Positions 1 to 32,000 of a stretch of DNA of 32,000 nt are shown here, one piece after another. Source of the stretch: an uncultured Chloroflexia bacterium (GTDB taxonomy: Bacteria > Chloroflexota > Ktedonobacteria > Ktedonobacterales > JADMIN01). The stretch is from the NCBI GenBank assembly GCA_963718915.1, contig CAVRAI010000009.1, forward strand, positions 180,001 through 212,000, written 5' to 3'. A model generated the notes under the pieces. It did no database searches. It worked only from the letters and a program-made list of their open reading frames with translations, and was not told where the DNA came from. How positions within the stretch are numbered: the first letter of the stretch is position 1; each line of letters starts with the position of its first letter. The position numbers and the translations under genes are program-made.

Positions 1-234
1 GGACGGCACACGCCGTTCTTCAATGGCTACCGTCCGCAGTTCTACATTCGCACGACCGATGTGACGGGGGCGATTGGGCTGCCCGAAGGGGTCGAGATGG
101 TGATTCCGGGCGACAACGTGACGATGACGGTCGAGTTGCACGCCCCGGTGGCGCTGGAGGAGGGGAGCCGCTTCGCGATTCGTGAGGGCGGACGTACCGT
201 CGGCGCTGGCGCCGTCACCAAGGTCACCGTGTAA
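1..234 (+). CDS. tuf: Elongation factor Tu, C-terminal fragment (5' end outside window)
   Basis: Frame 1 reads [77 protein letters not shown], then TAA at 232-234. This is the classic EF-Tu domain III end, in the conserved position upstream of rpsJ. Confidence 0.95.
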
Positions 235-345
235 CCAATGAGTAGGGCCTCGTTCCCCAGGGAGCGGGGCCATTCGTCTGGAATAAGTGGCTCTGCGTCC
301 GCACTATTGAGGCTCGGACCTGAGACATGGAGAAAGTGAGTAGAG

Positions 346-663
<318 letters not shown>

Positions 664-865
664 CAGGAAACTGCTGTAGTTGCCGATGGCAGTGTCGGCA
701 CGCGGGACGAGAGGCTCGGAAGGCGCAATGTGCGCCGCGTGTCTGGAGCGCTTCGATGAGAACGCGATCCCCGGACACGTCGTCCACTGGCTGTGAAGTA
801 TCGCTTGCCAGCGGGCGCAACAAGCATCTGGCGCCTCGTGAATGGCGCTGCATGGAGAAGTTACG

Positions 866-1705
866 ATGTTGAGTGGAATGCTCGGCCGCAAGGTGGGGAT
901 GACGCAGATCTTTGGCGCGAATGGCGCCATCATCCCGGTCACCATCATCGAGGCCGGACCCTGCACGGTAACGCAGGTGAAGACGGAGACCAACGACGGC
1001 TATGAGGCCGTCCAGCTTGGCTTCGAGACCATTGAGGCTAAGCGCGCGACACGCCCGATGCTCGGCCACCTGGGCCATGAACTGAAGCCCACCGAGCGCC
1101 AGCACCGCGAGCAGCAGCGAACGCAGGCGAAAGTACGCCAGGCGGCTCGCCAGAAGAAACAGGCCACCGAGGCTGAGGCTGATCAGGCTGAATCCACGGA
1201 GGCAGGCGCGACAACGACGGCTCCCGCAAAGCGTGGCGCGAAGCGGCGTGGCGGCGCTGGCAAGGCGCTTGGCCCGTTCAAGGTGCTGCGCGAGGTGAAG
1301 GTCGTTGGCAACCTTCCGGCGGTTGGCGACGCAATCACAGTGGACATGTTTGCCGAGGGCGAAGAGGTCGATATCATCGGCACGTCGAAGGGCAAAGGCT
1401 TTGCTGGTGTCATGAAGCGCCATGGCTTCCATGGTGGCCAGCGGACGCACGGCCAGTCCGACCGCGCACGCGCCCCAGGCTCCATCGGCCCTGGCACCAC
1501 GCCAGGTCGTGTCTACAAGGGGACGCGCATGGCTGGCCGGATGGGCAACGAGCGCGTCACGGTAAAGGCGCTACGGATTGTCCAGGCGGACTCGGAGCGT
1601 AACCTGCTCGTTGTGCAAGGATCAGTGCCGGGCGCGAATGGCGGCCTGCTGGTGATCCGTAAGAGCGCCGTGCAGATGGCAGTCGCCGCGCGGCAGCGTG
1701 GCTAA
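866..1705 (+). CDS. rplC: 50S ribosomal protein L3, with ~65-aa internal low-complexity insertion
   Basis: [16 protein letters not shown] start motif with GGAGAAG RBS 6 nt upstream of ATG 866. [20 protein letters not shown] motif. The tracked ORF start at 842 is probably too long. Confidence 0.93.
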
Positions 1706-1726
1706 GCGGGGATTGAGGAGACAGAG

Positions 1727-2641
1727 ATGCCATCCGCGAATGTCTATGATATGGACGGCCAGATCGTCCGAGAAGAACATCTGGATAACTATGTGTTTGG
1801 CGCGCCAATCAATATGGCCGTGCTGCACCAGGTGGTGACGGCGCAGTTGGTGAACCGGCGGCAGGGAACGGCCTCGACCAAGACCCGCGCTGAGGTGAGT
1901 GGCGGCGGCAAGAAACCCTATCGTCAGAAGGGCACAGGCCGCGCGCGTCAGGGTTCCACCCGCGCGCCACACTGGCGTGGCGGTGGCACGGCCTTTGGCC
2001 CGCGCCCGCATGCCTATGAGCGCGCGATCCCGCGCAAGATGAAGCGCATCGCCATCCGGGCGGCGCTTTCGGACAAGGCGGCGAATGGGCGCATCCTGCT
2101 GATGGAGCGGATTGAGATCAACGCGCCGCGCACCAAAGACATGGAGGCGCTGCTCAGCAACCTGCCCGTCACCCGGACGGTGCTGATGCTGTTGCCGCAG
2201 CGTGACGAGAACGTTATTCTCTCGGCGCGTAATATTCCCTCGATCAGGCTCGGACATGTCGATTCCACGAACGTGATCGAGTTGCTCAAATATGACCACC
2301 TGCTGATGACGCTTGAGACGGCGCGCATCCTGGTCAAGAAGTTTGGCCGCGACGCCGATGACCGCCTGCAAATGAAGCGGCATCCGAATGTGGTGCTGCG
2401 GCGCAGGGCGCGCGCGGCTCATGAAGCGGCGAAGCTGGCGGCGTCTGGTAAGGCCACCGCGACCACGAAAACAACCAGAACGGCGAAGGCTGAGACGAAG
2501 GCGGACGAGAAGGCTCCGAAAGCCCCCCAGACGACGAAGGCCGCGACAACGACGGCCAAGGCTGACGCAACCGCCGAGAAGGCGCCGAAGAGCACCCGCA
2601 AGCGCGCCACCGAAAAAGCTGAGAAGGGCGGGGAGGAATAA
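1727..2641 (+). CDS. rplD: 50S ribosomal protein L4 with ~90-aa Lys/Ala/Thr-rich C-terminal tail
   Basis: GGGKKPYRQKGTGRARQGSTRAPHWRGGG motif. Synteny after rplC. GAGGAG RBS. Confidence 0.93.
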   Translation: MPSANVYDMDGQIVREEHLDNYVFGAPINMAVLHQVVTAQLVNRRQGTASTKTRAEVSGGGKKPYRQKGTGRARQGSTRAPHWRGGGTAFGPRPHAYERAIPRKMKRIAIRAALSDKAANGRILLMERIEINAPRTKDMEALLSNLPVTRTVLMLLPQRDENVILSARNIPSIRLGHVDSTNVIELLKYDHLLMTLETARILVKKFGRDADDRLQMKRHPNVVLRRRARAAHEAAKLAASGKATATTKTTRTAKAETKADEKAPKAPQTTKAATTTAKADATAEKAPKSTRKRATEKAEKGGEE

Positions 2642-2644
2642 ACG

Positions 2645-2962
2645 ATGGAGATTACCGAGGTTATTCGTCGCGGTATTCTGACCGAGAAATCGTCCGCCAT
2701 ACAGCAGCTCGATAACGGGCGCGGCAAGGTCATCCCGCAGTACACCTTCGAGGTGGCAATTGGCGCGAACAAGTTTCAGATCAAGCAGGCCGTCGAGGCA
2801 ATGTTCAATGTGAAGGTTGTCAGCGTCAATACGATGCGTATGCCCGGCAAAGCGCGCCAGATTCGGACGCGCAAGGGCATTTATCACGCTGAGGCTCACC
2901 CGTGGAAGAAAGCCATCGTCACGCTGGCTGACGGCGAGAGCATCGCGCAGTTGCAGCCATAG
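2645..2962 (+). CDS. rplW: 50S ribosomal protein L23
   Basis: 105 aa, ILTEKS...YTFEV...ANKFQIKQAVEAMFNVKV L23 pattern. Synteny. Confidence 0.93.
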   Translation: MEITEVIRRGILTEKSSAIQQLDNGRGKVIPQYTFEVAIGANKFQIKQAVEAMFNVKVVSVNTMRMPGKARQIRTRKGIYHAEAHPWKKAIVTLADGESIAQLQP

Positions 2963-2986
2963 GCGACGTTCTGGGAGGACGCAAAC

Positions 2987-3823
2987 ATGCCAATTCGTGT
3001 GTATAAGCCGACATCACCAGGACGACGCAACATGTCGGTCTCGACCTTTGATGAGATTACTCGCTCCCGCCCGGAGCGCTCATTGGTCGCGAAGAAGAAC
3101 AGTCGTGCTGGTCGCAACAACGAGGGCCACATCACGGCCCGACATCGCGGCGGCGGGGTGAAACGTCGCTACCGTGTCATCGATTTCAAGCGCAACAAGT
3201 ACGGCATTCCGGCGAAGGTCTTCTCGATTGAGTATGATCCGAATCGCTCGGCGCGTATCGCGCTGCTGCACTATGTTGACGGCGAAAAGCGCTACATCCT
3301 CGCGCCGAATGGCCTGAAGGTGGGCGACCATGTGATGAGCGGCCCGGAGGCCGATATCCGCGTGGGCAACGCATTGCCCCTGCGCAATATCCCGACCGGC
3401 ACCGTCATCCACAACATCGAGATGCACAAAGGGCGCGGCGGGCAGATCGTCCGCAGCGCGGGCACGGCGGCGCAGTTGATGGCGAAGGAAGGCGATTACG
3501 CAATCGTGCGTCTGCCTTCCGGCGAGCAGCGAACCATCCATCTCGAATGCATCGCGACGGTGGGCCAGGTGGGCAATCTCGACCACGAGAACGTGCGCAT
3601 CGGCAAGGCCGGACGCTCGCGCTATCTGGGACGCCGCCCGCATGTGCGCGGCTCGGTGATGAATCCCGTGGATCACCCGCATGGTGGTGGTGAGGGGCGC
3701 GCGCCAATCGGCGGCCAGCCACAGACTCCCTGGGGCAAGCCAGCGATGGGCTTCAGAACCCGCCACAACAAGCGGACTGATAAGTTTATTTTGCGACGTC
3801 GTAATGCCGGCAGGGGCCGGTAG
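2987..3823 (+). CDS. rplB: 50S ribosomal protein L2
   Basis: 278 aa, [15 protein letters not shown]...[14 protein letters not shown] canonical L2 motifs. Confidence 0.97.
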
Positions 3824-3844
3824 TCGGAACGGAAAGAGGATTCT

Positions 3845-4132
<288 letters not shown>

Positions 4133-4144
4133 CGGGGGGATTGT

Positions 4145-4522
4145 ATGCAGACACGGGCAATAGCCAAAAACGTGGGTCATCCGCCCCGCAAGGTGCGGCG
4201 CGTGACCGACGCCATCAAGGGGCGCCGCGTAAGCGAGGCGCTCGCGATTCTAAAGTTCCTGCCGAATATGCCGGCGCGCGATGTCTACAAGGTCGTCGCC
4301 TCGGCGGCAGCGAACGCCGAAAACAACTATAGCATGGATCCAGACGAACTCTGGGTGGTGAATGCGCTGGCCGATGAGGGCATGAAGCTCAAGCGCATGC
4401 GTGCCCGGCCGCATGGGCGCTTCTCGCGCATCCTGCGCCGCAGCACCCACATCACCGTCTACATTTCGGATGATCCAAATGACGTGCCACGCAAGGCGCG
4501 TGCGAATGCTCGTCGGCGGTAG
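4145..4522 (+). CDS. rplV: 50S ribosomal protein L22
   Basis: 125 aa, [25 protein letters not shown]...[21 protein letters not shown]22 pattern. Synteny. Confidence 0.93.
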
Positions 4523-4545
4523 GCTGCGGCAGAGGAGGCTCTCGA

Positions 4546-5646
4546 TTGGGGCATAAAGTTCATCCCACCGGCTTCCGGTTGGGCGTCATCAAAGGATGGG
4601 ACTCGCGCTGGTACGCCGACAAGACGTACAAAGACCTGCTTGCCGAAGATCGCAAGCTGCGCGACATCATCCGCAAGCGGCTGGCTAACGCGGGCATCTC
4701 GCGTATCGAGATCGAGCGGGTGGCCGGAACGCAAATCGCCATCACCATTCACACCGCCAAGCCGGGCATTGTCATTGGCAAGAGTGGTGAGAGTGTCGAG
4801 CGGTTGCGCCAGGATCTGGAGCGCCAGACGAAGAAGAAGGTGCGCCTGAGCATCGTCGAGATACGCACCCCCGAACTGGACGCGTATCTTGTGGCGCGCA
4901 GCATCGCCGACCAGCTCGAAAAGCGCGTCTCGTTCCGCCGGGCGATGAAACAGGGCGTGCAGAAGACGATGCGCTCGGGCGCCAAGGGCATCAAGGTCGT
5001 GATGGGTGGGCGGCTCGGCGGCGCTGAGATTGCGCGTGTCGAGAAGGAGTCTGAGGGCAGCGTGCCGTTGCAGACACTCCGCGCCGACATTGACTACGGC
5101 CTGGCCGAGGCGCACACCACCTATGGTGTCATCGGCATCAAGGTCTGGATCTATCACGGCGACGTGCTGCCGGAACGCCAGGGCGAGCGGGTCAGCCAGG
5201 GTGTCTCGTCGCCCGCGGCTGAGCGGGGCGAACATGGCGAGCGGCGCGGCGGTCCCCGTGGTGATCGTGGCGACCGTGGCGACCGTGGCGACCGTGGTGA
5301 TCGTGGTGGTCCACGCGGCGAGCGCGGCGGTCCACGCTCAGGTGGCCCGGGTGGCGAGCGCGGTGATCGTGGTGGTCCACGAACGGGCGGCCCACGAACG
5401 GGTCCACGCTCCGGTGGCTCAGGTGGCGCGGGTGGCTCACGGCCCAGCGCGACTGGTGGCGCTCCTCGCGCCCCACGGACACCGCGTCCGCCCGCTGGCG
5501 GCGCACGGGGCGGGGCTGAGGGCGGCGCGTCGGCCAGCCAGGCTGTGCCACCGACACCAGCGGCCACTGATTCTGCCGCCAACAATTCCAATCATCAGCC
5601 GACGGACACCGCTTCGACGCCAGAGACGAACAAATCTGACTCGTAG
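4546..5646 (+). CDS. rpsC: 30S ribosomal protein S3 with ~150-aa Arg/Gly/Pro/Asp-rich C-terminal tail
   Basis: TTG start preceded by [19 protein letters not shown]...[11 protein letters not shown] (KH domain)...[10 protein letters not shown]. The tail [26 protein letters not shown] is encoded by 9-bp repeats. Confidence 0.95.
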
Positions 5647-5754
5647 CCGCTGAAATCGGCGTCCAACTGTCACATAGTTGTGGCCGCACGCGCATCGCCA
5701 CCGTACCAATACTTCGGGCGAGATGGCGGCGGCCGGCGAACTGGAGCATCTGCC

Positions 5755-6186
5755 ATGTTACTGGCGCCATCAAGAACCAAATATCGTAAACAACACCGCG
5801 GGCGTATGCGTGGCAAAGCCTATCGTGGCAGCACCATCGCCTTTGGTGAGTTCGCCTTGCAGGCGCTGGAGCCGGTCTGGTTGGAGGCGCGCCAGATCGA
5901 GGCCGCGCGTATCGCCATGACCCGTTTCATCAAGCGCGGTGGGAAGGTCTGGATTCGCGTCTTCCCTGATAAGCCTGTGACCTCCAAGCCAGCCGAGACC
6001 CGCATGGGTTCCGGCAAGGGCGCGCCCGACCACTGGGTTGCCGTGGTCAAGCCAGGGCGCATTCTCTTCGAGCTTGGCGGCGTCCGCGAAGACGTTGCCA
6101 AAGAGGCCATGCGGTTGGCGGCGAACAAGCTGCCCATTCAGACGAAATTTATCGTCCGGCAGGAGGCGGAAAGTGTCGAAGCTTAA
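5755..6186 (+). CDS. rplP: 50S ribosomal protein L16
   Basis: [22 protein letters not shown] start typical of L16 (ATG 5755). The tracked ORF start at 5680 adds a non-conserved 25 aa. Confidence 0.95.
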
Positions 6187-6436
6187 TGAACGCCGCCGTG
6201 AAATTCGGGCGATGAACATGCACGACGCGCAGCAGGAACTCAACGACCTGCGGCGTCATCTCTTTGAACTGCGCATCCGTAAGGATCGCGGCGAGATCAA
6301 GAATAATCGCGAATTTGCACAGGTCAGGGCAGATATCGCTCGGCTGATGTTCCATCTCAGCGAGTTGCAGAATGCTGCCGTGTTAGAGGCACAGGGTGCG
6401 CTGGAAGACGCGGCTGTTGCCAGTGAGGAGAAGTAG
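6173..6436 (+). CDS. rpmC: 50S ribosomal protein L29
   Basis: GTG 6173 overlaps the rplP end. [34 protein letters not shown]...ARL is an L29-like helical hairpin pattern. Synteny between rplP and rpsQ. Confidence 0.85.
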
Positions 6437-6438
6437 GC

Positions 6439-6843
6439 ATGGCGAAAAAGACTCCTGGCGAGTCGGCTCCGGTCGCCCAGCCACAACCGCAGGCGCAGCC
6501 GCAGCCCAAGCCACATCGCCGCCAACGCAAACAGGGGCGTGTCGCCAGCGACAAGATGCAGAAGACCATCGTCGTCGCGGTGGAGGAACTGAAGCGGCAC
6601 CGGGTCTACAAGCGCACCTATCGCTATACGACCAGGTTCAAGGCGCACGATGAGTATAACGAGGCCCGCATCGGCGATATGGTGGTGATCGAAGAGACAC
6701 GCCCGCTGAGCAAAGAGAAGCGGTGGAAGCTGGTCAAGATCCTCAATCGCGCGGTGCAGACCATGCCGGTGGAGGAAGTTGTGGCCCAGCTCGCGCCCGA
6801 ACTGTCTGAGACCGGCGAGGCCGAGACGGAAGACGAGGAGTAG
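6439..6843 (+). CDS. rpsQ: 30S ribosomal protein S17 with PQ-rich N-terminal and acidic C-terminal extensions
   Basis: Core [64 protein letters not shown]. Confidence 0.9.
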
Positions 6844-6846
6844 GAC

Positions 6847-7212
6847 ATGATTATGCCGCAGACACGGCTCAAGGTGGCCGATAATACCGGCGCCAAAGAG
6901 ATCATGTGCATCCGCGTCATGACGCCCAATAAGCGGTGGGCCAGCGTTGGAGACCTGATCAAGGCGTCGGTCAAAGTGGCGCAACCCAATGGCGCGGTCA
7001 AAAAGGGCGAGGTCGTCACGGCGGTGGTCGTGCGCGTCGCCAAAGAGTATGGCCGCCCCGATGGCAGCTATATCAAGTTCGACGAGAATGCGGCGGTCAT
7101 CATCTCCGCAGGCAACAATCCGCGCGGCACCCGCATCTTTGGGCCGGTTGCCCGCGAGCTGCGCGAGCGCAATTTTATGAAGATCATCTCACTCGCGCCG
7201 GAAGTGCTCTAA
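6847..7212 (+). CDS. rplN: 50S ribosomal protein L14
   Basis: [24 protein letters not shown]...[11 protein letters not shown] canonical L14. Confidence 0.96.
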
Positions 7213-7277
7213 GAGCGCATCAGATAATCGGATAAGCGAGTGAAAAGGCCAAAGGGCAAGGGAGAAGGCTGAAGTAG

Positions 7278-7664
7278 ATGGCGACAACTCAGAAACATGA
7301 GAGAAAGCCCCTGCACCTGGCCAAGCTGCATGTGCACAAAGGCGATACTGTTCTGGTGCTGACAGGCAAAGACCGTGGCAAACGCGGAACGGTGCAGCGT
7401 TCGATGCCCCGCGATAACAAGGTGATCGTGGAGGGCATCAATATCGCCAAGAAGCATATGAAGGCGGGCCGGGGCATGGCGGCAGGCATCATCGAGAAGG
7501 CGATGCCGCTGCATGCATCCAATGTCATGGTCATCTGCACTGAGTGCGGCAAGCCAACACGCATTGGCCATGAGCGCGTGTCCCAGGGGACAGATGAGAA
7601 GGAGCGGGTGCGCCGGGTGTGCAAGCAGTGCGGCCAGCTTATTCAGGAACATACGAGGGACTAA
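7278..7664 (+). CDS. rplX: 50S ribosomal protein L24 (CxxC...CxxC variant)
   Basis: KLHVHKGDTVLVLTGKDRGKRGTVQR (KOW motif). C-terminal CTECGKPTRIGH...RRVCKQCGQ. Synteny. Confidence 0.9.
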   Translation: MATTQKHERKPLHLAKLHVHKGDTVLVLTGKDRGKRGTVQRSMPRDNKVIVEGINIAKKHMKAGRGMAAGIIEKAMPLHASNVMVICTECGKPTRIGHERVSQGTDEKERVRRVCKQCGQLIQEHTRD

Positions 7665-7667
7665 GCC

Positions 7668-8309
7668 ATGGCGACACCAAAAGCGACACCAAAAGCGACA
7701 TCAAAGGCGACATCAAAGGCGACATCAAAGGCGGCGCCACAGGCGGCGTCAAACACGCCAAGACTGAAAGAGCGCTATCGCAAAGAGATCGTTCCGGCGC
7801 TCATGAAAGAATTCAGCTACTCGAATGTCATGCAGGCGCCCGTTGTCCATAAGATCGTGATCAATATCGGCATGGGCGAGGCGATCCAGAACGCGAAGGC
7901 GATGGATAACGCGGTACGCGACCTGAGCGATATTACCGGCCAGCGGCCAGTGGTCACCAAGGCCAAGCGCTCGGTGGCGTCGTTCAAGCTGCGCGAAGGC
8001 ATGGCCATCGGCTGCACCGTGACGCTCCGCGGCGCCCGTATGTATGACTTTCTGGATAAGCTGGTAAGTGTGGCGCTGCCACGCCTGCGCGACTTCCAGG
8101 GTGTCTCGCGCGACTCATTCGATGGGCGTGGCAACTATACCCTGGGCATTCGCGAGCAACTGGTCTTCCCGGAGATCAATTACGACAGAATCGACAAAGT
8201 GCGCGGCATGGAGATCACTATCGTGACCACCGCCCGCACCGACGAAGAGGGGCGTCACCTGCTCCAACTGGTGGGCATGCCGTTCAAGCATCAGCAGACC
8301 CAGGTGTAA
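7668..8309 (+). CDS. rplE: 50S ribosomal protein L5 with N-terminal ATPK/ATSK repeat
   Basis: [18 protein letters not shown]...[28 protein letters not shown] canonical L5. N-terminal 28 aa encoded by a 12-bp tandem repeat. Confidence 0.94.
7671..7754 (+). repeat. 12-bp tandem repeat (5 near-perfect + 2 degenerate copies) inside the rplE 5' end
   Basis: gcgacaccaaaa x2, gcgacatcaaag x3, then gcggcgccacag and gcggcgtcaaac. Read directly from the sequence. Confidence 0.85.
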
Positions 8310-8330
8310 GGCGTAAGGCGTAAGGCGTAA
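8307..8330 (+). repeat. 7-bp tandem repeat (TAAGGCG)x3+TAA starting at the rplE stop codon
   Basis: TAA at 8307, 8314, 8321 and 8328, so stops fall in all three + frames. Confidence 0.9.
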
Positions 8331-8462
8331 GCCAGCTATAACTCGTTTATGACGTTTGTTCTTCAAGAGTACCGCGATATGCGGGACTAAGGGCCCGGAA
8401 ACCGGTGTGAATCGTTGCACTGTTCCACCGAAGCCTGGTCCCTCGCCCTGGAGGGGGCAACG

Positions 8463-8648
8463 ATGGCAAAAACTTCGATGATCGTCAAGTCCCAGCGCAA
8501 GCCCAAGTTCAAAGTTCGCCAGCACAATCGCTGCAGCAAGTGCGGTCGGCCACGCGCCTATATGCGCAAGTTTGGTCTGTGCCGTATCTGCTTCCGTGAG
8601 GGCGCCCTGCGGGGCGAGTTGCCCGGCGTCACCAAGTCGAGCTGGTAG
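8463..8648 (+). CDS. rpsZ: 30S ribosomal protein S14, type Z (zinc-ribbon form, 61 aa)
   Basis: [46 protein letters not shown]...W. The internal ATG 8463 matches the canonical length. Confidence 0.93.
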
Positions 8649-8668
8649 GACTGCGAGGAGGGCTTGTA

Positions 8669-9064
8669 ATGAACATGACCGATCCCATCGCGGATATGCT
8701 GACACGCATCCGCAACGCGATCATGGCGCGCCATACGCGCGTGATCATTCCCGCCTCGAATATGAAGATCGCCATTGCGCGTATCCTCAAAGACGAAGGC
8801 TATATCAAAGATTTCGACGTCATCAAGGATAGTCCGCAGGGAACGATTCGCATCACCTTGCGCTATGTGGACAAGCGCCCGGTGCTCACTCAACTCAAGC
8901 GCGTGAGCAAGCCCGGCCTGCGCGTCTATACCCGCCGCGACGCCATTCCGCGCGTGCGTGGTGGCCTGGGCACGGCAATTATCTCGACGCCCAGCGGTTT
9001 GATGACGGGTCGCCAGGCATTCCAGCAGGGGCTTGGCGGCGAAGTGGTCTGCTACGTCTGGTAG
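8669..9064 (+). CDS. rpsH: 30S ribosomal protein S8
   Basis: [17 protein letters not shown]... canonical S8 N-terminus. 131 aa. Confidence 0.96.
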
Positions 9065-9078
9065 TCAGGGGGTACGAA

Positions 9079-9633
9079 ATGTCGCGCATTGGACGGGCGC
9101 CGATTACGGTGCCAGCCGGTGTGAAGGTGGAAATTGGGTCAGGAAACGCCGTCACGGTGACCGGGCCGAAGGGCAGTCTGTCCCACACCTTCCCTGCGAT
9201 GCTGACAATCACCCAGGATGGTGATATCATCACCGTTTCCCGGCCTGATGACAGCAAGCAGAACAAGTCACTGCATGGACTTTCGCGGTCGCTGCTCAAC
9301 AATATGGTGGTCGGCGTCAAAGATGGCTTCTCTAAGAACCTCGAATTGCAGGGGGTGGGCTATCGTGTCGCGAAGGTCGGCGAGAATCTGGTCTTTCAGG
9401 TGGGTTTCTCGCACCCGGTGCAGGTGAACCCACCGCAAGGCATCTCATTCACCGTTGACGGCACGACCAAACTCAGCGTCGTTGGCATCGACAAGCATAT
9501 GGTGGGCCAGGTCGCGGCCAATATTCGCTCGATTCGCAAGCCGGAGCCCTATAAGGGCAAAGGCATTCGCTACAGCGGCGAGCGGGTACGCATGAAGGCT
9601 GGTAAGGCCGGGAAGGTCGGCGGCAAGAAGTAG
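9079..9633 (+). CDS. rplF: 50S ribosomal protein L6
   Basis: [17 protein letters not shown]...GVGYRV...[11 protein letters not shown] canonical L6. Confidence 0.95.
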
Positions 9634-9786
9634 CCGTTCGACTCTGGCGGACCGCACTGGCCATGTCGAATGTTTCTCTTGTATTCTACGAGGCGCTGCC
9701 CGGTCGTGGGTGGACGTAGTGCCAGCCACGTCACGTAGTCCGGCTGGGAGGCCTCCTGTTATGAAAGTCTGCATGGAGCAGAAGAG

Positions 9787-10212
9787 ATGATTAAGAAGCA
9801 GTATTCCAATCAGGCGCGCCTGCGGCGGCACCAGCGCGTGCGCAAGAAGGTTTCGGGCACGAGCCAGCGGCCGCGCCTCGCCGTCTTCCGAAGCGCCACG
9901 CAGATCTACGCACAGGTGATTGACGACACGCGGAACCATACGCTGGTGGCTGCCTCGTCGCGCGATCCGCAGTTCGCGGCGGAGGCCAAAAAAGCTGAGA
10001 CGCTGACGGAGAACGATGAGACGGCGGCGGCGATCAAGGGGCTGACGGAGAACAAGCGCGTCATTCAGGCGTGGCAGGTTGGCCAGGTCATCGCGCAGCG
10101 GGCGAAGGCGCTGGGCATCACGTCGGTGGTCTTTGACCGCGGTGGCTATATTTATCATGGGCGCATAGCGGCGCTGGCCGAGGGCGCCCGCAAGGGTGGC
10201 CTGGACTTCTAG
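9787..10212 (+). CDS. rplR: 50S ribosomal protein L18
   Basis: [32 protein letters not shown]...[28 protein letters not shown]. Confidence 0.92.
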
Positions 10213-10227
10213 GGCGCGGGGGAGCAC

Positions 10228-10989
10228 ATGCCAAAAATTGACGCATCGCGACTGAATCTGGAAGAGACCGTGGTTCAGGTCGCTCGCGTGGCGAAAGTGG
10301 TGAAGGGCGGACGTCGCTTCAGCTTCCGCGCGCTGGTGGTGGTCGGAGATCGCTCCGGCCATGTCGGAGTGGGTCTGGGCAAGGCCGGTGAGGTGCCAGA
10401 GGCCATTCGTAAGGGCGTCGAAGACGCCAAGAAGCACCTGATTACGGTGCCATTGCAGGGCACTACGATCCCGTTCCTCTCGCGTGGCCTCTTTGCCGCG
10501 TCTGAGGTGATGCTCAAACCAGCCGCCGCCGGTACCGGTGTGATCGCCGGTGGCGCGGTGCGCGCGGTGGTTGAGGCCGCTGGCATCCGTGATATTCTCA
10601 CGAAGTCGCTCGGTAGCTCGACCTCGCTCAATACCGTGATGGCCACGATGAATGGCCTGCGGGCGCTGGCATCCTTCGAGTCGGAGGCGGCCCGTCGCGG
10701 GCGCTCGGTCGCCGAGCTGGTGGGCGCGCGCCAGGCGCAGCGGATCTCTGATGAGGTCGCGGCAGCCGCAACGTATACGCCACCAGTGCGCGAGGAGCGC
10801 GAGGAGCGCGGCGGTGATCGTCGCCGTGGTGGACGTGGCGACGGTGGTGGCGCTGGTGGTCCAGGTCGCGGTGGTCCTGGTGGTCCTGGTGGCCCTGGTG
10901 GCCCAGGTCGCGGCGGTCCCGGTGGCCCTGGTCGTGGTGGCCCAGGCCGAGGTGGCAATCGCCCCGGTGGCGGTGGCCCGCGTCGCTAA
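10228..10989 (+). CDS. rpsE: 30S ribosomal protein S5 with ~80-aa Gly/Pro/Arg-rich C-terminal tail
   Basis: [42 protein letters not shown] canonical S5. Tail is [29 protein letters not shown]. Confidence 0.94.
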
Positions 10990-11070
10990 CGTGGTTCTAG
11001 CGAGATCGCGTGCAGGCAGAACTGCCAGCGGATGGCTGGTACGCTGACGAGCGCGTGTGGAGCAAAAGAT

Positions 11071-11256
11071 ATGGCAAAACTTCGGATAACCTATACTAAG
11101 AGTTCCATCGGATATCCCGCGCGGCAGAAGCGCACCATCGAGGCGCTGGGCCTGCGCAAGCTGCATCAAGCGGTCGAGCATGAGGATACGCCCGTCATCC
11201 GTGGCATGGTGAATAAAGTCTCGCATCTCGTGCGGGTGGAAGAGGTGTCGGCATGA
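11071..11256 (+). CDS. rpmD: 50S ribosomal protein L30
   Basis: [59 protein letters not shown]. The internal ATG 11071 gives the canonical ~61 aa. Confidence 0.9.
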
Positions 11257-11756
11257 GACTCGACGAACTGCGGTCTCCCGCTGGAGCGCGCCATCGGCGC
11301 AAGCGTGTCGGTCGCGGGCATGGCTCCGGCCATGTGAAGACCTCTGGTCGCGGCCAGAAGGGCCAGAAAGCGCGTACCGGTTCGAGCATCCCGGCGCATT
11401 TTGAGGGCGGCCAGACACGGTTTGCGACCCGCATGCCGTACCTGGGTGGGTTCAAGAATCCGTTCCGCAAGGAATATATCGTCGTCAACCTGAGCGATCT
11501 CAAAGTCTTTGGGGTGGGCGAGCAGGTCAACACCACGACGCTGGCGGCGCATGGTCTTATCCGCGCGTCGCACACCAAGGGCATGCTCAAGGTGCTAGGC
11601 AACGGCAAGGTCGATCACGCGCTCAACATCACCGCGCACAAGGTCTCGGCCTCGGCGCGCGCCGCGATTGAGCAGGCCGGTGGCAGCATCACGTTGATCG
11701 CGATGCGCCAGACCCCGAAGACACGGCGCTCGGGCAAAGAGCCGCCCAAGTACTAG
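11253..11756 (+). CDS. rplO: 50S ribosomal protein L15
   Basis: [45 protein letters not shown] overlap with rpmD. Confidence 0.93.
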
Positions 11757-11768
11757 GTGGAGTATGCA

Positions 11769-11795
11769 TACCCCTCCTCAATATGGGGAGGGGTA
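11769..11795 (+). other. Hairpin just after the rplO stop (possible attenuator or weak terminator)
   Basis: TACCCCTCC (11769-11777) pairs with GGAGGGGTA (11787-11795). No downstream U-tract. Confidence 0.35.
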
Positions 11796-11823
11796 GCCAT
11801 CTACATCCATCCGCCTATTTTGG

Positions 11824-11852
11824 GTGACATAGGCGCATCGGTCGTGTACAAT
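11824..11852 (+). promoter_or_regulatory. Putative sigma70-type internal promoter for secY
   Basis: GTGACA (11824-11829), 17 nt spacer, TACAAT (11847-11852), within an unusual 244-bp rplO-secY spacer. Confidence 0.35.
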
Positions 11853-11927
11853 ACGCCCATGTGCGCCAGAGTGGAATGTTCTGGCAGTCGGCATCATTTC
11901 GACACTAGGCTACGTATAATAACTAGA

Positions 11928-11959
11928 GCAGGCCTGAGAGAAGCCCGAGACAGGCCTGC
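11928..11959 (+). other. Perfect 9-bp stem hairpin in the secY leader
   Basis: GCAGGCCTG (11928-11936) and CAGGCCTGC (11951-11959), 14-nt loop, about 40 nt upstream of the secY ATG. Confidence 0.4.
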
Positions 11960-12000
11960 CACGACCCAGCTTCACCGAGACCCGCTTTCTGGAGGCGAGC

Positions 12001-13341
12001 ATGTTGAACCGCCTGCGCAGCATCTGGACTATCCCGGATCTGAGGAACAAGATCCTCTTTACGATAGCCATGCTGCTGGTATTCCGCCTTGTGGCCTATG
12101 TGCCTGTGCCTGGCATCAATCCTTCCGCGCTGAGCAACGCAAGTAATTCAAGCACTGGCGATCTGAAGCAATTCTTTGGCCTGCTCGATGTATTTACCGG
12201 CGGTTCGCTCTACACCTTTGGCATCGCCTCGATGGGCGTCTATCCCTACATCACCGCCAGCATTGTCGTTCAGCTCTTGCAGGGTATCATTCCGAAGCTC
12301 GGCGCGATGCAGCGCGAGGGCGAGGCGGGGCGCAACCGGCTGGCGCAGATTACGCGCTATATCACGGTGCCGCTGGCGCTGCTCCAGGCGTTTGGCCAGA
12401 TGGCGCTGCTGGTGCAATTGGGCGCCATTCAGCCGTCACAGTTCAACCTCTTCAACGGTGGCTCATTCATCCCGACACTCTCAGCGCTTGTCAGTCTGAC
12501 GGCGGGGACGATGTTCCTGGTCTGGATTGGCGAACTCATTACCGAGAATGGCATCGGCAACGGCATCTCGCTGATTATCTTTGCCAACATCATGGTGCGC
12601 ATCCCGCAGCAAATCGGCTCGCAGCTCATCAGCAACAGTGGTGGCGCTGGTAGCGGCCTGAGCACCGGCGGCGCTATCGGCATCCTGTTCGTCATAGCGC
12701 TGGGGCTGGCCATGACCTTTGTGATGGTGATGGTCTACCTGGCGCAGCGGCGCATCCCGGTTCAGTATCCCTCGAAGCGGCGCGTCTTCGCGATGGAGCG
12801 CGCGGGGCAAGAGACGACCTACATCCCCATGCAGGTCAACAGCGCTGGCATGATCCCGATCATCTTCGCTAGCTCGATGTTACTGCTGCCGGTGATTATC
12901 GCGAATTTCATGCAGACGAGCAACAATAGCGGGCTACATAACTTCTTCGTGACCATCCGCGCCTGGCTTGATACGACCAATTGGTGGTACTGGGTGATCT
13001 TTGGCCTCATGGTTGGGCTGTTCACCTTCTTCTATGCCACCGTCCTCTGGGAGCAACAGAACCTGGCGGAGAATCTGCAGAAGCAGGGAGCCTTCATTAC
13101 GGGCATCCGTCCGGGCGTGCGCACCAATGAGTATCTGACCAGGGTGATGCATCGCCTGACGTTCGGAGGCGCGATCTTCCTGGGCATTGTGGCCGTGGCG
13201 CCCGCGCTGATTAGCACCAACCAGAACAATCTACCCTTCCAGGCGGCCTCGCTGCTGATTATCGTCGGCGTGGCGCTGGATACGATCAAACAGCTTGAAG
13301 CGCAGATGGTGATGCGCAATTACTCAGGCTTCCTGAGTTAG
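12001..13341 (+). CDS. secY: Preprotein translocase subunit SecY
   Basis: 446 aa, multi-pass membrane protein. LRNKILFT..LLVFRL..YVPVPGIN...GIGNGISLIIF... SecY signature regions. Synteny. Confidence 0.96.
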   Translation: MLNRLRSIWTIPDLRNKILFTIAMLLVFRLVAYVPVPGINPSALSNASNSSTGDLKQFFGLLDVFTGGSLYTFGIASMGVYPYITASIVVQLLQGIIPKLGAMQREGEAGRNRLAQITRYITVPLALLQAFGQMALLVQLGAIQPSQFNLFNGGSFIPTLSALVSLTAGTMFLVWIGELITENGIGNGISLIIFANIMVRIPQQIGSQLISNSGGAGSGLSTGGAIGILFVIALGLAMTFVMVMVYLAQRRIPVQYPSKRRVFAMERAGQETTYIPMQVNSAGMIPIIFASSMLLLPVIIANFMQTSNNSGLHNFFVTIRAWLDTTNWWYWVIFGLMVGLFTFFYATVLWEQQNLAENLQKQGAFITGIRPGVRTNEYLTRVMHRLTFGGAIFLGIVAVAPALISTNQNNLPFQAASLLIIVGVALDTIKQLEAQMVMRNYSGFLS

Positions 13342-13367
13342 CATAGGTCTGAAACACCGTCGCCGAG

Positions 13368-13402
13368 GCGCGCGAGTTGTCCAGTTGGGCAGTCTCGCGC
13401 GC
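13368..13402 (+). terminator. Candidate stem-loop downstream of secY
   Basis: GCGCGCGAG (13368-13376) pairs with CTCGCGCGC (13394-13402), then TTCTG. The U-tract is weak. Confidence 0.35.
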
Positions 13403-13549
13403 TTCTGACGTGCGGATAAACTGACTGCGAATAGATTGGCACGTAGACTGGCACGGCTGAGCAGGCAAAGCTCAACGGACGTCCGCCGCAACGGCGCGGT
13501 GGGCATACCCCGATCCACTTCAGATCGGACGCACAGGGAGGCGCTCTCG

Positions 13550-14203
13550 ATGAATCTCATGCTGCTTGGCGCTCAGGGTAGTGGCAAAGGCACCCAGAGT
13601 GCGCTACTCGCGCAGCGATTTGGCCTGGAGCCGTGTGCCAGTGGCGATCTGCTCCGCGAGGCAATCGCGCAGGGGACACCAGCAGGCCAACAGGCGCGCC
13701 CCTACTACGAGCGTGGCGACCTGGTGCCAGATGAGCTGATGGTAGGCATGATTCTTGAACGCCTGAAGAGTCTGACCGGGGCGAGGGGCATTATCCTGGA
13801 CGGATTCCCGCGCAACTACGCGCAAGCCGAGGCCCTGGATAAGCGCCTGACGGAGATGGAACAGTCTATCGCGCGGGTGATCTATCTGGAGGTACCGCGC
13901 GAACTGCTGCTGGATCGCCTCAGCGGGCGTTATATCTGCCGCGCGCATGGACATGTCTATAATGTCAAGAGCAACCCGCCGAAGACGCCGGGCATCTGCG
14001 ATATCGACGGCAGCGAGTTGTACCAGCGTAGCGACGACACTGGCGAGAAGATTCAGCATCGGCTGGATATCTTCTTTTCGGAGACGCTGCAATTGACCGA
14101 CTATTACGCGCGGCAAGGCAAACTGCTGACGGTAGACGGTACGCAGTCTATTGGCGATGTCAATCGCGCCATTCTGGCGGAGTTGGGTTCGGCGGGGGAA
14201 TAG
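13550..14203 (+). CDS. adk: Adenylate kinase
   Basis: MNLMLLGAQGSGKGTQ P-loop start with GGGAGG RBS. ILDGFPRN motif. Lid CRAHGHVYN...CDIDGSEL. The tracked ORF start at 13436 is too long. Confidence 0.94.
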   Translation: MNLMLLGAQGSGKGTQSALLAQRFGLEPCASGDLLREAIAQGTPAGQQARPYYERGDLVPDELMVGMILERLKSLTGARGIILDGFPRNYAQAEALDKRLTEMEQSIARVIYLEVPRELLLDRLSGRYICRAHGHVYNVKSNPPKTPGICDIDGSELYQRSDDTGEKIQHRLDIFFSETLQLTDYYARQGKLLTVDGTQSIGDVNRAILAELGSAGE

Positions 14204-14228
14204 GCAACACCCCACGGAGAAGAGCGAC

Positions 14229-15032
14229 GTGCCAATCAACTATTACAGCCGAACAGAGATTGCGGGCATCCGCCGCGCGGGCCAGGTCGTCATGGCAATT
14301 CTGGAGGAACTGCGCCAGGCCGTGCAGCCGGGAATCACGACCGCGGCGCTCGACGCGCTCGCCATTCGCGCGTTGAAGCGGCACGGGGCGACCTCCAACT
14401 TCAAAGGCTATGTGCCCATCAAGGGCATCAGGCCGTTTCCCGGCGTCATCTGTTCGTCGGCCAACGAGGCGATTGTCCACGGGATTCCCGGCCCCTATAC
14501 GCTGCGGGAGGGGGATATCCTCTCGATTGACTTTGGCGCGGTGGTGGATGGCTGGCACGGCGACTCGGCCATCACCGTGCCCGTCGGCGCGATCTCGCCG
14601 GAGGCGCGGCGCCTGCTGGATGTGACGGAAGAGGCGCTCCACCGAGGTATCGCCGCCGCGCAGAGCGGCAACCGGGTGATGGACATCAGCCGCGCCATCC
14701 AGACATATGTGGAGGGCGAGGGATTCTCGCTCATTCGCCAGTATACGGGCCACGGCATCGGGCGCGCGCTACACGAGGAGCCGACGGTGCTCAACTATGT
14801 CGATGCGAAGAGCGCGAACCCGCTGCTTCGGCCAGGCATGGTGATGTGCATCGAGCCGATGGTGAGCGCGGGCAGGCCAGGCACGCGCGAATTGGCCGAC
14901 CGCTGGACCGTCGTGACCGCCGATGGCAGTTTGGCGGCGCACTTCGAGCATACCGTGGCGATTACTGCCGACGGGCCAGATGTCCTGACGGCGAGTAGCG
15001 TCGCGCCCGCGGCGTCGGCTGGTCAGCCATGA
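14229..15032 (+). CDS. map: Type I methionine aminopeptidase
   Basis: GTG 14229 with GGAGAAG RBS. ...VCSSANEAIVHGIP...GDILSIDFGAVVDGWHGDSA...YTGHGIGRALHEEP...IEPM...EHTV metal-ligand motifs. Confidence 0.93.
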   Translation: MPINYYSRTEIAGIRRAGQVVMAILEELRQAVQPGITTAALDALAIRALKRHGATSNFKGYVPIKGIRPFPGVICSSANEAIVHGIPGPYTLREGDILSIDFGAVVDGWHGDSAITVPVGAISPEARRLLDVTEEALHRGIAAAQSGNRVMDISRAIQTYVEGEGFSLIRQYTGHGIGRALHEEPTVLNYVDAKSANPLLRPGMVMCIEPMVSAGRPGTRELADRWTVVTADGSLAAHFEHTVAITADGPDVLTASSVAPAASAGQP

Positions 15033-15100
15033 TCGTCGTACCTGGCATGATGCCCATCGCATGGTGGGCCATCATATCGGTGTTTTTGGCATGCTGCCAC

Positions 15101-15129
15101 TTGCGAGAGCAGGAGGCATATGCTATACT
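15101..15129 (+). promoter_or_regulatory. Putative sigma70-type promoter for infA
   Basis: TTGCGA (15101-15106), 17 nt spacer, TGcTATACT extended -10 (15121-15129). Would give a ~165 nt leader. Confidence 0.4.
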
Positions 15130-15297
15130 TGGAAGTTGGCTGCGGCTTTTTGCTTCCCTGCATATTCCTGGCTTCTCCTCGCACGTCAGCGGAGGTGATT
15201 TCGGGCTATGTCGGCAGCGTCGCCTGATGCTTTACCCGTTGGCTGGAAGCCCGCTTTATGCGGAAAATACAGGCGATAGCAGCAGAGAAAGGATGTT

Positions 15298-15519
15298 ATG
15301 CCCAAGCGTGATGCCATTGTGGTTGAGGGTGTCGTGACCGAGGCCCTACCCAATGCAATGTTTCGCGTATCGCTGGATGGCGGTCGCATGGTGCTGGCGC
15401 ACCTTTCGGGCAAAGTTCGCCTGAATTTTGTGCGTGTGGTACCAGGAGATCGGGTGCAGGTGGAACTCTCCCCCTACGACCTGAGCAAAGGCCGCATTAC
15501 CTGGCGTGATCGCCGCTAG
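15298..15519 (+). CDS. infA: Translation initiation factor IF-1
   Basis: [70 protein letters not shown] canonical IF-1. Confidence 0.96.
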
Positions 15520-15887
15520 CAGAGGCTCGGATGGGTCAGCGTGTCTGGCGTCGGCTAGCGTCGGCCGCCGCTGACCCAGGGCGAGGCGCATCGCGGAGAT
15601 ACCTGGATGGTTGAGAGCAGTCGCGACTGGCGGTGCGAAGATGCTGATCGCATCGCGCACGGTTGCCCTCTGGGTGCGGGTGTCTCCGCTGGCGACTAAG
15701 CGGCGAAGTACTAGCGCGTGAGACGGTGCGTGTTGCACATGCGTCCAACTATAGAGGGTTGGGCATTGTCGCATTCCTCACCGCAGGTATGGCAGACGGG
15801 CATAGCGTGATATACATTCCTGTGACCTGAGGGCTGGCTTAGCCTGGGTGGCAGTGATTGGCATGATCTTGCGTGGGGGGGGGTGGA

Positions 15888-15917
15888 GTGATTGGCAGTG
15901 ATTGGCAGTGATTGGCA
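15888..15917 (+). repeat. 10-bp perfect tandem repeat GTGATTGGCA x3
   Basis: Read directly. There is one dispersed copy at 15854-15863 and a degenerate copy after 15918. The repeat sits 23 bp upstream of the rpmJ ATG. Confidence 0.85.
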
Positions 15918-15939
15918 GTATGGTTGGCGGAGGGTTCGC

Positions 15940-16056
15940 ATGAAAGTTCAGGCATCGGTAAAGCCTCGCTGCGATGGCTGCAAGGTCATCCGGCGGCGGC
16001 GCGTGGTGATGGTGATCTGTAGCAAAGATCCCAAGCACAAGCAGCGCCAGGGCTAG
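15940..16056 (+). CDS. rpmJ: 50S ribosomal protein L36 (zinc-binding C-x2-C...C...H form)
   Basis: Not in the ORF track (38 aa). My translation is [38 protein letters not shown] then TAG at 16054-16056. GGAGGG RBS. Confidence 0.93.
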
Positions 16057-16188
16057 TTCAGAGCTACGCCCGGTACGCCGGGTTAGGCATCGGTTCTCTC
16101 GCCTGGATACTCGCCGGAGTACCCGGGCAGCGGCATTTTTGATGCAGTGTTCAGCAGCGTTCACCAGACAGCGAGGAGGATCTGGCGC

Positions 16189-16569
16189 ATGGCCAGAATC
16201 GCCGGGGTAGATATTCCCCGCGACAAGCGTGTGGAAGTCGCGCTCACGTATATCTTCGGCATTGGCGCGACATCCAGCAAGCAAGTGTTGACGTCGACAC
16301 GCGTCAATCCCGATACGCGCGTAAAAGACCTGACCGAAGAAGAGGTCGCGCGGCTGCGTGAATTCATCGACCGCAACTACAAGGTCGAGGGCGACCTCCG
16401 GCGTGAGGTCGATATGAACATCAAGCGGCTGATCGAGATTGGCTGCTACCGTGGCATGCGGCATCGCCGCAACCTGCCGGTGCATGGCCAGCGCACGCGC
16501 ACCAACGCGCGCACGCGCCGGGGGCCGCGCAAGACGGTGGCTGGGCGCAAGAAGGCAGCGAAGAAGTAG
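16189..16569 (+). CDS. rpsM: 30S ribosomal protein S13
   Basis: [26 protein letters not shown]...[37 protein letters not shown]. Confidence 0.96.
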
Positions 16570-16623
16570 ACAGGTGTTGGCCTGTCTTCTGGACGGCCAC
16601 TATCTCAGGAGGAAGCATCCAGC

Positions 16624-17028
16624 ATGGCGGAAAAGACGCCCAAACGGGCCGTCGGACGTCAGCGGCGGCGCGAACGTAAGTCAGTGCCGCGCGGCAAGGC
16701 GTACATCCAGGCGACGTTCAACAATACGATGGTCACCATCACCGATCCCAACGGCAACGCGCTCTCATGGAGCAGCGCCGGGGCATCGAACTTCAAAGGG
16801 TCGCGCAAGAGCACTCCCTACGCCGCGCAGGTCACCGCGGAAAGCGCCGCGCGCAAGGCGATGGAGCATGGCGTGCGCCAGATCGAGGTCTACGTGCGCG
16901 GGCCGGGCGCTGGTCGCGAGGCGGCGATTCGCTCCTTGCAGGCCGCGGGCCTTCAGGTCGTCTCGATCACCGATGTCACGCCGATCCCGCACAATGGCTG
17001 TCGGCCACCGAAGCGGCGTCGCGTCTAA
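16624..17028 (+). CDS. rpsK: 30S ribosomal protein S11
   Basis: [30 protein letters not shown]...[20 protein letters not shown] canonical S11. Confidence 0.96.
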
Positions 17029-17469
17029 TCCGGCTTTCTGTCTGGCTCACGCCGGACTGACGCGGGATGATTTCTCTGGCGGCTGGCGCATATGCGCCGC
17101 TGCATAATGGATATTCCTGGATTCCCAGATACCGGCATGCGTTGCTCTGGTGACGTGCGCCGGACATTGCACGAAAGATGCGCGTCAAGCGACCTGGAGT
17201 GCGTGTTCGTGAGGCCCGCCTTCGTCCTGGGCGGTTCTGGACTGGCCCGCAAGTGAGTCAGTCGCATGGGGAACGTGTGTAGCCCGCTGCTTCCCCTGAT
17301 AGCCTCTCGTTGCACGCCGCGCGAGGAAGCGCGCGATGGCGTCTTTTGGGATGACGTGACTGTTTGTTCGCGCCTGCTGGCGCTGCGGCTGGTGTCGCGG
17401 GCGGCGAGATAGTGACGGCACGATTCCGAAAGCGCGCAACAGGCTCTCTGGCAACGGGCCAGGGCGCAT

Positions 17470-17499
17470 GAACAACGCTGAACAACGCTGAACAACGCC
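17470..17499 (+). repeat. 10-bp tandem repeat GAACAACGCT x3 (third copy has 1 mismatch) in the rpsK-rpsD spacer
   Basis: Read directly from the sequence. About 90 nt upstream of the rpsD ATG. Confidence 0.85.
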
Positions 17500-17585
17500 G
17501 GACGTCGGAGCGATGTCTGGCGCCAGTTGTTCTTTGAGAGGCACTCCAGACCCAGGCACAGCCTGAGGAGGACGAACGGACTACT

Positions 17586-18215
17586 ATGGCTCGATATACT
17601 GGCCCTGTCTGCCGCCTGTGTCGGCGTGAGGGCGTCAAACTGTTTCTAAAGGGTGAGCGCTGCATGGGGCCGAAGTGCGGCATCGAGCGGCGCAACACGC
17701 GCCCCGGCCAGCACGGCCAGGCCCGCGGACGCAAGCCATCTGGCTATGCGCTCCAGTTGCGCGAGAAGCAAAAGGTCCGCCGCACGTATGGCGTGCTGGA
17801 GCGTCAGTTCCAGCGCTACTTTGACATCGCCGCGCGACGCCCCGGCAAGACCAGCGATAATCTGCTGCAAATGCTTGAAATGCGTCTCGATAATGTCGTC
17901 TATCGTATGGGCTTCGCCGATTCACGCGCCCAGGCCCGCCAGATCGTCACGCATGGTCATTTCCAGGTCAACGGACGCAAGTCCGATATCCCTTCGATGA
18001 TCCTGCGCCCCGACATGGAAGTGGGCGTGCGTGAGGGCAGCAAAAACCTGGAATATTTTAAGACACGCGCCTTGATGCTGGCGCAGAAGAATGTCCCGCC
18101 CTGGCTGCGTCTGGATACCAATGCGCTCTCGGGCAGAATTCTCGCGCTGCCGTCCCGGCAGGAGCTAACCCTGCCCTTCGATGAGGCGCTGGTCGTCGAG
18201 TACTATCAGCGATAG
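17586..18215 (+). CDS. rpsD: 30S ribosomal protein S4
   Basis: [26 protein letters not shown]...[22 protein letters not shown] canonical S4. Confidence 0.96.
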
Positions 18216-18229
18216 AGGAGGGGATCCCC

Positions 18230-19288
18230 TTGCTAGATATTGCTGTGCCTCACATCAAATCTACAGAAACTGAACAGAATTTTGCCAGCTACGATATCGA
18301 GCCGCTGGAGGCTGGGTATGGTCACACCCTGGGCAACGCGCTGCGCCGTGTGCTGCTCTCGTCACTGCCGGGAGCGGCCATCACCGCCATCAAGATCGAG
18401 GGGGCGCAGCACGAATTCCAGGATATTCCGGGCGTCCGCGAAGATGTCACCGATATCGTGCTCAACGTCAAGAAGATTCGCCTGCGCTCGCTCGCGGATC
18501 AGCCGGTGACGATGCGCATCGAGGTGAGCGGCGAGCGGGTGGTGACAGCGGCGGACATCCAGGCGCCAAGCACGATTGAGATCGTCAACCCGGATGTCTA
18601 CATCTGCACGCTGGATGGCTCCGATGCCCATCTGGAGATGGAACTGGTCGTCGAGAACGGCAAGAGTTATGTGCCTGCCGAGACCAAAGAGGGCCAGCCC
18701 ATCGGGCAGATCCCGGTGGACGCCATCTTCACGCCAGTGCAGCGGGTCAACTACATCGTCGAGAACACCCGCGTTGGCCAGATGACCAACTACGACCGTA
18801 TCACGCTCCAGGTCTGGACCGACGGCACGATCACGCCCGACGAGGCGCTGCGCCAGGCATCTACCATTCTGGTGCGCCACTTCCAGTTGATCGCCGACTA
18901 CATCCAGCCCACGTCGCGAGGGCCGATTGATGTAGACAATGGCTACTATCAGGCCGATGTGCCGGGAGTTATGCCAGACTCGCGCGCGATTCCGATTCCG
19001 CCGCGTATCTTCGACATGCCCATCGAGGAGCTTGATCTGACGGTGCGGGCCTATAACTGCCTCAAGCGCAGCGGCATCACCAAGGTTGGCCAGATCCTCA
19101 CGATGACTGAGGAAGACCTGCTCGCCGTGCGCAACTTCGGCGAGAAGAGCCTCAACGAGCTGAAAGATAGCCTGAAGCAGCGCGTTCTTTTGCCCACTCC
19201 GGCGCAACTGGAGCGGTACAACGAGAACAATTTCAACGGCGCGCATGGGTATGGCGACGACAATCTGGATGAGGATTACGACGTATAG
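18230..19288 (+). CDS. rpoA: DNA-directed RNA polymerase alpha subunit
   Basis: TTG start after GAGGAGGGG. YGHTLGNALRRVLLSSLPGAA (NTD) and ELDLTVRAYNCLKRSGI..VGQIL...LLAVRNFGEKSLNELK (CTD). Confidence 0.95.
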   Translation: MLDIAVPHIKSTETEQNFASYDIEPLEAGYGHTLGNALRRVLLSSLPGAAITAIKIEGAQHEFQDIPGVREDVTDIVLNVKKIRLRSLADQPVTMRIEVSGERVVTAADIQAPSTIEIVNPDVYICTLDGSDAHLEMELVVENGKSYVPAETKEGQPIGQIPVDAIFTPVQRVNYIVENTRVGQMTNYDRITLQVWTDGTITPDEALRQASTILVRHFQLIADYIQPTSRGPIDVDNGYYQADVPGVMPDSRAIPIPPRIFDMPIEELDLTVRAYNCLKRSGITKVGQILTMTEEDLLAVRNFGEKSLNELKDSLKQRVLLPTPAQLERYNENNFNGAHGYGDDNLDEDYDV

Positions 19289-19360
19289 CGCAGTGCGCGC
19301 CTACATGACGGCGACCTGGTTCGGCCAGATCGCCGCCTGATTTTGCAGGAGTATAGTAAC

Positions 19361-19987
19361 GTGAGACATCGGATGGCGGGCAACCGCATCAATATGCCGG
19401 AACCGCGGCGGCGCGCGGCGGTTCGGAGTATGGTGGATGGGCTGTTCATCTGGGAACACATCAACACCACCGACGCCAGGGCAAAGGTGGCGCAGGGCGA
19501 GGCCGAGCGGTTGATCGCCATCGCCATTCGCGGCCACAAGCGCTCCTGGGAGCATCTGAACGCCGTCGTGCCTGATAGTGAGACGGCGGAGCGGGTGCTG
19601 GAGCTGGCTCGTCGCGGGCGCTTCTCGCTCGACGAGTCGGTTCCGAGCAACGAGGAACGCGCCCAGGAGGGCAAGTATCCGCTCAGCCCGGATGCGCGCA
19701 AGCGCAAAGAAGATCGGCTCGCCGCGCTCAAGAAAGAGATGCTCGGCATCATCAAAGATCACGACGAGGCGCAAGCCGCCCTGACCGCCGCACGCGAGGC
19801 GATGGCCATCGAGCTGCACGCGCGCCGCATGATTCTCAAGCGGCTGCCGCGCGAGACGACAGTGAAGAAGATTTTCGAGCTGCTCGTGCCGAAGTATTCG
19901 GGGCGCCATGGTGGCTATACGCGCATCACCAAGCTGGGTACCCGGCGTGGCGACGCCGCTCTGATCGTCAAACTCGAACTGGTCTAG
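19361..19987 (+). CDS. rplQ: 50S ribosomal protein L17 with ~90-aa internal insertion
   Basis: GTG 19361 gives (M)[10 protein letters not shown].... The C-terminus [28 protein letters not shown] is canonical. The middle ~19535-19804 has no counterpart in the typical ~120-aa L17. Confidence 0.9.
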
Positions 19988-20022
19988 TTCACTCTAGCCC
20001 TGGTCTGGAGGTCTGCCATCGC

Positions 20023-20871
20023 ATGCGGCTGGCTGCGCTCGTTGCCTATGATGGCACAGACTTCAAGGGGTTCCAGCGCCAGGTGGCTGAACGCGGACGC
20101 ACGGTGCAGGGCTGCCTGGAAGACGCGCTGGCGCGGCTGACCGGTGTCGCAACTTCAGTAGAGGGCGCGGGCCGCACCGATAGCGGTGTCCATGCCAGCG
20201 GGCAGGTGATTACCTTCTCGTCGGACGCCAGCCATCGCGAGGCCACCTGGCTCCGGGCGCTCAATGCGCTCTTGCCAGCGGATATCGCGGTGCGGGCGGT
20301 GCGGCGAGTGGATGACGGCGTGCACGCGCGCAAGAGTGCGCTGGCGCGGAGTTATCGCTATCGCCTGCTGTGCGATCTGGTGCGCGCGCCGCTACGCGAG
20401 CGGTACGCCTGGCGCGTTCGCCAGCGGCTGGATGTCGCGGCGATGCGTGTGGCGACTGGGCGATTGCTCGGCGAGCACGATTTTGGCGCGTTCGGTTCCA
20501 GCCCGCGCGATAGCCGCGCGGACGGCTACCGGGGGCATACGGTGCGGACGCTGCTCCAGGCGGAGTGCGATTGGATCGCGCCAACGTATGAGCCAGCGGG
20601 CGATGCGCCGCCGGATGAGGTGGAGTGTTGCTTTACGGCGAATGCGTTTCTGACGGGTATGGTCCGACGGCTGGTCGGCACGCTGGCGCTGGTTGGCGGC
20701 GGGCGGTTATCAGTGGATGACTTCCAGCGGATACTGGAGGCACGCGCGAAGGCGCATCCGGGGATTCTCGCGCCCGCGCAGGGACTTTGCCTGACGGGCG
20801 TTCACTACCCTGCGGGCCTGATTGACTGGAGTGTCACCGAGGTGGCGGCGCCGGAAGTGTCAGGCGCGTAG
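20023..20871 (+). CDS. truA: tRNA pseudouridine(38-40) synthase TruA
   Basis: MRLAALVAYDGTDFKGFQRQ...GAGRTDSGVHASGQV (catalytic Asp motif)...YRY. Conserved position before rplM. Confidence 0.92.
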   Translation: MRLAALVAYDGTDFKGFQRQVAERGRTVQGCLEDALARLTGVATSVEGAGRTDSGVHASGQVITFSSDASHREATWLRALNALLPADIAVRAVRRVDDGVHARKSALARSYRYRLLCDLVRAPLRERYAWRVRQRLDVAAMRVATGRLLGEHDFGAFGSSPRDSRADGYRGHTVRTLLQAECDWIAPTYEPAGDAPPDEVECCFTANAFLTGMVRRLVGTLALVGGGRLSVDDFQRILEARAKAHPGILAPAQGLCLTGVHYPAGLIDWSVTEVAAPEVSGA

Positions 20872-20916
20872 CTGGTGGGAGCACAAACAGTTGTGCGAAT
20901 GGAGAGAAGAGCAGAT

Positions 20917-21429
20917 ATGAATCCGAAGACGTATAGCGCCAAGCGCGATGATCTCGATCCGCGCTGGTACGTGATCGACGCCGAGAACAAGGTGCTGGGG
21001 CGGCTGGCGACCGAGATCGCTCAGGTCTTGCGTGGCAAGTTCAAGCCGACCTATACCCCGCATATGAACGGCGGCGACTTCGTCATCGTCGTCAACGCCG
21101 CGAAGGTGGCTGTGACTCGTGGCCGCGAGGACAAGAAGGTCTACTATCGCCACTCCGGGTATCCCGGCGGCCTAAAGGAAGAGACGCTGCGTCAGGCGCT
21201 TGAGAAACATCCCGAGCGCGTCATCGAGCGCGCGGTGAAGGGCATGCTGCCCCACAACCATCTGGGCGCCGATATGCTGCGCCGGTTAAAGGTCTATGGC
21301 GGCCCGGATCACCCGCACGAAGCGCAACAGCCAAAGGCCTGGGAACGCCCGACGGCGGAGGCGATTCTCGCGGAGCAGGCCACTGCCGAGACGGCGGCTG
21401 AGGCTGAAGAGGCGACGGCGAAGAAGTAG
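20917..21429 (+). CDS. rplM: 50S ribosomal protein L13 with Ala/Glu-rich C-terminal tail
   Basis: ATG 20917: MNPKTY...RWYVIDAENKVLGRLATEIAQVLRGKFKPTYTPH..GDFVIVVNA canonical L13. Confidence 0.94.
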   Translation: MNPKTYSAKRDDLDPRWYVIDAENKVLGRLATEIAQVLRGKFKPTYTPHMNGGDFVIVVNAAKVAVTRGREDKKVYYRHSGYPGGLKEETLRQALEKHPERVIERAVKGMLPHNHLGADMLRRLKVYGGPDHPHEAQQPKAWERPTAEAILAEQATAETAAEAEEATAKK

Positions 21430-21469
21430 CCACGAGTTATAGCTGGCAATCATCTGGAGGAAAGACACC

Positions 21470-21874
21470 TTGGCAGAGAATCTTGGGCCGTACTTCTACG
21501 GCACGGGGCGGCGCAAGACCGCCGTGGCGCGCGTGCGCCTGCATCCCAACGGCGACGGACGCATCATCGTCAATGGTCGCGAGGCCGGTGAGTATTTTGG
21601 CCGTGAGGTGCTGATGATGCAGGTGCGTGCCCCGATGCGCCTGCTGGATATCGGCGGCCAGTTCACGATTTCAGTGAAGGTCGTTGGCGGCGGCGTGAGC
21701 GGCCAGGCTGGCGCGATTCGCCACGGACTGGCGCGCGCGCTGGTGCGGCTGGACGAGGCGAACAAGCCCGCGATGCGCAAGGCTGGCTTCCTGACGCGCG
21801 ACCCGCGCATGAAGGAACGCAAGAAATACGGCCTCAAGCGCGCCCGCAAAGCTCCGCAGTACACGAAGCGGTAA
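21470..21874 (+). CDS. rpsI: 30S ribosomal protein S9
   Basis: TTG start after [22 protein letters not shown]...[19 protein letters not shown]...[25 protein letters not shown]. Confidence 0.95.
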
Positions 21875-21897
21875 TTGCGCCTGGGCACAGACAGAAC

Positions 21898-21936
21898 AAT
21901 ACCCCCTCCCGATGGCGGCAGGGGGTATTTGTGTTG
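21898..21936 (+). terminator. Rho-independent terminator of the rplM-rpsI unit
   Basis: Perfect 10-bp stem AATACCCCCT (21898-21907) with AGGGGGTATT (21920-21929), 12-nt loop, then TGTGTT. Confidence 0.75.
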
Positions 21937-21959
21937 CTGGCTGGCGGTTAAAACCGCAC

Positions 21960-22160
21960 CTGAATGGCCTGCTGCCGCGCGGCTGGGTGGTCGAGCGGAC
22001 TTTCGCCTGGATTGGGCGCAATCGGCGGATGAGCAAGGACTACGAATTCCTGCCCACCACCAGTGAGACCTGGGTCTATCTGAGCATGGTGTGTCTGATG
22101 CTCAAACGCCTGACACACGAGCAGGTGCAAACGACCTTCCATTACCGCCGGGTGGCGTAA
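21960..22160 (+). mobile_element. IS5/IS4-type (DDE_Tnp_1-like) transposase, C-terminal remnant only
   Basis: [51 protein letters not shown] matches the conserved (R)[17 protein letters not shown] tail of IS5-family transposases. No N-terminal or catalytic region precedes it, because the upstream sequence is the rpsI terminator. Confidence 0.7.
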
Positions 22161-22202
22161 ACCCGGATGTAAACCCCGAAAGTAGGCCTTTGTGTACAGC
22201 CT

Positions 22203-22634
22203 TTAGGGCTGGATGAGGTGTGGAACATAATAGGTGCGCAGATCCGGGAGTCCTCCACTCGAGATCTCGTACTGTTCACCACAAACAGGGAGGGTAGCTA
22301 CTGTCTCAAGTGTCAAGCCATGCCAGAGGAACACATACGAGGCACTATAGTAGCTCAATGGAGCACACGTACCCGGCCCTTGGCCAAACAGCAGTTTTCC
22401 CGATGGCGTTGCTGTCGCGGCCGCGTGCCACCGAGCGACCGTCGCAGGGTCGGTGATCGTGCCAGACTTTGTGATGGCAGGGCCGCCGTTGTTGGTAAGT
22501 TGTGTCTCGTAGTGTACCGCGTCTGGCGTGAGCAGCCGCACACCGATCTCGAATACGGCAACCAACGCAACAATGAGGAGAGCCATCGCCACGAGTTTCC
22601 GAAGCCAGTTGCGTCGGGAGGCTACCGATTGCAT
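22203..22634 (-). CDS. Hypothetical N-terminally membrane-anchored protein (143 aa)
   Basis: RRNWLRKLVAMALLIVALVAVFEIGV is a positive-inside TM anchor, followed by a ~110-aa extracytoplasmic domain with 2 Cys. AAGGGTGGA RBS. No family recognised. Confidence 0.55.
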   Translation of the reverse strand: MQSVASRRNWLRKLVAMALLIVALVAVFEIGVRLLTPDAVHYETQLTNNGGPAITKSGTITDPATVARWHAAATATPSGKLLFGQGPGTCAPLSYYSASYVFLWHGLTLETVATLPVCGEQYEISSGGLPDLRTYYVPHLIQP

Positions 22635-22726
22635 CTCTCAGATCCACCCTTCTCTTTGACGATGCAGCAATGGCGACACTGCGTCACCACTGCTGCTCCA
22701 TCGGCCGGCCCTATGCCTGTTACCTG

Positions 22727-23737
22727 TTAGCAGTATGATGTGCCAGAGTTGTGGTAAAACGTCGCGAAGCTGTTCCCGCCCGACACAGTGGAATTGTCGG
22801 AAAGGTCAACACCATTTTGATACATATTCAGCTCAGCGTGCGAAAAGTACGTGAGCGGCTCGTTTACGTCGTTGGCATAGTTGCTGGATGCAGCACTTAA
22901 GGACCACCAAGAAACCGTGCCAAACGGCGTAAGCGCCCAGTTCTTGTTAGTGCCACAGCTTGTCCTCTCCACGATCCACTCGGCACTGTTGTTGCTAGGA
23001 ACAAAAGACTTGCTTGTCGACCAGTACTGCCCGTTGACATAATTGTACATGTACACGTACGACTTGCCCGGAACTGTCTGGTTGTAGTCCAAGGCTACGT
23101 AGACGGAATCGCCACATGCGACAGCGGGTCCGGCGTAGATGATGTTGGACCCAGGAACATATTCGTACCAGAACCGATAACCGTTCGCATGGTCTGTTTC
23201 TGTTCCAGCTTGCCAGAGGTTGCTAGAGTTGTAGCCTCCCAGTCCGATCCATTCCAGCGCGCGCTGTGAATTGCTTGTGCCCGAATAGCACGGCACATCC
23301 CACTCACCATTGATGAAATTAAACCCGCTCGCCGTGTCGGCATACCCCGACCAGTAGTCCCCGTTAGTTCCAGCGGTGCCAATGCCGGCGTGCGTGGAGA
23401 GTGTGTCAGTATGATACTTGCTGACAACCTCACCGCCGCAAATTCGTTGGCGAACATGTTGCATATTATCTACCCACGTCTGGTATGCTGGACCTTCGCT
23501 GGCATGCGGCAGCGGCAACCCGTAGAAGCGAAGTTGGGCTGCTGTAGCAGTTGTAGGATCCCAGCCCGTGGGCGGGCTCGGACACTCGCGACTTCCTGAA
23601 TACGTGAAACTGTCACCACTGCCGTTTTGCGACCGTGATGCTGCAAGAGCCTTCGGTGCAACTGTACTACCAACACCAATCGCTACAAAGCTCAGCGCCA
23701 GCGCCAAGAGTACTTTCATTGTACGTTTCGTCCCCAT
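22727..23737 (-). CDS. Secreted peptidase, G1 (eqolisin / scytalidoglutamic peptidase, Pfam Peptidase_A4-like) family candidate
   Basis: Signal peptide MGTKRTMKVLLALALSFVAIGVGSTVAPKALAAS after an AAAGGAG RBS. Motif series YWSGY / EWIGLGG / LWQAGT / FWYEYVP / AEWIVER parallels NWGGA / AWVGIDG / ILQTG / AWYEWYP / AEFIIED of scytalidoglutamic peptidase as I recall it. This includes candidate catalytic Gln (codon 23212-23210) and Glu (22969-22967). Confidence 0.7.
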   Translation of the reverse strand: MGTKRTMKVLLALALSFVAIGVGSTVAPKALAASRSQNGSGDSFTYSGSRECPSPPTGWDPTTATAAQLRFYGLPLPHASEGPAYQTWVDNMQHVRQRICGGEVVSKYHTDTLSTHAGIGTAGTNGDYWSGYADTASGFNFINGEWDVPCYSGTSNSQRALEWIGLGGYNSSNLWQAGTETDHANGYRFWYEYVPGSNIIYAGPAVACGDSVYVALDYNQTVPGKSYVYMYNYVNGQYWSTSKSFVPSNNSAEWIVERTSCGTNKNWALTPFGTVSWWSLSAASSNYANDVNEPLTYFSHAELNMYQNGVDLSDNSTVSGGNSFATFYHNSGTSYC

Positions 23738-23774
23738 GTTCGGGATGGCTCCTTTTTCTACATGGATCACTACC

Positions 23775-23980
23775 AATCGAGGGTCTTCCTGCCAACCGAG
23801 TAATCGAGGGTCTTCCTGCCAACCGAGTAATCGAGGGTCTTCCTGCCAACCGAGTAATCGAGGGTCTTCCTGCCAACCGAGTAATCGAGGGTCTTCCTGC
23901 CAACCGAGTAATCGAGGGTCTTCCTGCCAACCGAGTAATCGAGGGTCTTCCTGCCAACCGAGTAATCGAGGGTCTTCCTG
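23775..23980. repeat. Perfect 27-bp tandem repeat, 7 full copies + 17 bp
   Basis: + strand unit AATCGAGGGTCTTCCTGCCAACCGAGT begins at 23775, 23802, 23829, 23856, 23883, 23910, 23937 and 23964. I can see no mismatches. Confidence 0.95.
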
Positions 23981-24015
23981 CTTTCCGCTTATTGATGAGT
24001 TAATTCGATGGGCAA

Positions 24016-24044
24016 AGCATACATACATTTCTTCAAGATGTCAA
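24016..24044 (-). promoter_or_regulatory. Putative sigma70-type promoter of the peptidase gene
   Basis: Minus strand TTGACA (24044-24039), 17 nt spacer, TATGCT (24021-24016). It lies upstream of the 27-bp array. Confidence 0.45.
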
Positions 24045-24120
24045 TAGGCGATTCAAGATAGCGTGAATTGCCGACAAGTTCAGCGCATCTGATTATGATA
24101 TCCATCTTGTAGCAAGTTCA

Positions 24121-24157
24121 GCAAAGTAAAAGCTCCTGACCAGTGATGGCCAGGAGC
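24121..24157 (-). terminator. Rho-independent terminator of the TPR/membrane protein gene
   Basis: Minus strand GCTCCTGGCC-atcact-GGTCAGGAGC (9/10 pairs, 24157-24132) followed by TTTTACTTTGC. It lies 30 nt after the stop at 24187. Confidence 0.6.
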
Positions 24158-24186
24158 AGCTGATAGGGTGACGTAGAAACGCGGTG

Positions 24187-25443
24187 TTATCTGGCGCGGC
24201 GGCCCTCGAAGCGCGCCAGCAGACGCGGCCAGAAGTAGGCTGCCAGCGCGCCCAGGATCAGCGCGACCGAGCCGGTGATGGAAAGGGCATTCGGGTCGAA
24301 CCAATTCTTGTTTTGGAAGACGTTGACCGCCAGCAACTGGAAGAGCCAGAGCGCCAGCGCGAAGCCGCCGATCACCGCGAAGCCGATGGCGGCGATAGTT
24401 GTCATGCGCGCCTGCGGGTCACGCGGCAGGATGGAACCCTGGAGCGTGCGCACCGAGAAGAACGCGAAGAAGCCAACCATCGCCAGCACCAACACCGAGA
24501 CAAGCCAGCCGCCAACCGCCGGAATGTTCCCGATGCCGAAGAGAATCAGGAAGGCGATCACGACCAGGATGCCGACCAGCACATAGGGCGCGCGCGTGCC
24601 AAAGGGGCTGAGCGCCATATTGACACCCGCCAGCGCCGGGGCCGCCCAGAGCAGCCGCCCGTTGAGCCGCTGCGCCGTCAGATACTCGCCGTAGGAGCGC
24701 CGCCACTGGCGCTTCTTGAAGTAGATGCGCCCGCGCAGACTGTGCGTATTGGCGCTATTGAGCGTCGGATTCTGCCGCTCGGCGGAGTCGAGCGCGTCAA
24801 TGGCGTCATCATAACGCCGCACGTCGACGAGCGCGTTCGCCTTGATAACCTCCGCCTGGGCCAGCGCGCCCGGACCGAGCGTCGTCCGGCCATAGCGAAT
24901 CGCCGAGTCGGTCGCCTGCACCGCGCCCGCCGGGTCTTTATCGCTCATCAGGATAACGGCGCGCATCAGGTGCGCGTTGGGCGAGCGCGGATCGAGGCGG
25001 CAGGCCTCTTCGATCTCGGCGCGCGCCACTTTGAAGTCGCGTTTGGAGGCCATCACCTCGGCCAGCTGCACATGCGCGTTGGCGTTGCGCGGGGCAAGCT
25101 GGATCGCCCGGCGCGCCGTCTCCTCAGCCTCGGGCGGGATACGGAAGCCGCTCTGCTGGGTCAGCGCGGCGGAAAGCGAGAGTAGCGCATCGACATTTTT
25201 GGGCTGCTCGCGCACCACCCGGCGGATTTCGGCGAGCGCCTCGGTGTTACGCCGCAGTTGCAGTAAAATCTGCCCCAGCAGCAGGCGCGCCGAGGCATCG
25301 TCGGGGCGGCGTTCCAGTTGTTTACGTGTCAGCCGCTCGGCCTCCACCGCATCGCCGTTGGCCAGCGCCAGCTTGGCCTTGCCCAGCGGGCCAGCGGGAA
25401 CCATACTGGCGCCCTGGTTGCCGCGAAACGACATTCGATTCAT
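24187..25443 (-). CDS. TPR-repeat protein with C-terminal multi-pass membrane domain
   Basis: The N-terminal ~250 aa are helical TPR-like repeats (AEAERLTRKQLERRPDDASARLLLGQILL..., NAHVQLAEVMASKRDFKVARAEIEEACRLDP...). The C-terminal part has about 4-5 hydrophobic helices (YVLVGILVVIAFLILFGIG, WLVSVLVLAMVGFFAFF, IAAIGFAVIGGFALALWLF, ITGSVALILGALAAYFW). Start chosen at ATG 25443 (MNRM). The N-terminus is uncertain, since the ORF is open to GTG 25551. Confidence 0.7.
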   Translation of the reverse strand: MNRMSFRGNQGASMVPAGPLGKAKLALANGDAVEAERLTRKQLERRPDDASARLLLGQILLQLRRNTEALAEIRRVVREQPKNVDALLSLSAALTQQSGFRIPPEAEETARRAIQLAPRNANAHVQLAEVMASKRDFKVARAEIEEACRLDPRSPNAHLMRAVILMSDKDPAGAVQATDSAIRYGRTTLGPGALAQAEVIKANALVDVRRYDDAIDALDSAERQNPTLNSANTHSLRGRIYFKKRQWRRSYGEYLTAQRLNGRLLWAAPALAGVNMALSPFGTRAPYVLVGILVVIAFLILFGIGNIPAVGGWLVSVLVLAMVGFFAFFSVRTLQGSILPRDPQARMTTIAAIGFAVIGGFALALWLFQLLAVNVFQNKNWFDPNALSITGSVALILGALAAYFWPRLLARFEGRRAR

Positions 25444-25760
25444 AAGGGTGTCTTCGTCCTTCTCCCCCCGGCGCCATCCGCGACAGTGAGGACACTGCAT
25501 GATGCAGGGAAAATAACAGCGCGCATCCACCAGGCATGCGTTGGGGCGCACATCACCTACTATTATACTCTTTGAGAGGATGGAGCGGAATCTTTCCGGG
25601 CCTAAAGCCTCAGGAGCGCCGCATTGGATGAGAGGCGCAATCCAGATTCATCACACAACCTTTGCCCGGCGCGCATCCTATCGCCAGACTCGCCAGATTA
25701 GCATCAGGGGCTAGCGTCAGGCGCGCCGCATGATCTCCGCAGTACCTGGCCGTGATTGCC

Positions 25761-25804
25761 GCAGAACACGCGCAGCATTTACGCAGGATATGCGCAGGAT
25801 GTGA
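25761..25804 (+). repeat. Four tandem degenerate 11-bp units (GCAGnnnnnnn)
   Basis: gcagaacacgc / gcagcatttac / gcaggatatgc / gcaggatgtga. This is the inverted counterpart of the array at 26003-26112. Confidence 0.55.
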
Positions 25805-26002
25805 GGAAGTTTGGCGCCGCCGGAACCCAGATGGCGTGGCGCGTGGGGCATGGTGAGGAACCAGAGGATATTTACAGGGTGATGTCGGAACGGCGGCGCA
25901 CGGAAAGAATTATGCGGCGTCAGGCGTCCCAGAGAGAGATGGATGCGACGCCAGGGATGCCGCCAGCATCTATCCCAGGTCTATCTCAGGTGCGCCCGCA
26001 TC

Positions 26003-26112
26003 GTGCATGTTTCTTGCGTATATCCTGCGTATATCATGCGCGTTTCTCGCGTGTTCCTCGCATAGTTCTCGCATATTCCGGGCATAGCGCGGGCATTGCG
26101 GCAGGCATTGCA
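26003..26112 (+). repeat. About ten tandem degenerate 11-bp units with GC(A/G)T at fixed phase
   Basis: gtGCATgtttc ttGCGTatatc ctGCGTatatc atGCGCgtttc tcGCGTgttcc tcGCATagttc tcGCATattcc ggGCATagcgc ggGCATtgcgg caGGCATtgca. The array ends 17 bp before the ATG at 26129. Confidence 0.65.
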
Positions 26113-26128
26113 GAAAAGAGTGATTCCC

Positions 26129-28702
26129 ATGGATGTTGTGCAATTTGGACGGTGGCTTGGGGAGCGCCGTCGCGCCTGCGGCTGGACCAGCCAGCGCGCG
26201 CTGATGGATAGCGCGCTGGAACACCCCCACACACGCGATCTGGGGATCTCGGAGGCGTTTCTTGCGCGTCTGGAGGCTGGATTGCTGGCCTATCCCTTCC
26301 GCGGCGCGGTACGGAAACGTGTACTGGCATTAACCTGGCTGCTGTGCAAGTCGTCGCGTCAGACACGTGAATATCTGCGACTGGCCGGGCTGGCCGATCT
26401 GAGTGTTGAAGAACAGGAGATGGTGCGCACGGTGCTGGCGTCATTCAGCGATGCTACCCCTGTCGCGCCGCCGCTGCTGCTGCCAGCGCGCCCGCCACGT
26501 CTGCTGGGGCGAGCCGCCGCGCTCAACGAACTGCTGCGCACGCTGCGTACCGTGGAGACCGGGCTGTGTGTGGTGACGGGCATGCCCGGCGTCGGCAAGA
26601 GCGCGCTCGCCGCCGAGGCGCTGCACCTGATTGCCGCCGACGAGCGCGCGCGCCACGAGCTCTTCCCCGATGGCATCGTCACATTCAGCGGCGTCGGGCG
26701 GCGTGGCATGGGTGGCCTGCTGGCCCTGCTCGACGAACTGTGCGCGGTCTTCACCGCCGAGTCGTCGTCGGCGCGCGCCTCCACGCGACGTAGCGAGAAA
26801 CCCGCCTCCTCAGGCGAGCGGCTGGCGCGGCCCGATGTGGCTGGCACGCTCAACCGCACGCGCTCGGTGGTCGCCGAAAAGCGGTTTTTGCTGCTGCTCG
26901 ACGATATGGACGCGCGCTTCCCGCTCCGCGACGCGCTCGACGCCGTGTTGGCGGCCGGGCACGCCGCTGGCGGTGTCGGTCCAGCTGAGGCTGAGCGGCG
27001 CGTGGTGCTGGTGACGAGCCGGTATGCGCCGGAGGCGGCGCTGATTCGCATTCGTCAGGATGTGTCGCCACTCGATGCCGATGCGGCGCTGGCGCTATTC
27101 ACGGCGCTGCTTCAGCGCGACCTGACGCCGAGTGAGACGCTGCACGCGCGCGCGATCTGCATGGCGGTAGGCAATCTCCCGCTGGCGATTGAACTGGCGG
27201 CAACAGCGGCGATCTCCGAAGGTATCCCGCTGCCGCTGCTGGCGGCTCGACTGGCCAGCCACGCGCTCGACATCTCCGCCGATAGCCGTCGCGAGCTACG
27301 ATTGCGGCTGGAGCGCGAGCTGGACGCGGTAGATACTGAGGTGCGCGAGTTGTTCGCCCTGCTGGCGCTGCTGGGGACGCCCGCGTTTACCCTCGAAGCG
27401 GCGGCGGCCCTACGTGACGCGCGCTGGCCGGAGCCAACGGCTACCGACGAGGTCATTCCTGAACTGGCGGCGCTGGCCCCCGATGACGTGGCTGATGCGG
27501 AGACGGCGGAAGATCGGCTGGCGCGTACCGCGGCGCTGCTGGGCCAGCTAGTGCGTCATTCGTTGTTGCGTATCGAAGGCGACGACGCTGGTGGCCATGA
27601 TGATGACGATGATAATGGAGACGATGGCGATGACGATGACGATGGACCTGGCCCGGGGAGCGGCGTAGGCTTGCGTTATCACCTGCAGCCGCTGGTCTAT
27701 GCCTGCGCGCGCGAGCGGATGGAGCAACTAGACCCCGCTATGCGCGAGCGCGCGCTGCACAATGCGCAGCGCTATGCCTTGAGCTATCTGTGCAAACATG
27801 AGGAGCATCCTCTCGCGCTGGCGCGTCAGCGTGACTTCCTACTGGCGATGGTGGCCCGCGCGGCACGGGGCGGACAGCACGCGCAGGTGCAGCGGTTTGT
27901 CTTCGGGCTGACCGCCTCGCAACACAATCTCCTTGCCCTTCGCGAACGCAGCGCCAACCTGTTCACGCTGGCCATTCGTAGCAGCCGTCTGTTACATGAC
28001 TCGATGTCCGAGGCGCGGCTACTCAACCGGCTGGGGCTGCTCTACTACTACGACGGCTCGACGGCGCAGGCCCGGACGGCGTGGGAGACGAGCGCCAACC
28101 TCTGCGCGGAGTTAGCGGCGCGCGGCATCGCCAGCGGTGGGCTGGCGTGGTATCCGCTCTACAATCTGGCCCAGTTGACCTGGGAGCTTGGCGAGCTTGA
28201 GACGGCGCAACAGTATGCCGAGATGAGCCTTCATCACGCGCGAGAACACTGCCCGACGATGGTGCTGCCATCGCTGCTGACTCGCGCCATGGTCGCCCGC
28301 GCGTGTGGCGATCTCGTCGCGGCCAGGGCCGATCTGGAAGCGTGTCGCGATCTGAAGACCGCGCCGATGGAGGTTGGGCCGGTGGCGACGCTGATCGCCG
28401 GACTGCGGCCATGTATCGAGGCGGAGATGGCGCGGGTGGAAGGGGTCTACCGCCACTCGGTCGCGGCAACCGAGAAGAGTGTGGCCTATTTTCAGGCCGA
28501 GGATGACCTGTTGAGCGCGGCCAATGTGCTGTTGGAGCAGGCGCGCTATGCCGAAGTCCAGGATTTTCGCGCCGATGCGCGGCTCTTCGCGTCGCGTGCG
28601 GTGGCGCTCGGACGCAAGGCGCATGCCGAATTCGTCCAGGCGCGCGGCAAGGAGCTATTACTCCGCCTGAACAACAGCACGAGTTGCGCTCAGCCCGGCT
28701 GA
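26129..28702 (+). CDS. STAND-class NTPase: N-terminal XRE-type HTH + NB-ARC ATPase + C-terminal TPR-like repeats
   Basis: MDVVQFGRWLGERRRACGWTSQRAL (HTH). Walker A GMPGVGKS (26579-26602). Walker B FLLLLDDMD (~26885-26911). VLVTSR. GNLPLAIELAA (the NB-ARC GxPLA motif). Poly-Asp insert. C-terminal LLNRLGLLYYYDG.., YNLAQLTWELGELETAQQYAE.. repeats. Confidence 0.85.
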   Translation: MDVVQFGRWLGERRRACGWTSQRALMDSALEHPHTRDLGISEAFLARLEAGLLAYPFRGAVRKRVLALTWLLCKSSRQTREYLRLAGLADLSVEEQEMVRTVLASFSDATPVAPPLLLPARPPRLLGRAAALNELLRTLRTVETGLCVVTGMPGVGKSALAAEALHLIAADERARHELFPDGIVTFSGVGRRGMGGLLALLDELCAVFTAESSSARASTRRSEKPASSGERLARPDVAGTLNRTRSVVAEKRFLLLLDDMDARFPLRDALDAVLAAGHAAGGVGPAEAERRVVLVTSRYAPEAALIRIRQDVSPLDADAALALFTALLQRDLTPSETLHARAICMAVGNLPLAIELAATAAISEGIPLPLLAARLASHALDISADSRRELRLRLERELDAVDTEVRELFALLALLGTPAFTLEAAAALRDARWPEPTATDEVIPELAALAPDDVADAETAEDRLARTAALLGQLVRHSLLRIEGDDAGGHDDDDDNGDDGDDDDDGPGPGSGVGLRYHLQPLVYACARERMEQLDPAMRERALHNAQRYALSYLCKHEEHPLALARQRDFLLAMVARAARGGQHAQVQRFVFGLTASQHNLLALRERSANLFTLAIRSSRLLHDSMSEARLLNRLGLLYYYDGSTAQARTAWETSANLCAELAARGIASGGLAWYPLYNLAQLTWELGELETAQQYAEMSLHHAREHCPTMVLPSLLTRAMVARACGDLVAARADLEACRDLKTAPMEVGPVATLIAGLRPCIEAEMARVEGVYRHSVAATEKSVAYFQAEDDLLSAANVLLEQARYAEVQDFRADARLFASRAVALGRKAHAEFVQARGKELLLRLNNSTSCAQPG

Positions 28703-28764
28703 TGCCGCGGATTGGCAATCCCCTGGTGATGTGGCTGCTTCTCCTAATGCGCCCCTTACCTTAG

Positions 28765-28798
28765 AAATAGCTCCGGCAACGCTGGCTGGAGCTATTTT
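28765..28798 (+). terminator. Candidate terminator hairpin after the STAND gene
   Basis: AAATAGCTCC (28765-28774) pairs with GGAGCTATTT (28788-28797), 13-nt loop. The T-run is partly inside the stem, so efficiency is uncertain. Confidence 0.45.
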
Positions 28799-28864
28799 CG
28801 GGTATAGTGCTTCAAGAGGGGAATCCATTCTGCCCGCCAATCAGTTGTACCTGCGGAGGTTGCC

Positions 28865-30448
28865 ATGTCAGCCGCGCAGCCAGACGATTCCTGCCCCCGC
28901 CTTGCCGAGCTAATCGCCGCCCTCTCACTGGCCACTGACCTTGGTATCGGTCAGCCGATGGGATATACCCTGCGCATCTGCCTGCTTGCCCTTCACCTCG
29001 GCGCTGCCCTCGGCCTCAGCACGCACGAGCTATCTGAGGTCTACTACGTTGCGCTGCTAAGCGGAGTCGGTTGTACCGCTGATGCCCACGAGTCTGCGAT
29101 GTTGTTTGGTAATGATGTGACTGCGACAGCGCAACTTGCCACCATTGATATGGCCAGCCACCGAGAAATGCTCAACTTCCTGTTGCGACATGCAGGCGCA
29201 GGCAAGAGTCCATGGCGACGCTTGCGGATGACAGCCACTGCACTATCTGAGGGATCAGCGGGAGCGCGCGAGCCACTGGCTGCCCACTGTGAATCAGCCC
29301 GCATGCTGGCAGGCCAGTTTGGAATGGGCGACGGAGTCTCGCTGGGACTCAGCCACATCTTTGAGCGTTGGGATGGACACGGTTGGCCCTATCAACTCAA
29401 AGGTGAGACCAGCCAACGCTCGGCACGGATTGTCCAACTCGCGCGAGACGCAATAGTGTTTTACCGTATGGGAGGCGTTGAGGCTGCCGTGGCAGTGGTT
29501 CGCCAGCGGATGAGTGCCAAGTATGATCCCCACATAGCCCGGAGTTTCTGCCAGGAAGCGCCTCACCTGCTGGCCGCCACGGAGAGCCAGTCAGCCTGGG
29601 AGGCTGTGCTTGATAGAGAACTCGGCGCGCAGCCGCGTATGACAGATGGGCAGTTCGATACTGCCACTCAAGCCATCGCTGACTTCGTTGACCTGAAATC
29701 GCCCTGGCTGACCGGACATTCGCGTGGCGTTGCGGAGTTGGCGGCCGCCGCCGCTCGACGGCTTGGCTGGCAGGAACGGGCAGTCAGCATGGTACAGAGA
29801 GCAGGCAATCTTCACGATCTTGGACGAGTGGGTATATCGAGTGGCATCTGGGACAAGGCTGGGCCATTGACCGATGAGGAGTGGGAGCAGGTGCGACTGC
29901 ATTCCTACTATACTGAGCGGGTGTTGTCCCGCCCTGATGCTTTGGCGCGCCTGGGCAGCCTGGCTGCGGGGCATCACGAACGGCTCGATGGGTCTGGCTA
30001 TCACCGCCACATCCCGGCCACTCTGCTCTCTGAAGGTGCGCGGCTGTTGGCTGCCGCCGATTCCTACCACGCGATGATCGCGGCGCGGCCATACCGCCCG
30101 GCATCTACGCCCGACGTTGCTACCGCTACGCTACGCGATGAGGTTCGGCAGGGGCGGCTTGATGGCGAGGCGGTCAACGCTGTGCTGGCCGCGGCGGGCC
30201 ACAACGTCCAGGTGGCAAAGCGCGCATGGCCCGCCGGACTGAGCGAGCGCGAGGTTGAGGTGTTGCGTCTGGTCGCTCACGGCCTCTCCAGGCGCCAGAT
30301 AGGCCAACAGCTCTGTATCTCTGAGAAGACCGCCGATCATCACATCCAGCATATCTATACCAAGTGCGGCGTCTCGACACGGGCATCAGCCACACTCTTC
30401 GCCATGCAACATCGCCTCCTCAGCGACCTGGCCACCCTCACAGAATAG
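28865..30448 (+). CDS. Tandem HD-GYP-like domains (degenerate + near-canonical) fused to a LuxR-type HTH
   Basis: GGAGG RBS. Second module: GHSRGVAELA...NLHDLGRVGI...HHERLDGSGYHRH (29972-30004, GYH instead of GYP). First module has FERWDGHGWPYQLKGE but lacks the HD pair (LLSGVGCTAD). C-terminus LSEREVEVLRLVAHGLSRRQIGQQLCISEKTADHHIQHIYTKCGV is a LuxR/GerE HTH. Confidence 0.85.
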   Translation: MSAAQPDDSCPRLAELIAALSLATDLGIGQPMGYTLRICLLALHLGAALGLSTHELSEVYYVALLSGVGCTADAHESAMLFGNDVTATAQLATIDMASHREMLNFLLRHAGAGKSPWRRLRMTATALSEGSAGAREPLAAHCESARMLAGQFGMGDGVSLGLSHIFERWDGHGWPYQLKGETSQRSARIVQLARDAIVFYRMGGVEAAVAVVRQRMSAKYDPHIARSFCQEAPHLLAATESQSAWEAVLDRELGAQPRMTDGQFDTATQAIADFVDLKSPWLTGHSRGVAELAAAAARRLGWQERAVSMVQRAGNLHDLGRVGISSGIWDKAGPLTDEEWEQVRLHSYYTERVLSRPDALARLGSLAAGHHERLDGSGYHRHIPATLLSEGARLLAAADSYHAMIAARPYRPASTPDVATATLRDEVRQGRLDGEAVNAVLAAAGHNVQVAKRAWPAGLSEREVEVLRLVAHGLSRRQIGQQLCISEKTADHHIQHIYTKCGVSTRASATLFAMQHRLLSDLATLTE

Positions 30449-30572
30449 GGCGTTCGCCCGATGCTCCCACAGGCTCTTCCAGTTATCCTTAAGCCATGCG
30501 CGGCAGAACAAAGGCACAGCAGTGGCACACTACTCTTTGAATGTGCCGAACGAATTCCGCAAAGGGGGATAA

Positions 30573-31367
30573 ATGATGAACCGTATCATCTCGAAAGACA
30601 GCACGCCCATCGCATACCAGCAGAGCGGCAAAGGACCGCCGCTGGCGCTCGTGCATGGCACAACCGCCGACCACACCCGCTGGGCGCCTGTGCTTCAGCC
30701 CCTCGAAGAGCACTTTACCCTCTATGCGCTTGACCGGCGCGGGCGTGGCGAGAGCGGAGACGCCGACGCCGACCATTACTCCATCGAGCGCGAGTTTGAC
30801 GATGTGGCCGCGGTCGTCGACTCCATCGGCGAACCAGCACATCTGCTCGGCCACTCGTACGGCGCGCTCTGCTCGCTGGAGGCGGCTCTGCGCACAAAAA
30901 ACCTGCGCAAGCTCGTGCTGTATGAGCCACCTATCCCGACCGGTATCGAGCTTTATCCGAGTGCATCCGTCGAGCGTATACGGGCAGCGTTAGCGGCAGG
31001 AGATCGCGATGGCGCCGTCACCATCTTCATGCGCGAGATTGCTCAGGCGCCCCAGCGCGACCTGGACCTGTTGCGGTCGGCTCCGGCGTGGCAGGGGCGG
31101 GTGGCGGCGGCGCACACCATTCTGCGTGAGATACAAAGTTCAGATACCTATGTCTTCGAACCAGCGCGCTTCCACCAGATGACCGTGCCCACGCTGCTCT
31201 TGCTCGGCGGCGACAGCCCACCATTTCTCCAGCGCGCCACCCAGGCTGTGCAGGCCGCGCTGCCCAACAGCCGAATCGTTGTCATGCCGGGCCAACAGCA
31301 CGTGGCAATGAACTCAGCGCCCGAACTTTTTGTACGCGACGTTCTGCAATTTCTGCGGGCTGATTGA
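30573..31367 (+). CDS. Alpha/beta-fold hydrolase
   Basis: LALVHGTTADHTRWAPV...ALDRRGRGES...LLGHSYGA (GxSxG nucleophile elbow)...GQQHVAM (His). AAGGGGGA RBS. Confidence 0.8.
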   Translation: MMNRIISKDSTPIAYQQSGKGPPLALVHGTTADHTRWAPVLQPLEEHFTLYALDRRGRGESGDADADHYSIEREFDDVAAVVDSIGEPAHLLGHSYGALCSLEAALRTKNLRKLVLYEPPIPTGIELYPSASVERIRAALAAGDRDGAVTIFMREIAQAPQRDLDLLRSAPAWQGRVAAAHTILREIQSSDTYVFEPARFHQMTVPTLLLLGGDSPPFLQRATQAVQAALPNSRIVVMPGQQHVAMNSAPELFVRDVLQFLRAD

Positions 31368-31496
31368 AGAATCAGCGACTAATGACGCAGGCGCGTCAGT
31401 TCCGATCAGTGCGCGCATTGCTGTGATAGGGCTACTTCCTCCGTTGCGTCTTCCAGCGCATGGTACGCTGTTGTGCAAAACGGAGGTATTTTCGTG

Positions 31497-32000
31497 ATGA
31501 CAACGTACATAGCGTTGCTGCGGGGCATCAACGTCGGCGGACATCGGCTCATCAAAATGGCCGACTTGAGGACCATGTTCGAGGCGTTGGGCTTCGGCGG
31601 GGTGCAGACCTATATCCAGAGCGGGAACGTCGTTTTCCAGGCCGACGAGGCGGAACAGCCGCTGCGCGAGCGCATCGAGCAGCGGATCGCGGCGACGTTC
31701 GGCTTCGCGGTCACGGTCGCCCTGCGCACGCACGACGAACTGGCGCAGGTCATCGCGGATTGCCCGTTCGCGCCAGACGCGCTGCCTGAGGGCGAGAGCC
31801 TCTACGTCGCGCTGTTGGCGGAGGCGCCCACGCCAGAAGGCGTCGAGCGGCTGCTGGCGAGCAAGACCACGCCAGACGATTTCCGCATGCTGGGCCGCGA
31901 GGTCTATCTGCTCTACCGCCGAAGCATGCGCGAGAGCCAGCTCACGAACAACCTGCTCGAAAGCAGACTCGGCGTCCCCGCAACCTCGCGTAACTGGCGC
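31497..32000 (+). CDS. DUF1697 family protein (3' end outside window)
   Basis: My translation from ATG 31497 (GGAGG 10 nt upstream) is MTTYIALLRGINVGGHRLIKMADLRTMFEALGFGGVQTYIQSGNVVFQ.... This is the characteristic DUF1697 N-terminus. The frame stays open to the window end, so it is absent from the ORF track. Confidence 0.8.
   Translation, partial: MTTYIALLRGINVGGHRLIKMADLRTMFEALGFGGVQTYIQSGNVVFQADEAEQPLRERIEQRIAATFGFAVTVALRTHDELAQVIADCPFAPDALPEGESLYVALLAEAPTPEGVERLLASKTTPDDFRMLGREVYLLYRRSMRESQLTNNLLESRLGVPATSRNWR

Follow-up and report, generated by a model that had tools for sequence, protein, structure and literature searches.

The window, by which we mean the whole 32-kb stretch of Ktedonobacterales DNA analysed here, carries a gene for a secreted glutamic endopeptidase of the G1 (Peptidase_A4) family that is preceded by a perfect 27-bp tandem array (Table 1). 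The encoded protein has an N-terminal signal peptide, and an identical 336-aa protein is recorded in NCBI/ENA (P0001). A 99% identical protein (P0121) is named [quoted passage not shown] At every orthologous locus, a partner ORF lies directly downstream of the peptidase gene. Members of this partner family are 143-156 aa long, align at 40-62% identity, and have Cys, Trp, and His positions that are invariant. The partner may act as an inhibitor, in immunity, or in maturation.

Table 1. Features of the peptidase locus in the window. L003 is a related contig described in the text.
Feature	Position	Strand	Basis or detail
IS5-type DDE transposase remnant, C-terminal fragment	21912..22160	+	Pfam PF13586, E = 3.7e-8
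Lineage-specific 2.2-kb cassette	21939..24123		blastn, gene maps, GC
Partner ORF, 143 aa, N-terminal membrane anchor	22203..22634	-	Gene neighbourhoods; no Pfam family
G1 / Peptidase_A4 glutamic endopeptidase gene, 336 aa	22727..23737	-	Pfam PF01828, E = 2.5e-20
Shine-Dalgarno AAAGGAG of the peptidase gene	23749..23755	-	11 nt before ATG 23737
27-bp tandem array	23775..23981	-	7 complete CAGGAAGACCCTCGATTACTCGGTTGG units and a 17-nt partial unit, all identical
Sigma-70-like promoter TTGACA-17-TATGCT	24016..24044	-	Consensus scan 10/12; both hexamers unchanged in L003
Intrinsic terminator of the upstream TPR gene	24132..24157	-	11-bp stem and T run

The peptidase cassette and its transcription unit

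The peptidase gene belongs to a cassette that appears to be a recent acquisition. Besides the peptidase and its partner ORF, this cassette contains the IS5-type remnant, the leader with the array, and the promoter, and its GC content is 0.54-0.56 against ~0.62 in the flanks. Nine related loci (L024-L032), recovered by an exact look-up of ribosomal protein L36, have an identical ribosomal-protein operon organisation, and the peptidase occurs in 0/9 of them. Their blastn homology to the window ends at 21938 and restarts at 24124, so the intervening segment is specific to the lineage represented by the window and by L003, a 3.7-kb contig from another Ktedonobacterales metagenome-assembled genome (MAG). 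A distant blastn search with the peptidase gene, its leader, and its promoter (22727..24123) returned no plasmid match.

Most of the nine relatives have, after rpsI, small ORFs and then the TPR gene and an AAA_16 regulator gene. The content of the rpsI-TPR junction differs among them: one or two small ORFs in L024, L026, L027, L029, and L032; abhydrolase, TetR, and aminotransferase genes in L025; and only an aminotransferase gene and a small ORF in L028. L031 is without the TPR gene. Because other relatives carry different genes at this position, the rpsI/TPR junction is a variable spot. Elsewhere, at 2563..3579 of both L021 and L022, a 67%-identical peptidase orthologue is split into ORFs of 123 and 192 aa and is probably a pseudogene. 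It adjoins an rve integrase fragment, which again ties the peptidase to mobile-element remnants.

The upstream TPR gene has its own strong terminator, and the peptidase is thus an independent transcription unit with its own promoter region. A consensus scan of 22100..24300 ranks TTGACA-17-TATGCT as the best promoter-like site and finds no good sigma-70-like site within or after the array. From this predicted promoter, transcription would start near 24009 and the array would begin at about +29, which would place it in the transcribed leader. The peptidase Shine-Dalgarno sequence forms a duplex of -8.4 kcal/mol with a generic anti-Shine-Dalgarno (anti-SD) sequence. Between 23775 and 23737, no terminator-like site is present on the minus strand, and the array runs straight into the ribosome-binding site (RBS) and the ORF. 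An earlier note on this DNA, made by reading the sequence, had described this promoter-like element, the AAAGGAG RBS, and the ATG at 23737, and had set the array between them. The sequence and the consensus scan agree on all of these elements and confirm that the array follows the one good promoter candidate and precedes the RBS.

Two direct copies of GCTGAACTTG, 38 bp apart, closely precede the -35 hexamer (24113..24122 and 24075..24084, minus strand). Both copies are kept in L003. The pair may represent a binding site for an activator or the scar of an insertion.

The 27-bp array and its copy number

The array is perfect. Tandem Repeats Finder (TRF), run on the window, reports a period of 27, 7.7 copies, 100% matches, 0 indels, and a score of 414 for 23775..23981. 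An exact search finds seven head-to-tail copies of CAGGAAGACCCTCGATTACTCGGTTGG on the minus strand at 23792..23980, in 27-bp steps, while the unit has exact matches in 0/100 dinucleotide-preserving shuffles. The terminal partial unit consists of the first 17 nt of the unit, CAGGAAGACCCTCGATT, and brings the array to 7.63 copies. Both methods thus confirm the perfect 27-bp array that had been noticed upstream of the secreted peptidase gene; of the “eight phase-exact copies” then described, the identity holds and the count becomes seven full units and a 17-nt partial one. The units abut, with no CRISPR-type spacers between them, and a CRISPR array is ruled out since the units are contiguous and lack unique spacers.

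No further copy of the unit with up to three mismatches occurs elsewhere in the 32-kb window. Across 185,579 species-representative genomes, an exact-unit scan gave 0 matches and a protein-guided scan gave no relative. At 207 bp, the array exceeds short-read length, and a source assembly built from short reads alone would leave the exact count in the window uncertain. Independent support for the repeat itself comes from the L003 assembly.

Comparison with L003 reveals a difference in copy number between two closely related alleles. This contig has the same gene order as the window (TPR gene, peptidase, rpsI) and encodes P0121. It is 98.55% identical to the window at the nucleotide level over the 2210 bp that run from the post-array leader through the peptidase to rpsI, and 93.5% identical in the TPR gene. 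The L003 leader holds one full unit and the identical 17-nt partial unit, or 1.63 copies against 7.63 in the window. In a pairwise alignment, the sole length difference between the two leaders is a 162-bp in-register gap, which is exactly six units. The leader flanks differ by five substitutions in ~340 bp, and the promoter hexamers, RBS, and junctions are identical.

This clean six-unit indel indicates that the 27-bp array is a true variable-number tandem repeat (VNTR). Two features expected of a VNTR were found: a whole-unit difference with conserved flanks between L003 and the window, and head-to-tail copies of high identity by TRF and by exact search against shuffles. Furthermore, the seven window units are identical despite a regional divergence of 1.5-6.5%, which implies that their expansion or homogenisation is younger than the split of the two genomes. 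The earlier note had taken the zero divergence as a sign of recent copy-number change, and a 98.5%-identical relative with 1.63 rather than 7.63 copies bears this out.

Coding potential, RNA structure, and orthologous leaders

The array is non-coding. As had been described from the sequence, an in-frame ATG at 24028 opens a 433-aa ORF that passes through the array into the peptidase and gives QEDPRLLGW x7. All frames on both strands are open across the array because the unit has no stop codon. The ATG at 24028 falls within the promoter spacer without an RBS or Shine-Dalgarno sequence, and an extension from it would bury the signal peptide 97 residues into the protein. The NCBI model and all homologues begin at the 336-aa start with the signal peptide, and no homologue is extended. 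Neither an RBS-backed start nor an extension common to homologues, as would mark a protein-coding repeat, was therefore found. The preference for a non-coding role voiced in the earlier note is backed by these start sites, by the missing RBS at 24028, and by an orthologous array, described below, with a period of 19 bp.

The leader is predicted to be exceptionally unstructured. With the array, its minimum free energy (MFE) is -65.1 kcal/mol, compared with -89.1 +/- 4.8 kcal/mol in shuffles (z = +5.04), and 200/200 shuffles fold more stably. The array alone folds at -41.8, compared with -76.4 +/- 18.9 for arrays of permuted units, of which only 1% are as unstructured. GGA occurs eight times in the array, and neither the MFE nor the centroid structure contains consistent hairpins that present it. 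This lack of self-complementarity fits a tolerated 200-nt leader insertion and could also fit selection for an accessible, single-stranded platform, and so does not decide between the two.

Searches for known RNA elements were negative. No part of the window matches Rfam at the gathering threshold, and at E <= 1 nothing relevant is found in 23600..24200, where the only hit is a spurious snoRNA match on the TPR terminator. The AGGAAG of the unit pairs weakly with a generic anti-SD (-5.5 kcal/mol, compared with -8.4 for the real RBS), and on this ground a STAB-SD-like or standby-site role was rejected. A Rho loading site was likewise set aside: the unit, with 7 C and 8 G, is not C-rich over G.

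Orthologous leaders suggest that the gene family does not depend on an array. Upstream sequence was recovered for orthologues from about nine lineages, and about seven of these nine have no array there, so the array is dispensable for the family. Upstream of the orthologues with 39-63% identity (L002, L005-L008, L011-L020, L022, and L023), we found neither a tandem array nor a significant match to the CCCTCGCGGTTG core, for which the best matches are no better than those in shuffles. Apart from the window/L003 lineage, L001 alone among orthologues with upstream sequence has a tandem array. Its peptidase is 64% identical at the amino acid level, and its array is a perfect TGTCCCTCGCGGTTGTCTG x2.7 with a 19-bp period (L001 1483..1533). 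This array lies downstream of a promoter-like CTGACT-17-TATACT, in a leader position comparable to that of the window array.

The two arrays may have a short core in common. The 19-bp and 27-bp units both contain CCCTCG and CGGTTG, in the same order. Two non-overlapping common hexamers occur in 8e-4 of permuted unit pairs, a statistic that is post hoc, and when the doubled units are aligned locally, p is 0.002-0.015 in four scoring schemes and 0.11 with a harsh gap penalty. On both strands of the 285 kb of fetched loci, CCCTCG-N0-8-CGGTTG is found only in these arrays and in one chance match. The sequence that precedes the L001 array, AGGAGGAAC..CCCTCG, also resembles the unit start AGGAAGA-CCCTCG. 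These likenesses weakly suggest that the L001 and window leaders are homologous in the CCCTCG...CGGTTG segment, which may be prone to amplification or favoured when amplified. The recurrence of this segment in L001 is the only hint of a selected motif. Conservation of the promoter and leader as a whole, which a MAFFT alignment of L001 and the window had made appealing, was rejected: tested against shuffles, the whole-leader alignment of L003 with L001 is not significant (p = 0.15 overall and 0.5 for the promoter part).

Two further elements flank the 19-bp array. Within L001 1460..1560, it lies between SD-like UAGGAGGA and GAAAGGAGGA, far from the start codon. Their duplexes with a generic anti-SD reach -10.2 and -12.2 kcal/mol, respectively, and strong SD-like elements occur only beside the L001 array. 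We take them to be reminiscent of STAB-SD mRNA stabilisers.

Tandem amplification in the clade and the nature of the array

Other intergenic spacers in the window and its relatives carry perfect short arrays. Just before rpmJ, the window has AGTGATTGGC x3.3, and the 10-bp element is present once in L024 and L025, twice in L026, three times in L027, and four to five times in the window. Upstream of rpsD, at a distance of ~90 nt, TGAACAACGC x3.0 is perfect in the window (17469..17498), with one copy in each of L026, L027, L029, and L032. AGGCGTA x4.3 covers the rplE stop codon in the window (8302..8331), while GCATAGCAG is found there x10.8 in L027 (2238..2335) and x2.8 in L026 (2264..2289). In the S5-L30 spacer, GTCGCTAG x4.0 is perfect in L027 (4968..4999) and L029 (4563..4594), is a single copy in other relatives, and is absent from the window.

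Several details of these spacers were also observed. The rpmJ element, GGCAGYGRTT at 15887..15919 of the window, directly precedes the rpmJ Shine-Dalgarno sequence and has an extra degenerate copy at ~15852..15861. A homopolymeric run of about 9-10 G lies beside these 10-bp repeats in the infA-rpmJ spacer (15866..15877). The 27-bp array also has GATTGG[C/T]AGTGAT at its 3' junction. All these genomes have an unusually long S11-S4 spacer, of about 480-640 bp. The rplE stop region is an array hot spot with units that differ by lineage, and the stop codon falls within the unit, so that stops are repeated.

The amplified units are local and specific to their loci, with lengths of 7, 8, 9, 10, 11, and 27 bp. 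Because each locus amplifies its own local sequence, the arrays point to a general mutational process rather than to one common functional motif. That process may be slippage, or unequal exchange after a small duplication. By this comparison, intergenic amplification is a habit of the whole clade, with the 27-bp array as its largest example.

The 27-bp array is probably a hypermutable minisatellite that lies in the 5' leader of a G1-peptidase cassette acquired recently, and it would have at most a passive, quantitative effect on expression. Whole units would be gained and lost by slipped-strand mispairing or by unequal recombination between identical units, and the 17-nt direct repeat of the short allele may have provided the seed for this turnover. 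Transcribed from the predicted promoter at 24044..24016, the array would lengthen the 5' UTR from ~110 nt in L003 to ~270 nt in the window, and would neither code for protein nor form RNA structure. It would be tolerated because its unit scarcely pairs with itself and offers no RBS-backed start codon. Any effect on the peptidase operon would be passive and quantitative, and a longer untranslated leader seems more likely to lower than to raise output, by analogy with Haemophilus influenzae hmw1A. The array would not be a dedicated binding platform for a titrated factor.

Three other accounts were weighed against this picture. An assembly artefact, either in the window count or in the short L003 allele, is improbable. 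Short reads size a perfect array poorly once it exceeds their length, and L003 is a 3.7-kb MAG contig; however, two independent assemblies agree on the unit, its phase, and the partial copy at the end. A perfect array is collapsed by assemblers, not expanded, which makes 7.63 copies more likely a lower bound. We infer that the L003 short allele must have read support, as its 44 nt of repeat fall below the final k-mer lengths in common use and the join therefore needs real reads. Similar copy-number differences also occur at several other loci in nine further assemblies. It is barely credible that the array is translated to give the peptidase an N-terminal QEDPRLLGW x7 extension. The frame is open from 24028 into the peptidase and a six-unit indel preserves it, but three frames on two strands are open merely for want of a stop codon in the unit, and the 19-bp period of the L001 array is not a multiple of 3. 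The position of ATG 24028 in the promoter spacer, its lack of an RBS, the signal peptide 97 residues in, and the 336-aa start used by NCBI and all homologues also argue against such an extension. The idea raised in the earlier note of a cis-acting sponge like CsrB/RsmZ, whose CAGGAAG motifs would titrate a CsrA-family protein or 30S subunits, fares little better and is very unlikely. The CAGGAAG at the start of each unit does agree with the CAGGA(U/C/A)G repeat of CsrB, and AGGAAG is partly complementary to the anti-SD. The marks of CsrB/RsmZ RNAs, namely GGA in hairpin loops, a match to a Csr/Rsm Rfam family at the gathering threshold or at E <= 1, and a stand-alone terminated transcript, are nevertheless all absent: the leader is less structured than every shuffle (z = +5.0), and no terminator follows the array. 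The anti-SD pairing is only -5.5 kcal/mol, the 1.6-copy allele of L003 means that a multi-site sponge is not conserved, and no csrA was seen among the listed and scanned ORFs of the 32-kb window. Compared with CsrB/RsmZ, with which it has the repeated GGA-containing CAGGAAG-type motif in common, the array also has identical rather than divergent units and a copy number that is not conserved.

A selected role is unlikely, although less easily dismissed. The array could be a cis-regulatory platform in which each unit is a site (core CCCTCG...CGGTTG, with or without AGGAAG) for a putative trans-acting protein or RNA, and in which copy number tunes occupancy or titration. The window/L003 and L001 arrays have both hexamers in the same order, the motif is confined to these arrays and one chance match in the fetched loci, and the L001 sequence before CCCTCG resembles the start of the 27-bp unit. 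The unit also falls in the least-structured 1% of permuted units and would be accessible as RNA. A related motif that recurs in arrays of two lineages is not predicted by a purely passive VNTR. Against this, the motif is absent upstream of all other orthologues, where the best matches are at shuffle level; the L003-L001 whole-leader alignment is not significant; the close relative L003 has only 1.6 units; and tandem amplification in the same genomes also affects unrelated intergenic segments. No factor that might bind the unit was identified. The periods of 27 bp (2.6 turns) and 19 bp (1.8 turns) are not multiples of a helical turn, which would set DNA sites on different faces. The same phasing, and the lack of any DNA-binding gene within the cassette, make an iteron-like array seem unlikely. 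An HTH-AAA_16/NB-ARC-TPR regulator gene does lie 2 kb away (26096..28702); it is also present in relatives without the cassette. A more ambitious form of this proposal, which we regard as doubtful, would make the array a maintained and concertedly evolving regulatory module. Its core, CCCTCG(N0-6)CGGTTG, possibly after an SD-like AGGA(G/A)G, would be the site for a putative Ktedonobacteria RNA- or DNA-binding factor, array length would set peptidase expression, and the intergenic amplifications of the clade would represent a general tuning by leader repeats.

As a VNTR, the array is well supported and is a case of a known kind, copy-number variation of leader or promoter tandem repeats, here found in Ktedonobacterales. 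The statement in the earlier note that no similar system was known is too strong, since repeat variation in a promoter or 5' UTR has been described in both H. influenzae hmw1A (PMC12721329) and Mycobacterium tuberculosis (PMC12817950). The promoter tandem repeats (PTRs, or intergenic VNTRs) of M. tuberculosis have units of tens of bp and phase-variable copy number, are obscured by short-read assemblies, and are reported to alter promoter strength (PMC12817950). Like the present array, they consist of head-to-tail units upstream of a gene, differ in copy number between lineages, and occur in an organism that is GC-rich and falls outside the classical contingency-locus pathogens. Unlike them, the array in this Chloroflexota (Ktedonobacterales) genome lies downstream of its predicted promoter and has no promoter-like hexamers in the unit. 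Promoter multiplication of the M. tuberculosis type was rejected, as no promoter-like site lies inside the array.

The hmw1A repeat is closer in position. This (ATCTTTC)n tract is transcribed in the 5' UTR, and expression is inverse to its length; the 7-bp unit acts through a long 5' UTR hairpin that is cleaved by RNase III (PMC12721329). Both repeats lie between the promoter, here a predicted one, and the start codon of a gene for a secreted or surface protein, and the present one would likewise be transcribed. The unit here is 27 bp, however, and its leader is predicted to be exceptionally unstructured. In Beggiatoaceae, Cyanobacteria, and Bacteroidetes, many TAACTGA intergenic direct repeats closely precede start codons, among them those of ribosomal-protein operons, and the author suspected that they act in translation (S1, Csp, CsrA) (PMC4679880). 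The short arrays before rpmJ and rpsD and after rplE in the window and its relatives are similar in placement. In contrast to the one heptamer used genome-wide in those taxa, each locus here has its own local sequence. A literature search on Ktedonobacteria and tandem repeats returned nothing relevant.

These comparisons document copy-number variation of a leader tandem repeat in Ktedonobacterales, a little-studied, actinomycete-like lineage of Chloroflexota. The amplification process acts at several intergenic spacers, even within the ribosomal-protein operon. The array itself appears to be an ordinary VNTR, and the clade-wide amplification and the L001 core are the parts most worth following. 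If copy number affects expression, the array would provide a simple heritable dial on a secreted protease, and it would also caution that such variation goes unseen in short-read MAGs.

Follow-up and report, generated by a model that had tools for sequence, protein, structure and literature searches.

The window analysed here, a stretch of 32,000 nucleotides of a Ktedonobacteria genome, carries a gene for a STAND ATPase of 857 aa (26129..28702, plus strand) and, divergent from it, a gene for a TPR protein identified by Pfam (24187..25443, minus strand; probable start ATG at 25443). The DNA between the two genes holds two arrays of 11-bp units in inverted orientation: a left array (25738..25803, plus strand) and a right array (26003–26112), which is separated from the STAND start codon at 26129 by 16 bases (26113–26128).

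An 11-bp period of both arrays had been proposed in a sequence-only reading of this DNA and was confirmed by autocorrelation against dinucleotide shuffles. Self-identity at lag 11 is 0.70 in 25761–25804 (z 5.7) and 0.65 in 26003–26112 (z 8.3), and lags 22 and 33 are likewise raised. The same lag analysis found no 11-bp period in the 198 bp separating the arrays, and no other lag-11 array exists in the 32-kb window. Other perfect short tandem repeats are present in intergenic DNA of the window (15887–15919, 17469–17498 and 8302–8331). In the right array the ten units described before were recovered, each with GC(A/G)T at the same phase. Of the left array four units had been recognized, with CGCAG at 25760, 25771, 25782 and 25793; a fifth unit, at 25738, two turns upstream of 25760, had been overlooked. 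The expectation that the period would create spurious ORFs was correct: the 151-aa ORF at 25756–26211 is not kept as a reading frame in relatives, since it reads ATG TAA in L001 and has a frameshifting indel in L002. A small upstream ORF (MRRQGCRQHL...) was rejected on the same two observations.

The perfect 12-bp inverted repeat reported for the two arrays, TACGCAGGATAT and ATATCCTGCGTA, is present and is nested in a 32-nt pair with 84% complementarity; among 1000 dinucleotide shuffles of the intergenic DNA, eight contained a perfect inverted repeat of at least 12 bp. Relatives have an imperfect version (left ACGCAGAATGT, right ACGCAGGATAT), and the occurrence of the repeat is explained by both arrays sharing one unit family. 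The pair flanks 228 bp that include a promoter-like element, which had raised the question of whether it marks the ends of an invertible promoter segment (25792–26019). We give this explanation almost no credence: the scan of window ORFs turned up no recombinase gene, the Pfam-matched ones being ribosomal or otherwise unrelated, a single orientation was seen in eight distinct close-clade sequences (10 assemblies) and six distant orthologues, and the perfect repeat is not maintained.

To compare the units, a weight matrix trained on the left arrays of other orthologues was applied to the window. The left array scores 14.5–17.0 bits, while the only passes in the right array are those at 26019 (14.0 bits) and 26030 (9.5 bits), both on the minus strand, so that the left-type look is retained in 2 of 10 right-array units and the remaining eight stay below 8 bits. 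The two arrays thus have a common period and unit family, yet they are not equivalent, the right one being mostly degenerate.

The unit consensus of the left array is CGCAGnATnTG (logo of 50 units), with a box core CGCAG, or CTGCG on the other strand, once per 11-bp turn. On the minus strand the left boxes read wwTYCTGCG, an orientation that in related loci faces a leftward promoter. The left array lies upstream of the STAND gene, on the same strand, in all sampled orthologues (68–100% protein identity), and three of its CGCAG pentamers are invariant in 10 orthologues (75–100% identity). Exact runs of at least three CGCAG at 11-bp spacing occur once per orthologue locus, on the strand of the gene and 243–369 bp before its ATG; the 39 sources scanned (the window and 38 loci) contain no further run of this kind. 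The array is also retained in L002 and L003, where the left neighbour is an SBP_bac_5 gene instead of the TPR gene; these two loci differ from each other by one 9-bp unit.

The spacing between the left array and the octamer GAAAGAAT (25903..25910, plus strand; invariant alignment columns) is nearly fixed. In 13 orthologues the last CGCAG box starts 109–110 bp before GAAAGAAT; in one lineage (L002/L003) this distance is 121 bp, with an 11-bp insertion seen in L003. The sequence of this spacer is itself poorly conserved, and the distance from GAAAGAAT to the ATG varies from 112 to 246 bp.

The right array is limited to the closest clade (about 89% identity or more); orthologues at 68–79% identity lack it but have the left array and the leader described below. 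Its first four and last two units are conserved. Right units 1–4 (26003..26046, plus strand) have an identity of 0.94 in the close clade, compared with 0.72 at neutral, four-fold degenerate sites, and carry rightward-facing boxes TTGCG (26014), CTGCG (26025) and ATGCG (26036), followed just past 26046 by TCGCG (26047); the TCGCG variant also occurs within paralogue arrays of L026, L034 and L038. Right units 5–8 (26047..26090, plus strand) are fast-evolving and variable in copy number, with an identity of 0.61, below the neutral benchmark, and 8–11-bp indels among close relatives. The last two units, GGGCATTGCGG and CAGGCATTGC, and the RBS region AGAAAAGAGTG that follows them (26091..26128, plus strand) have an identity of 0.89, and TGCAGAAAG is invariant in all orthologues. 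Two –10-like hexamers lie in units 5–8, CATAGT (26061–26066) and CATATT (26072–26077), each 20 nt past a box; CATAnT at this distance from a box is also present in L009, L005, L053 and L018 and is not present in L010 or L011. These hexamers are putative –10 elements; they start with C, stand 20 rather than 21–22 nt from the box and fall in the fast-evolving part.

The presence of other intergenic tandem repeats in the window, together with the 9-bp unit difference between L002 and L003, makes it conceivable that the arrays are functionless by-products of a lineage-wide tendency to short tandem duplication. For units 5–8, which evolve neutrally and gain and lose units, this explanation stands. 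It is contradicted by the left array, whose pentamers are invariant and whose spacing is fixed in orthologues with as little as 68% protein identity, and by the identity of right units 1–4 relative to four-fold degenerate sites. Duplication accounts for the origin of the variable middle and not for the retention of the rest; as an explanation of the arrays as a whole we regard it as highly improbable.

Several conserved elements lie between the arrays. The block (A/C)GAA(A/G)CC(C)GA, which reads CGGAACCCAGA in the window (25821..25831, plus strand), occupies conserved columns of the alignments, is supported by the register table as well and begins 28 bp downstream of the start of the last left box. 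A second block, GAGGAACCAGAGGATATT (25855..25876, plus strand), is conserved in the close clade only, where its mean pairwise identity is 0.90 versus 0.72 at four-fold degenerate sites and 0.60–0.71 in the flanking spacers. The octamer GAAAGAAT, present in 13 of 14 orthologues (its counterpart in L001 is GAAAGTAT), is a candidate extended –10 element of the STAND gene, with G at –14, A at –11 and T at –7. A scan for consensus sigma-70 promoters over 25300–26400 returned no site; the scan is uninformative here, because even the evident TATAAT of the TPR gene escaped it. An ECF-type promoter (GAAAGA-N16-CGTC) was ranked below the extended –10 reading; it would leave GGCGTCCC outside the transcript, which clashes with the wobble-tolerant pairing of GGCGTCCC to a hairpin loop. 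The spacings of a sigma-54 site (GG-N10-GC) and of a sigma-H-like –35/–10 pair do not fit, as judged by eye. A hairpin closing around GAAAGAAT was dropped, with 72% of the cells paired and a register that varies among sequences.

Downstream of GAAAGAAT lies a leader element (25923..25973, plus strand) with an identity of 0.94 in the close clade. It contains a hairpin (25939–25946 with 25966–25973) around a conserved loop, GACGCCAGGGAYGCCGCCA; compensating changes are seen at four of the eight pairs, and 92.9% of the cells are paired. The segment GGCGTCCC (25923–25930) may pair with loop bases 25954–25961, making a pseudoknot possible. This second helix is 95.5% paired, and its only changes are from G-C to G-U, which are tolerated on the plus strand alone. 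Rfam gave no match at gathering thresholds in the window, and under permissive settings 25500–26200 gave hits at chance level only (E above 6); no tRNA or tmRNA was found. Resemblances to the leader loop motif in paralogue loci were discarded as coding sequence resembling an ABC-permease gene.

The covarying hairpin just upstream of the right array suggests that this region is transcribed. A transcript starting near GAAAGAAT would carry the right array at about +85 to +195, ending at the RBS, and the array could then act as RNA, as a repeat-rich 5′ leader that is protein-bound or folded and controls STAND translation. We find this very unlikely. Folding of the leader including the right array is no better than that of shuffles (z –1.28 and +0.16), RNAalifold detects no conserved pairing in the right array, the middle units drift neutrally, and an 11-nt period is what DNA geometry would lead one to expect. 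Long-range RNA pairing of the two arrays was rejected as well, being no better than in shuffles and absent from distant orthologues.

The STAND protein has an HTH-like N-terminal domain (residues 1–107), an NB-ARC/AAA_16 NTPase (Pfam AAA_16, E-value 8.4e-10; NB-ARC, 1e-4) and a C-terminal TPR region whose helices span residues 521–849. All the parts by which STAND proteins are recognized are present, namely a P-loop NOD (NB-ARC/NACHT/AAA_16 type), a helical arm after it and a sensor made of repeats. The best PDB matches of its AlphaFold model (pLDDT 84.7) are Apaf-1, a TPR-containing STAND protein, plant NLRs and CED-4. Residues 1–107 are modelled as seven helices with no strands (pLDDT 91.9). 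The 19 best Foldseek matches of this domain are all XRE-type, among them C.BclI, HipB, SinR, C.AhdI, ClgR and 434 Cro, but the matches are weak (E 0.9–5; TM-scores up to 0.75, target-normalized). XRE/Cro-C1 domains are bundles of five helices, the second and third of which make up the HTH; the model has a 10-residue insert between its helices 2 and 3. The predicted recognition helix is S41–G51 (26249–26281, plus strand), with Ala43 encoded at 26255–26257. Searches of the N-terminal domain for an HTH in Pfam and in PDB sequences gave no match, nor did searches for a GerE (LuxR-type) HTH at E up to 10 or for Trans_reg_C and BTAD in Pfam. At its N-terminus the protein has the HTH-like domain, the only DNA-binding-like one in it, and no nuclease, protease or NADase effector, and PADLOC defence profiles gave no match at E up to 0.01, so that the protein does not classify as an anti-phage STAND (Avs) by these profiles.

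All loci compared were chosen for carrying a STAND gene, and a protein-guided scan of metagenome contigs added one usable locus. CGCAG is not generally enriched upstream of paralogues (1.71 vs 1.78 per kb). Arrays of paralogues were found by searching both strands and the variant core CGCGG: phased CGCGGAA arrays, with boxes 11 or 22 bp apart, exist in 11 paralogue loci. They are located at the promoters of ABC-transporter operons of the SBP_bac_5 type, within or next to which the STAND gene lies. Six of these arrays precede an ORF of 572–577 aa, which is an SBP_bac_5 gene in all four cases tested, and four lie 339–382 bp before the STAND gene itself (L028, L048, L051 and L055); the eleventh, in L025, was assigned to neither kind of target. 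The end of the nearest box is followed by TANNNT after 21–22 nt in 10 of the 11 arrays, and also in L024, L041 and L002. Throughout the family, the boxes are oriented according to the direction of the promoter that they serve. Several paralogue loci have no array in the DNA examined.

The fourth base of the box tracks residue 43 of the STAND protein. Ala43 goes with CGCAG in the orthologue group, in L024, L041 and L054 and in a separate clade, L043; Asp43 goes with CGCGG in 11 loci. An exception is L022, where Ala43 is found with CGCCG boxes. In a neighbour-joining tree the main Ala43 group is one clade, so that the number of independent events behind the covariation is about two and not fifteen.

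From these comparisons we consider it probable that the repeats are box arrays for the N-terminal XRE-type HTH of the adjacent NB-ARC/TPR STAND ATPase. The sequence-only reading had proposed cooperative, MalT-like binding by this HTH; the support that such binding has gained is comparative and comes from the co-travel of arrays and gene, the paralogue promoters and the covariation at residue 43. The boxes could instead be read by another transcription factor encoded elsewhere, for example a response regulator of the OmpR/PhoB type, with the STAND gene and the transporter operons as its targets. Regulators of this type typically read 11-bp direct repeats. Head-to-tail units of a 5-nt core and a 6-nt spacer are what winged-helix response regulators and SARPs classically bind (PMC10936776). 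Pfam finds no HTH in the N-terminal domain of the STAND protein, and this domain hardly varies among paralogues, an unusual property for regulators with targets of their own. Against another factor stand the covariation of a box base with a residue of the STAND recognition helix in two clades, the location of the arrays, always within a few kb of a STAND gene across many different neighbourhoods, and the fact that no response-regulator gene is conserved beside them. On balance, we judge this alternative rather unlikely.

A further alternative, suggested in the sequence-only reading, is a DNA loop: in the close clade, one oligomer would bridge the opposed arrays, closing ∼230–270 bp around the GAAAGAAT promoter and the leader, and would repress or gate the STAND gene. 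The inverted arrangement of the arrays agrees with this, as does the distance of 232 bp between the centres of the best boxes (21.1 × 11), which puts them on nearly the same helix face; right units 1–4 are under selection, and STAND proteins multimerize (PMC4381067). However, the right array is absent at 68–79% identity, where the left array and leader remain, and it has only two good boxes. Since it is clade-specific and largely degenerate, looping cannot be a conserved mechanism, and since box orientation tracks promoter direction across the family, opposed arrays are explained without it. Looping in the close clade appears decidedly unlikely.

Binding of the boxes by the STAND HTH, the reading we prefer, would most likely make the locus part of an activator system like that of MalT or AfsR, recurring across Ktedonobacteria; the literature searched contained no description of such a MalT-like switch. 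What the sequences show is the period of the arrays, their conservation and spacing, the geometry of the promoters in relatives and the covariation of protein and box. Binding by the STAND protein, the sign of the regulation and the transcription starts are what we infer from the comparisons. In the proposed mechanism, a triggered sensor would cause the ATPase to multimerize, and its DNA-binding heads would fill the row of boxes along one helix face. The promoter-proximal box, ending 21–22 bp before the –10 element, would replace the –35 element and turn transcription on. As a rule, the targets would be the regulator's own gene and SBP_bac_5 ABC-transporter operons next to it, and the substrate of these transporters is the candidate inducer. 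The boxes of the left array point leftward and in L002/L003, L024 and L041 would serve the divergent gene for a solute-binding protein. The window lacks that gene and a usable leftward –10 (no leftward TANNNT is found for its left array), yet the boxes are retained, at their fixed 110 bp from the conserved promoter-like element and leader of the STAND gene; they now probably feed back on expression of the regulator itself. By the family rule, the left array faces the wrong way for the STAND gene, on which it would act from ∼110 bp upstream. Transcription of the STAND gene is predicted to start near 25918, downstream of GAAAGAAT, near 26084, downstream of CATATT, or at both; a leftward start from the left array is expected in genomes of the L002 type and not in this lineage. 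The right array would be a younger, clade-specific expansion of the 11-bp unit just upstream of the RBS, in which units 1–4, with their rightward boxes under selection, may form a box-dependent STAND promoter and the middle units would be drifting duplication products.

In its fullest form, the proposal is that Ktedonobacteria have a large, undescribed family of XRE-HTH/NB-ARC/TPR proteins, functional analogues of MalT built from different parts, which would switch on neighbouring ABC-transporter operons of the peptide/oligosaccharide type and their own genes through 11-bp-phased boxes; Ala43 would specify an A/T pair and Asp43 a G/C pair at box position 4, and at this locus a new structured leader (hairpin or pseudoknot) and a fast-evolving box array would additionally tune the regulator's own promoter. 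For all of these parts to hold jointly we see slightly less than an even chance. STAND ATPases have been studied chiefly as immune and cell-death switches, and to our knowledge few are understood as transcription factors (MalT, AfsR, GutR). If the proposal is true, an XRE-type N-terminal head on an Apaf-1-like NTPase would be a third independently assembled design. It would bring with it a predicted binding site, a geometry for the promoter and a specificity rule that depends on a single residue. Ktedonobacteria have large genomes and complex development, and we know of almost no characterized regulators in them; the system would offer a first regulatory handle on this group and a function for a family with several copies per genome. 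The variable copy number of the right array illustrates how, among closely related lineages, a promoter might be built or retuned through tandem duplication of one binding unit.

Among known systems, MalT of Escherichia coli resembles the proposed one: it is an ATP-dependent STAND regulator with a repeat-type sensor, several short boxes and a binding-protein-dependent ABC transporter as target. Its nearest box lies at about –37/–38, and its box clusters are opposed in the divergent malE–malK region. In the related loci the nearest box likewise lies over the –35 position; that of the window's left array does not. The HTH of MalT is C-terminal and of the LuxR/GerE type, whereas the one proposed here is N-terminal and XRE-like, with GerE absent; the NTPase is of the NB-ARC (Apaf-1/CED-4) type by Pfam and the best structure matches, MalT not being among those matches; the MalT box sequence is unrelated, and the spacing here is strictly 11 or 22 bp. 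MalT multimerizes for cooperative binding of its boxes (PMC4381067).

AfsR and other large SARPs of Streptomyces share with this protein an N-terminal DNA-binding domain, an NB-ARC-type NOD and TPRs. SARP/AfsR repeats are 11 or 22 bp apart, as are the direct repeats here, and overlap the –35 element, activation replacing the –35 contact (PMC10936776). The SARP 3′ repeat is 8 bp from the –10 element (PMC10936776), whereas box ends here are 21–22 nt from TANNNT. SARPs bind DNA through a winged helix of the OmpR type with a BTA domain, unlike the all-alpha domain predicted here, which has no beta wing, and arrays here have 3–6 units versus 2–3 in SARPs. The pho boxes of PhoB/PhoP and the GlnR boxes are also 11-nt head-to-tail direct repeats with a short conserved core, a variable number of which are stacked over the –35 element or upstream of it. 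The proteins that bind them are winged-helix regulators activated by phosphorylation. The arrays described here have no linked gene of that kind, and their box covaries with the HTH of the STAND protein. In parC of plasmid R1, a promoter lies between two blocks of 11-bp repeats, to which one autoregulating protein, ParR, binds cooperatively; the parC repeats are all direct, and ParR is of the ribbon-helix-helix type, its gene being accompanied by that of an actin-like partition ATPase. The present locus differs in being chromosomal, without partition genes and with inverted arrays. A replication origin or partition site was also considered and rejected; the locus has no dnaA or par genes and adjoins ribosomal-protein operons.

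The divergent TPR gene is not tied to the arrays. It has a conserved promoter of its own, with a perfect TATAAT on the minus strand (25563–25568) and a conserved leader, and no box was read 21 nt upstream of this TATAAT; in L002/L003, where the gene is not adjacent, the array persists. Its orthologues are of 416–419 aa in most loci and of 458 aa in L010.

The two rows of 11-bp repeats lie in the 685-bp intergenic region that separates a TPR gene (24187-25443, minus strand) from a divergent STAND gene (26129-28702) in a Ktedonobacterales genome (Chloroflexota). Measured against dinucleotide-preserving shuffles, the period noticed in the sequence-only reading is real in both rows: lag-11 identity reaches 0.70 (z 5.7) across 25761-25804 and 0.65 (z 8.3) across 26003-26112, with harmonics at lags 22 and 33. 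The same lag test found no 11-bp period in the 198 bp between the arrays, and a sliding scan found no further lag-11 array in the whole window. In the left array the pentamer CGCAG (a 'box') starts at 25760, 25771, 25782 and 25793, and a fifth copy lies at 25738, two turns upstream of 25760. The perfect 12-bp inverted repeat is also there, nested in a 32-nt pair of 84% complementarity; perfect inverted repeats of at least 12 bp arose in 8 of 1000 shuffles. An invertible promoter segment bounded by this repeat, offered earlier as an alternative, has next to no chance of being correct: the inverted repeat is not conserved, the segment has a single orientation in the close-clade sequences and distant orthologues compared, and no recombinase gene was found among the scanned ORFs of the window. 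Neither array is a copy of the other. On a weight matrix derived from left arrays at other orthologous loci, the left units of the window reach 14.5-17.0 bits; two right-array units pass (14.0 and 9.5 bits) and all others stay below 8 bits.

A pattern found across the STAND family gives these repeats their identity. At 33 paralogue loci (29-50% identity), a search for phased CGCnGnA on either strand turned up arrays of CGCGGAA(A/T) units 11 or 21-22 bp apart. At six loci (L026, L029, L033, L034, L035 and L038) the array is located 150-320 bp 5' of an ORF of 572-577 aa, which starts a same-strand gene run with the STAND gene last; the four of these ORFs that were tested are all SBP_bac_5 genes, and the run in L026 was confirmed to include an ABC-permease gene. 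At L028, L048, L051 and L055 the gene 3' of the array is the STAND gene itself, at a distance of 339-382 bp. On the promoter strand the units read wwTTCCGCG, and in 10 of 11 arrays the end of the nearest box is 21 or 22 nt from a TANNNT hexamer (TAAGAT, TATGAT, TATTAT, TATCAT or TATGCT), which we estimate to occur by chance at one of the three allowed offsets with a frequency of about 5% per locus. The nearest box therefore lies where a -35 element would be expected, as at promoters that depend on MalT, PhoB or SARPs for activation. CTGCG boxes that face a divergent gene, for an SBP or a lipoprotein, show the same geometry in L002 (TATGCT), L024 (TACCCT) and L041 (TACGCT), members of the clade that holds the STAND gene of the window. 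At the remaining locus of the 11, L025, a CGCGGAA array (11392-11434) with TATGCT at 21 nt points to the minus strand, where no ORF of at least 110 aa was found downstream of it.

The STAND protein combines an NB-ARC/AAA_16 NTPase with a TPR sensor. Structures that match its model (pLDDT 84.7) are those of Apaf-1, a TPR-containing STAND protein, plant NLRs and CED-4; none of the known defence-system profiles matched the protein. An N-terminal HTH was ascribed to it earlier. Residues 1-107, the most conserved portion across the family, form an all-alpha bundle without beta strands when modelled alone (pLDDT 91.9), and their best 19 PDB matches are all of XRE/Cro-type HTH (C.BclI, HipB, SinR, C.AhdI, ClgR and 434 Cro among them); against this, the matches are weak (E-values of about 1) and Pfam gives none. 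The predicted recognition helix is S41-E-x-F-L-A-R-L-E-A-G51, and its residue 43 varies with the box. Ala43 accompanies CGCAG boxes throughout the orthologue group and at L024, L041 and L054. It recurs in a separate clade (L043/L044), of which L043 carries a pair of CGCAG units with 11-bp spacing in what reads as AT-rich DNA. Asp43 is found in all 11 loci with CGCGG boxes, none of which has a clean CGCAG array; L022, with Ala43 and CGCCG boxes, is an exception. Chemically, it is nothing unusual for Ala to face the thymine of an A/T pair or for Asp to face the cytosine of a G/C pair. Since the main Ala43 group is a single neighbour-joining clade, the covariation represents about two independent events. 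Together with the phased boxes at paralogue promoters, it favours the earlier proposal that the units are bound by the STAND HTH, a binding predicted here from sequence. That an unlinked, different factor binds the boxes is unlikely, as this would leave the covariation unexplained.

MalT multimerises for cooperative box binding (PMC4381067), and AfsR, with an N-terminal DNA-binding domain followed by NOD and TPR, has repeats 11 or 22 bp apart across the -35 region (PMC10936776). The system described here would work like both, sharing cooperative boxes and an ABC transporter as target with the former, and domain order and 11/22-bp repeats over -35 with the latter; binding, transcription start sites and the sign of regulation are predictions. 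It belongs to neither family: the STAND protein lacks the LuxR HTH of MalT and the winged helix and BTA domain of AfsR, and the distance from repeat to -10 differs from that in SARPs. No description of this STAND family or of its boxes was found in the literature searched.

Among orthologues (14 distinct sequences with upstream DNA, 68-94% protein identity), every one carries a run of 3-6 CGCAG units, spaced at exactly 11 bp on the strand of the STAND gene, 243-369 bp upstream of its ATG; in the 39 sources scanned no such run occurs outside this position. Three pentamers are invariant in an alignment of 10 sequences, and 50 units give the consensus CGCAG-n-A-T-(G/T)-(T/C)-(G/A). L002/L003 have an SBP_bac_5 gene in place of the TPR gene on the left, and there too the array lies beside the STAND gene. 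From the start of the last box to the invariant GAAAGAAT (25903-25910 in the window) there are 109-110 bp in 13 sequences and, through an 11-bp insertion, 121 bp in L002/L003; from GAAAGAAT to the ATG the distance varies from 112 to 246 bp. The spacer between last box and GAAAGAAT diverges freely and shows no RNA covariation, so that a length fixed modulo one helical turn points to DNA geometry. GAAAGAAT itself fits a candidate extended -10 element (G at -14, A at -11, T at -7).

The left array of the window faces leftward, and the SBP gene that it serves in L002/L003 is missing here; there is no TANNNT 20-22 nt beyond the leftward-facing boxes and no box at the expected position of the TPR-gene promoter. 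These boxes are nonetheless conserved, at a fixed 110 bp from GAAAGAAT, and must matter for the STAND gene, on which the array, in reversed orientation, would act most simply by autoregulation. In all orthologues the leader and promoter of the TPR gene (25444-25600) are strongly conserved, with a perfect TATAAT (minus strand, 25563-25568), a palindrome, CTGCATGATGCAG (25497-25509), and GGAATCTTTCC (25588-25598), which is GGAAAGATT on the minus strand and so resembles GGAAAGAAT upstream of the STAND gene.

Downstream of GAAAGAAT, 25939-25946 pairs with 25966-25973, four of the eight pairs covarying, around a conserved 19-nt loop. GGCGTCCC (25923-25930) is able to pair with this loop, and every change in that second helix is G-C to G-U, tolerated on the plus strand only. 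The element (25923-25973), which matched no Rfam family, looks like a transcribed leader, possibly a pseudoknotted 5' leader of the STAND gene.

Only a close clade, of at least about 89% identity, has the right array (the window, L009, L010, L005, L011, L016, L018 and L053); at 68-79% identity its place is taken by short irregular GCAT/GCGT repeats, or by nothing. Bridging of the two opposed arrays into a DNA loop, proposed earlier, is workable within that clade only and is quite unlikely. Against a neutral benchmark of 0.72 (four-fold degenerate sites), mean pairwise identity in the close clade is 0.84 for the left array, 0.86 for the GAAAGAAT region, 0.94 for the leader hairpin, 0.94 for right units 1-4 and 0.89 for right units 9-10 with the ribosome-binding site; right units 5-8 fall to 0.61 and carry indels of 8-11 bp. 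Selected ends thus enclose a drifting middle of variable copy number, which makes the right array a mosaic. Pure duplication debris would suit units 5-8 only and is highly improbable as an account of the arrays; a role of the right array as RNA, lacking structural support, is very unlikely. The conserved units hold rightward-facing boxes (TTGCG, CTGCG, ATGCG and TCGCG), with CATAGT or CATATT 20 nt past boxes 3 and 4 and a similar hexamer in four of the other seven sequences from the close clade, a weak hint of a possible promoter that depends on the boxes, about 45-55 nt upstream of the ATG.

The genome is prone to short tandem duplication, perfect 10-bp or 7-bp repeats being present in three further intergenic regions of the window. 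These lie in ribosomal-protein-operon DNA: AGTGATTGGC (x3.3, 15887-15919, a loose fourth copy at 15853) is 20 bp upstream of an L36-like start, TGAACAACGC (x3, 17469-17498) is about 90 bp upstream of an ORF at 17586-18215, and AGGCGTA (x4.3, 8302-8331) begins within the L5-gene stop codon. The leaders of L002 (5820-5850) and L003 (2588-2608), two samples with an identical STAND protein, differ by one 9-bp unit (acagagatg), which indicates ongoing change in copy number. In other family members, too, short tandem duplications of 9, 8 and 11 bp (L024, about 5915-5945; L049, about 5955-5975; L002, 5980-6000) lie directly upstream of the STAND ribosome-binding site, the position of the right array in the window.

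The rest of the locus begins with ribosomal-protein operons (1 to ~22000; rpoA, L17, TruA, L13 and S9 in the gene order), followed by a Peptidase_A4 gene (22727-24028, minus strand) in which a 27-bp unit repeated 7.7 times at 100% identity (23775-23981) encodes a perfect 9-residue repeat that looks recent or homogenised. Downstream of the STAND gene are an HD_5 (HD-GYP-like) and GerE HTH fusion (28865-30448) and then a hydrolase; the fusion gene is also 3' of the STAND gene in L004 and L011 and is missing from L001, L002, L010 and L013, and is therefore not a fixed partner. GC-rich tandem repeats of 9/18/66 bp (5256-5428) and 9/15/42 bp (10788-10979), within or beside ribosomal-protein genes such as the extended S3 ORF (4546-5646), may encode low-complexity tails.
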